A stretch of DNA of 64,000 bases from Ignavibacteriota bacterium. Lineage in GTDB: Bacteria; Bacteroidota; Ignavibacteria; UBA10030; UBA6906. The DNA is taken from the NCBI GenBank assembly GCA_963801355.1, contig CAWDEM010000008.1, positions 1,888,001 through 1,952,000 on the forward strand, given 5' to 3'. A program made the translations under genes and the position numbers. Each line of letters begins with the position of its first letter. The stretch's first letter is position 1. Under the pieces are notes generated by a model. That model was not told where the DNA came from. It worked only from the letters and a program-made list of their open reading frames with translations, and ran no database searches. Shown piece by piece: positions 1 to 64,000 of the stretch.

Positions 1-327
1 CAGGCTCATCGGGCAGCGAATGTCGAGAACCTCACTTTTCCCCACCCACCACACACTACGTATGGTTTGCGTCCTCGCTCTGCATTTTGCATTTTACGTT
101 GTGCGCTATTCCATAATCCTAACCACCCTCGATGCACACTGATCTCGCATTACAGGATTTCCCCCAACACGAGGAATCCTGAGTGCCGGCTTCAGACTCA
201 GGAGAAGACGTACTCATCTGTGTTCTGATGGCCAATTTCCGTTTTGCGACAATGCAGGCAGCTTTCACACTTCTCTGTCTGTGACAACTACCGTTTAGAG
301 AATTTTCATAAATGAGCGCTAAAGAAA

Positions 328-1479
328 ATGACAGAAAACCGCATTCGCCTAACCCGCCAGGAACTCTACGACAGAGTCTGGTCCACTCCGATCTCTCGTA
401 TCGCGAAAGAATTTCGGCTCTCTGATGTCGGAATGTCAAAGATCTGCAAGCGCCACCAGATCCCAAGACCCGGCCTGGGTTACTGGGCACGAATTGCTCA
501 TGGCCAGAAGCCAAATCGAGAGCCTCTGCCGCCTGCAAAACCAGGGGATTCAGAGATCATTGAGATCACCGTCGATCTGAGCAAATCAGAGGGTTCAAAC
601 GCAGACAAGTTCGAAGACACAAAAGCCGAGCTTGAAAGGATTCGAAACCTACCGCAACCAGTGGTTGACATGTCATCCCGACACCTGAAACATCCTATGA
701 TACAAGCACTGCAGAAGATCCGTCGCGAGAAGAAGCCTTCTCAAGAAGGCGAACTCTCAGAGGCCAACCGGAATCTGCCCAACCTCACGGTAGCGGCAGG
801 TAGCTGGGATCGTGCAATCAGGATTCTGGATGCGATATTCACATACGCAGAGAAGATTGGATATGTTATAGCTGTTGAAGAAGAGGAAGGGACATTCATA
901 CGTGTTCTGGGGGAGAATATCCAGATCCGTCTGAGGGAGACACTGAAAAGGAAGCCAAGGGTTCCTGCCTCTGGCACATTGGCGTCCTATGAGCCCAAAT
1001 TCGACTATGTACCAAGCGGAATCTTGTGCTTTTCGATCACAAACCTGTTTTCGAAAGCAGGCGCACAAACCGAATGGTCCGATACCCAGATATCAAGACT
1101 CGAGGATCGTCTGGCGGAGATATTCGAAGGACTAGTTGAAGCAGCCGCAAGATTCCGCGTTTGGCATCTTGATCTAGCACAGATGCACAGCCGATATCAG
1201 GAGGATGAACGCCTGAGAATCGAGAGGGAAGAGAGAAGCAGGCGGGAAAAAACACAGTTGGAGAAACTCCTCATCGAAGCCAACAGCTGGCACAAGGCAG
1301 GGTTGATTCGAGCATACGTCCAGGCAAGGCGTGAGGCCGAGATCAGAAAGAACGGTGAAATCACGCCGGCAAGCGACTCTGCCCGATGGTTTGAGGAAGC
1401 ATTGGCAATTGCCGATAGAATCGACCCCCTCCTCAACAGGGCGTCACAGGGAGAGGATGAGAAGGACTCAAGCGATTGA
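328..1479 (+). CDS. Hypothetical protein with N-terminal HTH-like motif, typical of integrative-element cargo
   Basis: 383-aa ORF. N-terminus LTRQELYDRVWSTPISRIAKEFRLSDVGMSKICKRHQIPRPGLGYWA resembles a widespread island-associated hypothetical family; charged coiled-coil C-terminus. Confidence 0.75.
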   Translation: MTENRIRLTRQELYDRVWSTPISRIAKEFRLSDVGMSKICKRHQIPRPGLGYWARIAHGQKPNREPLPPAKPGDSEIIEITVDLSKSEGSNADKFEDTKAELERIRNLPQPVVDMSSRHLKHPMIQALQKIRREKKPSQEGELSEANRNLPNLTVAAGSWDRAIRILDAIFTYAEKIGYVIAVEEEEGTFIRVLGENIQIRLRETLKRKPRVPASGTLASYEPKFDYVPSGILCFSITNLFSKAGAQTEWSDTQISRLEDRLAEIFEGLVEAAARFRVWHLDLAQMHSRYQEDERLRIEREERSRREKTQLEKLLIEANSWHKAGLIRAYVQARREAEIRKNGEITPASDSARWFEEALAIADRIDPLLNRASQGEDEKDSSD

Positions 1480-1620
1480 TTGCCTCCAGAGGCCTTGTCG
1501 CGCACCGGCGTGTGTTCTTTGGAGAGGACAGGGGTACTAAACTCCGTCGATCTCGACGGCGTATCAGCATAAGAACAAGAGCTGCCGAACGAGTTCCGTT
1601 TGACTCCTTGCACCTTGCCC

Positions 1621-1773
1621 TTTTTCGTGGGGCGGGGGGATTTGAATCCCCGGCCTCTTGCTCCCGAAGATTGCGGCAATCTCGGAATCCAGCGAAATGA
1701 GGCCAGTTTTGCAGATTTGAATTACATGGAGTGCATTGAATTACACAAATCGCCTACAATCTGTCTACAGTGA
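1621..1773 (-). repeat. att-like direct repeat copy 1 (tRNA-Pro 3' half plus arm-like sites)
   Basis: Minus strand TTCGGGAGCAAGAGGCCGGGGATTCAAATCCCCCCGCCCCACG (1668-1626) is a tRNA-Pro anticodon-loop-to-acceptor half. It matches 6838-6991 with 6 substitutions and 1 indel by manual alignment. Confidence 0.85.
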
Positions 1774-1942
1774 CCAGAGCGAGAACAATCGATTCGCAGG
1801 CGCGAGATATATGATCGAGACAACCGCTGCAAGCTGAGCACCAATTATCCCGGATAGAATTTTGAAGGGACAGGTTCCTGTCACTCGACCTCCCATCTGC
1901 CACGCAAAAAAAATCAACGATGATCCCTGAAACATTCTCCCT

Positions 1943-2407
1943 TCACTTCGCCCGGGTCCAGGTCTCTGTCCTCCCAAGGAGAGGGATCAGGATGTACCCC
2001 CTCAACTCCATCGTGTTTTCGCTCACCAGCCTGAGCTTGCCGCGGTATTCTCCTCCGCCTTCGGGATCGTACACCCTCCCGTCCACCCAGACGCCATCCC
2101 CATCGTACACGAAGCCGTACACCATCTCCATACCCAGAATGGGCCGGCCGCGCAGTCGTTCGTCAGAATTCTGATCGTCAACTGCCGGCCTTCCATTCTT
2201 CTCGGGTTCTTTGAGCCAGACAATCTTGCCGAAGTACCTGTCGTCTGTCCTGTAGAGCGCGATACGTGCTTTGGCGTCGGCTGTAAGCCACTCGCCAAGT
2301 ATCCGATCGCCCTCGAGTGGAGTTTGCTGGCTCCAGGCGGGAGGTGCAGCCGACAAACATCCCGCAACCGCAAGGATGGAAAGAATTGATTGGGCGCACC
2401 GAGTCAT
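1943..2407 (-). CDS. DUF2147 family secreted protein
   Basis: Signal peptide, then ILGEWLT...YFGKIVWL...LRGRPILGM...GRVYDPEGG...LRGYILIPLLGRTETWTR; GAGG RBS before ATG at 2407. Confidence 0.85.
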   Translation of the reverse strand: MTRCAQSILSILAVAGCLSAAPPAWSQQTPLEGDRILGEWLTADAKARIALYRTDDRYFGKIVWLKEPEKNGRPAVDDQNSDERLRGRPILGMEMVYGFVYDGDGVWVDGRVYDPEGGGEYRGKLRLVSENTMELRGYILIPLLGRTETWTRAK

Positions 2408-2546
2408 CTTGATCCTCACACAAGGGAAATGCATTTTGACGAAGAATACAGAATCGGAGAGCCAATCGCAATTCGAGAGTGCGATTCGGTTGCACCCGTC
2501 AGAGAATTGGTGCATGTCTGCCGGTAAGGAGGACTTATTCCATCCC

Positions 2547-2882
2547 TTACGCCGCCTGTCTGTAATAGTTGTGATGTAGCCCACCCAGAACAGGACTCAT
2601 GCAAACAGCACCCCCTGTCTTGTCCGGTTCACCTGGCTTTGGTATCTGTTGCTCATTCCCCTGATGCGGTCGCTGACCATTGAAGAACAACTTGTCGTGT
2701 GTATCGAATTGGACCCGGTTCTTCCTCACTCTCTGCAGCAGGATATCGTTTTCCTTCTTAAGCACCGCGTTTTCAGAGAGGATGATCCTTTTTGACCGAA
2801 AGGCACGGAGAAAGAAACGGGGCATGGTGGCGAGGAAGATTATCATATCCACTCTGAAAGTGGGGTATGCTTTCCAGAGCAA
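2547..2882 (-). pseudogene. Internally deleted rve (integrase-core) transposase remnant
   Basis: N-terminal-type segment (SENAVLKKENDILLQR...DKLFF) is fused directly to the family C-terminus (RPHQG...PVLGGLHHNYYRQAA); the DDE core is absent. Confidence 0.65.
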
Positions 2883-3004
2883 AATATTGGCACTCTAAAG
2901 TCAGATGGAATAAGACGGCATGTTTAAGACAAAGTAAGCCTCGTCTCCGGTGTGTATATTGTCGTGTCAACGAACAGTATACCACCACCAGAGGGAGGCT
3001 TACC

Positions 3005-3565
3005 ATGCACAGCGAATTTACAAAAGTCCAGTTCACCGGTCAACATGTCTACGTCGGGATCGATGTCGCACAGAAAGGTTGGAGGATCTGCATCTATGTT
3101 GGTCAGTCGTATCATAAGCGCTTCTCACATGGGCCGGACCCGAAAGTCCTGGTCGAGCACCTGCACCGGAACTTTCCCGGCGCGATCTACCACACTGTTT
3201 ATGAGGCCGGCTACTGTGGCTTCTGGATCCACCGGGAGCTCACGAGACTGGGAGTCCACTCCATGGTGATCCACCCGGCCGATGTGCCGACCACCGACAA
3301 GGAGCGGCACACGAAGACCGATCGTGTAGATGCAGCCAAGCTTGCCTGGGCCTTGGCCAACGGTGGCCTCCGCGCGATCTACGTGCCGGAGCGCGTGGCC
3401 GAGGAAGACCGGATGCTCGTCCGCATGTGAGCCACCTTTGTCTGCAAGCAGACCCGTAAGAAGAACCAAATCAAGGCGCACCTTCGCTGCTTCGGCGAGC
3501 AGCTGCCTGAGGACATCACGGACCGGTATTGGTCGCGGGCCTACATCCAGTGGCTCGAGTCCCCC
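3005..3565 (+). pseudogene. IS110 family transposase, nonsense-interrupted and 3'-truncated
   Basis: DEDD motifs VGIDVAQK, YEAGYCG and KTDRVDA. In-frame TGA at 3428-3430; the same frame continues ATFVCKQTRKKNQIKAHL...YWSRAYIQWLES and then loses similarity. No C-terminal Tnp20 domain. Confidence 0.85.
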
Positions 3566-3792
3566 CTGCCCACACATGGACCAAGGGCAATCTATCTCCC
3601 ACTGTGGAGAATGTGACTCCTCGGATTCTAACTGTGCGCACCACCCTTTTCGCACGTCGACAAATCTCCTCTGCTCACTTCATGATCGCACAGAACATCG
3701 CACTCAACTCATGATCCATGATGGCAGTTTGCAGCGGATGGAATATTGAAGAGGCACACGGGGGTCTCAGCGAAACCTCATCGTACTCGATG

Positions 3793-6387
3793 TCACCCAT
3801 ATTTTGCCAAAAGAGCCTGAAACCTCGGATTGCTCCTAAGCGGATCATAGATCGGGTCGAGCCGGAGGATGGGCACGGTGATGTATTTGGGTGCCTGAAG
3901 CGACAAAAGAAATTCCAGTTTGTCAAGTGCAGCGTCAAGTTTGCCGACCATGATATAGACCTGGGCCAAGGCTATGACTGGCCATACACCATCAAGGGCA
4001 TCCGTTGAGAGCGGAAGGAGCTCCACCGTAAGCTGTGCCTCCCGAAGGGCCGCCTCCCTCTGTCCAAGACCAGCGCAGACAATCGCTCGAGCGCGGTGAA
4101 GTATCCAGTCATCGGGTCTTTTGGCAATTTGAGGTTCTAAGAACACCCGGGCAGAATCAAATGAGGCAAACGAGCGCACCGAATCCTTCATGAAGCGGTA
4201 GATGAGTCCTTTCATTGGGATCATTTCTTCAGCAAAGGTCGGGTATGAGGGTATATCTGCAGGTGAATGATCCAGCCGGTCCAATGCCGATTGATACTTT
4301 CGTTCGTAGATATCCAGCAGGGTCAGCATTTGCCAGGCTTGGTACTGTGTTGGGGCTCGCTCAAGCGTGCTCCGGCTCTTCTCTGTGTCACCGCGCCACA
4401 GAAGGTACGTGTGAGCCTTGTTCACGTACGCGTGACGCTGGTCAGGCAGAAGAGAAATGGAACGGTCGAAATACCCTTCAGCCTCGGGATATTTGCCGAG
4501 TAGCTTAAGCGTGCCACCAATTTCCCTCGCAAGGGCATCCGCTTGCGGCTCGAGTGCGAATGCCTTCTTGAGACCTTCTAGTGCTTGTTCAAATTTACCC
4601 TGCCGTCTCCAAATGTAGGCAACATCGGCAAGAACGCCGCTCGCATTCGGGAGTTTCCTTTTGGCAACGTCAAATGCCTGGAGTGCCCGCCCATAGTCCC
4701 GGTAGCCGTAGTAGTAGTAATATCCGAGCGCGTGGTATGCCTCCGGCAGGTCCGCTTGGAGTGCAAATGCACGGTCAAGACAGCGCTTGGCCATAGAGAG
4801 GCGTTCCTTTGTCCGGTCGTGACCTTGCCAGTAGTACAGTAGATGAGCGTGTGAGAGCGCCGCATAGGCCAAAGCGAAGGTAGTATCAAGCTCAACTGCA
4901 CGTTCGAACATTTCGATCGCCATCTTGATTTTGGGGCCTTCGATTCCGCCGAGGGACCGACCTCGGAGATATGCCTGATAAGCGTCAAGGTTCTTCGTTG
5001 GAACCGCTTCAATAGTGCGTTTCTCACCTTCGCCCAATACGATATTGAGAGAGGTTACTACTCGCATGGCGATATCGGTTTGGACGCTGAAGATATCATC
5101 GAGCGTCCGGTCGATGTTATCTGCCCAGAGATGGGTGTCGCCTTTGACCTGGATCAGCTGCGGGGTAATGCGGATCCTCTGGCTGCTCCCGGTCTTCACC
5201 CACCGGATGGTCCCTTCAAGGATATAGTCCACGCCGAGCTCTTGGGCAACCAGAGGAAGTGTCTTGGAGCTCTTCTTATACTGCATGGCACTCTGCCGTG
5301 AGATCACTCCAAGTGTGCTGATCGAACTCAGCCGTGAGGTAATCTCATCGGTGAGTCCATCAGCGAAGTACTCATCCTCGGCGGAGCCGAGATTCTCAAA
5401 GGGAAGGACCGCGATCATCTTCAGCCGAGAGGGTGATCCCTCTTGACGGGAGAGGAGAACATAAGCTACAAGAGCCAGAGCAACCAAGCCAGCGACAGTG
5501 CCGTACCAGAAGAGCCTTCTGTTTCTTCGGCGAGCTACGGTTGAACGCTGGGTTAGTGCACCAATCTGTGACGTAAATCTCGAACATGATCGAAGATCAA
5601 CCAGGACCTCATCCATGTGCTGGTACCGACCACGGGGATTTTTGGAAAGGCATTTCTGCACTACCCGATCCAGCTCCATCGGCACGCCTGTTCTAAGGGC
5701 CGTGATGGGCTCAGGCTCGGAGTTGAGGATGGAATACAACAGTGCATTCTCGTACTCCGCCTCGAAGGGTCGCTTTCCCGTGAGCATTTCATAGAGAACG
5801 ATGCCCAATGACCAAATATCAGTCCGGTGATCTGCCGGGTCTCCTCGCGCCTGCTCCGGGGACATATAAGCCGCGGTACCGAGCGTGGAGCCCGTCTTAG
5901 TCAGCATCGTTCTATTACTCAACTTGGCCAAACCGAAGTCCACAATCTTTACCACTCCCTCCGAAGTCACCATCACGTTGGCGGGCTTTATGTCCCTGTG
6001 GACGATCTCATGTTCGTGGGCTTTAGCGAGTCCCTGCGCGATCTGCATGGCTATCCCCACGGCCTCCTCGATCTTCAACGGCCCGCGCTCGATCTTCTTT
6101 TTGAGCGTCTCGCCTTCGTACAAATCCATGACGATGAACAACTGACCGTCGGGGGTTTCATCGATGTCATGAACATTGCAGATGTTGTTGTGTTGAAGCG
6201 AAGAGGCTGCCTGAGCTTCGTGTATGAACCGCTCTTTGGCTTCGGGATCAGTAGTAAGGGCCGGAGGGAGGAACTTGAGGGCGACGGTGCGTTTGAGGCG
6301 CGTGTCTTCGGCCTTGTAGACAACGCCCATGCCTCCGCCGCCAAGATGCTCAAGGATTCTGTAGCGGGAAACGAGTTTGCCGATCAT
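3793..6387 (-). CDS. Hanks-type Ser/Thr protein kinase with TM helix, TolB-like domain and TPR repeats
   Basis: GGGGMGVVY, VALK, HRDIKPAN, DFGLA and YMSPEQ motifs; TM segment; IAVLPFENL...YFADGLTDEI TolB-like motif; TPRs. Start set at MIGKLV. Confidence 0.92.
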   Translation of the reverse strand: MIGKLVSRYRILEHLGGGGMGVVYKAEDTRLKRTVALKFLPPALTTDPEAKERFIHEAQAASSLQHNNICNVHDIDETPDGQLFIVMDLYEGETLKKKIERGPLKIEEAVGIAMQIAQGLAKAHEHEIVHRDIKPANVMVTSEGVVKIVDFGLAKLSNRTMLTKTGSTLGTAAYMSPEQARGDPADHRTDIWSLGIVLYEMLTGKRPFEAEYENALLYSILNSEPEPITALRTGVPMELDRVVQKCLSKNPRGRYQHMDEVLVDLRSCSRFTSQIGALTQRSTVARRRNRRLFWYGTVAGLVALALVAYVLLSRQEGSPSRLKMIAVLPFENLGSAEDEYFADGLTDEITSRLSSISTLGVISRQSAMQYKKSSKTLPLVAQELGVDYILEGTIRWVKTGSSQRIRITPQLIQVKGDTHLWADNIDRTLDDIFSVQTDIAMRVVTSLNIVLGEGEKRTIEAVPTKNLDAYQAYLRGRSLGGIEGPKIKMAIEMFERAVELDTTFALAYAALSHAHLLYYWQGHDRTKERLSMAKRCLDRAFALQADLPEAYHALGYYYYYGYRDYGRALQAFDVAKRKLPNASGVLADVAYIWRRQGKFEQALEGLKKAFALEPQADALAREIGGTLKLLGKYPEAEGYFDRSISLLPDQRHAYVNKAHTYLLWRGDTEKSRSTLERAPTQYQAWQMLTLLDIYERKYQSALDRLDHSPADIPSYPTFAEEMIPMKGLIYRFMKDSVRSFASFDSARVFLEPQIAKRPDDWILHRARAIVCAGLGQREAALREAQLTVELLPLSTDALDGVWPVIALAQVYIMVGKLDAALDKLEFLLSLQAPKYITVPILRLDPIYDPLRSNPRFQALLAKYG

Positions 6388-6446
6388 GGGAAACCTACAC
6401 AGGCGTGTACTATCCCGACGGCACAAGGAACCAACGGTACGGCGGA

Positions 6447-6475
6447 ATAATACGGAAGGGGCGCACGATAGTCAA
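6447..6475 (-). promoter_or_regulatory. Sigma70-type promoter of kinase gene
   Basis: TTGACT-N17-TATTAT on the minus strand, ~60 nt upstream of the ATG. Confidence 0.6.
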
Positions 6476-6837
6476 ACAGCCGATTTCTACTGGGGCGATT
6501 GTCGCACACTGGGATCCGGAAATACGAAGGGATACACTCATACACTCAAAAGCCGCGACACCTTTGCGGCATCGCGGCTCGTCATCCCTCACAGCTGAGG
6601 CATGAAACCTTGCTCAGGTTTACAATTTCAAATCACAGCGTGGTCACCCTCACCATTTTCTTGCAGTGAATTCTGCTTTCTTCGTGCGGGATCTTGGCTC
6701 GGGGCCTCTTGGTCGCGGGCCAAGCGTCATCCCACACCTAGCGAAAACAGGGCACATTTGACCGATTATTGTGCACCAGGCGCACTAGAAAATACAGCCC
6801 ATGTACAGTCGCAGATCCAAGACGCCAAATAACCGCG

Positions 6838-6991
6838 TTTTTCGTCGGGGCGGGGGGATTTGAACCCCCGGCCTTTTGGTCCCGAAGATTGCGGCAATCT
6901 CGGAATCGAGCGAAATGAGGGCAGTTTTGCAGATTTGAATTACATGGAGAGCATTGAATTACACAAATCGCCTACAATCTGTCTACAGTGA
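6838..6991 (-). repeat. att-like direct repeat copy 2 (tRNA-Pro(CGG) 3' half plus arm-like sites)
   Basis: Minus strand TTCGGGACCAAAAGGCCGGGGGTTCAAATCCCCCCGCCCCGAC, preceded by arm-like TGTAGAC/TGTAGGC and TGTAATTCAA x2 repeats; no tRNA 5' half. Confidence 0.85.
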
Positions 6992-7314
6992 ATTCCGATG
7001 GGAGACACTTGACGTTGCTGGTTAAGATGCGGCTGTCCACTTGGGACGGTCACTATCGGCCTTGTAGATGACACCAACCCTACGCCGGAAAGGTCTTCGA
7101 GGATCCTTCCTCCTCAGGAAATGTACCGCCCTTCGCTCAAAACAAACCAGCTCACTCGACCCTTCCCTATCAACGAGTCCTTCGCCCACTCTATTCTCAC
7201 TTTTCGAATCGGTCCCCTGATCATTTGGCTAATGATGGAACTCTGGCTTGGATGGAATTTTGACGAGGGACAGCCCTTCCCAAGGGTACAATTACGGTAC
7301 AATCGTGTTCCCAC

Positions 7315-7345
7315 AAAAAAATCCCCTTTAGAATCAAGGGGATTT
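7315..7345 (-). terminator. Intrinsic terminator after tRNA-Asn
   Basis: AAATCCCCTT-GATTCTA-AAGGGGATTT hairpin followed by a T tract, immediately 3' of the tRNA. Confidence 0.75.
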
Positions 7346-7347
7346 CG

Positions 7348-7731
7348 CTCCGCGAGCAGGACTCGAACCTGCAACCCTGCGGTTACGGCATGCTCCCATG
7401 CTTTCGCATCGGTCCGGACTATCTCATCATCCTATGACTCGTCCTGCGTCGCAGGGGGTTCTTAGGATGCCGGGCGCTCGTGGGGCTTATTGGTGAGAAT
7501 CCTCATCCCCTAGTCTCTGCACGTTCCCCGCTACACATCTTCTCTTTGCGAGGCTTCGCTCAGGGTTGCCATGTCCCACGACAGTGAGATGTAGGGTTCC
7601 CTGAATTCACCCGGTTTTACACTCCCGATTACTCGAGAGCGCTGCTTTTCCTGCATGAACCTGCATATTTCCAAAGATCACGGCTCACACAGAGCTCACA
7701 GCCGCATGCTCTACCATTGAGCTATCGCGGA
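7348..7731 (-). tRNA. tRNA-Asn(GUU), split by a group I intron (exon 1 7731-7698, exon 2 7385-7348)
   Basis: Joined exons TCCGCGATAGCTCAATGGTAGAGCATGCGGCTGT|TAACCGCAGGGTTGCAGGTTCGAGTCCTGCTCGCGGAG form a 72-nt cloverleaf with loop CUGUUAA, U1-A72 pair and G73. Confidence 0.95.
7386..7697 (-). ncRNA. Group I intron (312 nt, no ORF) at tRNA position 35/36
   Basis: IGS GCAGC (7645-7641) pairs with exon GCUGU including the U.G wobble. P2 has a GUAA loop; P3 CCGGGUG/CGCCCGG; P/Q elements GAAUUCAGGGAA and GGCAACCCUGAGCGAAGC; R GCAGAGACUA; S GAUGAGAUAGUCC; P9 with GAAA loop; terminal G at 7386. Confidence 0.93.
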
Positions 7732-7740
7732 AAACATTTC

Positions 7741-7769
7741 AATATACCCATCCCCGGAGAAAATGTCAA
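7741..7769 (-). promoter_or_regulatory. Sigma70-type promoter of tRNA-Asn
   Basis: TTGACA-N17-TATATT ending ~10 nt upstream of the tRNA 5' end. Confidence 0.8.
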
Positions 7770-7809
7770 CAACAACAACACGAATCGAAAACCGGCCGGG
7801 ACCCGGTCC

Positions 7810-8979
7810 TCAAAGTTTGACCTCGAGCAGTCTCTTCGAACTTGCCCGGAGTTCCGTGAGTCCTGCAAGCAACACGACAATCGCAAGTATGTATGGCACG
7901 ACATGATTAATCTCGAAGAGCATTCCGGCAATAACCGGAGAAACCGCCATGCTGGCCGACATGATGGACGTCAGAATACCGATCGTCTCCCCACGCCGCA
8001 ATGGCCCCGCACCTCCGGCTACCTGACTCGTGACAACCACACGCAAAACCGCCTGTCCCGTTCCCAGTCCAAGCAGCCCCACGTAGAAGAGCGGAAGTAT
8101 CTCAACGGCAATGCAGACAAGCGCAACGACCAGAATCATCAGCATGATCTCCTGCAATCTGGCCTCATCGAACCTCTTCAACCAGAAGCGCTCCAGAAGA
8201 AACACCTGATTGACGACAACAACTACACCCACCACCGAAAATGCCATCCCCGCTGCGAAGGAACTGAACCCGAAGACATCTTTCACAAAAAGCGCGAACA
8301 CGGACTGCCCGATCACGAATGCAACGGCGAATGTCGTCCAGGTCACGTAGAGCGGACGCAATGGTTTGTCACGCCAGGCACGGATTAACGGCGACAACGG
8401 ATGAAAGTCGATCGCCTTCTCTTTGGAACGGTTGCGATTCGATTCCGGCAAGAAAAGAATCGCGCTCACTGCATTCAACGATGCCAGGATGCCTGCCACC
8501 CAGAACGGGAATACGTGCGAGACTTTGCTGAGCACGCCGCCCAAGATTGGCCCGAGGAGAAATCCGATCCCGAAGATAGCGCTCAAAATACCAAGATTTC
8601 TGGTCCTCTCCTTTTCATCCCTGGCAATGTCGACCATGTATCCCTGCGCGCTCGTGAAGTTGCCGGCTGCCGCACCATCGATAATGCGTCCCAGGAAGAG
8701 CATCCAGACCGATCTCGCGCTAGCGAATACGAACCAGCCGATCGCTGTGCTGATGATGCTCATAATGATCACCGGACGCCGGCCGATGCGATCAGAAAGT
8801 GCTCCAAGGAGTGGTGCGCTGATGAATGAGAAAACAGAGAACGACGCGAAGAGCAGCGTGACGACAGTGGGAGAGACCCCGAATTCCGTTGCGTAGAATG
8901 GCAGGATCGGAATGACAATCCCGAATCCCACAACGTCGACCAGAACAGTGAAAAATACGATATATGTTTCGCGTCGCAT
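7810..8979 (-). CDS. MFS transporter, TetA/DHA1-like
   Basis: Motif A GALSDRIGRRPV, GRIIDG and GFLLGPILGG; about 12 TM segments. Confidence 0.9.
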   Translation of the reverse strand: MRRETYIVFFTVLVDVVGFGIVIPILPFYATEFGVSPTVVTLLFASFSVFSFISAPLLGALSDRIGRRPVIIMSIISTAIGWFVFASARSVWMLFLGRIIDGAAAGNFTSAQGYMVDIARDEKERTRNLGILSAIFGIGFLLGPILGGVLSKVSHVFPFWVAGILASLNAVSAILFLPESNRNRSKEKAIDFHPLSPLIRAWRDKPLRPLYVTWTTFAVAFVIGQSVFALFVKDVFGFSSFAAGMAFSVVGVVVVVNQVFLLERFWLKRFDEARLQEIMLMILVVALVCIAVEILPLFYVGLLGLGTGQAVLRVVVTSQVAGGAGPLRRGETIGILTSIMSASMAVSPVIAGMLFEINHVVPYILAIVVLLAGLTELRASSKRLLEVKL

Positions 8980-8985
8980 AAGGGG

Positions 8986-9651
8986 TCACTTCCCTCCCCT
9001 GCGATGGTGCAGTTGTACTGCAACCTGACTCAGCGGCACCTCCTCAAGCTCCATCATGACCAAAGCGTGATACAGCAGGTCCGCCACCTCCCACGCAATC
9101 TCGTCCTTACTGTGGTTCTTTGCTGCAATGATTACTTCCCCTGCCTCCTCGCCAACCTTTTTCAGGATTCGATCAATCCCACCGTCAAGCATCCTGACGG
9201 TATACGACCCCTCCGGGCGGTTCACCCTCCGGCTGTGAATCACACGGGCCACCTCCCCAAGGATCTCGCCCAGGGCGCCCCTATCTGTCTCTTCGACCAG
9301 AGACTTCTTCGCATCTCCTCCGATCGGCTCAGGCATCGTGCGATTCAGGTCGAAACAGGAGTATGTTCCGGTGTGGCATGCCACCCCCCTCTGCCGCACA
9401 CGTATAAGGAGCGCATCTCCGTCACAGTCCTGCCGGATCGCCACTACGGTCTGTGTGTTTCCGGAGGTCTCCCCTTTGTGCCATAATCTTTGCCTGCTCC
9501 TACTCCAAAAATACGTCTCGCCTGTTTCCAATGTCCGCTTCAGGCTCTCGCTGTTCATGTAAGCAAGCGTGAGCACCTCCCCGCTCTCTGCATCCTGTAC
9601 AATCGCAGGAATCAGACCCCGTTCGTCAAATCGCAGCTGGTCGTGATTCAT
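8986..9651 (-). CDS. hisIE: Bifunctional phosphoribosyl-AMP cyclohydrolase / phosphoribosyl-ATP pyrophosphatase
   Basis: [25 protein letters not shown] and EVADLLYH motifs. Confidence 0.96.
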
Positions 9652-10406
9652 CGTACCGGTACTCCCTTGTTTCTCAGGTATTCTTTGAGTTGTCCGATGC
9701 TCATTTCACGTGTATGAAAAAGGGAAGCAGCCAGTACCGCACTGGCTCCACCGGCCGTCAGAGCCTCGGCGAAATGCTCCAGTACCCCCGCACCTCCCGA
9801 GGCAATCACCGGAATGGAGACCACCGAGGTCACCGCCCGCAGCAAATCAATATCATACCCCACCTGCGTTCCGTCACGATCCATGCTCGTCAGGAGAATT
9901 TCGCCTGCCCCCCGCTGCTCGACTTCCCTGGCCCAGAGAAGTGCATCCCGGCCCGTCGCTTTGCGACCTCCGTAGATGAACACCTCCCACCCCTCCCCCT
10001 CCTGCTTCCGACGTGCATCGATCGCCGCGACGACACATTGTGTTCCAAACCGCTCTGCAGCTTCCGTCAGGACCTCCGGCCGCTGTACCGCGGCGGTATT
10101 CAAGCTGACCCTGTCCGCCCCTGCATTCAGCAGATGACGAACATCATCCGCAGTACGCACTCCACCACCCACAGTCAAGGGTATGAAAATGCTGTCAGCA
10201 ACGGACTCGATGACGTGGATAAGCGCTTTGCGTTCTTCATGCGAAGCGGTGATATCGAGAATCACCAGTTCGTCCGCACCTTCATCATTGTAAAACCGGG
10301 CGTGGACAGATGGATCGCCCATCTCGCGGATGTCAACGAAATTCACGCCTTTGACGACCTTGCCGTCACGAACGTCAAGACAGGGGAGTATGCGTTTGCG
10401 TAACAT
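9648..10406 (-). CDS. hisF: Imidazole glycerol phosphate synthase cyclase subunit
   Basis: RILPCLDV...VVKGVNF and [15 protein letters not shown]. Confidence 0.97.
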
Positions 10407-10507
10407 GGGGTGAGGTGCTTGATTTCAGGTCTAGTTTCCCGCCGGCTCGGGCTCAGGATTACAGGTCAAGGGTTAAGTGTCATATATCAAGGGACACGGG
10501 TACGGGG

Positions 10508-11233
10508 TTACGAGTTAAGGGACGCGATCAGCGTGCGAAGGTCAATCGCTTCTTCGTACAGCGCGCGGCCGATGATGACACCCGTGATGTGCCTCTGGTT
10601 CAGGCCGATAATATTCACGACATCCGCCGCGCACGAGATGCCGCCGGAAGCAATGATATCCATGCCAATCGTGCCCAGGTCTTTCAGCGTTTTGAGGTCG
10701 GGGCCGGTCATCATGCCGTCACGGGCGACATCCGTCTGCAAAACCTCCCGCACGCCAAGGTCGTCTAATCGCACGGCAACGTCCATCACATCCATGTCGG
10801 TCACATGCGTCCAGCCATGCGTGGTCACCTTACCGTCCACCGTATCCAGAGCAATAATGCAACGTTCGGGTCCTGTCTCCTCAAGAATTCCGGGCAAGGC
10901 TGCAAAATCCTGCAGGGCAAAGGTGCCAAGGACCACTTTTGCTGCGCCGGCATCAAAGGCCTCCCGGATCGCCTCACTCGAGCGCAGCCCGCCGCCGAAT
11001 TGCACAGCCACGCCTGTCTTTTCCACTATCCCCCGGAGAATATCGAGATTCCCGGATGAGCGCCCGAATGCCCCGTCGAGATTCACAACGTGAAGCTTCC
11101 GCGCTCCCTCGGAAACCCAGCGTATCGCCACGGCGATGGGATCCGCTGAATACTCCGTGACGGCATCGTCCCTCCCCTGCCGGAGCCTGACACATTTGCT
11201 CATCTTCAGATCGATGGCGGGTATGATGTCCAT
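10508..11233 (-). CDS. hisA: ProFAR isomerase
   Basis: IIPAIDL...CVRLRQG, GGGLRS, TDVARDGMMTGP and IASGGI. Confidence 0.96.
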   Translation of the reverse strand: MDIIPAIDLKMSKCVRLRQGRDDAVTEYSADPIAVAIRWVSEGARKLHVVNLDGAFGRSSGNLDILRGIVEKTGVAVQFGGGLRSSEAIREAFDAGAAKVVLGTFALQDFAALPGILEETGPERCIIALDTVDGKVTTHGWTHVTDMDVMDVAVRLDDLGVREVLQTDVARDGMMTGPDLKTLKDLGTIGMDIIASGGISCAADVVNIIGLNQRHITGVIIGRALYEEAIDLRTLIASLNS

Positions 11234-11275
11234 GGCTGACTTTCGTGCGCGACCCGGGAGAGTGCGCGCGCGTTC

Positions 11276-11863
11276 TTATGTTCCGCAGAACGACCTCAAG
11301 AGATCCAGGCCTGCATTCTGCGATTTTTCGGGATGAAACTGCACACCGTATACGTTTGCCTTCTGAACAGCCGCCGAGAAGGTAATGCCGTATTCGGTCG
11401 TGGCTACGGTCCACTCACTCGCCGGAGCGTAGTATGAGTGCACGAAGTAAAAGACCCCGGTACCATCGGGGAACAATCGGGATGATTTTGTTGGGATGAC
11501 GTCGTTCCAGCCAATCTGGGGAACGTGCAGTTCATGCGAAAACCGTTTCACCGTTCCCTCGAAAATTCCCAATCCCTGAGCGCCGGGCGATTCCTCGCTC
11601 TCTTCGAACAGCAACTGCATCCCCAGACAGATTCCCAGGAGGGGACGCCCCTGCGTTGCGTAGTGCAGCAGCGGTTCGCGGAGGCCAAGGGCATCGATCC
11701 GCTTGACCGCCTCGCCAAATGCGCCGACGCCGGGAAGGACCAGAGTTCCCGCACCGTCAATCGCAGCTGCAGAGGGCGTAATCAGCACTTCCTCACCCAG
11801 CGATTCGAAAGCCCGCCGGACATTTCTGAGATTGCCCATGCCGTAGTCAACGACGGCAATCAT
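11276..11863 (-). CDS. hisH: Imidazole glycerol phosphate synthase glutaminase subunit
   Basis: PGVGAF, GICLGMQ, YFVHSY and QFHPEKS. Confidence 0.97.
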   Translation of the reverse strand: MIAVVDYGMGNLRNVRRAFESLGEEVLITPSAAAIDGAGTLVLPGVGAFGEAVKRIDALGLREPLLHYATQGRPLLGICLGMQLLFEESEESPGAQGLGIFEGTVKRFSHELHVPQIGWNDVIPTKSSRLFPDGTGVFYFVHSYYAPASEWTVATTEYGITFSAAVQKANVYGVQFHPEKSQNAGLDLLRSFCGT

Positions 11864-12444
11864 AGCACACCTTTCGTCGAAGGGATCCCGTCACCACCGG
11901 TGGTGCGCACGGCTTCTCTCAACGCCCGGCCGAATGATTTGAACACTGCCTCCAACTGGTGATGAGCGTTGGTGCCGTACAGGAGCGCAACATGCAGGTT
12001 CATTTTTGCCTCGTTTGCCACCGCCTGAAAGAACTCCCGGGTCATTTCCGTCGGAAAGCCATTGATCATTTCGCGCGAGAACGTGGCAAGAAATGCGAGG
12101 TGAGGCCGTCCGCTGAGATCGATCACCGTGCGCGCAAGGGCGTCATCCATGGTGACAAAACCCGCACCGAAGCGTTCGATACCCCGTTTATCGCCGAGGG
12201 CCTCGTTGAGTGCGCGGCCGAAGGCCAATCCCACGTCTTCGATGAGATGGTGCTCATCGACATGAAGGTCACCTTGTGCTGCAATCGTCAGGTCCACGCG
12301 GCCGTGCTTACCTATATGCGCGAGCATATGATCGAAGAAACCCAACCCTGTGGCAATTGCTGTTGCGCCCGACCCGTCCAGTTCCATCGTGAGGCTGATG
12401 CGGGTTTCGGCTGTGGTGCGCTGCACACTGGCGGAGCGGCTCAT
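11860..12444 (-). CDS. hisB: Imidazoleglycerol-phosphate dehydratase (monofunctional)
   Basis: FFDHML, GDLHVDEHHLIED and NAHHQLEAVFK. Confidence 0.97.
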   Translation of the reverse strand: MSRSASVQRTTAETRISLTMELDGSGATAIATGLGFFDHMLAHIGKHGRVDLTIAAQGDLHVDEHHLIEDVGLAFGRALNEALGDKRGIERFGAGFVTMDDALARTVIDLSGRPHLAFLATFSREMINGFPTEMTREFFQAVANEAKMNLHVALLYGTNAHHQLEAVFKSFGRALREAVRTTGGDGIPSTKGVL

Positions 12445-13499
12445 AATGCCTCCCGGATCGCTTGTAAGAACGCCGTATTTTCCTCCGGGGTTCCGGTGGT
12501 GACGCGCAAGCCCCGCCCAAGCATCGGATACGACGACACATCGCGAATGAGAATTTCCTTCTTGAGGAGCGACGCGAACACGTCGGCCGGTTTCCGGTTG
12601 AGGGATTCAAACAGGAGGAAGTTGGCAGACGACGGGTAGACCCTGCAATTCCGCAGTCTCATCAGCCCGGCCCTCACACGCTCGCGTTCATCGACGAGTG
12701 CTGCAATCCATCCCTTGACCTGGTCCCACCGTTCCAGAAGCACTTCAGCGGCGACAAGCGTGAAGATGTTCACGCTGTAGGGTAATTTGATCTTGTTGAG
12801 CTGGCGCGCAATATCCACCGGGGCGAGTGCATAGCCGAACCGGAGCCCCGCCGCACCCATGGCTTTTGAGAATGTCTGGAGAATGATCAACCGGTCGTAG
12901 CGCATCAACAGATGCCGGAGCGAGCCGGAGGCGAAGTGAATGTAGGCTTCATCGAGTATCACCAGGCTCTCGGTCTCTTCGATGATACGCACGACGTCCG
13001 ATTCGGACATCAGTGTCCCTGTGGGGTTGTTCGGCGAGCAAATCACAACCAGACGCGCCTCTGTTCGCCGGGCCGCGGCAATGATGCCGTCCACGCTAAA
13101 GGAAAAATCGGGCGTCATCATAACTTCCACGACATCCGCCCCCAGGCCACGCGCGAGAATCTTGTAAAGCGTGAATGTCGGTTGACTGATAACCAGTGTC
13201 TGATTCCGTTCGAGCACCGACATGAAAATGAGCTGCAAGAGATCGTTGGATCCGTTTCCCAGGAGCGTCCCATCCGGAACCCAGCCGGCGTAGGACGCGA
13301 TTGCCTCGATCTGCCGTTGAGGGACAAAAGCCGGATAGCGCGACCATTGCATTGCGCCGACTCGTTCAAGGATCTCCTCCTTGATCTCTGGCGGGAGCTC
13401 GAAAGGGTTCTCATTCTGATTCAGCTTGATCCTGTGCGGAAACTGCTTCAGCGTGTACTCGTCGAGCGAGAGAATTTCGGGCCTGATGAGCTCTCCCAT
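12441..13499 (-). CDS. hisC: Histidinol-phosphate aminotransferase
   Basis: LNQNENP, GNGSND, SPNNPTG, DEAY and TFSKAMGAAGLRFG. Start set at MGELIRP. Confidence 0.95.
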   Translation of the reverse strand: MGELIRPEILSLDEYTLKQFPHRIKLNQNENPFELPPEIKEEILERVGAMQWSRYPAFVPQRQIEAIASYAGWVPDGTLLGNGSNDLLQLIFMSVLERNQTLVISQPTFTLYKILARGLGADVVEVMMTPDFSFSVDGIIAAARRTEARLVVICSPNNPTGTLMSESDVVRIIEETESLVILDEAYIHFASGSLRHLLMRYDRLIILQTFSKAMGAAGLRFGYALAPVDIARQLNKIKLPYSVNIFTLVAAEVLLERWDQVKGWIAALVDERERVRAGLMRLRNCRVYPSSANFLLFESLNRKPADVFASLLKKEILIRDVSSYPMLGRGLRVTTGTPEENTAFLQAIREAL

Positions 13500-14782
13500 C
13501 ACTGTCCTCTCCGGATGCGGACCGACGCTGCATGCCCCGCAAGCCCCTCGATGCCGGCCAGCACCTCGATGTGCGGCGCCAATTCCAGAAACCGCCGTTT
13601 CGTACACTGAATGATGTTGGTGAACTTAACAAAATCGTAGACGCTGAGTGCGGAACTGAACCGGGCTGTCCCCGACGTGGGCAGCGTGTGGTTGGGTCCC
13701 GCAAGGTAATCCCCCAGGGCTTCCGTCGACCACTCACCCACGAATATTGCACCTGCGTGTGTGATCCGCCGGACTATGTGCGAGGGGTTTCGCACAAGCA
13801 CCTCCAGGTGCTCGGGAGAAAATGCATTCGCCATTTCGATGGCCGCATCCATACTCTTGACGACAATGATGCAGCCGTTACGCTCGAAGGCCGGTCCTGC
13901 AATCGCCTTGCGCGGCGCGTCCAGAAGCTGCCGGTCGACTTCGGCTGACACGCGTCCGGCTAACGATGCCGAGGTGGTAATGCATACCGGGGAGGCAAGT
14001 TCGTCATGCTCCGCCTGTGCGATAAGGTCCGCAGCGATGAATGCAGGGTTCGCGGCCTCGTCGGCAATGACGACGACTTCCGTGGGGCCTGCGATCATGT
14101 CAATCCCGACAGTTCCGAATACCAATTGCTTGGCAGCGGCGACATAAGCGTTTCCAGGACCGGTGATCTTGTCCACGGACGCAATGGTCTGTGTGCCATA
14201 GGCAAACGCCCCGATCGCCTGAGCCCCGCCGATCCGGTAGACCTCCCCGACTCCGCATTCGTGGGCGGCAACAAGCACCTCGGGGAGAATCCTTCCCCCG
14301 GCGTCGCAGGGAGTGGCCATGACAATTTCGCCGACCCCTGCTATCCGGGCGGGCAGGGCATTCATGAGGACGGTCGAGGGATAGGCAGCCTTGCCACCGG
14401 GCACGTAGATACCCACGCGGGCGAGCGGAGAAAACCTCTGCTGCAGCCGCATACCATTCCGCCTTAATGTCCACGAACGCGGAAGCTGGCGCCTGTGGAA
14501 GCGGGTGATATTGGCAATGGCCTCCCGGAGGGCTCTCCGGTATCGGAGATCCACCTGCTCGTATGCGGAAGCAATTTCGGCTCCGGAAACCCTCAGGCCT
14601 ATCGAGTCGATGACCGGACAGTGCAGTGCGCGCGTGTACTCCAGGACCGCAGAATCTCCGCGCGCGCGGACGGCGTCCAGGATAGTACGGACACGATCAA
14701 GAATGGTGGAATCGGTTTCGCGTCCCCGGGAGATGCGCGCTTGCACCTCCTGGGGGTTTGCGGAATACTCAATGATTCGCAT
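13499..14782 (-). CDS. hisD: Histidinol dehydrogenase
   Basis: YVPGGKAAYPS, GGAQAI, GPGNAYV, AGPTE, QAEHD, PEHL and GPNHTLPT. Confidence 0.97.
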   Translation of the reverse strand: MRIIEYSANPQEVQARISRGRETDSTILDRVRTILDAVRARGDSAVLEYTRALHCPVIDSIGLRVSGAEIASAYEQVDLRYRRALREAIANITRFHRRQLPRSWTLRRNGMRLQQRFSPLARVGIYVPGGKAAYPSTVLMNALPARIAGVGEIVMATPCDAGGRILPEVLVAAHECGVGEVYRIGGAQAIGAFAYGTQTIASVDKITGPGNAYVAAAKQLVFGTVGIDMIAGPTEVVVIADEAANPAFIAADLIAQAEHDELASPVCITTSASLAGRVSAEVDRQLLDAPRKAIAGPAFERNGCIIVVKSMDAAIEMANAFSPEHLEVLVRNPSHIVRRITHAGAIFVGEWSTEALGDYLAGPNHTLPTSGTARFSSALSVYDFVKFTNIIQCTKRRFLELAPHIEVLAGIEGLAGHAASVRIRRGQ

Positions 14783-15401
14783 AGATCACTCCGTCCAGAT
14801 CTGTCAGCAAACGCTGCACAGCCTCACGCTTTGTCTTCATGACCGTCCGGTTCACAATGAGTTTCGCACTCACCTGGGCCACCTCTTGCGTCACAATCAA
14901 GCCGTTTTCTTTCAACGTGCGGCCGGTTTCAACAAGGTCCACAATCGCATCGGCGAGGCCGAGCTGCGGGGCGATCTCCACGGATCCTTCCAATTTGACG
15001 ATGTGGACGTGGTCATTATGCTCTGCAAAGAACCGGGCGGCCGTTCGCGGATACTTTGTGGCGATCTTCCATTGCCCCCCATCCGTGAGCGGACGGTCGA
15101 GAGGGACGGCGACAACCAACCGGCAGAGGCCGATCCGCAAATCCAGCGGTTCATAGACATCCGGCTCGCACTCTCTGAGCACATCGCTGCCGACAACCCC
15201 CACATCGGCCGCACCCGATTCTACATAGGTCGGCACATCCGCAGGTTTCAATGACACGAATGCGAATCGATTGTCACAATCCGGGAAAGTAAGGCGTCTT
15301 GAGACCCTGGAAAGATCGATACGGATCCCGGCGCGGCCGATGAGGTCCATCAGCGCATCCTGCAAGCGTCCCTTTGGCAGGGCGAAGAGCAGTGTATCCA
15401 T
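14769..15401 (-). CDS. hisG: ATP phosphoribosyltransferase, short form
   Basis: ALPKGRL, ATKYP and GSVEIAP...DLVETGRTLKENGL; 210 aa with no regulatory domain. Confidence 0.96.
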   Translation of the reverse strand: MDTLLFALPKGRLQDALMDLIGRAGIRIDLSRVSRRLTFPDCDNRFAFVSLKPADVPTYVESGAADVGVVGSDVLRECEPDVYEPLDLRIGLCRLVVAVPLDRPLTDGGQWKIATKYPRTAARFFAEHNDHVHIVKLEGSVEIAPQLGLADAIVDLVETGRTLKENGLIVTQEVAQVSAKLIVNRTVMKTKREAVQRLLTDLDGVIYANH

Positions 15402-16366
15402 TAGAGCGCTCCCGGTACGGCATCCATGGCAAGGGAGAATCCCACGGCGGGAAGGTCGACGCCGAATTCGCGTACGAGCGAGTCATAGCGGCCGCCGTTC
15501 CCCAGTTCCCTGTGTGCCCTGGCGCTGAAGAAGGTGAACATGATTCCGGTATAGTACTCCATCTCATCGATCTCCGTGAGGTCGTACACTATCCTGTCGG
15601 CCCACCGGGCGAGGGACCTGCCCAGGGAGCGCAAATGTGCGATCGCCGCCTGTGCATCGGATTGTGTCAACGCACCTTCAGCGACATCGAGGACGGACGC
15701 ATCGCCGATGCACCTCGCCAGAAGTTGCAGTTGATGCTCCGTTTCGGGTGCAGCTCCGATGTTCCGCAACTGATCCGCCAGGCCGCGGGCGTCCTTGTGA
15801 TCGATGAATGTCCTCACCCTTTCCCGGGCGGAGTCATCAAGCTGAAGCGTCGCAATCACACCCCGGAACACGTTTGCGTGATTAAGATGGATGCGCACGT
15901 CGGAGCACCCCAGCCTTTCCAGACACCGCATCGCGAGATCGATCACCTCGGCATCGCTGGATAGTCCGTTCGCTCCGATCAATTCGGCGCCGACCTGCCA
16001 TACTTCACTGTAATCTCCCCGCTTGGAGTCGGGCCGGCGGAACACATCGCCGCTGTACCAGAACCGGAGCGAACCAGTCGAGGTCCGAAGCCGGGATGAG
16101 ACGATGCGGGCGACCGCGGGCGTGAAATCTGCCCGGAGCGCAAGGAGGTGGTCTTCGCGATCGAGAAACTTGAATGCCCGTTCCCCGATGCTCTGATTGC
16201 CGCGCGTGTATGTATCAAGAAACTCAATCGTTGAAGGTCGGATTTCACCGTAGCCGGCCTTCGAGAACTCCGCTGCGAGGAGCGATTCTGCTGCCCGCCG
16301 TCGATCGGCTTCTTCGAAAAGCAGATCACGAAATCCGGAAGGAAGAGCAAGTAGTGATCGAGCCAT
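15401..16366 (-). CDS. hisZ: ATP phosphoribosyltransferase regulatory subunit
   Basis: HisRS-like motifs LPSGFRD, LRADFT, QVGAEL, YYTG and GGRYD; adjacent to short hisG. Start set at MARSLL with GGAG upstream. Confidence 0.92.
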   Translation of the reverse strand: MARSLLALPSGFRDLLFEEADRRRAAESLLAAEFSKAGYGEIRPSTIEFLDTYTRGNQSIGERAFKFLDREDHLLALRADFTPAVARIVSSRLRTSTGSLRFWYSGDVFRRPDSKRGDYSEVWQVGAELIGANGLSSDAEVIDLAMRCLERLGCSDVRIHLNHANVFRGVIATLQLDDSARERVRTFIDHKDARGLADQLRNIGAAPETEHQLQLLARCIGDASVLDVAEGALTQSDAQAAIAHLRSLGRSLARWADRIVYDLTEIDEMEYYTGIMFTFFSARAHRELGNGGRYDSLVREFGVDLPAVGFSLAMDAVPGAL

Positions 16367-16441
16367 ATGGCGACTAAACTCCGTCAAGGAACAAAGAGAA
16401 TAGGCATGTGTTGTCTGCGCCAGAACTACGTTATGCACCGC

Positions 16442-16483
16442 AAAAAGCAGAAAACCCCTCTTGGGGTTCCAAGAAGGGCTTTC
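16442..16483 (-). terminator. his attenuator terminator
   Basis: GAAAGCCCTTCTTGG-AACC-CCAAGAGGGGTTTTC hairpin plus TGCTTTTT, between the leader peptide and hisZ. Confidence 0.85.
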
Positions 16484-16511
16484 GGAAATCTCTCACCGTA
16501 GACCGGTTCTC

Positions 16512-16589
16512 TCAACCACCAAGAGTCAGGCGCCCCGCGCAATGGCGGCGATGGTGATGATTCAGAACCGTATTTACTGTGTTTTTCAT
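16512..16589 (-). CDS. hisL: his operon leader peptide MKNTVNTVLNHHHRRHCAGRLTLGG
   Basis: 25-codon ORF, below the ORF-track cut-off, with CAT CAC CAT CGC CGC CAT; lies between promoter and terminator upstream of the his operon. Confidence 0.88.
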   Translation of the reverse strand: MKNTVNTVLNHHHRRHCAGRLTLGG

Positions 16590-16597
16590 GACTTTTT

Positions 16598-16626
16598 AGT
16601 ATACAAAATGCACTTAAAAGAGTCAA
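16598..16626 (-). promoter_or_regulatory. his operon promoter
   Basis: TTGACT-N17-TATACT. Confidence 0.8.
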
Positions 16627-16647
16627 TATATGAGGAAGCCTGACTTC

Positions 16648-16700
16648 AAAGTCTGGCTTTAAAGTCTGAGTTTTTCCTCAGACTTTAAAGCCAGGGCTTT
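16648..16700 (-). terminator. Long hairpin after TonB receptor gene
   Basis: Perfect 18-bp inverted repeat CTGGCTTTAAAGTCTGAG/CTCAGACTTTAAAGCCAG directly after the stop codon. Confidence 0.7.
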
Positions 16701-16703
16701 TTC

Positions 16704-18998
16704 CTAGAGTTCAGCGCTGATGCCTATTGACGGGAGGATACCAATCGAGCTCTCGTCCATCTCCACCCGTTGCTCCCGGGCATTCCACCTGACCGATCCC
16801 GAATGCTTGTTGTTGTAGACGTTCTGGATGTCAACATAGGTGATCAACGTCCATGCCGCGAAATTCCATCGCCTATCCACCCGGATGTCAAGGCTGTGGA
16901 CAGCCGCTGTGCGTTCGCTGTTGTAGAGTGCGGTGTTCTGTGTCCCATTCGCATTGAACGGCGTGTACGGATGGCCCGACGCATAACGGAACTTCATGCT
17001 GGCTTCCCACTTTTCATTGAATTGGTAGCCTGCACTGACGTTGAAGATCACATCCTGGTCGTACGAACCGAGCCGTTCCACTCCGTCAAGGGACGTGAAA
17101 CGGGTGCGGCTGAGTGTCAGACTGGCAAGACCGTACAGCGGAATCTCTGAGAGTTTCTTCTGGAGGAGCAACTCCACGCCGAGAGCCCTGCCTTTTCCAT
17201 CGCTCACCAGGTGATCAAGACCGAAGGATGCGAAGCCCTCTTCGGAACCGCCGTAACCACCACCGCTATTTGCGAGGACAAGATATTGCCGGTCAAGGCT
17301 TGCGGCGTAGTTGCTGTAGACCTTCGTATACCCTTCGATGCGGAACCGGAGGTCCTCTCTGAACAAATGCTCGAAGCCCAGAATATACTGATCCGCTCGA
17401 ACATGTTTGAGGCCGAGATTTTCCGGGTTCGCAACCAGCCATACATATGATGGACTCTGATAGTACATGCCCGCGCTGGCGGTAATGTTCGTGAGAGGTG
17501 AGAGACTGTACGTCACTGCTCCCCGGGGGGCAAATGCGAACTTCTTGTCGATACGGTCGAAGTAGTCGCCCCGTCCCCCCAGAACCAATGTCACATTCTG
17601 GAACAGATGTTGAGTCAATTGCAGATACGCCGATCCTTTGGAACCCAGCGTCCGGAAATCCTGAACCTGCACGCTCAATGTGTCACCGAATGGCGTCACA
17701 AATCCCGGTAGCGCAAGGTTGCCATTGTAGCGTATGACCTTTGCCTGTGCACCAAAGGAGAGCTCTGTGTTCACACCGGTTTTCATGGTGACGTCAGCGC
17801 GCAGTGACGTCTCCCCCTCCTCTGAGCGATTGCTGAATATCGGCACGAGGAGCGAATCACGTTGAAGGCCGTTGTACTGCACAAAAGAACGACCGAGGGT
17901 GAACGTAGCAAATCCGCGATCGAAAAGATGTCTTAACGAGAAGCCCGACGCATACTGGCGCTGCGCCGTCCCGAGAACGCGCGAGTTGTCGAACCGGTCA
18001 TCGGCATCCCTGTCAAAGAAGTTCACGTCATCGATTGCGCCGACCGCCAGGAATGTCAACTCGTTGGATTTGTCAAGCGTGTAGTGCGCGCGTCCGAAGA
18101 AGTCCCAGTACTCCGGGACAAAACTGAACCCGGCTGCCTTGAAGATGAAATCGAGATAGCTACGGCGCGCGGAGAACATCACGCTCCCGTCCTGGGAGAA
18201 GGGACCTTCGACGTTGAGTCCGAACTGCGAGGCCGACACGGTGGCCTTGCCTCCGAAGCGGTCGCTGCGTCCCTCCCGCAGGTCGATGTTCAGCACGCTC
18301 GAGAGACGGTCGCCGTAACGCACACCAAACCCTCCGGTGGAGAACGCCGTTTCCCGGACAAAATCCAGATTGATGTAGCTGAGCGGTCCCCCGCCGGCAC
18401 CCTGTGTTCCAAAGTGGTTGATGTTTGGAATCTCGACGTTGTCCACTATAAACAGGTTCTCACTCGGGGCACCGCCGCGCACGACGAGATCGTTTCTCCC
18501 GGGCTGGGCTTGTGCAACTCCCGGAAGAACGGCAATGGCCCGAACGACGTCTTCAAATCCACCGGGAGATCTGCGGATTTCTTCGTAGGTGAGTTGCTGG
18601 ACGCTGACAGGTGCATCGGGGGTGCGCTGAAAATAGCCGGCACTGACCTCGACTCCCTCGATATCGATGCTTGCCTCGCTCAGGAGCAGCGATAATTCGA
18701 TCGGTCTGGCCGTCGAGACAACCACATCGCTCTCCAGGTGCGGCTCATATCCGACGAGAGAAGCCCGAACCTGGTACGTGCCGACAGGGATATTTGAAAT
18801 GCTGAATTCGCCGTTCTCATTCGAGGATGTGCCGATCTGGGTTCCGACAATCTGAACGATCGCTGCCGGGAGAGGCTCTTTTGTCAACTGCTCCAGTATC
18901 CTCCCTTTGATGGAGCCCGTTTGTGCAAAGGAAGCAGACGCCACGATGGTAAGGAGCAGCAGCAGAGGAATGATCTTTCTCAGAGGAGCTGTATTCAT
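16704..18998 (-). CDS. TonB-dependent receptor with carboxypeptidase-regulatory-like N-terminal domain
   Basis: Signal peptide, GSIKGRI...GTSSNENGEF, plug motif VVRGGAPSENLFIVDNVEI, C-terminal DIQNVYN. Confidence 0.9.
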   Translation of the reverse strand: MNTAPLRKIIPLLLLLTIVASASFAQTGSIKGRILEQLTKEPLPAAIVQIVGTQIGTSSNENGEFSISNIPVGTYQVRASLVGYEPHLESDVVVSTARPIELSLLLSEASIDIEGVEVSAGYFQRTPDAPVSVQQLTYEEIRRSPGGFEDVVRAIAVLPGVAQAQPGRNDLVVRGGAPSENLFIVDNVEIPNINHFGTQGAGGGPLSYINLDFVRETAFSTGGFGVRYGDRLSSVLNIDLREGRSDRFGGKATVSASQFGLNVEGPFSQDGSVMFSARRSYLDFIFKAAGFSFVPEYWDFFGRAHYTLDKSNELTFLAVGAIDDVNFFDRDADDRFDNSRVLGTAQRQYASGFSLRHLFDRGFATFTLGRSFVQYNGLQRDSLLVPIFSNRSEEGETSLRADVTMKTGVNTELSFGAQAKVIRYNGNLALPGFVTPFGDTLSVQVQDFRTLGSKGSAYLQLTQHLFQNVTLVLGGRGDYFDRIDKKFAFAPRGAVTYSLSPLTNITASAGMYYQSPSYVWLVANPENLGLKHVRADQYILGFEHLFREDLRFRIEGYTKVYSNYAASLDRQYLVLANSGGGYGGSEEGFASFGLDHLVSDGKGRALGVELLLQKKLSEIPLYGLASLTLSRTRFTSLDGVERLGSYDQDVIFNVSAGYQFNEKWEASMKFRYASGHPYTPFNANGTQNTALYNSERTAAVHSLDIRVDRRWNFAAWTLITYVDIQNVYNNKHSGSVRWNAREQRVEMDESSIGILPSIGISAEL

Positions 18999-19201
18999 TG
19001 GGCAACTTCTAGGCATATGTATATATCGTTTAAATCGTACATTTCGAATATATATGATAACACGAAGTCTGCAAGAAATGTTCCCTGAGATTAAGACAGT
19101 TGCGTGCTCACGGTGCTACGCCAGAGGCAGGAAGATGCGAATCAAGTCCGGATTCACAATCGGCCAATGTGGCCAATATTAACCATAGGAGTCTGACCCC
19201 G

Positions 19202-19624
19202 TCATTCGTCTCCCCGCCTCCCGCTCTTTAGATGCCCCCTTCTTTTCTTCTCCTCCAACCGCCGCGCGTTGGAGGCTACGGTGCGCCGTGTGGGAATTCG
19301 CTTTTTCCGGACCTTCAAAGCGTCTGCTATGGTCTCCGCCATCCGCTGGATTGCCGCCTGCCGGTTCTGCCACTGGCTCCGGGATTCATCTGCCTGAACG
19401 CGCAGAACACCTTGACTGTCCAACCGGCGTCCGAGCCGCCGCAACAGCTTCTGCCGCTGCGACTCCAGGAGTGACGGTGATCCCGCGACGTCGAACGCCA
19501 CCTCGACGCGCGTCGAAACCTTGTTGACATTCTGTCCCCCGGGCCCCCCGCTGCGTGAGAACTTGAACGCCAACTCCGATAGGGGAATTGACAACGTCGA
19601 GTTTACCGGAACCTCATCTGCCAT
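19202..19624 (-). CDS. arfB: Alternative ribosome rescue peptidyl-tRNA hydrolase
   Basis: SRSGGPGGQNVNKV, RSQWQN and basic tail RRLEEKKRRG. Confidence 0.93.
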   Translation of the reverse strand: MADEVPVNSTLSIPLSELAFKFSRSGGPGGQNVNKVSTRVEVAFDVAGSPSLLESQRQKLLRRLGRRLDSQGVLRVQADESRSQWQNRQAAIQRMAETIADALKVRKKRIPTRRTVASNARRLEEKKRRGHLKSGRRGDE

Positions 19625-19707
19625 TGACCCTGCCTTGCTCTTCGGTTCGCTTCTCGCTATAATATACAACAATACGAGAATCTCTTCACCTGGCAGCCCC
19701 TTCCTCA

Positions 19708-19968
19708 ATGAGAATGACGCTCAATACTTCCAACGGATATTCAGTCGAAATAGAGCAAATCGAAGGACTCGGCGCCCCCTGGATCGTGCGGTCGTACCAC
19801 AAGTTCGCCTTCTTGCGCCGCAAACTGAGTTCCGATTGGTTCCTGAACGGCGACCAGGCTCGCACATTCGCCGACCAACTCGTCAAAGATCTTCAGACGC
19901 AGGACGCATCCGTAGCCCTCATCAGGAGCCGCAAACCCGGATGGACCCTGCACCGGCCTGTTCACTAA
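19708..19968 (+). CDS. Hypothetical protein
   Basis: 86-aa ORF filling the gap upstream of the peptide transporter on the same strand. Confidence 0.6.
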   Translation: MRMTLNTSNGYSVEIEQIEGLGAPWIVRSYHKFAFLRRKLSSDWFLNGDQARTFADQLVKDLQTQDASVALIRSRKPGWTLHRPVH

Positions 19969-20002
19969 TCCATTCACGACGTCAAAATCCCGGAGGACTC
20001 TG

Positions 20003-21508
20003 ATGGCCCGGACTCAGACAGTCGGCCTTCTGCGTTCCTACCCTCGCTCGTTCTGGATCGCGAACGTTATGGAGCTGTTCGAGCGAGCGGCGTACTACGG
20101 CATGAACTCAGTCCTCGCCATCTATCTCACGGCAAATGTCGCCGAGCGTGGTCTTGGTTTCACTGAGGAGTCCGTTGGTTTTCTCCAGGGCTTGATCTAT
20201 GCCTGCACGTACATCATACCGATTCTCGGCGGAGCGCTCGCCGATCGTTACGGCTACCGGAAGATGCTGCTCGTTGCATTCTCCTTGCTGACCGCGGGCT
20301 ACTTCGTCAGCGGCCAGATGTCAACGTACGGACTGGTCTTTCTTGCCCTTCTGCTGATGGCGACAGGATCCGGTTTGTTCAAACCGATCATCTCCGGAAC
20401 CATCGCACGGACGACCACGGAGCAAACTTCCGGGTTCGGGTTTGGTATCTATTACTGGATGATCAATCTCGGCGCGTTTCTTGCACCGCTCGTGGTCAGC
20501 TTTCTGCGGGGATTTTCATGGAGCCTCGTCTTTACGGCGTCGTCGATCTATTGCGCGTTGATGCTGTTGCCGGCCCTGTTCCTCTACCGCGAACCTCCCC
20601 GGCCCGAGAACACGAAATCACTCCGTGACGTGCTTGCAGGTGCCGCGCGTGTTCTCGGAGATGCGCGATTTATGCTGATGATCGTGGTCTACTCAGGCTT
20701 CTGGATTCTCTATTTCCAGAATTTCGGGTCCGTCCTCTGGTTTTTGCGCGACTTCATCGACCCGACGCCGGTGAACCAGGCTTTCGGCTCAATCGGCATT
20801 CCACTCCGCTTTGATGCCGAGCACGTCACGGTCATCAATGCCGGCACAATTATTCTCCTCCAGGTCTTCGTCAGTCGCATTGTGAAGAATGTCCGACCCC
20901 TGTATGCAATGGTCGGCGGTATCGGCATCGGCGTACTCGGATTCGTCTGCCTTTCATTTGCCACAACGGTGTGGGTGTTTATACTTGGCATTGCCGTGTT
21001 CTCGATTGGTGAAATGACGGCCCACCCGAAGTATTACAGCTACGTCGGGATCGTGGCTCCGCACGAAAGCAAAGCCGTCTACATGGGATATGCGTTTCTC
21101 TACGGGGTGATCGGCAGCTTGATAGGCTCAAACCTGGGCGGGGCAATGTACGAGTCGTGGCTCAAGCCACTGGTGGGGACCGGCGACACATCGGGTACGG
21201 CACGCGACTTCTGGCTTGTATTTGCTGCTCTCGGGCTCGTCGCCATGATCGGACTGATGCTGTACAACAGGTTCTTCGCTGAAAACACTCCCGCGGCAAA
21301 CCTGCATGCCCGGACGATCATGACCGGTATCTATGTCCTCCTCCTGGTCGTGGGAGCGTGGTTTTTCTACAGGGGGCTCTGGGGGGGACCCCAGCCTGCT
21401 TACAGAATGGTGGTTCAGGCCGCCCTTATGATTGCACTCGGAGCGGGTGGACTCGTAGTCTCCCTCAAATCTCGTCCAGAAGTTCCCCAAGCTGCCGCGG
21501 ATCGGTAA
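20003..21508 (+). CDS. POT/PTR-family MFS peptide transporter
   Basis: ExxER-type motif [16 protein letters not shown] and [13 protein letters not shown]. Confidence 0.9.
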
Positions 21509-23582
21509 CGGGAAGCCGGCATACGAAGTTGGAACATACGTAGGCCGTCGCCTGTCCGGTTACCCGGCTGACCTGGCCGGCATAGGGAATAACCTTCGCC
21601 AGCCGATCCTGTTCCCGCGGATCCACCGGGATCAGCGATGTGCCCGGAAGGTACCGCGTGTCACACTCCTTCCACAACGCTTCGGTCAAACCGTCTCCAC
21701 TTTCCCCGGCGATGACAACCTGTGATGGCGGCTTCAGCAACTGTAATGCGGCAGCCGCCAGATGGGGCATTATCGAAGGCTGCTTCTCAAGCCAGGGGCT
21801 GAACGCGTTGACAGTTGCCTCTGCCCTGTCGCGGAATTCCTGCTCACCGGTCAAAGCGTTGAGTCGCAGCAGGTTCATGGCCGCAGTCGAATTGCCGGCA
21901 GGCTCGGCCCCGTCGTATTGTTCCCGCGTGCGCACGAGGATCGATGGATCCTGTCCGGAGGTGTCACAGAAACCGCTGCGTTGCGAATCCCAGAAGAGCG
22001 ATACCGCGGTTTTTATCAGCCCGATCGCGCGCTCCAGCCACGCAGCAATCCCCGTAGCCTCAAAGAGATCGATAAGACCTTCGGTGAGAAACGCGTAGTC
22101 TTCAAGGTGGGCTTCATGGCGTGCCTCTCCTTCCCGGTAGCGCCGATGGAGGAGCTTTGTTGCATCATCGAACATCGAACCGAAGATGAATGTCGCGGCC
22201 TGCTCTGCTGCTGTCCTGTAGCCGGGAGCGGAAAGCACCCTGGAACCGCGTGCAAGCGCACCGATCATCAGTCCATTCCACGCAGCAATCACTTTGTCAT
22301 CCCTCAATGGCCGGGGCCTGGTGCGTCTGATTTCCAGCAGCCGTTGACGCGCCGAAGCAAGCCGCGCGCGCACATCCTCGACCGGTACGCCTGCGAAGCG
22401 CGCCACATCTTCGATGGGGTGTGCAACGAAGAGTATGTTGCGTCCGGTGAATTCGTTCTGGGGATCGTGTGCAACGTTCCCATCGTCCTCCAGTCCATAC
22501 GCAAACGAAAACAGTGCCCCGTCGGGGTCGAGCGCCCGCATCACTTCTTTACGGGACCAGACATAAAATGCTCCTTCCCCCTGTTCTTCGGGATTCTCGG
22601 GCCGGGGACTGTCAGCGTCTTCCGCTGAAGCAAACCCGCCTGCCGGGAGCCGCAAATCCCGAAGGACGTAGTCAATAGTGTCCCGCGCCACGCCGGCATA
22701 GAAGGGGTCCCGGGAAATCTGCGCCGCGTCCAGATACGCGTGGACGAGCTGTGCCTGATCGTACAGCATCTTTTCAAAATGTGGAACACGCCATTCAGCA
22801 TCCACTGCATAGCGGTGAAAACCTCCCCCCACGTGATCGTGAATGCCGCCCATCGCCATGGCACGGAGGGTCCGTTGCGCCATTTCGGCGCCCCGGGAAC
22901 CCGGGGTGTGCTTGTGATAGCGGGAAAGAAACGTCAGCGTCACCGGCCGGGGGAATTTGGGGGCTCCGCCGAAACCGCCTGACTCCCCGTCAAAGGTCCG
23001 CTGAATCTGCTCGTAGCACAAATCCACCGCCGCACCAATCTGTAAAGGCTTTGCTCCTCCCGATCCTGCAACCTCCTCCAGGTACGCAATGATCTTGTCG
23101 GCAGACTCAAGAACATCATTCCGCTTGTGCAGCCAGATCGCCCGAACCCTGCGCAGAATTTCCGGGAAACCGGCACGCTCAAATCGGTTCACCGGCGGAA
23201 AGTAGGTCCCCCCATAGAACGGCTTCAGGTCCGGGGTCAAGAACATCGAGAGCGGCCACCCGCCCTGTATCCCCATGGCCTGCAGGGCGCCCATATACAC
23301 ACGATCGACATCAGGCCGCTCCTCACGATCCACCTTGATTGCCACAAACCCATCGTTGAGCAACTCCACTGTCTCTTCGTTTTCAAACGATTCGTGCGCC
23401 ATGACGTGACACCAATGGCACGTGGAGTACCCGATAGAGAGAAAAATAGGCTTGTCTTCACGGCGCGACTTCGTGAAGGCCTCGTCTCCCCATGTGTACC
23501 AGTCGACGGGATTGTGCGCGTGTTGCAGGAGGTACGGACTCTTTTCGTGCAGGAGTCGATTTGGCTTGCGTACCGGCATCAT
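21465..23582 (-). CDS. Thioredoxin-domain protein (YyaL/SSP411, DUF255)
   Basis: [34 protein letters not shown] and PHFEKMLYD. Confidence 0.93.
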
Positions 23583-23857
23583 GTTTTTCCCAATGCTGTG
23601 CGTCCCCATCAAACACACAATGGATCGCTCAAGGTCCGCAACATGTGACAATCGTGGAAGGGGAAAATGTCAGCTCACCCGACAAAGATACTCATACACA
23701 GTGTCAAACGCGACCTCCCGGTACTCGCTCCATTGCATCAGTTCTTGTATTGCTGTATATTTGACACGGTCATTCCTACTCATATTCCCTCTCTCTTTCT
23801 CCGGGTAACGTTTTGGCTGTCATAGTCTTCTATCGCTAATTCACACACAGGATTTTC

Positions 23858-24508
23858 ATGAAGCTCGAATCTATCCTTCATGCCCTGATCCCCAAAGAGG
23901 CGAAATTCTTCAAGTATTTCGAGGAGGATGTTGAAAACCTTCTCCTCGCGGCAGGGGTTTTCAAAGGGCTGATGTCCGACGCGATCTCTCAAGCAGAGCG
24001 TGCACAGAAAGTTGCACACATTGAAGAATTGGAGCACCGGGGTGACGAGATCACCCACAAGATTTTCTCTGAAGTGGGGGCGACCTTCATCACACCGTTT
24101 GACCGGGAAGATATCCATGCCCTCGCATCCAAGCTGGACGACATTCTGGATTATCTCCGTGGAGCCGCAACACGGCTGATCCTCTACCGGGTGGAGACAA
24201 TCTCACCGGAAATGGAGCGCCTTGCCGTCCTGATCTATGACCAGGTTGTGGAATTACATAAGGCGATTCTCAATCTGAGTCATTTCAAAGATGGAAAGTT
24301 CATCCTCGACTCGCTCGTTCGCATCAACAGCATCGAGAATGAAGCGGATGATCTCTTCGAACGCGCCATTGCCGACCTGTTCGACACCTGTGTCGATCCG
24401 ATCAAACTGATCAAGACTAAAGAAGTTCTGGTGAGTCTGGAAACCGCGACAGACCAGTGCGAAGACGCCGCCAACGTCATCGAATCGATCATCGTCAAGA
24501 ATGCTTAG
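23858..24508 (+). CDS. DUF47 phosphate transport regulator
   Basis: EHRGDEITH and FITPFDREDI; upstream of the PiT gene. Confidence 0.92.
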   Translation: MKLESILHALIPKEAKFFKYFEEDVENLLLAAGVFKGLMSDAISQAERAQKVAHIEELEHRGDEITHKIFSEVGATFITPFDREDIHALASKLDDILDYLRGAATRLILYRVETISPEMERLAVLIYDQVVELHKAILNLSHFKDGKFILDSLVRINSIENEADDLFERAIADLFDTCVDPIKLIKTKEVLVSLETATDQCEDAANVIESIIVKNA

Positions 24509-24526
24509 GACGAACCTCCACCTCAC

Positions 24527-25525
24527 ATGATCACACTGGTTGTCGTCATAATCTTCTTTGCCCTGGTATTCGATTTCCTCAACGGTTTTCATGACGCCGC
24601 GAATTCCATAGCAACGATCGTCTCCACCCGGGTTCTCACCCCACGGCAGGCTGTGGTATGGGCTGCATTCTTCAATCTGGTTGCTGCCTTCGCTTTTGAT
24701 GTTCACATCGCCAAAACGGTCGGCAAGGGGCTGGTGGATCTCGCCAGCGTCAATGAATATGTGATACTCGCCGGACTCATCGGCGCGATTGCGTGGAATC
24801 TCATCACGTGGTACTTCGGGATACCTTCGAGCTCATCGCACGCGCTCATGGGAGGATACGGAGGAGCCGCAATCGCCAAAGTGGGATTTGGCGTCCTCAT
24901 CGCTGAGGGATGGGTAAACACTTTTTTGTTCATTGCCCTTGCACCGATCATCGGGATGATGCTCGGGTACCTGCTGCAGGTGATTGTGCTCTGGATTGTG
25001 CATGCGCGGGCCTACTCAAGGGTGGAGGGCACATTTAGAAAGTTGCAGCTTCTCTCCGCCGCACTCTACAGTCTCGGCCACGGAACCAATGATGCACAGA
25101 AGACCATGGGCATTATCACCGGCGTTCTGGTCACCAGCAGGATTATCCAGACATTTGAAGTCCCTGTATGGGTTGTATTTTCCTCGCACACAGCGATCGC
25201 ATTCGGCACGTTGTTCGGAGGATGGCGCATCGTAAAGACCATGGGCTCGAAAATCACGAAGCTTCAACCGACGGATGGTTTCTGCGCAGAGACGGCCGGT
25301 GGGATTACGCTGCTTCTGACGGCCTTCGGGGGAATTGCTGTGAGCACGACGCACACCATCGCCGGCGCCATCATGGGGGTGGGTGCAACGAAACGTTTCT
25401 CCGCTGTCCGCTGGGGTATCGCCGGAACAATGGTGTGGGCATGGATCCTGACTATCCCCATGTCAGCGCTGGTGGCGGCCGGCGCCTATTGGCTGATCGA
25501 GACGGTCAGGGCGCTGCGGGGATAA
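24527..25525 (+). CDS. pit: Inorganic phosphate transporter (PiT family)
   Basis: NGFHDAANSIAT, GIPSSSSHA, HGTNDAQK and VSTTHT. Confidence 0.94.
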   Translation: MITLVVVIIFFALVFDFLNGFHDAANSIATIVSTRVLTPRQAVVWAAFFNLVAAFAFDVHIAKTVGKGLVDLASVNEYVILAGLIGAIAWNLITWYFGIPSSSSHALMGGYGGAAIAKVGFGVLIAEGWVNTFLFIALAPIIGMMLGYLLQVIVLWIVHARAYSRVEGTFRKLQLLSAALYSLGHGTNDAQKTMGIITGVLVTSRIIQTFEVPVWVVFSSHTAIAFGTLFGGWRIVKTMGSKITKLQPTDGFCAETAGGITLLLTAFGGIAVSTTHTIAGAIMGVGATKRFSAVRWGIAGTMVWAWILTIPMSALVAAGAYWLIETVRALRG

Positions 25526-25598
25526 AGCAAAAGGGACCACTCAAGGTCCCGCGCATTTGACAATCGTCAAAAGACTATCGTCAATCAACAATAGGTTG

Positions 25599-25671
25599 TG
25601 GAGCTGACCGGGATCGAACCGGTGACCTCGTGAATGCCATTCACGCGCTCTCCCAGCTGAGCTACAGCCCC
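25599..25671 (-). tRNA. tRNA-Ala(GGC)
   Basis: GGGGCTGTAGCTCAGCTGGGAGAGCGCGTGAATGGCATTCACGAGGTCACCGGTTCGATCCCGGTCAGCTCCA; G3.U70 pair. Confidence 0.97.
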
Positions 25672-25771
25672 GGGACAATTCTCCATTGAGAATGGAGAAT
25701 TGAGAAATATCCTTGAAAAAGGTACGATAATGCCGTTGAATATGCAACACTCCTTCGCTTTCAAAGGTCCG

Positions 25772-26182
25772 ATGCGCGCGTCAAAATGGTTCATTTTGGC
25801 CGGCCTACTCGTACTCGTTCTGACCGTAACGGGCTGCAAAGACGAGAACCCCGTGGACGGGGAGAGTCCGTCAAACATCGTGTTCCCCATCTCGAACGTC
25901 AGCTATGGACAGCAGGTCCAGCCGCTCTTCAATCAGACATGCACGCTTGCCGGCTGCCACGATGACGGAACGCATCAGAGCATGCTTTCGTTGACTTCCT
26001 ACGACAATCTGATGTACGGAGGTGCACTGGTGGTTGTGCGCAACAAGCCCGACGTGAGCATGCTGGTGTTGCGGATCCAGGGAAGTGTGGGCACCCGTAT
26101 GCCGTTGAACCGGAATCCGCTGAACCAGAACCAGATCAACGGTATTCGCGCATGGATCGGAGAGGGAGCACAGAACAACTGA
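25772..26182 (+). CDS. Lipoprotein with cytochrome c-like CxxxxCH motif
   Basis: Lipobox VTGC, then CTLAGCH and distal RMP...IRAWIGEGA, resembling planctomycete-type cytochrome c domains. Confidence 0.75.
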   Translation: MRASKWFILAGLLVLVLTVTGCKDENPVDGESPSNIVFPISNVSYGQQVQPLFNQTCTLAGCHDDGTHQSMLSLTSYDNLMYGGALVVVRNKPDVSMLVLRIQGSVGTRMPLNRNPLNQNQINGIRAWIGEGAQNN

Positions 26183-26219
26183 CGACAGAGACAGCCGATC
26201 CCGCCTTGTGACACCTCAG

Positions 26220-27098
26220 CTACACCGACCGCGCGTCAGCCCCCCAGAACAGTTTCGCCCGCAGCACATCAAAGTATGTCCTGTCTTTCCTCTTCACCAG
26301 ACGCAGGGGGTACGAGGCCTTGCGGACGATGATTTCAATCGGAGGTTTCAGCAACGATTCTTCCTGTCCGTCAGCGGAGAGGAGGACTTCTCCACCCCTT
26401 GAGTTCACAGCAAGGCGTATCGAACTTGTAGCCGGTATGATCAGTGGCCGTCCGTTCAGCGAGTGCGGAGAGATGGGGGTGATGCCGATGACGTCGCAGG
26501 TGGGAATGACAATGGGCCCGTTGTTGGAAAGCGCATAGCCGGTAGACCCCGTCGGCGTCGATATAATCAGTCCGTCGCCCCGGTACGTAACCGCAAATGC
26601 CCCATCGATGTGCGTCTCCAGATCAATCATTCGCGAAGAACGGGATTTGTCGACAACGATGTCGTTGACCCCACGTATGACCGTGCCCGGTTGCGAGGGC
26701 ACCGTGGCTTCCAGCACAAGCCGTTCCTCAATGATATAGTTGTGGGCAATCAGGTCGGCAAGGGCATGGGGGATTTCTTCCGGGGAAAGCTCAGCCAGGA
26801 ACCCCAGCTTCCCCAGGTTGACGCCCAGAATGGGGGTAGCACGGTCACCGACCAGGCGGGCTGCGGAGAGAATAGTCCCGTCGCCCCCGAATGCGATCAC
26901 CATCTCCCCTTCATTGACACACCGTTCAACACTCCCGGCGCACCCGGGCGGGACTGGGTGCCCTGCGTCCTTCAGGAGGTCCGCGATATGGGAATCAACA
27001 ATGAAGCCGGCCCTGGCCCCGATCAGAGCGGAAATCAGGGAGGCCACCGCGTTGCTCAATTCCGGTTTTGCCAGATTGCCGATGATGGCAAATTTCAT
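26220..27098 (-). CDS. nadK: NAD kinase
   Basis: GGDGT, GKLGFL and GDGLIISTPTGSTGY. Confidence 0.96.
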   Translation of the reverse strand: MKFAIIGNLAKPELSNAVASLISALIGARAGFIVDSHIADLLKDAGHPVPPGCAGSVERCVNEGEMVIAFGGDGTILSAARLVGDRATPILGVNLGKLGFLAELSPEEIPHALADLIAHNYIIEERLVLEATVPSQPGTVIRGVNDIVVDKSRSSRMIDLETHIDGAFAVTYRGDGLIISTPTGSTGYALSNNGPIVIPTCDVIGITPISPHSLNGRPLIIPATSSIRLAVNSRGGEVLLSADGQEESLLKPPIEIIVRKASYPLRLVKRKDRTYFDVLRAKLFWGADARSV

Positions 27099-27358
27099 AA
27101 TTGCTTCTCCTGGACGAACACAAGCTTGAGTTCCTGCAGTATCTGTGTAAGGAGCATTTCTTCGTCGGCGGCGAGATTTCCTTTGGTCTTCGCCTGCAAC
27201 ATGTCGAGTATATCAATGGTGTTTTCGGCGGCCTCGAGATTCTTTTCAATTTTGTCGGTGACCGGATGCTTCACTTTGCCGAGCTGCTGCATGGTTGCTG
27301 CGTGAAACATGACGATGAGCTGGGTAAACAGCAGCTGGTGCTTCTTCGCACTGTCCAT
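27095..27358 (-). CDS. DUF1844 family protein
   Basis: QLGKVKHPVT and IDILDMLQAKTKGNL. Confidence 0.85.
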   Translation of the reverse strand: MDSAKKHQLLFTQLIVMFHAATMQQLGKVKHPVTDKIEKNLEAAENTIDILDMLQAKTKGNLAADEEMLLTQILQELKLVFVQEKQL

Positions 27359-27388
27359 GGGAACCTCCTCAGTCAGTGAATTCCTTCT

Positions 27389-28171
27389 TCAGGACACGTC
27401 CTGCTGTTCTCTGTTCTTACCGCTGCGTTCCCACAATTTCACGTACTTGGTGAACACATACACCGAGGAGAGGACCGCCAGGATAAAGCCTTCAAAGCCA
27501 TCCAGAAATCCCCTCCGCAGCAGATACATCTTCACGAATGTGAAAGGGGGTCTCAGCAGGATGTCCCGCAGCCTGAACGTGCGCCCTGCGGCGGCCATGT
27601 CGTCGGCGGCAAGTGATGTGTACCGGTTGAATTTGGCAAAATAGTGGTGCAGGTCCGGATCGGTGAGGTGCACAAGATCGTGCTGGGTGGACGCGGAGGC
27701 GCCATCCAGGTGCAGCTGTTCGTGGACGCGTGTCTCGCTGAAGTGCCCGGTGCCGCGCCTGAAGAGACGTACAACCCGCCCGGGATACCATCCGCTGTGA
27801 CGTATCCAGCGGCCGAGGAAATATGCACGCCGTGCGACCGCATAGCCGTTGATCGATCGTCCATCTTCCCGGAGGAGGTTCCGGATTTCTTCGGCCAGCG
27901 CGGGGGTGACTCGCTCGTCAGCGTCAAGCCAGAGGATCCAATCACCGGATGCTGCCGTCAGTGCCTGGTTCCTCGCCGCCCCGTATCCTTCCCACGCAAC
28001 GTCAATCACATTCGGCGTGAACGACCGGGCAATCTCCACGGTCCGATCGGCGCTGCCGGAATCCACAACGATCAACTCGTCAGCCCACTGGGCACTCTCA
28101 AGACAGGCGCGGATGTTGTGCTCTTCGTTGAGGGTCAGTATGATGACGGTCAGTGTGGCCATTGCAGTCAT
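27389..28171 (-). CDS. Glycosyltransferase family 2 (WaaE/KdtX-like)
   Basis: VVDSGSADRT, LDADE, VHE and KFNRYT. Confidence 0.92.
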   Translation of the reverse strand: MTAMATLTVIILTLNEEHNIRACLESAQWADELIVVDSGSADRTVEIARSFTPNVIDVAWEGYGAARNQALTAASGDWILWLDADERVTPALAEEIRNLLREDGRSINGYAVARRAYFLGRWIRHSGWYPGRVVRLFRRGTGHFSETRVHEQLHLDGASASTQHDLVHLTDPDLHHYFAKFNRYTSLAADDMAAAGRTFRLRDILLRPPFTFVKMYLLRRGFLDGFEGFILAVLSSVYVFTKYVKLWERSGKNREQQDVS

Positions 28172-28177
28172 GCCGTC

Positions 28178-29359
28178 TCAGGTGGTTGATGGGGGAGGTG
28201 CAGCCATTCTGCCGACGGCCAGCGACATTCCGACCGTAACCCAGAGCAGGATGACCACCTCTTGATCGCCGAAGCTCCATTCCGTGAGGCCCATAACATG
28301 AAACCCCACGAACACCGCAAGAGCACCGAGCGCGACGGACCCGCGGAACCATTCATCGCGCAGGAGGGCGAACACCCGCCATTCCGTCACGGCGATCTTC
28401 ACGAAAAGCGCATACACCGCGCAAAAACCCACGATCCCGAGTGTGACGAGTATTTGCAGCGGCACATTGTGGAGATGACCGTGATGCTCCGGATTCACCG
28501 TTGTCGCATAGCGATCGTAGAGCTCCCGGAGGTCGATGTCTCCCACACCCACGACCGGATAGTTCGCAAAAATCGTGATTCCCGTGGACCAGAGCATGAC
28601 ACGCGTGGCGTTTTCCGGGTGGTGGACATCGGTGATGCTCGCAAGCCGTTGTTGTACGTACGGCGGGGCGAACAGGACCACCAGGGCGACCAGCAGGACC
28701 AGGGGTATGATCAGTTTGATGTTGCGGACGAGCGCAATGAACAGCATCCCCGCACCAGCCGCGAGATAGGCCCCGCGCGTCACAGTCGCATAGAGGGCGA
28801 TACCCATCGGTATGACCGCGAGCATCCCGGCGATACGCCACCGCAATGGTGTCCGCGGGTGCACGACAAACGGCAGGGTGAGCAGCAGGGCGATCATCAA
28901 CAGTTCAGATGTTGTCATGTAGAACTGGAAGATGCCCAGTCGCGTAACCTCTCCCGCGCCTTCCACGACCAGGGCCCGGACCAGCTTCCCGACGCCCAGA
29001 ATTGAGACCGCGGTGGCTGCGCCGAGCAGCGTCAGCACAACCAGCTTCGCCTTACCTTCGGATGTGATGTGTGTCGCGAAGAAATAGACCACGGCGATCA
29101 GCAGTAATCGTTTGGAGAAGAACAGCGACTGTGCGGCGTTCTCGGAGAATGCCGTGGAGAGAAATTCCGCCACAATCCAGGCGAGAAAGAACCAGTCATA
29201 CGGTGTCGACACGACAGACCATCGGCGCTCCAGAATCATCAGCAGGATCCAGCAGAGTGCCATCAGGCCCAATGACAGGGAATTCACGGCGATGGAGAAG
29301 TAGCATGAAGCGAGAAACAGCACCATCGCCCCATCCATCACACGGCGTACGGTGATCAT
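28178..29359 (-). CDS. O-antigen ligase family protein
   Basis: Multi-TM protein with TRGAY, RVMLW...GVG and HLHN. Confidence 0.88.
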   Translation of the reverse strand: MITVRRVMDGAMVLFLASCYFSIAVNSLSLGLMALCWILLMILERRWSVVSTPYDWFFLAWIVAEFLSTAFSENAAQSLFFSKRLLLIAVVYFFATHITSEGKAKLVVLTLLGAATAVSILGVGKLVRALVVEGAGEVTRLGIFQFYMTTSELLMIALLLTLPFVVHPRTPLRWRIAGMLAVIPMGIALYATVTRGAYLAAGAGMLFIALVRNIKLIIPLVLLVALVVLFAPPYVQQRLASITDVHHPENATRVMLWSTGITIFANYPVVGVGDIDLRELYDRYATTVNPEHHGHLHNVPLQILVTLGIVGFCAVYALFVKIAVTEWRVFALLRDEWFRGSVALGALAVFVGFHVMGLTEWSFGDQEVVILLWVTVGMSLAVGRMAAPPPSTT

Positions 29360-29360
29360 G

Positions 29361-31205
29361 TCAGACCCGGAACTGGAGGTCAAATAACTTCTTATAGAGC
29401 CCACCCCGCTTTTTCAGGAGATCCTGATGTTTTCCTGTTTCAACGATCTTTCCGTCCTCAATCACGATAATCCGGTCGGCGTGCTGCACCGTCGACAGGC
29501 GATGTGCGATGACGATGGATGTCCGCCCGGTCATCAACCGTTCGATGGCCTCCTGCACGAGGATTTCGGATTCGGTATCAAGCGACGAGGTCGCCTCGTC
29601 AAGGATCAGTATCGGGGGATTCTTCAGAATCGCCCTCGCAAGAGCGAGCCGTTGTCGTTCGCCCCCGGAAATCTTTACGCCCCGTTCGCCGATCAGCGAC
29701 TCGTAACCGTTTGGCATCGCGCTGATAAATCCGTGGGCATTCGCGGCTCTCGCCGCCTCCTCGATCCGATCGATTGAGCAGTCTTCGAGCCCATACGCGA
29801 TGTTGTTCCTCACGGTGTCGTTGAAGAGAATAGTTTCCTGGGTCACGATCCCTATATTCTCACGCAGCGACTTCAACTCGACATCACGGAGGTCCAGGCC
29901 GTCTATCGTGATGACACCTCCCGTCGGGTCATAGAACCGGGGCACCAGATCTACGAGGGTGCTCTTCCCGGCGCCGCTGGGGCCAACCACTGCGACCACA
30001 TCGCCCTTGTTGATACGGAGCGAGACATCCCGCAGTACCGGATCTCCCTCGACATAGTGGAAAGAAACGTTGCGGAATTCTATCGCGGACTGGAAGACGT
30101 TCAGGTGCTTGGGCGATGCAGCATCCCTGATGCCTGGTTCTGTATCGAGGATTTCAAAGACCCTCTTCCCGGCGGCGGTGGCCTCCTGGATCCGGTTGTT
30201 CACCCCGCTCAGTTCTTTAATGGGTGGCATCAGCTGGAAGACCGCAAAGAGGAACCCCAGAAACTCGCTCGCCTTGAGGGCCTCATGCTGCAGGACCTGC
30301 ATGCCGCCGTACCAGATAATCACCGCGCCGGCGGCGGCACTCAGAAATTCCGTGGTGGGCGAGGCCAGGTTGCGTATCCGCGTCACCCTCAGGATCGTGT
30401 CGAGATACCCCTGGCCGACGCCGGCGAATTTCTTGTTTTCGAAATTCTCCATCCCGAACGCCTTCACCACCTTCACCCCCGATATCGTTTCGTGCAGTAC
30501 GGAGGTCAGGTCGGCAATGCGCTCCTGCACAAGGCTGGATTCCTTGTGCACCCGGCGCCCGATCCAGGCAATGATCACCGTGGCAACAGGAAACACCACG
30601 AACGCAATCAGCGTCATCTTCCAGCTGATGATGACGGTGATCGTCAGATAGACGGCGATGAGCAATGGCTCGCGGATCATCGTCTGAAAGGTCGCCGAGA
30701 TCCCGGTATTGATCACCGGCACATCGTTCATGATGCGCGAGATGAGATTGCCGGTGCGCTCGTTGCTGAAATAGGCGAGGGGGAGGGCATGGATGTGACG
30801 GTACAGGGCGTTCCGCACGTCGCGGATCAGTCCTTGCTCCACGGCCACCATCAGATTGGACTGCAGATACCCGAAGATGTTCCGGAAGAAGAAGGCAATG
30901 ACGACCACAATGCAGATATTGAACAGTGAATCGACGGGATTGGGGCGGAATACGAGTTGCTGGAACCCCGCAGCCAACCCGTCCTTGAGATTCACCAGCC
31001 AATCGGGGAGGAAGGAGACGCTGGATTGGCTCACGGCGGCGGCGGGTGCGGCCTCGGGCCGGAAGAACAATGTCTCCAGCAGCGGAATGGTCAGATAGAT
31101 CGACATGCCACTAAACAGGGAAAACAGAACCGAGCATGCCATGGATGCAACGAGCTTCAACCAATAGGGGCGCAAATACGTCAGCACACGTCTGTAGATC
31201 GTCAT
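29361..31205 (-). CDS. msbA: MsbA-type ABC exporter
   Basis: TMD plus NBD with GPSGAGKS, ISGGERQR and LDEATS; LPS gene context. Start set at MTIYRR. Confidence 0.85.
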   Translation of the reverse strand: MTIYRRVLTYLRPYWLKLVASMACSVLFSLFSGMSIYLTIPLLETLFFRPEAAPAAAVSQSSVSFLPDWLVNLKDGLAAGFQQLVFRPNPVDSLFNICIVVVIAFFFRNIFGYLQSNLMVAVEQGLIRDVRNALYRHIHALPLAYFSNERTGNLISRIMNDVPVINTGISATFQTMIREPLLIAVYLTITVIISWKMTLIAFVVFPVATVIIAWIGRRVHKESSLVQERIADLTSVLHETISGVKVVKAFGMENFENKKFAGVGQGYLDTILRVTRIRNLASPTTEFLSAAAGAVIIWYGGMQVLQHEALKASEFLGFLFAVFQLMPPIKELSGVNNRIQEATAAGKRVFEILDTEPGIRDAASPKHLNVFQSAIEFRNVSFHYVEGDPVLRDVSLRINKGDVVAVVGPSGAGKSTLVDLVPRFYDPTGGVITIDGLDLRDVELKSLRENIGIVTQETILFNDTVRNNIAYGLEDCSIDRIEEAARAANAHGFISAMPNGYESLIGERGVKISGGERQRLALARAILKNPPILILDEATSSLDTESEILVQEAIERLMTGRTSIVIAHRLSTVQHADRIIVIEDGKIVETGKHQDLLKKRGGLYKKLFDLQFRV

Positions 31206-32023
31206 GCCTTCCTCTTGAGGATGTTCAGCTCCGCGTTGGTGATCGGCGGGAGCTGGCCTTTTCCCTCTGCCTGGCGCATCCGGTATTCCCAGAGTTTGGC
31301 ATACATCAACATCGCATACGTGGCGTCCAGCAGGGCAAGAACAAAACCGTGGAAACCGTCCTTGTAGCCTTTTCTCGAAATAAACATGCGGAGGAAATGT
31401 GACAGAGGGTTCAGCATGAGATGATGCCACCGCACGTCGATGTCGGGGTGATCCTTCAGCTTGTTCGATACATGCAACGAAGTATACTCATTCATCTTCT
31501 CCACGTACGCATAGATGGTCTCGTAGGTGTGATGATAGAGATGCCCCTTGAGCTCTCCCCGCTTTCCTTTCGTATTGAATCCCCCGTGGATTTCCTGATG
31601 CTCGGGATAGTACCTGTCGCGCCGAAAAAATCTGAACTGGTTGTCGGGAAACCACCCGCCGTGTTCGATCCAGCGGCCGAAAGCACGGGGCTTCCGGACA
31701 AAACTGAAACCAGCGCACTCCGTTCCTTCGCGCAGCACCTTCTGCACCTCGTCTTTGAGCTCGGGGGACATCTCCTCATCTGCATCAATGACGAATATCC
31801 AGTCTCCCGTCGCATACCCGATCCCCCGCTCCACCTGCTTGCTCGTGCCGGGGTACTCGTGCTGGTAGACCTTTGCCGTATACTTCTGTGCCAGCGCTAC
31901 GGTCCCGTCGGTGCTGAAGGAATCGACGACAACAATCTCATCAGCCCAGCTGACACTCCCCAGACACCGGTCGATGTTGCGCTCCTCGTTCAACGTCACG
32001 AGAACGACAGTGAGACGTTCCAT
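31202..32023 (-). CDS. Glycosyltransferase family 2
   Basis: VVDSFSTDGT and IDADE; paralogue of 27389-28171. Confidence 0.92.
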   Translation of the reverse strand: MERLTVVLVTLNEERNIDRCLGSVSWADEIVVVDSFSTDGTVALAQKYTAKVYQHEYPGTSKQVERGIGYATGDWIFVIDADEEMSPELKDEVQKVLREGTECAGFSFVRKPRAFGRWIEHGGWFPDNQFRFFRRDRYYPEHQEIHGGFNTKGKRGELKGHLYHHTYETIYAYVEKMNEYTSLHVSNKLKDHPDIDVRWHHLMLNPLSHFLRMFISRKGYKDGFHGFVLALLDATYAMLMYAKLWEYRMRQAEGKGQLPPITNAELNILKRKA

Positions 32024-32026
32024 TGG

Positions 32027-34606
32027 CTACCGCACCACGATATTCACGAGTTTGTTTCTCACCACGATGATCTTGACGACCTGTTTACCCTCGGTATATT
32101 TCCGGACACCCGCGTCCGCGGCGGCGAGTTTCTTCAGTTCCTCCTCCTGGGCCGTTGCCGGAACAGCAATCTTGCCGCGGAGCTTGCCGTTGACCTGGAG
32201 GACCACCTCGACGGTATCGCTGTGAATCCGCGCCGGGTCATAGGAAGGCCAGGGTGCGTACGTCAGGCTCTCTGCATGCCCCAGTTTCTGCCAGAGCTCT
32301 TCCGCCACGTGCGGTGCAAACGGCGCAAGGAGAAGAAGGAAGGGCTCCAGCACCGCCCGCGGACGGAGGTCCGCCTTCATCACTTCGTTCACAAAGATCA
32401 TGCACTGGGAGATTACCGTGTTGAAGCGGAGAGCCTCAATGTCATCCCCCACCTTCTTCACCGTTGCGTGGTACACCCGCTCAAGTTCAGGTGTGGGCGT
32501 GTCCGAGTTCAACCGGGGGTCCGTGTTGCCCTGTTCGTCGACGTACAGCCGCCAGACACGGTTCAGAAAACGGAAGACCCCGTCAACTCCCCTCGTGTTC
32601 CAGGGCTTCATCTCTTCAAGGGGTCCCATGAACATCTCGAACAGCCGCATCGCATCGGCCCCGTATTCCTTCACGACGTCGTCAGGGTTCACGACGTTGC
32701 CCCTGGACTTCGACATCTTCCGGGAATCCTCGCCCAGGATGATCCCCTGATGGCGAAGTTTCACGAAGGGCTCCCTGGTGCTCACATGCCCGAGATCGAA
32801 CAGCACCTTGTGCCAGAAGCGGGCGTACATCAGGTGCAGGACGGCATGCTCCGACCCGCCGAGATAGAAATCGACGGGCATCCAGTAGCGTTCCAGCGCC
32901 GGATCACAGAACGCCCGGGCGTTGGACGGGTCAATGTACCGGAGATAGTACCAGCACGAGCCCGCCCATTGGGGCATCGTATTTGTTTCGCGACGTCCTT
33001 TCAGTCCCGTCACAGGATCAACGACAGCGATCCACTCGGTCGCCAGTGCCAGAGGAGATTCCGTCGTACCGCTCGGCTGGAACTTCGTGAGGTCCGGAAG
33101 GAGAAGCGGCAGTTCATCATCCGCCAGGGGTTGCATCGTGCCATCTTCGAAGTGAACGATGGGGATCGGCTCGCCCCAGTATCGCTGCCGCGAAAAGAGC
33201 CAGTCCCGCAGTTTGAATTGTACCACCGGAGTTCCCAGGCCCCGCTTCTCCAACCAGGCGATGATGCGTGATTTTGCCTCGGGCGTTGTCAGGCCGTTCA
33301 GCGACACCTCACTATTGGCGGAATGCACCGCCACCCCGTCGCCGGTATAGGGCTCCTGCAGCACATTTCCTCCGCTGACGACTTCCACAATCGGCAATGC
33401 ATATCTGCGGGCAAACGCATAGTCCCTTTCGTCGTGCCCGGGCACCGCCATGATCGCACCGGTGCCGTATCCCATCAGCACATAGTCGGCAATCCACACA
33501 GGGATCTGAGCTCCGGTGGCCGGATTCACCGCCATGCCCCCCGTAAAAACGCCGGTTTTGTTTTGTTCGACATCCCGCTCGCGCTCGCTTTTGCGGCGGG
33601 CCTGTTCACGGTACGCTTCCACCTGTGCGCGCAGCTCCGGCGTTGTCAATGCATCCACAAGAGGATGCTCCGGCGAAAGCACCATGTACGTCGCCCCGAA
33701 GACCGTATCCGGTCGCGTGGTGAACACACGGAAGTATCCCGTCTGTCCTGCGATCGGAAAATCCATCATCGCGCCCTCCGACCGCCCGATCCAGTTCCGC
33801 TGCTGTTCGAGCGTGGATGCAGGCCAGTCAAGGTCCCGGACATCGTTCAGCAGCCGTTCCGCATAGGCGGTAATCCGCATCATCCATTGTCTCATGGGGC
33901 GGCGTTCAACGCTGTAGCCCTTGTCGACCCACTCGTCCACTTCTTCATTGGCCAGGACTGTGCCGAGCCCCTCGCACCAGTTGACAGGAATTTCCGCGAT
34001 GTAGGCGAGCCTGTAGCGTGCAAGGACGTCCTGTTGCTGTTTTCGCGTCATGCGTTGCCACTCTTCGGACGAAAACGGGACGTCTTCGGCGAGGCCTGCG
34101 GACCCCCGGGAGGCGAAGCGGTCGATGAGGGTCTGGATGGGACGGGCTTTATCAGCCTCCTGATCATACCAGGAGTTGTAGATCTGCAGGAAAATCCATT
34201 GTGTCCATTTGTAGTAGGCGGGATCTGTGGTATCCACTTCCCGTGCCCAGTCGTAGCTCAGCCCCAGCATCTTGATCTGCCGCCTGAACGTCGCGATGTT
34301 CTGCTCCGTCGTCGTGCGCGGATGAATGTTGGTCTGCATAGCGTACCGTTCCGCCGGAAGGCCGAACGCGTCCCACCCCATGGGATGCAGCACGTGGAAA
34401 CCACGCATCCTCTGGAAACGTGCAACGATATCCGTGGCGGTGTATCCCTCCGGATGGCCGACGTGCAGGCCTGCCCCCGAGGGGTAGGGATACATGTCGA
34501 GGATGTAGAGTTTGGGTTTCGAAGAAAGTGGATCCGTCCGGAATGTCTGCTGCTGGTCCCAGTACGCCTGCCACTTGGGTTCAATCGTCGCGAAGGGGTA
34601 CGCCAC
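32027..34606 (-). CDS. leuS: Leucine--tRNA ligase
   Basis: [27 protein letters not shown] and KMSKS. Confidence 0.98.
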
Positions 34607-35549
34607 TGCTGTCTTCCTTGGTGCTTGCTGTCGGTGGATGTTGGGTGACTTGCGATTCCTCGAGATACAGGCGTGCAGTCATGAGGCTGCCGAGCCGGAG
34701 GCGCTCACGGAGCTCATCGGCGGTGGCACCGTGGCGTGCCATCAGCACGGCCGCGGTGTGCCGGAGGGAGAACGGGGTGATGCGGCGGTCCGGGTGCTGT
34801 TTGAGTCCGGCGGTGACGAGTGAAGCATTGATACGGTCGCGCACACCGCGCGTGGTCATGCGCTGGCCCCGGGTGCGGTTGCCCGCACTTGCAAAGAGCG
34901 GCTCTGCCGCCTCCGGGTGCCCGCGAACCGAGAGATACTGGTCGAGGGCGGCCCGCGCCTCCGGCTGCAGCAGCACGCGCTCGTCCTTCTGCTTCCGCCC
35001 TTTCCCCTGCACCAGCATCCAATGTCCGCGGTCGTCATTCGTCAGATCGCGGATGTCGGCACGCACGAGCTCGATTTCCGACAGGCCGCATTGGAGCATG
35101 AGCAGCAGCATGGCATGATCTCTGATGCCGCGCTCGTCCGGTGTGTGCGCGCCCGCGAGCAGGATCCGCACCTCCTCCTCGCTCAGAAAGTCTCTCGAAT
35201 GGGACGCCGGCCGGCGGTTGCCCCCGACGTACCGTGCGGGATTATCCTCCAGGACCTTCCGGTCCACCAGGTAGGCACAGAAACGGCGCAGCGCGGTCAG
35301 GTATGTAGAGACCGACACTTCCGACAATTTTCTGCGGACGGCCAGGTAGTGTTTATACCGGCGCACATCTTTCACGCGGAAACGGAAGTGCGGATCGCGG
35401 GGGAACCACCGGAGGAATTCGCGGAGCGCCCGCGTGTAGGTACCGCGGGTTTCCGGCGTGTCGCGCTTGAGGCTGGCAACGAAACCGTCGAAATGCCGTG
35501 TCAGGGCACGCGTGGAGAGGCGGACCTGCTTGAATGTCGGATCGTTCAT
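34581..35549 (-). CDS. Tyrosine-recombinase-like protein with degenerate active site
   Basis: XerC/D-like SAM and catalytic folds (DNPA, RDHAML, VQGKG, PLF, SLRHT), but GLSEIEL, PFSLRH and RLRL replace GxRxxE, HxLRH and LGH. Confidence 0.88.
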
Positions 35550-35583
35550 GAATGCAGGATGAGAGAAAACGCAATAACAGAAG

Positions 35584-37356
35584 CTAACGAACTCCGGGGG
35601 AAGAAGCAAGGGACTGCGAAGACTGCGGGCAGGCAACGATGCGGATGACCATCATCGTTATGTCATCGGATTGCGGCGCACCGGCGGCGTGCACCAGAAT
35701 GTCGCGGTGTATAGCGTCAAGCAGACCCTGCGCATCTGCGGATCCGGCTCCGGTGATCATCGCCTCCAGGCGTTCTTCTCCGTATTCCCGGCCCGAGCCG
35801 TTCATCGCTTCGCTCACTCCGTCCGTGAAGAGCACCAACCGGTCTCCGGCGCGCAGCGCCACCTCCCCTTCTTCATACGGTGTCGTTGTCTCCATGACGC
35901 CGAGAATCATTCCCCCTTTGTCCAGCCGCTCCAGAGAGCCACCCCCGCGGAGCACATAGGGATAGTTGTGCCCCGCATTCACATAGCGCAAAGTGCACTC
36001 GCGGTGGTCCAGCACTCCCCAGAAAAATGTCACAAACTTGTCGCCTCCGGTGTTCTGGCACATCAGGTCGTTCACGCGCCCGGTGAGTTCCCCGAGCGGC
36101 AGTTTCAGCGGCACCAGGGCGCGAATCGTCGCTTGCGTGTTCGCCATCAGCAGCGCTGCGGGGGTCCCTTTGCCCGACACGTCACCGATGGCAACAACGA
36201 AACGGTGGTCATCAAGCGGCACGACGTCGTAGTAGTCGCCTCCCACCTGCTTTGACGAAAAATTCGCCGCTGCAATATCGACCCCCTGCACGGTCGGGAG
36301 AACACTCGGCAGGAGCCCCTTCTGGATTTCCCGCGCGATCACCAACTCGTCTTCCATACGCTGCTTTTCAATCGCCTCTTTGAACAGGCGGGCGTTTTCC
36401 AGCGTGATGATTGCAAGGTTTCCGAGTGCAGAGAGGAACTCGAAGTCCGCGGGAGCGAACCGTTCGTGATTCAGCTTTTCGCCCAGCAGGATCACCCCCT
36501 GCACCTGCCCCTGCAGCGCCATGGGAACGATCGCACGGAGACCGAGGGACTCCAGAGTCGGACGCGGGTCGACCGCACCGGTCACAATCATCTCCGCAAT
36601 CGCGGTCGGCGTTTTCACTCTCGTCAGCAGGGCCAGCAATTCGGGCTGGGGTAGTGCACCGTCGACCCGCGACGCCGCGATCCGCATGTCACCCCCCTCC
36701 TTCAGGCACACCAGGTACCGGTGCACGCCCACCTGTCCCATAAGGGAAAACACCAGGAGCCGCACAAGCTTCTGGGGATCCAGAACGGCACCGAATTCCT
36801 TCCCCAGCTCAAACAGTGTGTTCAGTTCCTGGATTTTCCGGTCCAGGCGCCGGTTCACCTGTTTCAGCTCGGCGATGATATGGCATTTGGCGATGGCCGT
36901 GGCGGAGATGTTCGCCAGCGAACGGAGATACGTCGTTTCACGCATCGTGAGGCGTCGCGGCGTTCCGCGTCGCCCGAACGCAAGCATCCCGATGGGTCCG
37001 CTCCCGCTCCGGAGGGGCAGGACTATTTCCAACCCTTGCTCGCGGAGATATTTCACCCAGGGGTGACGCTGCGGATTGATGCGATCGACATACTGCATGC
37101 CACGGGGTAATGTGCGGATGGAGAGCGCACACTCCCGCCCCTCCGAAGGCACGCCTTTCACCATCTCGCACCGGTACGTGCCATCGTCATGGCGCAGGAT
37201 AGCCGCACCACGGCTCGACATCAATTTCCCCATGAGGGTCAGCAAGATATGGCTGAGAATGAACCGGAGATCGAGGGATGAATTGATGACCGTGCTGAAT
37301 TCGAAGAGTGCGGAGTGTTCGAAATGGCTTTCGTACGTCGGGGTTGGCGGGGCCAT
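35584..37356 (-). CDS. GAF-GAF-PP2C (SpoIIE/RsbU-like) phosphatase
   Basis: VGGDYYD, GDVSGKG, NAGH, FTDGVSE and SDDIT. Confidence 0.92.
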   Translation of the reverse strand: MAPPTPTYESHFEHSALFEFSTVINSSLDLRFILSHILLTLMGKLMSSRGAAILRHDDGTYRCEMVKGVPSEGRECALSIRTLPRGMQYVDRINPQRHPWVKYLREQGLEIVLPLRSGSGPIGMLAFGRRGTPRRLTMRETTYLRSLANISATAIAKCHIIAELKQVNRRLDRKIQELNTLFELGKEFGAVLDPQKLVRLLVFSLMGQVGVHRYLVCLKEGGDMRIAASRVDGALPQPELLALLTRVKTPTAIAEMIVTGAVDPRPTLESLGLRAIVPMALQGQVQGVILLGEKLNHERFAPADFEFLSALGNLAIITLENARLFKEAIEKQRMEDELVIAREIQKGLLPSVLPTVQGVDIAAANFSSKQVGGDYYDVVPLDDHRFVVAIGDVSGKGTPAALLMANTQATIRALVPLKLPLGELTGRVNDLMCQNTGGDKFVTFFWGVLDHRECTLRYVNAGHNYPYVLRGGGSLERLDKGGMILGVMETTTPYEEGEVALRAGDRLVLFTDGVSEAMNGSGREYGEERLEAMITGAGSADAQGLLDAIHRDILVHAAGAPQSDDITMMVIRIVACPQSSQSLASSPGVR

Positions 37357-37357
37357 G

Positions 37358-37783
37358 TCAGCGGGCGAGGAGCTTGGTCAGGTGTACTTCGTTGTGTCTG
37401 CCCGGGACGATCTTGTATTCGACCTTATCCATCAGGGACTTCATCAGATAGACCCCCAATCCGCCATGGCGGTAGTGTGTGAGGTATTCTTTCATATCGG
37501 GCGACTGGATCCGGGAGGGATCGAAACCGATGCCGGAGTCGGTGATAACGATTTCCAATCCGCCGGTCTTGTTCTTCACCGTCACCGTGATTTCTTTGGA
37601 GGGATCAAATTTATAGGCATGCTTGATGATGTTCGTGCAGGCTTCATCCACTGCGAGGGCGATTTTGCTCACCTCATCATCCGGGAACCCGCATTCCCGC
37701 GCTGCCGCCGAAACGAATTCGCGGACAGCGACGAGGCGTTCGGTGCGACTTTCAATATGGATGGTGCGCTTTCCCACGCTCAT
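37358..37783 (-). CDS. rsbW: Anti-sigma factor Ser kinase, RsbW-like
   Basis: LAVDEACTNIIKHAY, DSGIGF and GGLGVYLMKSLMD. Confidence 0.88.
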   Translation of the reverse strand: MSVGKRTIHIESRTERLVAVREFVSAAARECGFPDDEVSKIALAVDEACTNIIKHAYKFDPSKEITVTVKNKTGGLEIVITDSGIGFDPSRIQSPDMKEYLTHYRHGGLGVYLMKSLMDKVEYKIVPGRHNEVHLTKLLAR

Positions 37784-38133
37784 TTTGCCGCGAGAAATTT
37801 CTGCACCGCGTCCTGCTCGTCTTTGGTGATCTCATACAGGAGGGGAAAACCGAGGAGATCGAAAACGTTGAACACCTTCGCCGACATATTGGAGAGCTTG
37901 ATATCGCCTTTGTTCTTCCGGACATCCTCGATGTAGGCCATGAAGACGCCCAAGCCGGCGCTGCTGATGTAGGAGAGGTCTTTGCAGTTGACGACAATGT
38001 TATAGCGCTGGTTCCTGAGAAGCGTCTGGAATGCCTCCTCCAGGGTGGGAGCAGTATGCGCGTCCAGATATCCCTTCAATTCAAGGATATGGACGGTGTC
38101 GTGTTCCCGTTGCGCGATTTTGAACTCACTCAT
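37780..38133 (-). CDS. rsbV: STAS anti-sigma antagonist, RsbV-like
   Basis: GYLDAHT and phospho-Ser motif YISSAGLG. Confidence 0.9.
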   Translation of the reverse strand: MSEFKIAQREHDTVHILELKGYLDAHTAPTLEEAFQTLLRNQRYNIVVNCKDLSYISSAGLGVFMAYIEDVRKNKGDIKLSNMSAKVFNVFDLLGFPLLYEITKDEQDAVQKFLAAK

Positions 38134-38172
38134 GAAAGCGTCCTCCCAGATGCAGAGCCAACGTGACAGACG

Positions 38173-40275
38173 TTACGCGGGGCCGATCCAGCGCAGCACC
38201 ACGAGGGTCAGATCGTCGTGTGGAGCGCCATGATCGATGAATGTATCCACGGATTGCAGCACTTCCTGTTTGATGTCGGCGGCGGTCCGGCTGCGTAACT
38301 GGCGTGTGATACTGAGCAGCCGCTCGTAGCCGAACTCTTCTCCGTTCTGGTGCGCTTCCGTGACACCGTCGGTATAGAACAAACACACGTCTCCCGGATA
38401 CAGCTGAAGGGACTGTTCCTCGATTGCTCCGGCGAACAGTGCCCCTTCACCCAACCCCAGACCCATGCCGTCAGGTCTGACATAGTCGGCACTCGACACA
38501 CTCGCATACAGCATCGGACAATGTCCGGCACGCGCAAGCGTCAAGAGTCCGGTCCCGAGATCCAGGATTGCGTAAATTAAGCTAACGAATGAGTGTTTGT
38601 CAATAGACCCCGCGAGGACCTTATTGGCCTCTATCATAAAGTCACGCGGCGAGTCGTACTGGGCGCCCAGCGACAGAAAGATCCCCTTCACTTCAGACAT
38701 GTAGAACGCTGCAGGCACTCCCTTGCCGGAGACGTCCCCGACGATGATGCCGAGCCGGTTGCCGGGCAGATCGATGAAATCATAATAGTCCCCTCCCACT
38801 TCGAACGCGGGGGTCGACACCGCATCGAGATCGATGGAGGGATGGGCCGGTAGCACCTGTGGCAGCAGCTTTCTCTGCATCTCCTGCGCGAGTGTCATCT
38901 CCCGGACCAGCCGCTCGCGTTCAATCGATTTCTTGATCAGGCGTGAGTTTTCGATCGCCACGGTCGCCTGGTCGGCGAACGTCGAGATCACATCGATATC
39001 ATCCTTCACGAAACCGAATTCGGTGGACTTCGTCACATACAGAAATCCGAGTGGTCCGACATGGGACACGAGGGGCACGACGACCAGAGAAGCGATCGTG
39101 CCGGACGCAACACGTTGTTGTCCCAGGCGGGGATCACCGGCAAGCGCGTCAATCACCAGCGGTTTCCGGTCGGCCAGCACGCGTGCACGGAGCACACCCA
39201 ATCCTGCCGCGTGGAGGTCTTCAACCTCCCGGGCGGAAATATTTTGCAGGGAGACAATATTCACCAGCAATGACCCGGTACGGACCACGCCGGTCTCCCC
39301 TCCGTCGTCCAGGGAGATGATTTCCAGCCAGCAGCTCTGTGCTTCGCACACCTGCAACGTCATCGCAGTCACCGTCTCCACGAGCTCATTGAAATCAAAT
39401 ACCTGGGTCACAAGCTTACTGAGTGTGTGGATTGACGACACTTCCGAACGCTTCCGGTCGAATGCATCCGCCGTCGGCAAATGGAAGAGCGTACTCACAA
39501 ACGCCATCCCGAAATAGATGTTGCTGAAGAGGAGCGAGAGGGCGACAAATTTCTGCAGGGCCGGTGAGTAATAACTGACCCCCTGGGACAGCAGGGTGTT
39601 CTGACTCAGGATTACATTCAACGTCGTCAGAAACGCGAACAGAAAGAACGCATACACAAGGGAGAGCACTTTCTCCCGTCTGGTCAGGTAGACGATCCAG
39701 GGAAGGCGGAAGGCATTCACGACTCCGGCAGCGATGGCGAGACCATAGAGAATGGAGGTCACGACGCTCGAATCCAGCGGCCGCATTGCGAGCGTCGACA
39801 GCGCAGTAATCAGGATGAGGAACACCAGGACACGGAAATTACGAAGCGTCCACTTCCTCCGGTACTGGAGGACGAGGTCGCGGATCAGCCTCAGGTTCAG
39901 GACGGCAAAGAAACCGACGAGAATACTGACTACCGACGAGAGAAACAGGGTGGCAAAATCCTGCGGCGTCAGCGTGAGATCTTTGGCTTCGAATCCCCTG
40001 GCTGACAGTGAGGAAATCAGCAACACCAGCGTGAGCACCAGAATTGCCCCGATGAGCAGCACGCCGAGCCGCCGGACGGGATGCGGCGTCTGTGCCGGAA
40101 GACTGAGGTCGAGCGCCCGGAAAAGGAGCAAGAACGCACCGGCCGTCACCAGCTCGCGGATGAAGGGCACGCCCGCCAGATCCAACGACACACTCATCAT
40201 GATCACGTCGAAGGCGAACTTCAACGTAAACAGAAAGAGCGCGGCAAAGACGAGCAGGAATGGTCGTAGCTTCAT
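38173..40275 (-). CDS. Membrane-anchored GAF-PP2C (SpoIIE-like) phosphatase
   Basis: Multi-TM N-terminus, GAF domain, VGGDYYD, GDVSGKG, YTDGVTE and HDDLT. Confidence 0.9.
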   Translation of the reverse strand: MKLRPFLLVFAALFLFTLKFAFDVIMMSVSLDLAGVPFIRELVTAGAFLLLFRALDLSLPAQTPHPVRRLGVLLIGAILVLTLVLLISSLSARGFEAKDLTLTPQDFATLFLSSVVSILVGFFAVLNLRLIRDLVLQYRRKWTLRNFRVLVFLILITALSTLAMRPLDSSVVTSILYGLAIAAGVVNAFRLPWIVYLTRREKVLSLVYAFFLFAFLTTLNVILSQNTLLSQGVSYYSPALQKFVALSLLFSNIYFGMAFVSTLFHLPTADAFDRKRSEVSSIHTLSKLVTQVFDFNELVETVTAMTLQVCEAQSCWLEIISLDDGGETGVVRTGSLLVNIVSLQNISAREVEDLHAAGLGVLRARVLADRKPLVIDALAGDPRLGQQRVASGTIASLVVVPLVSHVGPLGFLYVTKSTEFGFVKDDIDVISTFADQATVAIENSRLIKKSIERERLVREMTLAQEMQRKLLPQVLPAHPSIDLDAVSTPAFEVGGDYYDFIDLPGNRLGIIVGDVSGKGVPAAFYMSEVKGIFLSLGAQYDSPRDFMIEANKVLAGSIDKHSFVSLIYAILDLGTGLLTLARAGHCPMLYASVSSADYVRPDGMGLGLGEGALFAGAIEEQSLQLYPGDVCLFYTDGVTEAHQNGEEFGYERLLSITRQLRSRTAADIKQEVLQSVDTFIDHGAPHDDLTLVVLRWIGPA

Positions 40276-40278
40276 GCG

Positions 40279-41628
40279 TCACACTTTCATATGAAGCCAT
40301 GCCTTTGATCGGTATTTCAGGTAGACCGCAACGGAGTAGGAGATGATATAAACGGGCAGCGCCAGCCAGGCACCGACAATTCCCCACCCCAGGATGACTC
40401 CCAGCACATAGCAGACTGGCAGGAATATCACCCAATGTGTGAGCACTTCCACCAGCATCACGTACACCGTTGCTCCGGCAGCCTGCAGAGCGTGGGCGAG
40501 AACGATGCCGGAGGCATAGAAAATCTGTGCGGCGCCCGCGATCTGGAGGATCGGTCTGGCAGTGGCGGCCACCTCGGCGTTATTCGTAATGACACTGATG
40601 ACGGTTTCCGGCAGGAGAATGAACAACGCACCCAGGCACACGGTGAAGTATGTGGCCAACCGCGCGGTTTCCATTCCATACCGGTACGCCAACTTGGGCT
40701 GTCCATTTCCCATGCTCTGCCCCACCAGTGTCTGTGCGCCCGTCCCGAACCCGAAGCAGGGAAGAAACGATAGGAAAAGAGCAGTAATCACCACCTGCGA
40801 CGCCGCTTGTTCGGTTGTCCCGATGACGCCGTTGATGGAAGCAAAAACCAGGAAACCGAGGAGAATGAGAATATTCTGAAACGACACCGGCAGGGAGATT
40901 TTCACGATTTGCCGGATGACACCCTCGCGAATTCGCAAGCCGGAGTAATATTTATAGGTTTTTCGATAAAACGGCGTGAAAGTTGCAGCAACGAAATACA
41001 GGCAACCAAAGCAATTGCTGACTGCAGAGGAGAGTCCCGCGCCGGTCAACCCCATCGCCTGAACCCCGAAAGCGCCGAAGATGAAAATGTAGTTGAGAAT
41101 AATATTGGAAACGTTGATGATGATCGCCGAATACATAAAGATCTTCGTATGTCCGATGCCGTTGAAGAACCCCCGGTAGGAGACAACGAAGAGGAAGAAG
41201 ACGAGTCCGAGAAACCGCCACTGCATGTACCCCGTGCCGGCTACGGCGACTTCGCGACTGGCGGAGAAGAAATTGAGTATATCACCTGCGAAGAGGACGC
41301 CGGGAAGCCCGAACAGGATGCCGATGCACAGGGAAAGGAGGAGGGAATTATTCAGTACATCGCCCGCTCCGGTGAGATCCTTCTGTCCGGAACGGCGTGC
41401 AGTGAGAACGTGGGTGCCGGTAGCAAGACTGGAGAACGCACTCGTGATGGCCCAGGTCGCAAGAAGCCCGAGGCTCATGGCGGCGAGAACGACTTTGGTG
41501 TTTTCCAGGCGTCCCACCATGGCCGTCTCCACGACTGAGACGATCATTTGCGACGAGAGGCCCGCAACAGCGGGCGTGGTGATCCGAAGGACGTCGCGGG
41601 TAAGCGCTTTATCCGGTAACAGTCCCAT
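40279..41628 (-). CDS. MATE family efflux transporter
   Basis: About 12 TM segments; RGFFNGIGHTK, NIILNYIFIFG...MGLTGAG and LVGQSMG. Confidence 0.9.
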   Translation of the reverse strand: MGLLPDKALTRDVLRITTPAVAGLSSQMIVSVVETAMVGRLENTKVVLAAMSLGLLATWAITSAFSSLATGTHVLTARRSGQKDLTGAGDVLNNSLLLSLCIGILFGLPGVLFAGDILNFFSASREVAVAGTGYMQWRFLGLVFFLFVVSYRGFFNGIGHTKIFMYSAIIINVSNIILNYIFIFGAFGVQAMGLTGAGLSSAVSNCFGCLYFVAATFTPFYRKTYKYYSGLRIREGVIRQIVKISLPVSFQNILILLGFLVFASINGVIGTTEQAASQVVITALFLSFLPCFGFGTGAQTLVGQSMGNGQPKLAYRYGMETARLATYFTVCLGALFILLPETVISVITNNAEVAATARPILQIAGAAQIFYASGIVLAHALQAAGATVYVMLVEVLTHWVIFLPVCYVLGVILGWGIVGAWLALPVYIISYSVAVYLKYRSKAWLHMKV

Positions 41629-41670
41629 GTACTTTCGCCTTCGGTCCCGGAAATGCGCCGCTGTGTGGCG

Positions 41671-42361
41671 CTACACGGAGAACTGTGTAATGTATCGGTC
41701 AGCTTCTCGGCCGGCAGCCGTCGTCGGGTAGTTCTTCTTGATGCGTTTCAGGAGATCGACTGCCTTGCTCTTGTTGCCGGCCAGTGCGTAGTTGCGTGCG
41801 GCACTGTTCAGGTGCTCCGAAATCGTATCGTCCGTCGCGTCCTTGTCCGCCGCGCTCTCGAAATTCCCGGCCGCGTCTTCGTACTTCCCCATCGCTTCAT
41901 AACACGCTGCAATACCTGCGTAACGCGATGCTTTCAGAAGCGCATTGGACGGACTGCAGTCTTTGAACGCTTCGAGCGCTTCCTGGTACTTCCCGGTCTG
42001 GTAGTAGGCATCTGCGAGATAGAACCGCGCCATGATCACCAGCGGGTGTGCTGCCGTAATCTTCCACAATCTGCTTGAGCCCGACGAGATTGCGGTCCGG
42101 CACGCCGTCGATCGCCATCTGATACTGCCCGTTGTCCGAGAACTGGTTGATTGCGGCAAGCTTTGCAGTCGCTAAATCGTTGTTCTTAGCACGATTACTC
42201 AGGAAAATCATTGTTGCGGCAACCACGACGATCACCGCGGTAACACCGATACTGATCTGTTTCTTGTACTGATCGTAGAACCTGGTCACCTTCATATAGG
42301 TGGTGATCAGGGTATCCTGTTTCAGTTCTTTTTTCGATATCTTTTTCTTGGGTTTGAGCAT
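41671..42361 (-). CDS. Membrane-anchored TPR protein (YfgM-like), one extra base near 42035
   Basis: ORFs 41897-42361 and 41671-42159 join at YGSTPAG/MARFYLA; span is 691 nt = 3n+1. Confidence 0.8.
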
Positions 42362-42417
42362 GGTCTTGGACTTCCTACGCTACTCTGATGGCTGCGGATG
42401 GTTACGCTTTATACTCG

Positions 42418-42491
42418 TGCGCCTGTCGGGAGTCGAACCCGAAACCTTTGGCTCCGGAGGCCAACACTCTATCCAATTGAGCTACAGGCGC
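42418..42491 (-). tRNA. tRNA-Arg(CCG)
   Basis: GCGCCTGTAGCTCAATTGGATAGAGTGTTGGCCTCCGGAGCCAAAGGTTTCGGGTTCGACTCCCGACAGGCGCA. Confidence 0.97.
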
Positions 42492-42582
42492 GGGGTGGAT
42501 TACGCCGAAATAAGCCTAAATTTCGCTGAAATATAAGATAAGAAACAGCCTGAATGGATGCAAGCGATCACTGTGCAAGCGA

Positions 42583-44244
42583 TCACCGCTCGGGCTCCCA
42601 GCCTGAATGCGCCCAGATTAACCCCAACACGAAGACGAGGAGCACGACGCTGTAGGCCGCTGCACTGCCGATATTGAACATCCGCAACTGTGAGAAGATC
42701 TCCACTGAAATCGGACGTGAGGAGAATGAATACAGAAGAACAGAGGCCACGAATTCCCCTGCAGCCATGATCCCCGCAAGAAGCACGCCCGAGAGAACCG
42801 CAGGTCGGATGACGGGGAAGACAACTCCCCAGAACGTCCTCAACTGTGAAGCCCCGAGGGATCTGGCCGCTTCGGGAAGTGCGGGATCCAGGTTGTCCAG
42901 CGCAGCCGACGCAGGCTGCAAGACAAGTGGATATGTGCGAAGGACGTATGCGAGCGGCAGTATCCAGACGGTCCCCACGAGCACAAGATTCCCTGTCAAA
43001 GGGGTCAGACCCCCGAAGGCCTGAATCAGCGCGATCGCCACCACCGTTCCGGGCAGCGCGTACGGCGTGGAAAGCAGCATCCCCATGAAGCCGGCAGCCT
43101 TCATACGGCGATATCGATGCACACCCCATGCGATGCCCAGTCCGACGCCTCCCGAGACTACCATCGTAGCAAGAGCCATCCACGCACTGGTGACCACAGG
43201 CTCATACATGCGCGGATCATTCACAAAGTCTGCATAGTTTTGAAGCGTGTACTCCTGCGGCAGGATTTGCCATGTCCACGACCCCTCCTTTGCAAACGAG
43301 AGAAGCAGAATTACGAGGAACGGGAGCACGGACAGGCCGATAAGCAGGTACGCGGCGATGACGGCAACCCTCCGGAGCGTTGGAGGCAAAGTGAGTCGCA
43401 CCTGGCGCGCAACACCCTTCGTGGCTGTCCGCGCTCCATGTTCGCCTGCCGCCGTCCGCGCGAGGATGAAAAATACCAGGCAAACCGCGGCCAGCAGCAC
43501 CGACTGGGCGGCCGCAAGATCCAGATCACCGTTGAGCTTCGTGAGGTAGATCTGCAGCGTCAGGAACCGGCGTTCCCCTGCAAACAACAACGGCGCGGTG
43601 AACGATGCCATGCTCGCCATGAAGGTCAACACGGAGGCTCCCAGAAACGCCGGGCGCAATCCCGGAAGGAGGACTTGCAGGAACACTTTCCAGGGTCCGG
43701 CGCCCAAAGTGGACGCGGCCTCCAACTGTGCACCATCGAATTTCCGCAGCGCAGCCGCAATCATAAGATAGAAGTAGACGGAGAACGAATATGTGTGCAC
43801 GGCCAGAACGCCTCCGACTCCCGACAGCCCTGGAGTGCGAAACGCACCTCCGCTTATCTCATTCACCAATCGAGGTACGACGCCGGATTCTCCAAAGGCA
43901 AGCAGAATAGCAATTGCTCCTACCAGAGGGGGCAGCCCTACGGGTAACACCGCGAGACGGGCAAGGATCCCCCTCCCCGCAAAGTCCAGCTGTGTCAATG
44001 CAAGCGCCAGCATCGTGCCAACAACAGCACTGGTGATAACCGATAGCAGTGAAATGCCTACCGAGTTGACCACACTTTCGAGGTTGGCCCGATTGGAAGG
44101 GTCGAGCAGCTGGATGTAGCGCTGGACAGAGATCGATCCGTCGACGTCGAGACTCCGGAAGACCAGCATGGCAATGGGAAAGCCGACACATGCCACCAGG
44201 AACAGAACGAGGGCAAAGGCAGGTATCTTCCGCAGGGTACTCAT
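42583..44244 (-). CDS. ABC permease, FbpB/AfuB type
   Basis: Two EAA motifs (EAASTLGA, EAARSLGA); ATGA overlap with the upstream ATPase gene. Confidence 0.9.
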   Translation of the reverse strand: MSTLRKIPAFALVLFLVACVGFPIAMLVFRSLDVDGSISVQRYIQLLDPSNRANLESVVNSVGISLLSVITSAVVGTMLALALTQLDFAGRGILARLAVLPVGLPPLVGAIAILLAFGESGVVPRLVNEISGGAFRTPGLSGVGGVLAVHTYSFSVYFYLMIAAALRKFDGAQLEAASTLGAGPWKVFLQVLLPGLRPAFLGASVLTFMASMASFTAPLLFAGERRFLTLQIYLTKLNGDLDLAAAQSVLLAAVCLVFFILARTAAGEHGARTATKGVARQVRLTLPPTLRRVAVIAAYLLIGLSVLPFLVILLLSFAKEGSWTWQILPQEYTLQNYADFVNDPRMYEPVVTSAWMALATMVVSGGVGLGIAWGVHRYRRMKAAGFMGMLLSTPYALPGTVVAIALIQAFGGLTPLTGNLVLVGTVWILPLAYVLRTYPLVLQPASAALDNLDPALPEAARSLGASQLRTFWGVVFPVIRPAVLSGVLLAGIMAAGEFVASVLLYSFSSRPISVEIFSQLRMFNIGSAAAYSVVLLVFVLGLIWAHSGWEPER

Positions 44245-45302
44245 CGTCCGGGTTTTGAGAATAGCCTTGCCGACTGCCACTCAATATCCATCCCAACCTG
44301 TTGGCCTTCGGACCAGGGAAGCCGCGCCCTGGTGCCCGTCACAGCCGCTTGCAGGAGCAGCGCACCTGCACGGATCGTGAGCATGACACTTGCGCCGCGA
44401 AACTCGACGGATTCCAGCACACCCGGGAGGGATGCACCTTGCACATCGGACAGCACATCAATCATCTCGGGCAACAGGAGGACTTCCGCCGGCCCCTCCG
44501 GTATGTCCGTGGAAACATGGGGCAGTACAACGGGAAGATCGTTCAATCTCATTACATGAGTTGTCCCGTCCACGATCCCTTCGAGCACATTCTCCCAGCC
44601 CAGAAAGCGTGCCACGAATGGGCTTGCCGGCGCATAGTACAGGTCCGCCGGAATTCCCACCTGTTCGATGTGCCCTTCGCGTATCACGGCCACGCGATCC
44701 GAAATACTCAACGCCTCGGCCTGATCGTGCGTCACGTAGAGGGTGGTAATCCCTGTGCGCTTCTGGAGCGTGCGGATCTCCATCCGCGTGCGCTGGCGAA
44801 GTGTGACGTCAAGGTTGCTTAGCGGCTCGTCAAACAGGAGCACGGCGGGTTCGATAACCAGGGCGCGGGCAACCGCGACACGTTGTTGCTCGCCGCCGCT
44901 CAAGCTCGCGACGTTCGCATGCTTCCTGTCGACAAGAGAAACGCGGGTGAGTGCTTCATCCGTTCTTCTCGCCACCTCACCGGGGGAAACCCCGCGAAGC
45001 CGGAGACCGAAAGAGACATTTTCCTCAACGGTCATATGGGGAAAGAGCGCATAGTTCTGGAACACCAGGCCGACTCCGCGGTTCTGCGGCGGAAGGCCTG
45101 TGATGTCGCGTTCCCCCAGCATTACCGTGCCGCTGTCGGGGCGTTCGAGGCCTGCCGCGATGCGCAGCAAGGTCGATTTGCCGCTGCCACTCGGTCCGAG
45201 CAGTGAAAAGAATTCCCCGGCACGAATGTCCAGATCAACGGCATCCACGGCTTTCCGCCCGCCGAACTGTCGTGATATTCCGTGAAAGGTCAGCCCTGTC
45301 AT
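44241..45302 (-). CDS. ABC ATPase, FbpC/PotA type
   Basis: GPSGSGKS, FQNYALFPH, LSGGEQQR and VTHDQ. Confidence 0.93.
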   Translation of the reverse strand: MTGLTFHGISRQFGGRKAVDAVDLDIRAGEFFSLLGPSGSGKSTLLRIAAGLERPDSGTVMLGERDITGLPPQNRGVGLVFQNYALFPHMTVEENVSFGLRLRGVSPGEVARRTDEALTRVSLVDRKHANVASLSGGEQQRVAVARALVIEPAVLLFDEPLSNLDVTLRQRTRMEIRTLQKRTGITTLYVTHDQAEALSISDRVAVIREGHIEQVGIPADLYYAPASPFVARFLGWENVLEGIVDGTTHVMRLNDLPVVLPHVSTDIPEGPAEVLLLPEMIDVLSDVQGASLPGVLESVEFRGASVMLTIRAGALLLQAAVTGTRARLPWSEGQQVGMDIEWQSARLFSKPGR

Positions 45303-46324
45303 CGTGCCTGCCGCCCCCGTCCTTTTACCTCTTCATCCCAGAGCTTCATCCATTCCTGTTCTCTTGCGGCAATCGACCGCCAGTCGACGTCCATGGATTT
45401 CACGTGCAGTCCGGCTATCCAGGCGGGCAGCAGGGAGGCAGGAATGTCACCGCGCGCCGGAATGCGGAAGAATCGCTGGGCCTGGATGACCGTGTTTTCG
45501 ATGGATGTCACGTACTCATAGAACGACACCGCCGCGGCGCGGTGCCGGGCTCCCTTGACCAGGGCGATGCCATCGGTGATCACCGGAGTGCCGCTGGCAG
45601 GAATGCTGTATGCGAAGGGGTACCCATGCTCGCGGGCCTGAATAACCACGTCGGGAAGATCCCAGATGGTCACCACTCCCTCTTCGCGTGCGATTTTCAG
45701 GTAGAGTTGTGTCGGGTCGGCCGCATACGACCGCGTGTTTGCATCCAGCGCACGCAACCACCGGAGTCCCGCATCAGTACTGCCGCTGCGCCGCAACTCC
45801 CGCTCGATGATCGCAGCAAACATCGTCCGCATTGTCCCCGAGGCCAGGGGGAGCCTGATGATGATCCGATCCTGCCAGCGTGGCGCGAGCAAATCATCCC
45901 AATCTCGGGGCGCATCCGCGCTGTCCACGACACGGGAGTTGTACATGATCACTTCCGGCAGCAATGCCGTGCCGTACCAGAACGACTTCGCACTTTTTGC
46001 CTCTGCCGTGACCGCACCGCCCCAGGAAGGCACATACGGATCCAACAAGTCTTCCTTCTCCGCCCGGTCAAAGAGAACCATCGGTCCACCCCACCAGAGA
46101 TCAGCCTGCGGATTCCCTCTCTCGGTGCGAACGCGATCCAGCGCATCCTGCGATCCCATGTCCAGCCACTGGACGTCATACTCCGGGTGGACTGCTTCGT
46201 AGCGTTCTTCGAATTCGCGGAGCAGCTCTTTGCCATGGGGGGAATAGACGACAATCGGTTCGCGGGCGGTTCCGCCGCAACCGAGAAGGAACACCAGTGT
46301 GCCGATCGCCGGAAGTTGACGCAT
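45299..46324 (-). CDS. ABC substrate-binding lipoprotein, FbpA/AfuA type
   Basis: Lipobox LLGC, VVYSPHG, NPQADLWWGG and PRDWDDLL. Confidence 0.88.
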   Translation of the reverse strand: MRQLPAIGTLVFLLGCGGTAREPIVVYSPHGKELLREFEERYEAVHPEYDVQWLDMGSQDALDRVRTERGNPQADLWWGGPMVLFDRAEKEDLLDPYVPSWGGAVTAEAKSAKSFWYGTALLPEVIMYNSRVVDSADAPRDWDDLLAPRWQDRIIIRLPLASGTMRTMFAAIIERELRRSGSTDAGLRWLRALDANTRSYAADPTQLYLKIAREEGVVTIWDLPDVVIQAREHGYPFAYSIPASGTPVITDGIALVKGARHRAAAVSFYEYVTSIENTVIQAQRFFRIPARGDIPASLLPAWIAGLHVKSMDVDWRSIAAREQEWMKLWDEEVKGRGRQAR

Positions 46325-46327
46325 CGC

Positions 46328-48667
46328 TCAGCGTGCCCTGAGAGGGTAGGAGACCATGTTCGCCAGGCAGCGGAGGGCGCCCGGGTGGCGGTCCTTGAGC
46401 TGGCGGTACCAGACGTAGGTGGTGTAGATGTAGCTCCCCGCGCCGTACGAGGCACAGAGGTAGCCGGTGTCCGCATCCGGTTCATCAGGATCATGGGTGC
46501 TGATCAACCGTTCGTACACGGGAGGGACATCCACCGGGAGATACACCGACCGCTCCTGCTTCCAGCCGTCCCAATCGCGCGCAGTGATCGCATTGGGCCA
46601 ACGGAGTAACGGATGTCCCGGGAGAAGAGCGATGACGGGAGCATCCTCCATTGTTACCCGTTGCCGGCTGACGGAGAACGGGTATGGCGCGTACTCTCCT
46701 TTCCATTCAGCGTCACGCTGGTACATGACGACAAGGTTCCCACCCCTCCGGACCCAGTCGATCAGGCGGCGGTTGTGTTCTCGGAGCGCAGCGCGGACAA
46801 GATATGCACGCATGTCAACGATGATCGTCTGATACAGACTCAGATCTCCGTCCGCCAGGGTGGCATCGTTGAGTGTGTCACAGCGCACCCGAAGGTCCCT
46901 TAATGAGCCCGACAATGTACTGTCATAACTTGACACGAGGCCAACGCGGACAGCCGCTGGTACCACGACATCGGCAACGCGGAGGATGATTGTCCGCGCG
47001 GCATAGTCGGTGCTCAAATGAATTGTATACTCGCCTTCAGCGGGGTCTGCCGGAGCCACGAGCAGCACCATTCCATCCTCTGTTGCACCCTCCTTTTCCA
47101 GCGCAAACGTGAACCCTCTCGCCTTCCAGCCGGCCGGGGCACTAACGCTGACAGTGCCGGCACTCTTATGAGGAAACATGTTCGTCACGGTGCACGGAAG
47201 AGAAATCCCTTTTGCGGCGTCGCCGGTCTGTGCCCAGAGTACTTCGGAGCCCGTCCGCAGCAGGTGCGGCGATGCGATGTCAATAACCAGCGGGACGCGA
47301 AGGGTCAACGGCTGACCATCGAGTGTATATGCCATGAGGACTTCCGGCGTGTCGCCGTCCTCGATTGCACGATAGAGATGTTCGGCCTTGGGGAACGAAA
47401 TCCGCGGTCGATCACCCACACGGAGCGTGAATGTTCTTATCTTCGCCCCCGTCACGGACTCCTCTTGCTGTACGGACCAGCCGTCCGGCAAAGACCATCC
47501 CATACTGTCGACAGAGAACGGCCCTTCCGCCGCATGCGGCGAGACAGTCACCTGCATCCGCTGTCCCGCGACCAGTATCGAATCATCATAGCGGACGCGG
47601 CATTCGAGCCCGGTTGCGACCGCCGCGAGATGCTCAACCCGTTCGCGCCAGCGCGCGAGAATTCTGCTGCTCAGCGTCGTCCGCCCCGCCGGGGTCCGTC
47701 CGATCACGTCGATCTGACGCAAACACGATGACGCCGTCCGGGTCAACATTTCCCACGGTTCACCCGGGTGCATTGTCTGCAGGGAATCCGCAAGCGGCTT
47801 CAACGATTGCATGGGTTCGTGGGACCAATTCCTGATGCCGGTGAAGAAATCGGTGCTGTCCTGAGGGAACAGGCTGCTTGCCCGGGCCAGCCGATAGGAG
47901 CTCCGGCCGCGATTGAACGCACGGAGATCGGCCCGATCCAGCCCCTGCGTCCGGTGCATGCGCAATGCCTGAGTTGCGACGTCGATATACGCAACACCAC
48001 GAATATCGTTCACCTCTTCCAGGTTGTGCACAACATCGAGAGTCCCGGGGGATCCCCCGAATACTCTGAGGAACAACTTCCGGGGTTGCCAGAGGTCAAT
48101 GCCGGGTTCATGCAGTTGCTCCGGGAACATGCTCGAGTCGGCAGCGGCGTCAAACGCGGCGATGAGGGTTACAGCGACCGCCTGATGATGTCCGTGGCCG
48201 CCCCAGGTGTTGTGATTGCTGAACAAGACGTCGGGCTTCACGCGGCGGATGACGTAGACCAGGCGGCGCAGCACCTCCTGCTGCCCTCCCCAGATACGGA
48301 ACGCCTCCGTCGCGGTCTTTGAATAGCCGAAATCGGGGAAGTTCAGAAACTCCACTTCGGCTCCGAGGATTGCCCCCGCGGCGCGGGTCTCCGCCGTACG
48401 GATCACCCCGAGGTCTTCGTACAGCTCGGATCCCTTCTCGTTTTGTCCGCCCTCGCCACGCGTAAACAGCACGGAGTACGTGTGGACCCCATACTTCATC
48501 CGGTAGTACGCGAGCGTCGCGCCGTCTTCGTCGTCGGGATGGGCGGAAATATCCATCAGAACGCAGGGCTGGGAAAGATCCCGCAACGTCCGGGCGATCT
48601 CCGTACGGTCGCGGGCTGAAGTCCCGATGGCGATCAGGGCAAGTACGATGGTGACCAGATACTTCAC
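46328..48667 (-). CDS. Secreted PIG-L family deacetylase with NEW3-like and GATase-like C-terminal domains
   Basis: Signal peptide, SAHPDDED, TRGEGGQN, DFGYSK and GHGHH. Confidence 0.88.
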   Translation of the reverse strand: MKYLVTIVLALIAIGTSARDRTEIARTLRDLSQPCVLMDISAHPDDEDGATLAYYRMKYGVHTYSVLFTRGEGGQNEKGSELYEDLGVIRTAETRAAGAILGAEVEFLNFPDFGYSKTATEAFRIWGGQQEVLRRLVYVIRRVKPDVLFSNHNTWGGHGHHQAVAVTLIAAFDAAADSSMFPEQLHEPGIDLWQPRKLFLRVFGGSPGTLDVVHNLEEVNDIRGVAYIDVATQALRMHRTQGLDRADLRAFNRGRSSYRLARASSLFPQDSTDFFTGIRNWSHEPMQSLKPLADSLQTMHPGEPWEMLTRTASSCLRQIDVIGRTPAGRTTLSSRILARWRERVEHLAAVATGLECRVRYDDSILVAGQRMQVTVSPHAAEGPFSVDSMGWSLPDGWSVQQEESVTGAKIRTFTLRVGDRPRISFPKAEHLYRAIEDGDTPEVLMAYTLDGQPLTLRVPLVIDIASPHLLRTGSEVLWAQTGDAAKGISLPCTVTNMFPHKSAGTVSVSAPAGWKARGFTFALEKEGATEDGMVLLVAPADPAEGEYTIHLSTDYAARTIILRVADVVVPAAVRVGLVSSYDSTLSGSLRDLRVRCDTLNDATLADGDLSLYQTIIVDMRAYLVRAALREHNRRLIDWVRRGGNLVVMYQRDAEWKGEYAPYPFSVSRQRVTMEDAPVIALLPGHPLLRWPNAITARDWDGWKQERSVYLPVDVPPVYERLISTHDPDEPDADTGYLCASYGAGSYIYTTYVWYRQLKDRHPGALRCLANMVSYPLRAR

Positions 48668-49323
48668 TCTCGTGCTTCCCCTCCCTGGATTTCCGGAATC
48701 GCCTCCCGCAACGCCTGCAGCGGCACAACACCAAGGCGGAGTATGCGGGGGGGAGAAACGGTGACGTCGATCACAGTGGATGGCGGCGTCGGAGGGAGTT
48801 CACCCGCATCGAGAAACAGATCCACACCGCGCGGGATTGCATTGTGGATTTCCTTCACGGCATGAAGAGAGGGCCCCCCGGAGAGATTCGCGCTCGTGGA
48901 AGTCAACGGGCAACCACAGAGAGCCAGCAGCCTGCGACACAGCGGGCTTGAGGATATGCGTATGCCGATGGTTCCGGAGCCGTGCGAGAGGAGATCGGGC
49001 ACCTCTTTTGTCGCCTTGAATACCATGGTCAGGGGACCCGGCCAGAACCTTGCCATGAGCAGACGGGCCTCCTCGCTGATTTCCGTCGTCAGCGCCGCGA
49101 GTTGCTGTTCATCTCTGACTATCACAAGGATCGGCTTGTGCCCTTCGCGTTGTTTGATCGCGCGCACCTTGGCGATGGCCGATCCATCCCAGCCGTTCGC
49201 CCCGATCCCGTACAGCGTCTCGGTCGGATACACGATGACGCCTCCGGCCTGGATGACCTCTGCTGCCAGCACCATCGCCTTGTCTTCCGGGTGTGCAGCA
49301 TCCACCTTCATGACGAGAGACAT
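48664..49323 (-). CDS. tsaC: L-threonylcarbamoyladenylate synthase
   Basis: YPTETLYGIG, KQR, FWPGPLT and STSANLSG. Confidence 0.93.
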   Translation of the reverse strand: MSLVMKVDAAHPEDKAMVLAAEVIQAGGVIVYPTETLYGIGANGWDGSAIAKVRAIKQREGHKPILVIVRDEQQLAALTTEISEEARLLMARFWPGPLTMVFKATKEVPDLLSHGSGTIGIRISSSPLCRRLLALCGCPLTSTSANLSGGPSLHAVKEIHNAIPRGVDLFLDAGELPPTPPSTVIDVTVSPPRILRLGVVPLQALREAIPEIQGGEARE

Positions 49324-49335
49324 GATGAACTCCGC

Positions 49336-50394
49336 TTATTGACCGGACATGATATCATGGATTGCGGCCATCACATGCGGGACCGTAATTCCGCGCATGC
49401 AGGCGAATGAACCGATCGGGCATTCGTTGCCGCCATGTATATTGCACGGGCGGCATGGAAGATCCACCACCTCGAGTACACGATCCTTCGGACCGACGGG
49501 TGCAAACCCGATTGCAGGGACGGTTGGCCCGAACAGTGCAAGAACGGGCGTGTCGACACCCATGGCGATATGGCCGGGAGCGCTGTCATTGGACACCAGC
49601 AGGCGACAGCGGTGCAACAGCGCGGCTGATACGGCAAGTGAAGTCATTCCCGCAGCATTGAAAAGCCCGGCAGACCTCCCGCTGGCGTCTGCAATGCTAT
49701 CACAGAGTTTCACATCCCGGTCACCGCCGATGAGCACAACACTGAAACCCTCCCGCATGAGTGTACAGCCGAGCTCTGCATACGCCTCCATCGGCCAGCG
49801 TTTGGTGAGCCAGACCGAACCGGGAGCAAGGGCGATGAGTGGCTTCCGGCTGAACCCCGGAATCGTACGGTCCGCAGTTTCGAGAAGCACGGCTGCAGCC
49901 TGCGCATCCTCTTCATGGATGGCGATAACCGGCAGCACGCGGGAGGGAATGCTTCCCAGCACCGGCTGAAGGAGGCTGAGGTCCCGGTCGATTTCATGAT
50001 CAGATGACCGGTACGGAACTCGTTCGGTAAAGAGCCGCGCTCCGGCGCTCGAGGAGAACCCGATCCGCCGGGGGATGCGTGCCATCCGGACGATCAGCGC
50101 ACTGCGAATGGACCGGTGCGGCACAAGTGCAAGGGTGAACTGCCGCTTCTGCAGAAGCCTGACAAGCCCGTGCATTCCCCGCCATCCGCGATGGACTCCC
50201 CGTTTGTCATAGGGGATAACATCATCAACCGCGGGGTGTTTTCTCACAAGTTCGGCCACCGCAGGAACTGTGACAACGCTGATTGTGCCGCCGGGTCTCT
50301 GTTGCCGGAGGGTCTGGAGCAGGGGGAACATCAGGACAACATCCCCGATGAATGCCGTATGAAACACGAGCACCCGCTCCGCAGCCGGCGTCAT
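49336..50394 (-). CDS. waaF: LPS heptosyltransferase II (GT9)
   Basis: TAFIGDV, APGSVWLTKRWP, NDSAPGH, LFGPT and CRPC. Confidence 0.85.
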   Translation of the reverse strand: MTPAAERVLVFHTAFIGDVVLMFPLLQTLRQQRPGGTISVVTVPAVAELVRKHPAVDDVIPYDKRGVHRGWRGMHGLVRLLQKRQFTLALVPHRSIRSALIVRMARIPRRIGFSSSAGARLFTERVPYRSSDHEIDRDLSLLQPVLGSIPSRVLPVIAIHEEDAQAAAVLLETADRTIPGFSRKPLIALAPGSVWLTKRWPMEAYAELGCTLMREGFSVVLIGGDRDVKLCDSIADASGRSAGLFNAAGMTSLAVSAALLHRCRLLVSNDSAPGHIAMGVDTPVLALFGPTVPAIGFAPVGPKDRVLEVVDLPCRPCNIHGGNECPIGSFACMRGITVPHVMAAIHDIMSGQ

Positions 50395-51326
50395 GGCTCG
50401 GCCTTCGGGGGCATGTGCTGCGACCGGGTATCACGCTGCAACGATTCGTAGTAGGGCGTGTGTTTCCACCGCTTGTGCATCCAGAGCCAGTGGTCCGGAT
50501 TGCGCCGGATTGCCCGTTCGAGTACTGCCGTGTGCCTCTTCGTGAGTTCTGCGACCTGTTCTTCACGGGAGCCCTGGAGTCCGCCGGTATCGACTTCTTC
50601 AAATGCGCCCCGGTATGTACCATCCGTCTGGCGCACGAGGAACAATGCGAGAATGGCTGCACCCGAGCGCAGGGCGAAGGCGGCCGCGCCGCGGTGGGTG
50701 GCTGACGGGCGTCCGAAGAACGGGACAAAGATGGATTCCCTTGGGCCGCTCTGGTCGCCGAGAATGAGCACAGCCTCATTGCGACGGAGGGCCGCGAGCA
50801 CTTCACGCACAGCCGGGCCCATCGGCACGGTCACCGTGTCAAACCGCCTGCGCCGCTCGTCAACGCGGGCATCGACATATGCATTGCGCTGACGCTGGGC
50901 AATCGCCGTCACTCTGACCGGAAGCTGAAGCCGCACGCTGCTCAAGAGGAGTTCCCACGATCCGAAATGTGCACTGAGAAGGATCACACCCTTCCCGCGC
51001 TTCAGTGCGTCAGCCAGGAGCCCGGGATTCTCTATATGAACGAGTGGGACAAGCACCCCGGGACCCTGACCGTAGGTCCAGAGCATTTCCACCAGGGCGA
51101 TACCATAGTTTCTATACGCGCCGCGCAGGATCGTCTCCCTCTCGTGAGGCGTGAGTTCGGGAAGCGCCCGGGCGAGGTTGTCGCGCGTGACATTCCTGCG
51201 ATAGCCGGTCAGCCGGAGGATAAGCGTACCCAGCACTGCACCGACACGCTGTGCACCGCGGGGCGAGAGGGAGCGCACAAGCCACGCGAGAAGCCGGAAC
51301 AGTGCATATTCAATTCTGGATGTCAT
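50391..51326 (-). CDS. Lipid A late acyltransferase (LpxL/HtrB family)
   Basis: SAHFGSWE, GDQ, PFFG and WLWMHKRWK. Confidence 0.9.
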   Translation of the reverse strand: MTSRIEYALFRLLAWLVRSLSPRGAQRVGAVLGTLILRLTGYRRNVTRDNLARALPELTPHERETILRGAYRNYGIALVEMLWTYGQGPGVLVPLVHIENPGLLADALKRGKGVILLSAHFGSWELLLSSVRLQLPVRVTAIAQRQRNAYVDARVDERRRRFDTVTVPMGPAVREVLAALRRNEAVLILGDQSGPRESIFVPFFGRPSATHRGAAAFALRSGAAILALFLVRQTDGTYRGAFEEVDTGGLQGSREEQVAELTKRHTAVLERAIRRNPDHWLWMHKRWKHTPYYESLQRDTRSQHMPPKAEP

Positions 51327-51350
51327 GCGCGGGCGCGTGGCGGCTTCACC

Positions 51351-52760
51351 CTAGCGCGTGATGCCAACGCGATCCCAGTTCTCGTCGTGCAGTTCGTTGC
51401 GATGAGTTGAATGGACGAGCTCGTAATCACCCGCTGAATTTCTCAGGACAAACACGAAGATCACGCCGCCCTGGATGTTGTTGTAACTCCAGATCTCGTA
51501 CGGACGCGTCTCGGTTTCGTTGGGATGACGCTCCATATCGTCCGGCGCACCGTAGATGATATGCACACGGCCGCGGTCGGTCCGGAACCCGTCACGCGAC
51601 AGGATCCGGAAATTCGCATTGGCATAGGCGACCCTGGCCAGATACTCTTCACGCAGGCCGGGATTGCGGTGCCGCCAGAAATCGCTCAAGAACTTTCTCT
51701 TGGCATCCACAATCGCTTTTGCATCCGCTTCAGTTTTGGCGTCCTTCGCACTGCCCAGTCCTTCATATTGGTCCTTCTCTTCGTCCATCGCCGCGTAGCG
51801 GCACCATTCATTTTCGCGGTCGAGTTCCGACTCGTCCATCGACATGTACTGGGTCATGGGCAATGATGTGGAAGTCGCCAGTAAGGAAGAGTCAACGCCC
51901 AGCGTTGCGTTGTACACAAAGAACTTGCGGCCACTGCTGGCGACGGGAGGCCGGCCGCTGCTGTCCAACAAAGAGAGAATCAACGTGTACGTCCCCGTGC
52001 GCATGCTGTTCACGCCGAACTGATCGACGAGGACACTGGATTCCGACACGCGCTTCCGCGGGCGTTCGCGCGACATGATCTCCTTCCCCACCGCATCATA
52101 CACATTGCTCCGGACAATATAATCGCTCGTATCCTGGCCGCGGAGAAGGTTGTATGCTTCGGCGTAGTAGTAGACCTTCTGATCTTCGGTATAGAGCCCG
52201 CCGACGTTCGGCACTATATCCAGCGTGTTCTTGTAGAAGATACTCCCCTTTGTGCCCTGCCGGATGGAGGACGCAAGCTCCACGTCGCTCAGGACGGGCT
52301 TGGTGGTGCTAACTGCGCGCACCGGCACGTTTAACAGCATGCTGTCGCGGCGGGCGGGGTCATGCCGGTCTCTCCCGACCAGACGAAATCTGTAGTCACC
52401 GTCGGAAAGCTGAAATGCATACAGCCCGACGAGGTTCACCTCCCTCGACAACACCGACGTGTCGGCAATGCTGTGGGGCACCAGCCATCGATCGGCATGG
52501 ACGACAGAATCTTTGAGTGACACAAGAAGAGTAAGGTCAAGGGCACCGCTGAAGCCCGAGGTGTCGACCATGTAGGTGATTGACCTCTCGGGGAAGGCGT
52601 ACGTGATTTCGATGTGCGTGGAGGCATCATCCGAGCCCCGATAACGATTGATGTCCGCGGTGATCCGTATGCGTTCATTGGCAGGACGCGTCTGCGCGAC
52701 AAGTGCAGGCACGACACACAGCACAACAATAGCGAAGATGACATACCTCGACAGTCTCAT
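51351..52760 (-). CDS. GWxTD-domain protein
   Basis: Signal peptide; ARVAYANANF...GFRTDRGRVHIIYGAPD...YEIWSY. Confidence 0.85.
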   Translation of the reverse strand: MRLSRYVIFAIVVLCVVPALVAQTRPANERIRITADINRYRGSDDASTHIEITYAFPERSITYMVDTSGFSGALDLTLLVSLKDSVVHADRWLVPHSIADTSVLSREVNLVGLYAFQLSDGDYRFRLVGRDRHDPARRDSMLLNVPVRAVSTTKPVLSDVELASSIRQGTKGSIFYKNTLDIVPNVGGLYTEDQKVYYYAEAYNLLRGQDTSDYIVRSNVYDAVGKEIMSRERPRKRVSESSVLVDQFGVNSMRTGTYTLILSLLDSSGRPPVASSGRKFFVYNATLGVDSSLLATSTSLPMTQYMSMDESELDRENEWCRYAAMDEEKDQYEGLGSAKDAKTEADAKAIVDAKRKFLSDFWRHRNPGLREEYLARVAYANANFRILSRDGFRTDRGRVHIIYGAPDDMERHPNETETRPYEIWSYNNIQGGVIFVFVLRNSAGDYELVHSTHRNELHDENWDRVGITR

Positions 52761-52795
52761 AGTTGCTCCTTCACAGAAATAGGGACAGCGGGTTT

Positions 52796-53215
52796 CTACT
52801 CACCCATCACTTTGACTACAACACGTTTGCGCCGGCATCCATCAAATTCGGCATAGTACACCTGCTGCCAGGGGCCGAGGTCAAGGACTCCTTTGGTCAC
52901 CGGCAGGATCACTTCATGATGAACCAGCAAGCTCTTGAGATGAGCATCACCGTTCGTTTCCCCCGTCCGGTGATGCCGGTATCCTTTGTTGAAAGGCGCA
53001 AGCCTTTCCAGCCATTCGTCAATATCCTGAATCAATCCGTCTTCTGCGTCATTCACGTACACGCCCGCGGTGATGTGCATCGCGGACACCAACACCATAC
53101 CCTCCTGCACGCCGCTTTTTCGGACAATTTCCTCCACCTGCGAGGTGATGTTGAGATATTCCCGCCTGGTACGCGTGGTAAACCACAAGTAGTCCGTGGC
53201 CGTTCGCAAGCTCAT
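52796..53215 (-). CDS. yjbQ: YjbQ/UPF0047 family protein
   Basis: MHITAG, NGDAHLK and [14 protein letters not shown]. Confidence 0.92.
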
Positions 53216-53592
53216 TGCAGCATGGCTTTCAGCTTGGCAATCGCTTCCGATGGCTTGAACGGTTTCGCAAGAAAGTCATCGGCGCCGGCCTTTATCACCA
53301 TGTCGTGCACGGCCTTACCCCCCATCCCGCTGGTCCCGACTATCTTGATCGAAGGGTTCAATACGCGGGCACGGGCAATCAGGTCCACACCGGCCACCCG
53401 TGGAAGGTTGAGATCCGTAATCAGGAGCCTGACGTCAGCCGCATGCTTCTCCAGAAGCTCGAGCCCCTGCTTGCCGTCATTCGCCTGGAGGACGCTGAAT
53501 CCCTCAATCTCGAGCAGAATTGCAAATAGTTTCCTCAGCTCCTGTTCATCTTCAACGATGAGCACCCCCTTGCCAGTCTGCTCCGCCATCAT
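53212..53592 (-). CDS. Single-domain response regulator
   Basis: LIVEDE, ITDLNLP and FLAKPF. Confidence 0.92.
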
Positions 53593-53724
53593 CCAGGTCT
53601 CCTCTGATTATCAATATATGCACACCCCGCCTCATCCGCAACCCTGCTTTCCAGAGCAGAAACGGCAATTCGACAGGTTGAAGGGAACGGTTGGACAACG
53701 TGCAGCAGATTCGTATATTTGTCT

Positions 53725-53946
53725 ATGGCAAGACAAGATATTCTCCTTCTCGTGGCATTCGGTTCCCTCGCGTTGATCACATTCGTTGCGGCGATCATCT
53801 GTTTCCGAAAAGCGCTGGCGGTGGCGAACCAGAAAGACGGTGACATCAAGATGTTCCTCTGGGCTGTGGCAACATTTGTCAGCCTCATCGTTTCCGGTCT
53901 CAGCGCCGCCTATATCCTTCTACCCATTATCTTCCATTACCTATGA
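53725..53946 (+). CDS. Small two-TM hypothetical protein
   Basis: Two hydrophobic helices; ATGA overlap with the downstream gene; TATATTTG box at 53714-53721. Confidence 0.65.
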   Translation: MARQDILLLVAFGSLALITFVAAIICFRKALAVANQKDGDIKMFLWAVATFVSLIVSGLSAAYILLPIIFHYL

Positions 53947-56900
53947 TCTCGAGGCGCAGCATCCTGCTCGCAGCGCTCTACGGCATGGGTATGTCCATTT
54001 CGGCTGGACCCACCCTTGACCGGCTTGGCGTGGAGGTGCGTCACACATCCCGCCCATTCATCTACACCAATAAGCAAGAGGCGACATATTACGGGGAGAC
54101 TCACAGCCGTAACCGGGTCAGCTGGCAGGGATTCACTGTCCGGGGCCACGAGTTTCTGGATGACTATGACATCGTAGTGAACGGGACGACTCTCGACCGA
54201 TCGGCGGCGTTGAACGTGGTGGTGTACCCGGATCATCTCGAACGTACGTACCCCGGAGGCCTCGTTGAGGAGCTCTGGCCGGTGGACAGCCTCGCGATAG
54301 TGGGAATTCACTTGCGTTCACCCCGACCCATCGCGGCGGGTTTTGTGCCATACTTCACCGACGGCCGACGGCCCCCGGACTACATCATCCGGCTCAAGAG
54401 CGGTGTCGCGCTCCTCGCCAGGTCGACTCATCCGGAACGCACAGCCTCTGCCGACTACCCGGTCTGGCTGGCGATCGGTTCCCGGCGGGCTCTCCCCGAC
54501 ACTGTTGCCGTGGCCTCCGGACGCCAGTTCTCGCCCGTGCGGCTGTCAGGTTTGCTGGCCCGGACCCATATCTTCTCCGTGGCTGTTGCCAACACCGCCG
54601 AACAGGCTGAAGCTCTGGTTCGCACGTATCCCGACCGGCTCACGTCGTACGCAGCACAGCGCAGGGCCCGGATGGAGCAGCTTCTGGCCGAGACAGAGGT
54701 CAGGACATCCAATCCGCGCTTCGATATGGCCCTCCAGTGGGCCGTGCTGTCCCTGGATGCGCTGGTGATGAACCAGACGGGGAGAGGGATATTCGCCGGT
54801 CTTCCCTGGTTCAACAATTACTGGGGACGTGATACGTTCATTTCCCTGCCGGGGGCCGCGCTCGTGACGGAACGATTCCCCCTGGCCCGGCAACTCCTGG
54901 AGTCATTCGGGGCGTTTCAGCAGTACGATTCCCTCTCCCCCGATTACGGCCGCATACCGAACATCGTCTCTGTTACCGATACCGCGTACAATACCGCCGA
55001 CGGCACGCCGCGATTTGTCGACATGGCACGCGAGTATGTAGTGCGTTCGGGAGACGAAAAATTCCTGCTCCGCATGTACCCCGTGATTCTGCGCTCGATC
55101 GAAGGCACCCTGAAGTACCATACCGATTCACTGGGTTTCCTCATACACGGGGATGCCGAAACCTGGATGGATGCCGTGGGACCTTCCGGCCCCTGGAGTC
55201 CCCGTGGCAATCGCGCAAACGATATCCAGGCCCTCTGGGCCAGGCAACTCGATGCCGGCGTTTGGTGCGCCTCACGGCTCGGCGACTTTGTCTCGGCACA
55301 CCGGTGGAACGCCGCCCTGAAGAAGTTGAAACTGAATTTCACGAAGTACTTCGACACGCCCGGGGGGCCGGTCGTCGACCATCTGCTCCCGGACGGTACG
55401 GCCGACGCCCGGACGCGTCCTAATCAGCTTTTCACCGCCCCTCTGCTGGACACCCCGACACGCGCCTCGATGGTCCGCTCGGTGGCATCTCAACTCACAT
55501 TTCACTACGGCGTCGCATCACTGGCACAGACCGACGGCGGTTTCCACCCGTTTCATGAGTACCCCCCTTACTACCCCAAAGATGCCGCGTATCACAACGG
55601 AACTGTCTGGACCTGGCTCCAGGGACAATTGATTTCCGAACTGTGCCGCTACCAACTGGCCGATTCCGCATTCGTGCTCACCGGGGATGCCGTGCACCAG
55701 ATTCTCGACAGGGGAGCAGTCGGGACACAGTCGGAACTTCTCGACGCATTGCCCCGTCCGGGCGAATCGGAGCCCCGTCTGTCGGGCACGGTCTCCCAGG
55801 CATGGAATCTGGCGGAGTTTGTCCGCAACGTGTACGATGACTACCTTGGAATCCGGATTGAGCGATTCACCCGCCGTGTCATTCTGCATCCGCACATTCC
55901 CCGGGCGCTGGGGACAGTACGGGCTTCATTCCGCATCGACGGCCGCAGATTGGGTCTTACGGCGGGAAAGATCGGCGATACGCTCAGTGTGACGATGAAT
56001 TTCCCGCACCTCGACCGGCCGTATGCGGTGGAAGTCGTCCTCCCCAACGACCGCGGTGAAGAGTTTTCGACGAGCTTCGCGCTCTCTGCAATGGGCGAGG
56101 TTGCAGTGCATCTGCGTGATACCCTATTCTCCATCTCCTCGGGTGATCCCTCGTTCGCCCATACCGGCATCATCCGCCGGAATTGTCCCGCAAAAGACGA
56201 ACTGGCGCCCTTTTCGTTCGCCGTACCACGGTCCGCTGAAGGATTGGCCGTGTTGCGCGGACCAAACTATCCCCTTCTGTCCCACGCGACAGTCATGCGG
56301 ACCAATGCACGGGCAAAGCTCATTGCCCGTTCCGACGATGCTCTCAATGATGACACCGGCGTGCGAGTCAACGGACGCGGCGTGAGCTACAGCTACCCCG
56401 GCAGCCCCAATTTCGTGCCGGGCTCTTTCGACATCGTGAATTTTACTTTGTCGTCCGACGATAGCCTGGCCTATTTCACGCTGGGCTTCAGATCCCTGTC
56501 GGATCCGGGATGGCATCCCGAATACGGGTCTCAGCTCACGTTTGCTGCAATCGCTATCGACACCAATGGAGTCGCGAGTGGAGGGCAAAGGGAAATTCAG
56601 GCGAATGCACAATTCCGGCTGGAGCCGGATCGTGCGTACGAGCGGCTCATCCTTGTCGGCGGCGGGTTCAGGCTGGAGGATCAGTCTGGAACAGTCCTTG
56701 CGGCGTACACTCCTACAGAAGATGCCCTGAGTTCACCCTTCGGGAACACAGCAACCGGGAAGTTTCAATTCGCAGTCCCGACGCGCTTCCTTGGTGTTCC
56801 GAATACCCGTTGGAAGTTCACGGTCCTTGCCGGAGCGCAGGACGACCACGGCGGCGCAGGCATTGGCGAATTCCGGACTGTTAATCCCCAACGGGGTGAA

Positions 56901-56975
56901 TGGAACGGCGGTGGGCGCCTGCGGCAATCAGATTCGAATATCTACGACCTGCTGATCTGCGGCAACCAGAGGTAG
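53943..56975 (+). CDS. Amylo-alpha-1,6-glucosidase (glycogen-debranching type) with C-terminal glucodextranase DOMON-like domain
   Basis: AGLPWFNNYWGRDTFISLPG, YNTADG, TWMDA, YHNGTVW and QAWN. Confidence 0.9.
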   Translation: MISRRSILLAALYGMGMSISAGPTLDRLGVEVRHTSRPFIYTNKQEATYYGETHSRNRVSWQGFTVRGHEFLDDYDIVVNGTTLDRSAALNVVVYPDHLERTYPGGLVEELWPVDSLAIVGIHLRSPRPIAAGFVPYFTDGRRPPDYIIRLKSGVALLARSTHPERTASADYPVWLAIGSRRALPDTVAVASGRQFSPVRLSGLLARTHIFSVAVANTAEQAEALVRTYPDRLTSYAAQRRARMEQLLAETEVRTSNPRFDMALQWAVLSLDALVMNQTGRGIFAGLPWFNNYWGRDTFISLPGAALVTERFPLARQLLESFGAFQQYDSLSPDYGRIPNIVSVTDTAYNTADGTPRFVDMAREYVVRSGDEKFLLRMYPVILRSIEGTLKYHTDSLGFLIHGDAETWMDAVGPSGPWSPRGNRANDIQALWARQLDAGVWCASRLGDFVSAHRWNAALKKLKLNFTKYFDTPGGPVVDHLLPDGTADARTRPNQLFTAPLLDTPTRASMVRSVASQLTFHYGVASLAQTDGGFHPFHEYPPYYPKDAAYHNGTVWTWLQGQLISELCRYQLADSAFVLTGDAVHQILDRGAVGTQSELLDALPRPGESEPRLSGTVSQAWNLAEFVRNVYDDYLGIRIERFTRRVILHPHIPRALGTVRASFRIDGRRLGLTAGKIGDTLSVTMNFPHLDRPYAVEVVLPNDRGEEFSTSFALSAMGEVAVHLRDTLFSISSGDPSFAHTGIIRRNCPAKDELAPFSFAVPRSAEGLAVLRGPNYPLLSHATVMRTNARAKLIARSDDALNDDTGVRVNGRGVSYSYPGSPNFVPGSFDIVNFTLSSDDSLAYFTLGFRSLSDPGWHPEYGSQLTFAAIAIDTNGVASGGQREIQANAQFRLEPDRAYERLILVGGGFRLEDQSGTVLAAYTPTEDALSSPFGNTATGKFQFAVPTRFLGVPNTRWKFTVLAGAQDDHGGAGIGEFRTVNPQRGEWNGGGRLRQSDSNIYDLLICGNQR

Positions 56976-57017
56976 GGATCAGACCTGGGCCTGACCTCTT
57001 TGGTAAGATAGCCACGC

Positions 57018-58334
57018 TTATGCTGCAACTCCGAAGTCATCCACCCGCTTCGACACGAAACCCACGCAGAGCCCAGCCAGAATCATCGAGCATCCCCCTA
57101 ACAGCACTGCATTCATGGGATTTCCCCCCAACAAGTTTGTCATCATGACGCCGAGTCCGAGAGACGCCAGAATCTGCGGCAGGACGATGAAGAAATTGAA
57201 CACGCCCATATAGAAGCCCATCTTTTCCGCAGGAATTGCGTTTGAGAGCATTGCATAGGGCATAGACAGTATGCTCGCCCATGCAATGCCGACGAGAAGC
57301 ATCGAGAACAGGAGCAGATACTGATCGCGCAATACGACCGCAAGCACGAGTCCCGCGCCGCCGGTAATCAACGCCACGCGGTGAATCGATCGGGGGGAGA
57401 ACTTCTTCACCAGCGCCAGCAGCACAAACGAAAAGACAAACGCCGTACCGTTATACACTGAGAAGCAGAGGCCACCCCACTCGTTCCCGCGCTGATACTC
57501 CGGCGAACCCGGAACTCCCCCGAAGACGGTGGTGGCGACAGCGGGAACAAAATAGATCCACATGCAGAACATCGCGAACCAGGTGAAAAACTGCACTATC
57601 GCCAGTTGCTTCATGGCAGCCGGCATTGAGGTGATGCCCTGGAAGATCTCTGCGAACGCTTTCCCGATACCGGCCGACGCCGCATTCCTCTTCCGGAATT
57701 CCTCCAGATTGTCCGGCGGATATTCCTTCGTCGTGAATATTGTGTACAGCACCGCAGCGAGCAACACCGCGGAGCCGACATAGAACGCCAGTTGCACGGT
57801 CCTCGGGATCGCAGCCTGTCCTGCAGTCCCAGTCACCCCGAACCAGTTTGTGAGGAGATACGGAAGCGCCGAGGAGAGCACGGCGCCGAGGCCTATGAGG
57901 AGGCTCTGCATGGCAAAGCCGGACTTTCGTTGGTCCTGCGGCAGCATATCCCCGACAAACGCACGAAACGGCTCCATGGTAATATTGATGCTTGCGTCCA
58001 GGACCCAGAGGAGCCCGGCCGCCATCCAGACAGTCGAAGAGTTGGGCATGGCGATCAGGGCAAGCGTGGAGAGCAGTGCACCTGCGAGGAAATACGGACG
58101 CCGCCTCCCCAATCGCCCCCAGGTACGATCGCTCGAGTATCCGACTATGGGTTGAACAATGAGCCCGGTAAGCGGCGCGGCAATCCAGAGCCACGCAATC
58201 TGGTCCTGGTTTGCCCCCAGGTACTCATAGATGGCGCTCATGTTTGCCATCTGCAGCCCCCAGCCGAACTGAATGCCGAAGAAGCCGAAACTCATGTTCC
58301 AGATTTGCAGCGGTGAGAGGCGGGGTTTGATCAT
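57018..58334 (-). CDS. MFS maltose/sucrose-type sugar transporter
   Basis: IWNMSFGFFGIQFG, SDRTWGRLGRRRPY, MEPFRA and MGVFNFFIVLPQ. Confidence 0.9.
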   Translation of the reverse strand: MIKPRLSPLQIWNMSFGFFGIQFGWGLQMANMSAIYEYLGANQDQIAWLWIAAPLTGLIVQPIVGYSSDRTWGRLGRRRPYFLAGALLSTLALIAMPNSSTVWMAAGLLWVLDASINITMEPFRAFVGDMLPQDQRKSGFAMQSLLIGLGAVLSSALPYLLTNWFGVTGTAGQAAIPRTVQLAFYVGSAVLLAAVLYTIFTTKEYPPDNLEEFRKRNAASAGIGKAFAEIFQGITSMPAAMKQLAIVQFFTWFAMFCMWIYFVPAVATTVFGGVPGSPEYQRGNEWGGLCFSVYNGTAFVFSFVLLALVKKFSPRSIHRVALITGGAGLVLAVVLRDQYLLLFSMLLVGIAWASILSMPYAMLSNAIPAEKMGFYMGVFNFFIVLPQILASLGLGVMMTNLLGGNPMNAVLLGGCSMILAGLCVGFVSKRVDDFGVAA

Positions 58335-58350
58335 GATGTTCTCGAACTTT

Positions 58351-59196
58351 TTATTCCTTGACGCTTCCGAGTGTGAGACCTGAGACCAGCCAGCGGCTGA
58401 GTGAGAGGAAGAGTGCGACCACGGGAATTGTGACGATGACCGAGGCCGCCCCGTACAGGCCCCACTCGGAACCCATATTCGATTCAAATGATTTGAGGCC
58501 GAGCGGGAGCGTCCATAATTCCGTGTCCTGCAGAATCTGCGCCGCCACCACGTATTCCGTCCACGCAGACATGAACGAGAAGAGTGCGGTGATGACCAGT
58601 GCGGGGGCCGCGAGCGGGAGAATGATACGGTAAAACGTCTGAAACTCGTTGCACCCGTCGATTTTTCCTGCTTCTTCCAGACTCGTGGGGATGGTATCGT
58701 AGTATCCTTTCATCTGCCAGATGCAGAAGGGCAGCGCCGTCGCCGAATACATGATGACGATGCCGAGATAACTGTTGATCAGATGCAGCTGTACGAGCAT
58801 GATGTACATCGGCAACAGCAGCATGGTGGCCGGGAACATCTGCGTGACCAGCAGGCTCAGCAGACCGATCTTCTTGCCGATGAACGAAAAGCGGGAAAAC
58901 GCATAGCCGCACATCGAGGCCAGGAGCACGCCGGTGAGCGTCACCGTCAGAGACACGAGCGTGCTGTTCAACATCCAGAGGAGAAACGGCCGTTCGGTGA
59001 AGAGCGCGGCATAGTTCCCGAACGATGCGTTCGCCGGGATCAACTCGAGCGACGTGCTGAGAAGACGGTTCGACGGGCGGAGTGAGATGTTGAAGATTTG
59101 CCAGACGGGGTAGAGCGCAACGAGAGAAAATACCATCAGCACCGCGTAGCTGGCCGTGACACGGAAAGCCGTCGATGTTTTGCCGCGCACCATCAT
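58351..59196 (-). CDS. Maltodextrin ABC permease, MalG-like
   Basis: QMFP, KGYYDTIP, EEAGKIDG and GLTLGSVK. Confidence 0.9.
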   Translation of the reverse strand: MMVRGKTSTAFRVTASYAVLMVFSLVALYPVWQIFNISLRPSNRLLSTSLELIPANASFGNYAALFTERPFLLWMLNSTLVSLTVTLTGVLLASMCGYAFSRFSFIGKKIGLLSLLVTQMFPATMLLLPMYIMLVQLHLINSYLGIVIMYSATALPFCIWQMKGYYDTIPTSLEEAGKIDGCNEFQTFYRIILPLAAPALVITALFSFMSAWTEYVVAAQILQDTELWTLPLGLKSFESNMGSEWGLYGAASVIVTIPVVALFLSLSRWLVSGLTLGSVKE

Positions 59197-59205
59197 GTGC
59201 CTCGA

Positions 59206-60112
59206 TCAGGAATAGACATTCCGGGTTGCCTTGGATTTTCGCATGAACGTGATGCTGAAAATCAGAAGGATGAAGAAGATCACCATGGAAAGTGCGGCTC
59301 CGTAGCCGTACCGGTAGAAATTGAACGCCGCTTTGTACACAAAGGAGACCATGAGATGCGTCTGGTCCGACGGCTCACCGGCATTGCTGACCAGCCAGAC
59401 GATATTCAGGTTGTTGAATGTCCAGATCGTTCCCGAGCGTGATTGCCGGGACCATGACGGGCTGTATCAGCGGGATGGTGATGTGCCGCAGTTTGTGATA
59501 CCACGATGCTCCGTCAATATCCGCTGCTTCATAGAGATCGTGCGGGATGCTCTGCAACGCGCCGAGCGCAATCACCATCATGAAGGGGAAGCCCAGCCAG
59601 ACATTGGTGATGATCACCGCGATGAAGGCTTCCAGCGGCTGGCGGAGCCATTGTACCCCGGGAAGATTGAACCACTGCGTCAACATCAGGTTGATCGACC
59701 CGTACTCATAGTTGAACATGCCGCGCCAGGTCAGCGCAACGATGAGCTGCGGCACGGCCCAGGGAAGCACGAGGATCGCGCGGAAGATTGCTTTGCCCCT
59801 GACCTCCTTCTGGTTCAGGACGAGCGCCAGGAACACGCCCAGCACAACGTGAAAGAAAAGATTCACCACGGTCCAGATGACAGTCTTCAAGAACACCACA
59901 TAGAAATCGGGCTGCGACGGCTCCGTGAAGACCTTGATGTACTGTCCGAAGCCGATGATTCTCCAATCCCGGATGTGACGCAAGTTCATATTCGAGAGGG
60001 AGAGCACGATATTGTAGAAGAAGGGATAAATCACGACGCCGAACAGCACGACGAAGGCCGGTGCAACGAGGATGAAGAGGAATATCCTGTGACGGAAGGT
60101 CTGGCTTTGCAT
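59206..60112 (-). CDS. Maltodextrin ABC permease, MalF-like, one extra base near 59432
   Basis: LPWAVP, WLGFPF and YEAADIDGA. After AITLG the shifted frame reads TIWTFNNLNIVWLV...YGYGAALS...NVYS*; span is 907 nt = 3n+1. Confidence 0.85.
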
Positions 60113-60123
60113 GGTGGTCGGGG

Positions 60124-61386
60124 TTATTCGTTCATTTCTTTGATGCGCCGGAGGGCGAGGCGCTGCATCTCCTCAGCAGCCTTCTCGGGGGTCATGGTAC
60201 TTGCCAGGACTGCCTGATAACTCGGGCGCATGGCATCCCAGATGGCACGGAGTTCCGGCACGACGGGAAGCGGACGTCCGCGGGTGATCTGTATCCGTGA
60301 GTTTCGCAGGATCTCGTTGTGTTGCACGAAGTCGCTTTGTTGAGCGCCCAGGTGCGTCGGCATCGTGAAAAGCTCCCGCGTCGCCTCCATCTGGCATTCT
60401 TCCGACATGAGGAAACGGATCAGCTCCAGCGCCAGGGCCTTCTTTTCGTCGGAGATGTTGGCATTGAGGGAAAACCCTTTGGGTGACACCATCGGCGCAC
60501 ACCAGAGCCCCGTCGAAGAGATTCGCGGCAACGGCGCGACCCCGATATCCAGACCCGCATTCTGGTAGCCGGCCCACGACCAATCGCCGTTGATGATCAT
60601 CCCGGCATTGCCGTCTTTGAAGAGGATGTCGGCGACATTGTAGTCCGCCTCGTTGGGAATAATCTTTTCCACATCCCGCAACCGTTTGATAAACTTGAGC
60701 CCGTCGATGGTGCCGCGGTTGTTGAGGGTGGGATTCCCCGCCTCATCCATGATCCAGCCGCCGAAGCCCGTCATGAAGGGGATGAAGAAAAACGGCTCCG
60801 TGTAGTTCCACGTCAGTCCATACCGGTCGGTCTTTCCGTCGCCGTTGAGGTCCGCCGTGAGCCCTTTGCCGATGCGGATCAGGTCTTCATCCGATGAGGG
60901 GGGAACCGGCACGAGCTTCTTGTTGTAGACGAGCGTGAGATGATTCCCGAGTTTGTCCGCCACCTGATAGAGATGTCCCTTGTACCAGGTCAATCCCTTC
61001 GGATCGAATTGTGCGAGCCACTCCCCGGGGAAAGACTCCTCCAGGGGGAGGATAATCTGCATGAGCTCAAATGGTCCGACCTGGTCTGACGGGCCGTACA
61101 CGATTTCGGGCCCCTGTCCGGCGAGGGCGGCAATGATGAAACCCGACCGCAATTCCTCCGTCTCCTTGAACAGCTGCTCGACACGCACGCCGGGATGCGT
61201 CTGCATGAACCGATCCAGCTGTCTCTGGAGAATGATCCGGATATCGATGCGGTCCTGATGCCAGATCGTCAGACGGATACGGTCGTCGCCTCTGCATGTG
61301 CAGCCATCCGTCGTGATGACGGCCGCAAGAGCAATGATGGTGCTCATCAGGCCGACGGCCGTCCGAAGTGCTGTTCGTGCGTTCAC
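60124..61386 (-). CDS. Maltodextrin-binding protein, MalE-like
   Basis: LTIWH, GQGPEIVYGPSD, LVYNKKL, MIINGDW and PVVPELRAIW. Confidence 0.88.
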   Translation of the reverse strand: MNARTALRTAVGLMSTIIALAAVITTDGCTCRGDDRIRLTIWHQDRIDIRIILQRQLDRFMQTHPGVRVEQLFKETEELRSGFIIAALAGQGPEIVYGPSDQVGPFELMQIILPLEESFPGEWLAQFDPKGLTWYKGHLYQVADKLGNHLTLVYNKKLVPVPPSSDEDLIRIGKGLTADLNGDGKTDRYGLTWNYTEPFFFIPFMTGFGGWIMDEAGNPTLNNRGTIDGLKFIKRLRDVEKIIPNEADYNVADILFKDGNAGMIINGDWSWAGYQNAGLDIGVAPLPRISSTGLWCAPMVSPKGFSLNANISDEKKALALELIRFLMSEECQMEATRELFTMPTHLGAQQSDFVQHNEILRNSRIQITRGRPLPVVPELRAIWDAMRPSYQAVLASTMTPEKAAEEMQRLALRRIKEMNE

Positions 61387-62669
61387 CGGGTGTTGCCTTC
61401 CGCCGGATCTGTTGCCGTGTTTCGCCTGGGCTCATGAACGAGCAACCAGACAACCGCAGAAACCGCGAGCGAGACCCCGCTGATCAGGAAGATGATGGAT
61501 TTGTCCTCTGAACGGTAGATCACCGTCCCCAGCACGAGGCTCACAAAGAGTTGCGGCAGCACGACCGAGAGATTGAAGATCCCCATGAAGAATCCCATGC
61601 GCGACTTCTCCACCTTTTCCGTCATGATGGCGAACGGAAGCGAAACGATGGAAGCCCAGCCGATGCCGGCCACCGCCATGAGCAGGTAGAGCATGACGGG
61701 ACTTGCTCCGGCAAATGCGATGGCGAAATATGCGGCAGCCATGATGGCCAGGGCGGTCAGGTGCACGCGCACGCGGCCGAAGCGCATTGCCAGCGGCTCG
61801 AGCACGGGAGCGGGCAGCAGGAATCCCACGGTGTTCAGGATGGCGAAGGAGATCGCGATGATGCGGCCCGAATCCTCCGCGATCGCACCGGGGTCTGAGG
61901 TGGCAAGCATTTTCTGCTGGATAAAAGCGATGATGTAGACGAACATTGTCTGTACGCCGATCCAGGAGAACCCGTGGGCGACGTAGATCCTCATCAGTTC
62001 TCCCCACCGCGAGACCACGGCTGCCGCCTTCCCGTCCGCCGCAGGTGCATCCTCCAGCTCGCGCCGTTCGGTGATGAACATGACGGGGACAACGGAGCAG
62101 AGAAAGACCACCACGACGCCAACGGAGATAAGCACGTAGTTCCCCGCCGCGGCACCGATGACGTAGGCCATGACGCCGAAGAAGCCGGAGATGGTCTGCA
62201 TCCAGGTATACCCCTTTGTGCGGGCCTCTCCTTCCGGCGTCACGTCGGCGATGATGGAACGGGTCGGATTGAAGCTGATGTTGATTGCCAGATCGAGCGT
62301 GAGCGCCACTGCGATCGCTACCGCGAGCAGACTGCCCACGCCCAGGGCGTCGTTGATGAGGTCGATATTGGGGAGTGCAAGCAGCATGAGCGCCGCAAGC
62401 GTTCCGCCGATCAGAATAAACGGACGGCGGCGGCCTCCCCAGAACCAGACACGATCGCTGATCAGGCCTATCACGACCTGTCCGACAATCCCTGCCAGAG
62501 GACCTGCGGCCCAGACGAAGCCGACCTGGTGAATATCCAGGTGATATTTCGTCGTCAGAAGCCAGCTGAGCGCCGAAATCTGAATCGACAGCGCAAACCC
62601 CATTGCCGTGGAGGGCAGGCTGATGAGGGCATAGAACCCGTTGGTCAAGCGTTCCTGAAATGCTCGCAT
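61383..62669 (-). CDS. MFS sugar transporter (second copy)
   Basis: SDRVWFWGGRRRPF and MGIFNLSVVLPQ. Confidence 0.88.
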   Translation of the reverse strand: MRAFQERLTNGFYALISLPSTAMGFALSIQISALSWLLTTKYHLDIHQVGFVWAAGPLAGIVGQVVIGLISDRVWFWGGRRRPFILIGGTLAALMLLALPNIDLINDALGVGSLLAVAIAVALTLDLAINISFNPTRSIIADVTPEGEARTKGYTWMQTISGFFGVMAYVIGAAAGNYVLISVGVVVVFLCSVVPVMFITERRELEDAPAADGKAAAVVSRWGELMRIYVAHGFSWIGVQTMFVYIIAFIQQKMLATSDPGAIAEDSGRIIAISFAILNTVGFLLPAPVLEPLAMRFGRVRVHLTALAIMAAAYFAIAFAGASPVMLYLLMAVAGIGWASIVSLPFAIMTEKVEKSRMGFFMGIFNLSVVLPQLFVSLVLGTVIYRSEDKSIIFLISGVSLAVSAVVWLLVHEPRRNTATDPAEGNTR

Positions 62670-62686
62670 GGTACCCTTCCGACTGG

Positions 62687-64000
62687 TCAGTATTCGAACA
62701 CGAGACACTCACCTGGCCCGAGGGCTACGTTGAGCACGCCATGCATCAGGTGTACACGCTTGCCGGACAGCAGGTCGACAACCTGAGTCTTTGTAGTGTT
62801 GAGTGTAGTCTTGGACATCTGCGTTGCGTGGAAATCCATATTGCCGATGACGGCCACGCGCAGTTTTCCTCCAGGGACGACGCGGGCGAATGACAACACG
62901 TGCGTATTGCCCTCGTGAAGCATCTGCATGGTTGCAGGCGTGGATTGCACCACAAGCGAGCGGTACTTCTTCCGCACTGATTGCACTTTGGCGATAAGCG
63001 GCGCGAATTGCTCCTGGCTGATCCAGTTGTACCCCCCTTCGCTGAACAATGGGAGTTTTTCGGATGGGAGAGCCCGTATCTGAGCACTGGTAAAGTCCAG
63101 ACCGGTGTTGATCGGGAAGCGCTCCGCAAGTTCGTAGCCGGAATGGAGAAATGGTATTCCCGGCAGGAAGGCATTGATCACCGCCGCCCACCGTGAGTAC
63201 GGGACGCCGCCGGGACGCGACGCTGCGCGCGGCGTGTTGTGGTTCTCGGGCGTCGCGAAAAACGGAATCGGAAACTCCTCTTTGGTTCTGTGGACGCAGA
63301 AGGCCCGCATGCGGTCGGCATGATGCTGATCGAAGATCGTGTAGCCGAATACGGCGTTGTACCCTTCGTCGCGGCTTTTCCGGGTGACGGAGAAATTCTC
63401 GTCCCAGAAGGCAAAATCGGCATTCAGCCCTCGCGCCTTCTTGACCATCTCCGCTTTCAACTCCATGGGCAGAGCGTGCCCCATGTCGATCATGACACCG
63501 TCGATACCGAATTCCCGTTGGTAGTACGGCACGATGCCCACGATCCTATCCCATAACGGCCTGTTGACATGTTCCGGCCGGGCGAGGCGCGCATCGTACA
63601 TGCGGATGGTGTTGTAGCCGATATAGTTGAATTCCGGGTGCGTGTACATCCGGAGATATGTCACGTCGTTCCAGGGCGGCTGATTGTCGTCCGGCGGCCA
63701 ATCGGCGAATGCTCCGGGAATCCGCACGCGTGTTCCGTCGGCCAGTGTGCCGATGTAGCGTCCATCTTCCTTCTTCACCGTCTGGGCATCCGGCGGTTCC
63801 GTGAAGAATTCACGATAGACACGATGCGGCGGGACAAGTGCGTCGAGCTTCTTTGCATCCACGTCGCGATGAATCTGCGCCAGCTCCTCCGGCGAGAAAA
63901 TGGGGGAGCCGTATTTGTGTTCATCCGTTTCATTGGGAGCCCGCGGGGGAACGGACTCCTTGATCCAGTAGAACCATTCGGGATGCTCTTTCACCCAATC
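62687..64000 (-). CDS. GH13 alpha-amylase-family protein (maltosyltransferase-like), 5'-partial
   Basis: DWPPDDNQPPWNDVTYL, GIDGVMIDMGHALP, FWDEN and ENHNTPR; ORF runs off the window edge. Confidence 0.85.
   Translation of the reverse strand, partial: DWVKEHPEWFYWIKESVPPRAPNETDEHKYGSPIFSPEELAQIHRDVDAKKLDALVPPHRVYREFFTEPPDAQTVKKEDGRYIGTLADGTRVRIPGAFADWPPDDNQPPWNDVTYLRMYTHPEFNYIGYNTIRMYDARLARPEHVNRPLWDRIVGIVPYYQREFGIDGVMIDMGHALPMELKAEMVKKARGLNADFAFWDENFSVTRKSRDEGYNAVFGYTIFDQHHADRMRAFCVHRTKEEFPIPFFATPENHNTPRAASRPGGVPYSRWAAVINAFLPGIPFLHSGYELAERFPINTGLDFTSAQIRALPSEKLPLFSEGGYNWISQEQFAPLIAKVQSVRKKYRSLVVQSTPATMQMLHEGNTHVLSFARVVPGGKLRVAVIGNMDFHATQMSKTTLNTTKTQVVDLLSGKRVHLMHGVLNVALGPGECLVFEY

Follow-up and report, generated by a model that had tools for sequence, protein, structure and literature searches.

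In the window, by which we mean the whole 64,000-nt stretch of DNA analyzed here, a tRNA-Asn(GUU) gene on the minus strand is interrupted by an intron between anticodon nucleotides U35 and U36 (all positions are window coordinates). Taken together, the results make it very likely that the only tRNA-Asn(GUU) of the organism comes from this gene, which stands alone and is expressed, that the 312-nt insert is a group I intron that has lost an HNH endonuclease gene, and that splicing is required.

Results

The split gene and its ribozyme

According to the original prediction, two tRNA halves 312 nt apart form a cloverleaf split at positions 35/36. When introns were allowed, ARAGORN reported tRNA-Asn(gtt) with a 312-nt intron and the junction gctgt/taacc, and, in agreement, the exons joined by their coordinates were called by ARAGORN as tRNA-Asn(gtt) with a clean 73-nt cloverleaf and the anticodon GUU. 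The predicted ends, 7348 and 7386-7697, matched the exon and intron ends that we mapped (Table 1). Removal of the intron at U35|U36 regains the 7-nt anticodon loop CUGUUAA, and only this junction does so because G is the first base of the intron and U that of the 3' exon. The sequence of the 5' exon is the same in 12 of the 13 intron-bearing relatives that have both exons. The CCA end is not encoded by the gene, and the discriminator is G, which we take to be an identity element of tRNA-Asn.

Rfam model RF00028, whose use had been proposed, matched 7645..7395 on the minus strand over its full length (model positions 1-253 of 253) with 86.3 bits, well above the gathering cut-off of 50 (E = 1.4e-20); because of this score and the full-model coverage, the window intron lies far beyond a chance match. 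This match and the ARAGORN junction bear out the prediction that a complete group I ribozyme interrupts tRNA-Asn(GUU) at 35/36, and the claimed hallmarks (internal guide sequence, U.G pair, P2 with GUAA, P3/P7 pseudoknot, extra helix, P8, P9 with GAAA and omegaG) are all present. A permissive-threshold Rfam scan of 6400-7900 returned only chance-level extras, namely SpF41 (25.8 bits; cut-off 52) and ilvB-OMG (13.8 bits). The bulged P3 of the Rfam model was rejected and replaced by a continuous 7-bp P3 that is 100% paired over the family. Across the 125 alignment columns with a conservation of at least 90% among 96 introns, the window intron shows no deviation, and, judged from its sequence, the ribozyme core of this copy appears intact; its P9 has a G.G mismatch where most relatives pair.

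Table 1. Features of the split tRNA-Asn gene and its intron, in the order of transcription
Feature	Position	Strand	Remarks
Candidate sigma-70-like promoter, TTGACA-17-TATATT	7741..7769	-	11/12 consensus matches; -10 ends 10 nt upstream of the tRNA 5' end
tRNA-Asn(GUU) 5' exon, positions 1-35	7698..7731	-	Ends ...GGCUGU; U35 = U-1
Group I intron, 312 nt	7386..7697	-	Rfam RF00028, ARAGORN intron mode
5' remnant of HNH gene region, 35 nt	7663..7697	-	Includes former GTG start region; aligned to L094, L006, L142
P1 extension helix P1a	7650..7693	-	7693..7682 with 7661..7650, 12 bp, 4 G.U; closes remnant loop
3' remnant of HNH gene region, 17 nt	7646..7662	-	Deletion junction between 7663 and 7662
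Internal guide sequence GCAGC	7641..7645	-	Pairs with exon GCUGU (7702..7698) to form P1; U.G at splice site
P2 hairpin, GUAA loop	7621..7640	-	6 inner pairs covary
P3 5' strand CCGGGUG	7608..7614	-	Pairs with 7476..7470; 100% of cells paired, 3 pairs changed on both sides
P4 around P5	7560..7604	-	P4 (7604..7599 with 7565..7560) near-invariant; P5 (7595..7569), 6/6 stem pairs covary
P6 hairpin	7526..7553	-	Loop GAGAA (7544..7540) pairs with loop of P7.1-like hairpin
P7 5' strand G(A)GACUA	7511..7517	-	Bulged A 7516; pairs with 7421..7416; invariant, 96/96
Extra hairpin between P7 and P3' (P7.1 position), 29 nt	7482..7510	-	Loop UUCUC (7499..7495) complementary to P6 loop
P3 3' strand CGCCCGG	7470..7476	-	Covariation alignment
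P8 hairpin	7429..7468	-	5/6 outer pairs covary
P7 3' strand UAGUCC	7416..7421	-	Covariation alignment
P9 hairpin, GAAA loop	7395..7412	-	One G.G mismatch here; 95.7% of cells paired across the family
P9.0 CC, then omegaG 7386	7386..7388	-	CC pairs with GG 7415..7414
tRNA-Asn 3' exon, positions 36-73	7348..7385	-	Begins UAACCGCA; discriminator G at 7348
Intrinsic-terminator-like hairpin and T-run	7314..7340	-	Directly past the tRNA; hairpin/T-run 7340..7323

The intron family and its covariation

A search with a 21-nt core motif revealed that at least 117 species genomes carry the intron, and the 96 aligned introns span at least 15 NCBI phylum labels. The survey of relatives thus removed the possible lineage novelty raised by the original prediction, because the intron family is widespread; it is common in many soil and water bacteria. 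One of the carriers (locus L120) is the complete genome of "Nitrospira sp. NFB02", which hints at a cultured host. The exon-intron-exon arrangement recurs in 13 of the 60 relatives searched, and the 105 copies that could be resolved are all inserted at one and the same place in tRNA-Asn. In each of the 97 exon-mapped introns (33 of 130 loci were excluded by a strict exact-stem rule or were cut at locus ends), GGCUGU precedes the intron, the intron ends in G and UAACC follows; one identical duplicate (L078 = L003) was removed. The nearest named relatives of the window copy are Ignavibacteriota/Bacteroidota metagenome-assembled genomes, and in the intron tree, built without L054 (deletion) and L036 (Ns), the window copy falls in a clade (SH-aLRT 96) whose 29 rows are Ignavibacteriota/Bacteroidota or own-family ones.

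Among the 96 distinct introns, 91.2% of cells pair in the proposed structure as compared with 36-49% with slid partners, both sides vary at 45 of the 71 pairs and none of 500 shuffles reached any of the five measures, with alignment and structure partly derived from the same sequences. Covariation supports P2, P3, P5, P6, P8, P9, P9.0 and the hairpin at the P7.1 position; P4 and P7 give no covariation evidence because they are invariant. P9.0 is 100% paired, one pair being GC in 52, AU in 41 and GU in 3 introns and the other AU in 45, GC in 41, CG in 9 and UG in 1. Because the 117 loci were picked by a motif in J6/7, P7 and the hairpin stem, conservation at these places in part reflects the selection.

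The hairpin at the P7.1 position is found in 95 of the 96 aligned introns, with one stem pair being A-U in 54 and G-C in 40. Its loop and that of P6 can form at least three contiguous Watson-Crick pairs in all 95 introns (mean 4.23), compared with 2.87 for shuffled loop partners (sd 0.09, maximum 3.15, 500 shuffles), and 39 different complementary loop-loop combinations occur in the family.

Guide sequence and endonuclease gene

All 97 introns have the guide sequence GCAGC at a distance of 33-34 nt upstream of the P3 motif, and it makes 5-6 bp with the exon; the P1 core shows no covariation because its exon side is invariant. The minimal forms of the family carry compensating P1 extensions (UAG/CUA, UGG/CCA and CAA/UUG). 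P1 has 5 bp in the window copy as opposed to 6 bp in 88 of the 97 introns, and the P10 pairing is weak, with at most 1 bp in the window copy and 0 bp in 71 of the 97. The region of the P1 extension P1a has a minimum free energy of -35.6 kcal/mol (z -3.43), and the duplex energy of P1a family-wide is -21.0 compared with -15.3 for shuffled partners.

About a third of the family copies carry an HNH homing-endonuclease gene of ∼106 aa in the P1 loop, and in these ORF-bearing copies the reading frame runs across the guide sequence and P2. An ORF of 106-110 aa lies inside the intron of 6 of the 13 relatives, and the intact ORFs in relatives measure 104-169 aa. Pfam HNH (PF01844) was matched at E ≤ 0.01 by 23 of 29 family ORFs; the first two ORFs searched alone gave sub-threshold or empty results (the first scored 17.1 bits, under the cut-off of 21.4), and a search of NCBIfam with the endonuclease gave no match. 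There are 949 homologues, some of them annotated at source as HNH endonuclease or McrA. In the PDB, profile matches include McrA (E = 0.018) and, with E = 2.7e-4, the C-terminal part of a group II intron maturase (6me0_C, residues 473-549). The start codon of the endonuclease (AUG/GUG) seems to track a His codon (CAU/CAC), an observation made on examples without counting.

A full ORF is lacking in 61 of the 97 mapped introns, these 61 being 234-359 nt long. On the intron tree, copies with an intact endonuclease gene are intermixed with frameshifted, partly deleted and fully deleted ones; the endonuclease alignment (A2) excludes 4 frameshifted ORFs, and in 3 more long forms no ORF reached 90 aa. 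In the window copy there is no intact endonuclease ORF, only out-of-frame remnants of 35 and 17 nt, whose ends were set by alignment with the ORF-bearing introns L094 and L006, plus L142, an independent deletion. As read from this alignment, the window copy arose by deletion from an HNH-bearing mobile intron and has lost ∼256 nt of the gene. The claim that the intron has no homing endonuclease consequently stands insofar as no intact ORF is present, but the intron is not of an ORF-free design, as deletion remnants remain.

The only tRNA-Asn gene, its annotation and its predicted expression

Whether another tRNA-Asn exists had been left to a genome search. None was found among the 47 tRNAs that ARAGORN detected without introns in the 100%-complete, 8-contig genome, and the sole Asn call with introns allowed over the whole genome was the split gene, which is thus the only one, with the proviso that a very divergent second tRNA-Asn could escape ARAGORN. 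A scan with RF00028 found no second group I intron in the genome. Similarly, of 5 other chromosome-scale genomes with the intron, 4 yielded no further Asn gene in a BLAST search with an uninterrupted tRNA-Asn as query; the fifth (L100) has a second, uninterrupted tRNA-Asn and an intron-bearing copy with a decayed 5' exon.

As anticipated for standard tRNA finders, default ARAGORN overlooks the split gene; tRNAscan-SE 2.0, as stated in a passage of its paper, is not designed for such introns. Of the 105 resolvable copies, 18 are miscalled in the intron mode of ARAGORN, namely as Thr, Asp or Tyr. In intron-carrying genomes the annotation will show no tRNA-Asn, and completeness checks and codon-usage inferences are affected in Nitrospirota, Ignavibacteriota, Acidobacteriota and other groups.

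The promoter and terminator claimed for the gene have their counterparts in promoter-like (11/12) and terminator-like sites that flank it closely. The promoter scan gave 1 site compared with a shuffle mean of 1.0; because this count equals that of the shuffles, the argument for the promoter is one of position and not of number. No public sequencing run exceeded 0.31 of the words sampled from the stretch, and six RNA runs held 0.07-0.08. In 4 metatranscriptome runs compared at 85% likeness, contigs of family members span parts of the intron and the 3' exon-intron junction (e.g. records 10 and 23), and one-contig joints in X16 and X17 skip exactly 312 nt (7385 to 7698), with other joints fitting minimal-loop and ORF-bearing relatives. 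These contigs and joints are uninformative for transcription or splicing of the gene studied here because intronless relatives share its exons and because DNA may be present in RNA libraries, and no splicing product for this organism was seen in public RNA data.

Discussion

Overall, the results are consistent with a real and probably functional group I intron in tRNA-Asn(GUU). From sequence we infer transcription, the chemistry of splicing, homing and what the contact between the two loops does in three dimensions. In the precursor, exon GCUGU would pair with the guide GCAGC to form P1, in which a U.G wobble marks the splice site, and a free guanosine bound in P7 would attack after U35. OmegaG 7386, held by the 2-bp P9.0, would then take the site of the guanosine, and ligation of the exons would regenerate the CUGUUAA anticodon loop. 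The fold may be braced by the GNRA loops of P2 and P9 and by pairing between the loops of P6 and the P7-P3' hairpin. The mobile intron family would target a single tRNA-Asn site and holds the HNH gene in the P1 loop, and in the window copy the remaining ends of that gene are predicted to pair as the P1 extension. Because ∼256 nt of the HNH gene are deleted, the window copy may be viewed as an immobile, vertically inherited passenger that is needed for Asn codons.

It could be argued that the intron is real but that its splicing in the cell needs a host protein, such as a chaperone or a maturase-like factor, as in some group I introns with a weakened periphery. The window copy has a P1 of 5 bp, a P10 of at most 1 bp and the G.G mismatch in P9, and the endonuclease, conceivably a double-acting maturase, has been deleted from it. 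Yet the 61 family members that also have no full ORF, the apparent sole tRNA-Asn in 4 of 5 further chromosome-scale genomes and the full conservation of the core of the window copy make such dependence unlikely.

That the gene is a decaying pseudogene with a dead ribozyme, with Asn being decoded in some other way, is highly improbable. Decayed copies do exist in the family: L054 has no P3', and L100 combines a broken 5' exon with an intact second tRNA-Asn elsewhere in its genome. However, the genome studied here is 100% complete and contains no other tRNA-Asn, both exons are the same as in 12 relatives, no deviation was found at the 125 conserved columns, and the flanking promoter-like and terminator-like sites are intact. 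Least credible of all is an assembly or binning artefact that joined a tRNA gene to foreign intron DNA. The genome, in 8 contigs, seems to be metagenome-assembled and one family member bears the implausible host label of a "Klebsiella pneumoniae" metagenome-assembled genome, but the same arrangement is present in 13 of 60 relatives, all resolvable copies (105 of 117 loci) lie at the same site in other assemblies, the window copy nests in the Ignavibacteriota/Bacteroidota clade and the surrounding contig is ∼1.9 Mb or longer. We therefore favor the reading of an expressed, splicing-dependent sole tRNA-Asn gene.

The intron may well belong to a known type. Williams (2020; bioRxiv 10.1101/2020.01.27.920355) reported 21 types of bacterial tRNA gene split by a group I intron, 17 of them new, and, as here, used an Rfam covariance model and the intron mode of ARAGORN, with U-1/omegaG at one of eight anticodon-loop positions. 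The terms "Asn" and "Ignavibacteri" do not occur in the main text of that work, where the new types are listed in the images of Table 1 and Fig. 3, which lay outside our text search. Because the family is so common, the U35/U36 tRNA-Asn type is probably among these types; its label under the nomenclature of that study would be "Asn.4Ug", a name derived here and not taken from print. Our literature searches found no paper naming a group I intron in bacterial tRNA-Asn. The portion seen of a 2017 paper on cyanobacterial tRNAs (PMC5733544) concerns other isotypes, and section 11 and further passages of a 2014 review (PMC3984707) name no Asn case. The kissing hairpin, the P1-loop HNH frame through the guide and the start-codon helix were in no paper found. 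It is conceivable, although on balance we doubt it, that the window copy represents an undescribed pan-bacterial family of U35/U36 tRNA-Asn introns, often in the sole Asn gene, that has a hairpin kissing the P6 loop, a P1-loop HNH frame running through the guide sequence and P2, and a start-codon helix with ..VHAG codons.

If true, the kissing helix between P6 and the P7.1-position hairpin would act as a clamp between the P4-P6 and P3-P7 domains. For a small ribozyme, the covarying contact of the two loops provides a structural prediction that can be put to the test. Essential decoding would rely on a ribozyme in many free-living bacteria, and the family would offer a natural system for the upkeep of efficient self-splicing under selection, for the invasion, decay and loss of a homing-endonuclease gene and for an ORF that overlaps catalytic RNA helices.

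Classical bacterial tRNA group I introns reside in Leu UAA, fMet, Ile CAU and Arg CCU and belong to subgroup IC3, as exemplified by the Azoarcus pre-tRNA-Ile intron. Like these, the intron described here is a ribozyme of ∼200-300 nt in the anticodon loop, inserted after U, with a U.G pair in P1, GNRA-capped P2 and P9, a P9.0 before omegaG and no extension of the P5abc type. Relatives of the window intron carry a CCUAAG/UAUGG-type receptor motif in P5, which presumably matches that of the Azoarcus intron. Unlike the classical introns, it has Asn as host and 35/36 as site, its P7-P3' hairpin kisses the P6 loop and many copies hold an HNH gene in the P1 loop. Subgroup IC3 is marked by the absence of a peripheral insertion between P7 and P3', and on this one point the intron departs from IC3, as the 29-nt hairpin (7510..7482) is present in 95 of 96 introns. 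A comparison with subgroup IA on the P7.1/P7.2 feature found one hairpin at the place of P7.1 and no second hairpin.

The phage T4 td intron (IA2, P7.1/P7.2) likewise has an endonuclease gene embedded in the intron; its ORF is in the P6 loop, whereas the HNH ORF here is in the P1 loop. In contrast to td, a single short hairpin takes the place of P7.1 plus P7.2 and pairs with the P6 loop; the td extension, according to the portion seen of a paper on that intron, packs on P7-P3-P8. As described in parts of a study of tmRNA group I introns by the Williams laboratory (PMC11915505), 36 of 883 keep a homing-endonuclease gene and some have insertions in the P7.1 region. Thus, as far as those parts go, they resemble the present family in their structured-RNA host in bacteria and in the minority of copies that keep such a gene, and differ in their site, the T-loop of tmRNA, and in their endonucleases, which are of the LAGLIDADG type as opposed to HNH here.

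A group I intron interrupts the tRNA-Asn gene between U35 and U36

With default settings, ARAGORN called no tRNA at the split-gene locus. When introns were allowed, it returned tRNA-Asn(gtt) with a 312-nt intron and the junction gctgt/taacc, and the exons joined by coordinates gave a clean cloverleaf. The junction is 34-35 in the raw ARAGORN count and U35/U36 of the GUU anticodon in standard tRNA numbering; since the first base of the intron is G and that of the 3′ exon is U, only this junction gives a 7-nt loop, and the site named in the original prediction was thus borne out. The prediction of a group I intron was likewise confirmed by an Rfam Intron_gpI match at 7645..7395 (-) covering the whole model length (86.3 bits, E=1.4e-20; gathering score, 50).

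Features of the split tRNA-Asn gene, its intron and its surroundings (window positions)
Feature	Position	Strand	Observation
Terminator-like hairpin	7813..7785		between upstream ORFs and tRNA promoter
Promoter-like site	7769..7741	-	TTGACA-17-TATATT; 11/12 consensus matches
tRNA 5′ exon, 34 nt	7731..7698	-	ends GGCUGU; sequence read on minus strand
Intron insert, 312 nt	7697..7386	-	sequence; ARAGORN intron mode
P1 extension, 12-bp helix	7693..7682 with 7661..7650		predicted fold
P2			inner 6 bp covary (96 distinct introns)
P3			continuous 7-bp CCGGGUG/CGCCCGG; 100% paired; one pair U-A 66 / C-G 29
P4			nearly invariant
P5			covariation at all 6 stem pairs
P6			covariation at 5/6 pairs
P6 loop, contact strand	7544..7540		GAGAA; predicted contact
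P7			invariant; bulged A
Hairpin between P7 and P3′	7510..7482	-	one stem pair A-U 54 / G-C 40
P7.1-like loop, contact strand	7499..7495		UUCUC; predicted contact
P8			covariation at 5/6 outer pairs
P9			95.7% paired
P9.0			2 bp; 100% paired via GC/AU/CG swaps; fixes 3′ splice site
tRNA 3′ exon, 38 nt	7385..7348	-	starts UAACCGCA; sequence
Terminator-like hairpin + T-run	7340..7323	-	motif scan

At its 3′ end, the intron has ~10 nt (gagcaugccg, 7386-7395) that resemble a D-stem/anticodon-stem stretch of the tRNA, gagcaugcggcugu (7698-7711), both on the minus strand. Owing to this likeness, the BLAST alignments of intronless relatives begin at query position 341; it may be coincidental or a vestige of the insertion.

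Upstream on the same strand lie a 389-aa multi-pass membrane-protein ORF (7810..8979, -), which by eye from its translation looks like a transporter, and ORFs resembling hisIE and hisF (8986-10406, -); downstream is an 877-aa Ser/Thr-kinase-like ORF, the latter two assignments also being made by eye from translations. ORFs of 86 and 114 aa, on either strand, overlap the intron region; they extend across tRNA and ribozyme sequence and were taken as chance frames. A ~70-nt element at 6835-6905 (-), found also at 1621-1687, ends in a tRNA-like T-arm and acceptor 3′ strand, but no tRNA was called. In the same genome, BLAST gave six more matches at 83-98% identity: contig C8 has three that are nearly full-length (67-71 nt), and contig C4 has three partial ones (27-49 nt). 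The element may be a small tRNA-derived repeat.

Covariation supports the ribozyme fold and a predicted loop-loop contact

The structure model, built from the Rfam alignment and by eye, was evaluated on an alignment of 96 distinct family introns (A1). Standard pairs filled 91.2% of cells, compared with 36-49% when partners were slid by 1-3 columns; both sides had changed in 45 of 71 pairs, and none of 500 column shuffles reached any of five measures. At each of the 125 columns with ≥90% conservation, the window copy carries the consensus base; its flaws are a P9 with one G.G mismatch, a P1 of 5 bp rather than 6 and almost no P10. A 244-nt intron from a Bacteroidetes MAG (L054) is missing the extra hairpin's 3′ half together with P3′ and half of P8 (A1 columns ~375-443); either the sequence is misassembled or this tRNA-Asn gene harbours a dead intron.

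Complementarity predicts pairing of the P6 loop, through bases ~4-8 located 3′ of a conserved GAA, with the P7.1-like hairpin loop. In 95/95 introns, ≥3 contiguous Watson-Crick pairs were found (mean, 4.23), compared with 2.87 (sd 0.09, maximum 3.15) in 500 shuffles of the loop partners, a statistic that kinship among sequences can inflate. The column-wise count was weaker (67.6% paired) because the loops align poorly. There are 39 combinations overall, including CGGC/GCCG, GGGU/ACCC, GCGC/GCGC, UGAGA/UCUCA and AAGGGG/CCCCUU, and so many distinct compensating combinations would be hard to explain without such a contact. A limited literature search found no description of the contact, which is not proof of novelty.

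The P1 region carries a homing endonuclease gene in long forms and its remnant in the window copy

Two length groups are seen among the 97 mapped introns: 234-359 nt (61 introns) and 536-578 nt (36 introns). By the stretch from 5′ splice site to internal guide sequence, they form a short class (6-14 nt, 42 introns), a middle class (31-112 nt, 19 introns, including the window copy with 52) and a long class (302-316 nt, 36 introns). The ORF of the long forms starts ~10 nt inside the intron, and its frame crosses the guide GCAGC and the entire P2 before stopping in or just after P2. The motifs C-x2-C ... F-H-H ... A-N are invariant, and C-x2-C-H is nearly so. Pfam HNH was matched at E≤0.01 by 23 of 29 intact ORFs, and HNH_2 by 3; the first ORF member alone scored a sub-threshold 17.1 bits (cut-off, 21.4). 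A profile of the 29 ORFs matched the C-terminal part of the group II intron maturase 6me0_C (residues 473-549, which we take to be its HNH endonuclease domain; E=2.7e-4) and also McrA (6ghc, E=0.018). A database search returned 949 homologues, with 60-82% identity among the matches listed; some, from Ignavibacteriales, Omnitrophica, Parcubacteria, WOR-3, Aerophobetes and Blastocatellia, are named HNH endonuclease or McrA. Three of the 36 long forms lack an ORF of ≥90 aa, and 4 are visibly frameshifted.

The original prediction had stated that no homing endonuclease is present. This holds for the window copy itself. In alignment with ORF-bearing relatives, however, this copy retains the first 35 nt and last 17 nt of the region but not the ~256 nt between them, and its 52 nt ahead of the guide sequence are the remains of a gene, not a designed loop. 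Locus L142 has a different deletion.

Folding of 7707..7618 (MFE -35.6 kcal/mol, z -3.43) gave three elements, P1 (GCUGU/GCAGC), the 12-bp extension helix and P2. Across the 55 introns having ≥30 nt before the guide sequence, the duplex of the first 32 nt with the 28 nt preceding the guide averaged -21.0 kcal/mol, compared with -15.3 (sd 0.45) for shuffled partners, the best of 200 shuffles reaching -16.5. In ORF-bearing copies, the predicted helix pairs the start codon with codons of the C-terminal ..VHAG, and an obvious reading is that ribozyme folding may conceal the endonuclease start codon. Minimal forms have a short P1-extension hairpin with compensating pairs (UAG/CUA, UGG/CCA, CAA/UUG).

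The intron family is widespread at a single tRNA-Asn site

BLAST with the locus as query detected the intron in 13 of 60 relatives. Ten belong to the same family (G001, G002, G004, G015, G017, G018, G020, G024, G031 and G033) and three (G043, G051 and G059) to a second family within the order; most other matching genomes have an uninterrupted gene with abutting exon halves. The exons equal those of the window in 12 relatives having both on the contig, and locus L014 has 2 substitutions. When one GTDB genome per species was scanned for a 21-nt motif spanning parts of J6/7, P7 and the hairpin stem, at least 117 loci matched, 12 of them cut by locus ends. ARAGORN called tRNA-Asn with an intron at 87 and named 18 others (18/105 resolvable copies; e.g. 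L036, L050, L033 and L089) Thr, Asp or Tyr. On inspection, all 18 proved to be this GGCTGT...G|TAACC gene, its boundaries wrongly placed, so that automated pipelines would mislabel these tRNA-Asn genes even with introns allowed. Stricter exon mapping resolved 97 of 130 loci, and all 97 introns have GGCUGU on the 5′ side, a terminal G and UAACC on the 3′ side.

By NCBI label, the hosts of the 96 aligned introns include Nitrospirota (26), Ignavibacteriota (11), Acidobacteriota (7) and Bacteroidota (7), and further Thermodesulfobacteriota, Bdellovibrionota, Binatota, Bipolaricaulota, Myxococcota, Gemmatimonadota, Rhodothermota, Krumholzibacteriota, Latescibacterota, Methylomirabilota, Pseudomonadota and Bacillota. 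A quick ML tree of the ribozyme core largely tracks host phylum (37 label changes; minimum, 20; shuffled, 65) and therefore fits long residence and spread mainly inside lineages. The window copy groups with Ignavibacteriota, Bacteroidota and own-family rows in a clade of 29 (SH-aLRT 96); mis-binning may explain a few odd placements, those of MAGs labelled "Heliobacteriaceae" and "Klebsiella".

Asn decoding appears to depend on removal of the intron

The host genome (4.8 Mb, 8 contigs) is rated 100% complete with 0.14% contamination. Without introns, ARAGORN called 47 tRNAs in it, covering every other amino acid and selenocysteine, and none for Asn; with introns allowed, the window gene was the sole Asn tRNA. 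Nine other intron calls (inserts of 4-2210 nt) had no group I match and were taken as ghosts. BLAST of the locus against its own genome found just 24-26-nt T-arm matches elsewhere. Neither ARAGORN mode nor BLAST detected a further tRNA-Asn, and Asn decoding in this organism thus appears to depend on excision of the intron.

Five other chromosome-scale or near-complete carriers were searched by BLAST with the uninterrupted tRNA-Asn of a relative. No second Asn gene was found in G061, G062, G063 or G065, where the best non-exon matches checked (1-2 per genome) were Lys, Arg, Thr or Gly tRNAs. The fifth, the Binatia chromosome G064 (loci L100 and L150), has a second, uninterrupted tRNA-Asn(GUU) elsewhere, and in its intron-bearing copy the 5′ exon is decayed and without the acceptor strand, which looks like an intron allele decaying when a spare copy is available. 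The pattern in these five carriers, as far as BLAST detects it, is one that selection for splicing would predict. Family members and exon-exon joints were seen in RNA-library contigs; because the exons are identical in intronless relatives, these contigs prove nothing for the window gene.

Comparison with known tRNA introns

The Williams 2020 preprint (10.1101/2020.01.27.920355) brought the bacterial tRNA types known to be split by group I introns from 4 to 21, and because the family is so common, an Asn type is probably among these. The intron is real, with good support and practical value for annotation, and it is less surprising than originally held, since the family is widespread. The parts most likely to be new are the overlap of the endonuclease frame with P1 and P2, the helix at its start codon and the kissing loop of P6 with P7.1. 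Judged from its sequence, the window intron has all of the group I characteristics examined here and would work like the classical bacterial tRNA group I introns. Its core is presumably IC3-like; to our knowledge, IC3 introns have no hairpin at the P7.1 position, whereas the window intron carries one.

Follow-up and report, generated by a model that had tools for sequence, protein, structure and literature searches.

Introduction

MrpR (YopR), encoded by the Bacillus subtilis prophage SPbeta, has the fold of a tyrosine recombinase and keeps only the Glu, Lys and Tyr of the catalytic set, with Val/Ser at the position of the first arginine (Arg-I) and both histidines lost. In the available text of the report describing it, MrpR is a monomer with zero recombination activity that represses by binding a repeated DNA element, and its authors suggest that such recruitment of the recombinase fold may be widespread (PMC10516654). 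Two further cases are presented in the available parts of their reports: TnsF of Tn6022, which selects DNA targets, derives from a recombinase and is inactive (PMC10293859), and the eukaryotic DUF3504 proteins are non-catalytic recombinase derivatives that act in DNA or target recognition (PMC3212892). Inactive DNA-binding regulators with the recombinase fold are known so far from phages (MrpR and SroF, the repressor of phage phi3T), a transposon (TnsF) and eukaryotes (DUF3504). In the open-access literature that we searched, we found no natural family of pseudo-recombinases encoded on bacterial chromosomes.

Departure from the canonical catalytic set is also seen in IntDOT, which has Ser at the Arg-I position; the pattern of IntDOT-type integrases from Bacteroides conjugative transposons is S-K-H-R-H-Y. 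The IntDOT subgroup comprises active arm-binding integrases of mobile elements, in the accessible portion of a survey of the superfamily (PMC8138268).

Here we describe a degenerate recombinase gene in a window of 64,000 nucleotides from the genome of an Ignavibacteriota bacterium; all coordinates below refer to this window. The gene belongs to a chromosomal family, and a conserved motif lies upstream of most of its members.

A full-length recombinase-fold protein with a degenerate catalytic set

The gene and its immediate neighbors are as follows.

32027..34606, minus strand: leuS, with its GTG start at 34606, inside the pseudo-recombinase gene, giving a 26-nt overlap with the 3' end of that gene
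34581..35549, minus strand: pseudo-recombinase gene, 322-aa product (P0001) with an S-K-F-R-L-Y residue set
35584..37356, minus strand: GAF-GAF-SpoIIE (PP2C) phosphatase gene, 34 nt upstream, with its TAG at 35586-35584

Reading from the ATG at 35549 gives 322 amino acids and zero internal stops, confirming the intact, full-length XerC/D-like ORF of the original prediction, as well as its 34-nt gap to the PP2C gene and its overlap with the leuS start. The ORF listing prolongs the frame to a TTG at 35636. We preferred the ATG because a length of 322 aa, with coverage of 100% of the query read from it, is shared by most of the listed homologues, the closest among them.

In the protein, a conserved linker (GGNRRPxxHSR) joins an N-terminal core-binding domain to a recombinase-fold domain at the C-terminus. 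Pfam assigned SAM-like domains to the N-terminus (PF13495 and PF02899) and PF00589 to residues 121-297 (71.3 bits against a gathering cut-off of 27.1), placing the protein in the superfamily. An AF2 model (mean pLDDT 85.6) showed the same two-domain fold of core-binding and catalytic domains, and its best structural matches were XerA (Z 20.5), XerH (Z 19.1) and Cre (Z 18-19), with 267-293 residues aligned; Foldseek matches to recombinases had E values of 1e-13 to 1e-9, and matches in the ESM Atlas were to generic recombinase clusters only. The tail after Tyr295 is disordered in the model, with pLDDT below 50 at residues 304-322. Family proteins are basic (pI 9.7-10.3).

We paired residues through a HMMER alignment to Escherichia coli XerD (1a0p), and the codons read off the DNA agree with it:

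35079..35081, minus strand: TCG, Ser157 at the Arg-I position (GLRVSEL of XerD aligned with GLSEIEL)
35003-35001, minus strand: AAA, Lys183, retained (GKGNKE aligned with GKGRKQ)
34770..34772, minus strand: TTC, Phe260 at the His-I position (PHVLRH aligned with PFSLRH)
34763-34761, minus strand: CGG, Arg263, retained (same alignment)
34697-34695, minus strand: CGG, Arg285, invariant, preceding Leu286
34692..34694, minus strand: CTC, Leu286 at the His-II position (LLGH aligned with RLRL)
34665..34667, minus strand: TAT, Tyr295, the nucleophile position, kept (same alignment)

In place of the full R-K-H-R-H/W-Y set, the protein therefore carries S157-K183-F260-R263-L286-Y295, the change that had been predicted, and the clade holds this degenerate set as such; E160 is kept beside K183 and Y295. 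From these residue changes we infer that the window protein has lost catalysis. The original prediction had also relied on Arg-I being essential for cleavage. This does not hold absolutely for every characterized enzyme: in the available text of a mutational study, Cre R173H is robustly active, Arg-I of Cre tolerates only His, plus Lys in vivo, the His-I and Trp/His-II positions tolerate several substitutions, and activity above 5% strictly depends on Lys and Tyr alone (PMC2943603). A "migrated arginine", with Arg285 or Arg283 substituting for Arg-I, was rejected as the reason for the conservation of these residues. Arg285 is no compensating novelty: the intact plasmid relatives already have it, and members that have lost Lys still keep it.

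The substitutions are old and the gene is under purifying selection

The family extends over Ignavibacteria-like, Kapaibacteria-like and Rhodothermales lineages, with 359 carrier genomes identified, and its housekeeping neighborhood differs by lineage. Ser occupies the Arg-I position in 119 of 120 close homologues, in 78 of 81 locus-derived sequences (Ala in the other 3) and in 119 of 120 Rhodothermales-type proteins (Gly in one). At the His-I position the 121 close-homologue rows have Tyr (79), Phe (38), Gly (3) or His (1). All 120 Rhodothermales-type proteins have His there, together with Thr at the second arginine (Arg-II). The patterns of the clades are S-K-[YF]-R-L-Y, S-K-F-R-I-Y and S-K-H-T-H-Y, and a basal group (L101/L102) retains S-K-H-R-H-Y. 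Tyr is kept in every close-homologue row (121/121) and every locus-derived sequence (81/81), and Lys and Tyr are found in 121/121, 81/81 and 119-120/120 sequences of the three main clades (at least 99%), a retention that could reflect residual chemistry. In some sublineages Lys is gone (GKG replaced by GED/GEN or SNN) or Tyr is replaced by Leu or Phe, and the protein is intact. What follows Tyr is short and differs in length and sequence across the family (median 20 residues including Tyr, minimum 3), unlike the conserved C-terminal segment of XerC and XerD.

Purifying selection on homologues had been proposed as a check, and it was observed: dN/dS was 0.03-0.13 in 11 of 13 pairs and 0.155 and 0.27 in the other two. 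The corresponding values were 0.055-0.071 in leuS and 0.09-0.10 in the PP2C gene. The pseudo-recombinase gene is under purifying selection at a level comparable to leuS. These data bear directly on the idea of a pseudogene or dying integrase in the source genome only, for which nothing speaks beyond the substitutions themselves. The frame is intact, hundreds of sequences conserve the substitutions, dN/dS is about 0.1 and synteny is conserved; we searched for retention of R/H/H, which would have indicated recent decay, and it was not kept in close or distant homologues. Because Ser at Arg-I is family-wide and dN/dS is low, the degeneracy is not recent, and decay confined to this genome is almost certainly wrong. 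The best explanation is that Arg-I was lost at the origin of an old, vertically inherited family, which has since been kept for a role other than strand exchange.

Conservation between clades is greatest in the N-terminal core-binding domain and linker, which are 53-60% identical, versus 39-46% for the "catalytic" domain. The accessible portion of the superfamily survey describes the reverse order for active recombinases (PMC8138268).

The family is distinct from XerC and XerD

Like XerC and XerD, the window protein has SAM-like core-binding and PF00589 domains and no arm-binding domain, and its best NCBIfam matches are to XerC and XerD. Its scores, however, are far below the cut-offs (TIGR02224, XerC, 114.7 against 335.15; TIGR02225, XerD, 102.5 against 329.6), and only three of the six catalytic residues are left. 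It also differs from XerC/XerD in two insertions, one of 2 residues in the Lys hairpin and one of 4 residues before RMTTR, and in a C-terminal segment that is unconserved in the family. The "XerC/D-like" label is imprecise, given the low scores and the insertions, which are shared with plasmid recombinases. Separate xerC and xerD genes, which had been anticipated, were found elsewhere in the genome: a canonical XerD, whose 360 bits exceed the cut-off of 329.6, and an XerC-like protein, which scores 334 bits where the cut-off is 335.15 and 302 against 279 for NF001399. With these genes present and the window gene far from the nearest GC-skew switch, the window protein does not appear to belong to a sole Xer pair acting near the terminus.

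The family lies on one side of a branch separating it from 23 canonical Xer rows (SH-aLRT 99 and 100). Scores with the family HMM were bimodal: 66 of 401 genomes of the phylum had matches of at least 141.5 bits, and the remaining matches reached at most 102.8. The sister family had no family-level matches (0/17).

The closest catalytically intact relatives that we found are simple tyrosine recombinases borne on plasmids (tblastn identity 33-35%, E 1e-28 to 8e-36), such as WP_012477141.1 from Streptococcus thermophilus pSMQ-316 and WP_015179840.1 from Oscillatoria plasmid pOSC7112.03. They have in common with the family the hairpin and pre-RMTTR insertions, SLRHTA and an Arg before His-II, and L094, a relative with an intact motif set, scored 180 bits on the family HMM, versus at most 103 for Xer proteins. 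Unlike the family, the plasmid recombinases keep R-K-H-R-H-Y and a C-terminal helix-like tail, and their genes adjoin replication or ParA genes on plasmids. That the nearest intact relatives are plasmid-borne fits a domesticated protein; the unrooted tree did not resolve them as the sister group of the family.

A role as a non-catalytic partner or modulator of XerC/XerD, for example at a dif-like half-site or in dimer resolution, would be consistent with the genome's own XerD and XerC-like protein and with the two-domain fold that they share with the window protein. XerD itself is described as acting, outside recombination, as a sequence-specific SMC unloader (PMC12322038). We nevertheless consider such a partnership very unlikely: the C-terminal segment that links protomers is not conserved, the insertions are those of plasmid recombinases and not of XerC/D, most phylum genomes outside the 66 still have canonical Xer-level matches, the sister family has no family-level match, and the conserved motif described below adjoins the gene, away from the skew switch.

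Stable neighborhood without signs of mobility

The PP2C gene closes a PP2C-STAS-RsbW-PP2C partner-switching cluster that extends to 40275. Across 80 related loci, synteny was stable and signs of rearrangement were absent. Synteny with rsb and leuS was seen in one clade, with leuS directly downstream of the family gene in 37 of the 80 loci, an arrangement specific to that clade; the other two of the three clades have different neighbors.

The suggestion that att sites and mobile genes are absent nearby was borne out by a Pfam survey of 16.7-52.7 kb, in which 21 of 22 further ORFs matched Pfam families, none of them transposase, integrase or phage, and one ORF had no match. A repeat search found no att-like repeats, only short imperfect ones, and the tRNAs closest to the gene occupy 25598-25671 and 42417-42491. 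PADLOC returned zero matches for three family members. The gene and its upstream motif lie in the middle of a replichore, with the nearest GC-skew switch 1.3 Mb away, and GC skew ruled out a terminus module of the xerS/difSL type for the source genome.

A conserved motif accompanies the gene

We identified a short motif upstream of the family gene, present in the window as follows.

35571..35582, minus strand: TTCTGTTATTGC, conserved upstream motif and candidate operator, ending 21 nt before the ATG

The core, C[CT]GTTATTG[CA], occurs within 250 nt upstream of the family gene in 61 of 79 loci. Its density there is 3.26 per kb, about 100-fold above the 0.030 per kb in the remainder of these loci, as measured in the same loci in which the motif was discovered by k-mer counting. 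It occurs in all three clades, although the neighboring genes are unrelated. This association of gene and motif is new in this analysis. The motif was absent from the other 18 of the 79 loci, from the short flanks of 13 divergent members and the G222 relative (L089-L102), and from the surroundings of the plasmid relatives. The 12-mer form occurs once in the 4.8-Mb source genome and the 10-mer is not enriched genome-wide (5 found, 6.2 expected); these counts ruled out a generic promoter or regulon element.

The setting of the motif varies. In the Kapaibacteria-like clade it lies on the opposite strand, facing divergent ydjM-recO genes, and in Rhodothermales it overlaps a TTGACA-like hexamer. 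At the window copy a consensus scan found no sigma-70-type promoter, and an overlap of operator and promoter there is conjectural. The same scan across 34300-35900 found neither sigma-70 promoters nor terminators, and naming TTGCTT-17 nt-TAGCTT as the promoter would be a guess. Because ydjM-recO genes lie divergent in one clade, we considered an SOS box; the idea was rejected, as the motif is unlike those published for Bacteroidetes (GGA-N5-TCC, CTAA-N5-TTAG) and Balneolaeota.

That the protein binds this motif is itself a deduction, and a different regulator could bind it. The protein might then act on RNA or on another protein, with the motif an unrelated regulator's operator or a promoter feature spanning the clades. 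The divergent ydjM-recO genes, the TTGACA-like hexamer and a Porphyromonas gingivalis Xer-like domain fused to a ribosome hibernation factor are consistent with this account. It is rather unlikely in our judgment: the motif is not general in the genome and is unlike the SOS boxes, autoregulation is more parsimonious than a separate regulator dedicated to one gene and kept in several classes, and the DNA core-binding domain and linker are the most conserved parts of the protein.

A gene with an adjoining conserved site is also the expected look of a recombination module, and the protein could be a rewired active enzyme whose Tyr and Lys nick or recombine DNA at the motif, in the manner of a single-recombinase Xer or of IntDOT. 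The near-invariance of Tyr and Lys in the main clades is in keeping with this, as is the minimal requirement of Cre for these two residues (PMC2943603, available text). A second, inverted arm lies 2-11 nt away from the motif in 7 of 60 instances. The basal S-K-H-R-H-Y pattern equals that of active IntDOT. On the other side, single-arm sites dominate (53/60), the Rhodothermales-type proteins lack both canonical arginines (Ser and Thr, 120/120), sublineages have dropped Lys or Tyr with the protein intact, and the invariant Arg285 is not compensatory. The absence of a conserved C-terminal docking segment, the narrow tolerance of Arg-I in Cre (PMC2943603, available text), the mid-replichore position and the stable synteny likewise argue against strand exchange, and we regard an active recombinase as unlikely.

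A related proposal is that Tyr and Lys make a reversible, covalent, site-specific nick at the motif, so that the protein would be a host swivel or nickase acting as a topological or regulatory switch. The active site would have to work without one arginine in the window clade and without both in Rhodothermales, and we think this doubtful.

A candidate DNA-binding regulator

A DNA-binding regulator is the most likely reading, because the catalytic residues were lost long ago, the gene is under selection and the motif lies alongside it; sequence-specific DNA binding would then be the main function, and regulation the candidate role. More specifically, we consider it moderately probable that the protein is a domesticated pseudo-recombinase that, in the manner of the phage repressor MrpR, binds the C[CT]GTTATTG[CA] site and autoregulates. 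Among the roles first put forward for a domesticated pseudo-recombinase, regulator is the one favored by the co-conserved motif, and Xer partner gained no positive support.

In the mechanism we propose, the core-binding domain, the linker and the basic C-terminal domain would together clamp DNA, and the vestigial pocket (Lys183, Arg263 and Tyr295 in the window clade) would grip a backbone phosphate with no cleavage. Without the C-terminal docking segment, the protein would form no cyclic tetramer of the kind that recombination requires. Binding at TTCTGTTATTGC (35582-35571) would repress and so autoregulate the pseudo-recombinase gene, and leuS, as a putatively translationally coupled gene in the window clade, would probably be regulated as well.

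The window protein resembles MrpR in having lost Arg-I and both histidines and kept Glu, Lys and Tyr; unlike MrpR, it retains Arg-II. The model matched MrpR structures 8a0a, 8bpz and 8bj6 at Z 13.8-14.3 and SroF structures 9rgl and 9rd5 at Z 15.5-15.6, and is nearer in structure to active recombinases (Z 18-20.5). Neither MrpR nor SroF was among the PDB sequence matches of the window protein at E <= 0.001, and an independent origin is more likely for the family and the two repressors. MrpR and SroF are prophage lysogeny repressors, whereas the family is encoded on chromosomes, among housekeeping genes, and has been passed on vertically in several classes.

Of the other described proteins, IntDOT-type integrases share their pattern with basal L101/L102 only; the window protein has Phe and Leu at the two His positions, lacks an arm-binding domain (only SAM-like domains and PF00589), has housekeeping neighbors and is conserved in synteny. 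TnsF differs in being transposon-encoded, with zinc fingers and a partial catalytic domain, and the DUF3504 proteins in being eukaryotic and having lost Tyr; neither case involves a full-length protein encoded on its own in a bacterial chromosome.

If the regulatory reading is true, the family would be a chromosomal, vertically inherited bacterial case of such recruitment, in several classes of the Bacteroidota-Chlorobi-Rhodothermota group. Its members form a legible decay series that begins with the loss of Arg-I alone and extends to the loss of Lys or Tyr, and the family travels with a candidate cognate site. The idea is directly testable, because gene and motif co-occur and cultured Rhodothermales carry both; a named family member is found in the cultured Rhodocaloribacter litoris. 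Where database sources give family proteins a name, it is XerC, XerD, integrase or tyrosine-type recombinase; as statements of function these names are probably wrong, and mobile elements or Xer systems could be overcounted as a result.

A search for fused forms gave no protein of 565-2000 aa at E <= 1e-30, which is weak evidence. Elsewhere in the phylum, recombinase-like domains can occupy unexpected contexts, as the Porphyromonas gingivalis fusion illustrates.

An intact gene with an altered catalytic set

ORF reading and HMMER alignment to E. coli XerD (1a0p) both confirmed the original prediction of an intact tyrosine-recombinase look-alike carrying S-K-F-R-L-Y in place of the canonical R-K-H-R-H-Y (Arg-I, Lys, His-I, Arg-II, His-II, Tyr), and the codons it had named were the same on re-reading of the window. 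The predicted spacing also held: the gene lies 34 nt from the upstream GAF-GAF-SpoIIE phosphatase gene and overlaps leuS.

34581-35549, (-): uninterrupted ORF of 322 codons, ATG at 35549
34606: leuS GTG, covering the last 26 nt of the gene

The product matched Pfam PF00589 over residues 121-297 (71.3 bits against a cut-off of 27.1) as well as the N-terminal SAM-like domains PF13495 and PF02899. Ser157 occupies the Arg-I position, Lys183 that of the hairpin Lys, Phe260 His-I, Arg263 Arg-II, Leu286 His-II and Tyr295 that of the nucleophile. An AF2 model (mean pLDDT 85.6) has the two-domain arrangement typical of the fold; Tyr295 sits in the final helix (289-301), ahead of a disordered tail. The model's top structural matches were XerA (Z 20.5), XerH (19.1) and Cre (18-19). 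Family-wide, the tail after Tyr is short (median 20 residues counting Tyr, minimum 3) and unconserved, whereas the genome's XerD has a conserved-looking tail of 20 residues. As a side observation, the 401-aa chain 14 of PDB 9i5v, labelled 'RaiA' in a Porphyromonas gingivalis ribosome, aligns to the recombinase family over residues 53-281 with PHVLRH and LLGH kept; the accompanying paper modelled just 34 residues of the 400-aa RaiA protein (PMC12123416). By alignment, this chain seems to join an Xer-like domain to a hibernation factor.

Of eight PF00589 matches in the window's genome (4.8 Mb in 8 contigs), two are canonical: one exceeds the equivalog threshold for XerD (360.4 against 329.6), and the other is XerC-like (334.0 against 335.15; subfamily model 302.3 against 279) with R-K-H-R-H-Y intact, bearing out the expectation of separate xerC and xerD genes. 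For this genome's own XerD (L001, G000:C4:323476-327015), taking the first start adds 81 N-terminal residues rich in Arg, Thr and Pro, among them a short repeat (RRITPVRRITPVRRNT), and the internal Met is probably the true start. When 401 genomes of the phylum were scored with a family profile, the result was bimodal: 66 genomes lay at 141.5-523 bits and all other matches at or below 102.8 bits. Of the seven further genomes from the window's own family, six had a family-level match; a sister family of its order had none among 17 genomes, and in the four largest families sampled at most one genome had such a match. This patchiness indicates that the gene is dispensable in some lineages. The family is a third paralogue beside the canonical Xer pair, its retention patchy but wide. 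That it serves the pair as a non-catalytic partner, one of the roles originally offered, is very unlikely.

The substitutions are old and the gene is under selection

A search over 5.8 billion proteins returned 1678 matches at E <= 0.001, the best 120 of which (54-98% identical to the query) were aligned. Among the query and these 120, Lys, Arg-II and Tyr were each present in 121/121, Arg-I was S in 119 (A 1, gap 1), His-I was Y 79, F 38, G 3 and H 1, and His-II was L 119 and I 2. A separate scan, with one genome per species, found relatives encoded in 359 genomes and 80 loci were retained, from records labelled Ignavibacteriota/Ignavibacteriae, 'Bacteroidota bacterium', Kapaibacteria/'Chlorobiota' and Rhodothermales. 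With the query added, these had S 78 and A 3 at Arg-I, Lys and Tyr in 81/81, F 28, H 28, Y 24 and L 1 at His-I, R 54, T 26 and C 1 at Arg-II, and L 35, H 26 and I 20 at His-II, in patterns that sort by clade (see table). A second search, started from a Rhodothermus MAG protein, confirmed the Rhodothermales pattern (among the 120 homologues listed, S 119, K 120, H 120, T 120, H 120 and Y 119).

Pairwise dN/dS (Nei-Gojobori) was 0.03-0.13 in 11 of 13 pairs and 0.155 and 0.27 in the other two, compared with 0.055-0.071 for leuS and 0.09-0.10 for the PP2C gene. The proposal that the degenerate set is conserved under purifying selection is thus upheld, and the Ser at Arg-I across homologues, together with low dN/dS, rules out recent decay in the window's genome. 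Three family ORFs (L053, L061, L065) extend to 402-414 aa, either as a true C-terminal extension or because a stop or frameshift was missed. Four MAG records labelled Alphaproteobacteria or Armatimonadota (L033, L038, L040, L045) encode a Kapaibacteria-type protein, and Kapaibacteria-type synteny is also present at L033, L040 and L045; these taxon labels look wrong.

Because Lys and Tyr barely vary across the three main clades, and these are the two residues described as strictly needed in Cre (PMC2943603), a rewired enzyme that still nicks or recombines DNA is kept as the main rival reading; in the same paper Cre Arg-I tolerates only His, plus Lys in vivo, and we consider such an enzyme rather unlikely. 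A close experimental precedent, MrpR of prophage SPbeta, has the same fold and is described as keeping only Glu, Lys and Tyr, with Val/Ser at Arg-I, and as a monomer without recombination whose repression works through binding to a repeated element (PMC10516654). The Y304F variant of MrpR was destabilised, so a retained Tyr need not imply catalysis. With TnsF (PMC10293859) and DUF3504 (PMC3212892) as additional precedents, a putative DNA-binding pseudo-recombinase is the best-supported reading, and this part of the original proposal stands. Between clades, identity is 53-60% in the core-binding domain and linker and 39-46% in the 'catalytic' domain, the opposite of the conservation described for active recombinases (PMC8138268). 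In the open-access papers searched, we found no account of a naturally occurring pseudo-recombinase family on bacterial chromosomes.

Origin and erosion of the catalytic set

Divergent members from the phylum scan extend the series of substitutions.

Catalytic residues by group, in the order Arg-I, Lys, His-I, Arg-II, His-II, Tyr
Ignavibacteria-like type, window included: S-K-[YF]-R-L-Y
Kapaibacteria-like type: S-K-F-R-I-Y
Rhodothermales type: S-K-H-T-H-Y
L101, L102, basal group: S-K-H-R-H-Y, only Arg-I lost
L096, L097, divergent group: T-K-H-V-H-Y
L089-L091, nested in Rhodothermales type: Lys hairpin lost (GKG to GED/GEN), His-I and Arg-II lost
L098, single member: Lys missing; H, R, H and Y present
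L093, L095, members: Leu or Phe at Tyr position

Most simply, Arg-I was lost early and the other catalytic positions then eroded independently, the outcome that relaxed catalytic constraint predicts. The family forms one side of a branch against canonical Xer proteins (SH-aLRT 99 and 100 in two trees, the first of 61 rows leaving out the truncated L094 ORF and the second of 62 rows dropping two long-branch rows). The closest intact relatives found are plasmid recombinases and not XerC/D: in tblastn against plasmids, identity was 33-35% (E 1e-28 to 8e-36) with proteins from an Oscillatoria plasmid and from small plasmids of Streptococcus thermophilus and Lactobacillus. Phage matches were weaker. 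Absent from XerC/D but common to these relatives and the family are two insertions, of 2 residues in the Lys hairpin and of 4 residues before RMTTR, together with SLRHTA and an Arg preceding His-II. Invariant Arg285 was thus inherited, and its candidacy as a compensating 'migrated' arginine was rejected. Closest of all is L094 (G222:C33:17800-19300, minus), with R-K-H-R-H-Y intact and 180 bits on the family HMM; given its adjoining ParA-like ORF and one in-frame TGA (read with X), this locus probably belongs to a plasmid or another mobile element. The unrooted 62-row tree did not resolve the donor lineage.

A co-conserved upstream motif

An 8-mer count over the gene's first 20 nt and the 220 nt preceding it turned up one shared word, present in 18/20 Ignavibacteria-like, 8/12 Kapaibacteria-like and 10/13 Rhodothermales loci. 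This co-conservation of gene and motif across three clades is new, and makes the DNA-binding idea directly testable.

35582-35571, (-): window copy, TTCTGTTATTGC, ending 21 nt before the ATG
Ignavibacteria-like form: TA[AG]nTTCTGTTATTGC; distance to the start mostly 14-51 nt, reaching as much as 111 nt in three deep-branching loci
Rhodothermales form: CCGTTATTGA(C), at 67-166 nt upstream in most cases, where it overlaps a TTGACA-like hexamer
Kapaibacteria-like form: TACCGTTATTGC, opposite strand

Of the 79 loci with at least 60 nt of flank, 61 had C[CT]GTTAT[TG][GC] in the 250 nt upstream of the gene; its density was 3.26 per kb there (63 matches in 19,344 nt) and 0.030 per kb in the remainder of those loci (23 in 774,248 nt), an enrichment computed on the very loci that yielded the motif. 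It was also present in five separately fetched Rhodothermales-type loci, and absent from the short flanks of thirteen divergent members and the G222 relative, and beside other plasmid relatives and the genome's own Xer genes. Because the 12-mer occurs once in the window's whole genome and CTGTTATTGC five times against 6.2 expected, a generic promoter or regulon element was rejected; the motif is also unlike published Bacteroidetes or Balneolaeota SOS boxes. An inverted partner arm lay within 24 nt of 7/60 motif instances, and a simple promoter scan found no promoter at the window copy.

Further elements were noted: a near-copy at 7928-7939 (-) (TCCGGTTATTGC, two mismatches to the 12-mer, exact GTTATTGC); in seven Rhodothermales loci (L063, L066, L070, L074, L083, L085, L088), a further conserved element, TTGATT(G), which follows ~30 nt downstream of the motif; a second CCGTTATGCA copy close to the start in L078 and L080; and a tandem TCCGTTATT in L066.

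Genomic neighbourhood

The predicted synteny with rsb and leuS is kept in one type of locus: leuS lies directly 3' of the gene in 37/80 loci, and in these the order PP2C-STAS-RsbW-PP2C-gene-leuS-GT2-ABC is complete wherever flank suffices. Neighbours differ in the other clades, with CorA next after the gene in 7/8 Kapaibacteria-like loci examined and divergent recO and ydjM upstream in six of the eight, and a 2-oxoacid dehydrogenase E2 gene before the family gene in 8/12 Rhodothermales loci examined. No mobile-element genes were found in the examined neighbourhoods of the three types, nor among 22 further window ORFs (16.7-52.7 kb) and five other scanned genes, and a repeat search at the window locus found no att-like repeats, in agreement with the original reading. 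The gene is mid-replichore, at C8:1.92 Mb, with GC-skew switches at C8:0.58 Mb and C4:0.16 Mb (contigs C8 and C4). No sigma-factor gene adjoins the partner-switching cluster at 35584-40275 (-), which comprises a membrane GAF-SpoIIE phosphatase, STAS, an RsbW-like kinase and the GAF-GAF-SpoIIE phosphatase; its gene order is kept in >20 related loci.
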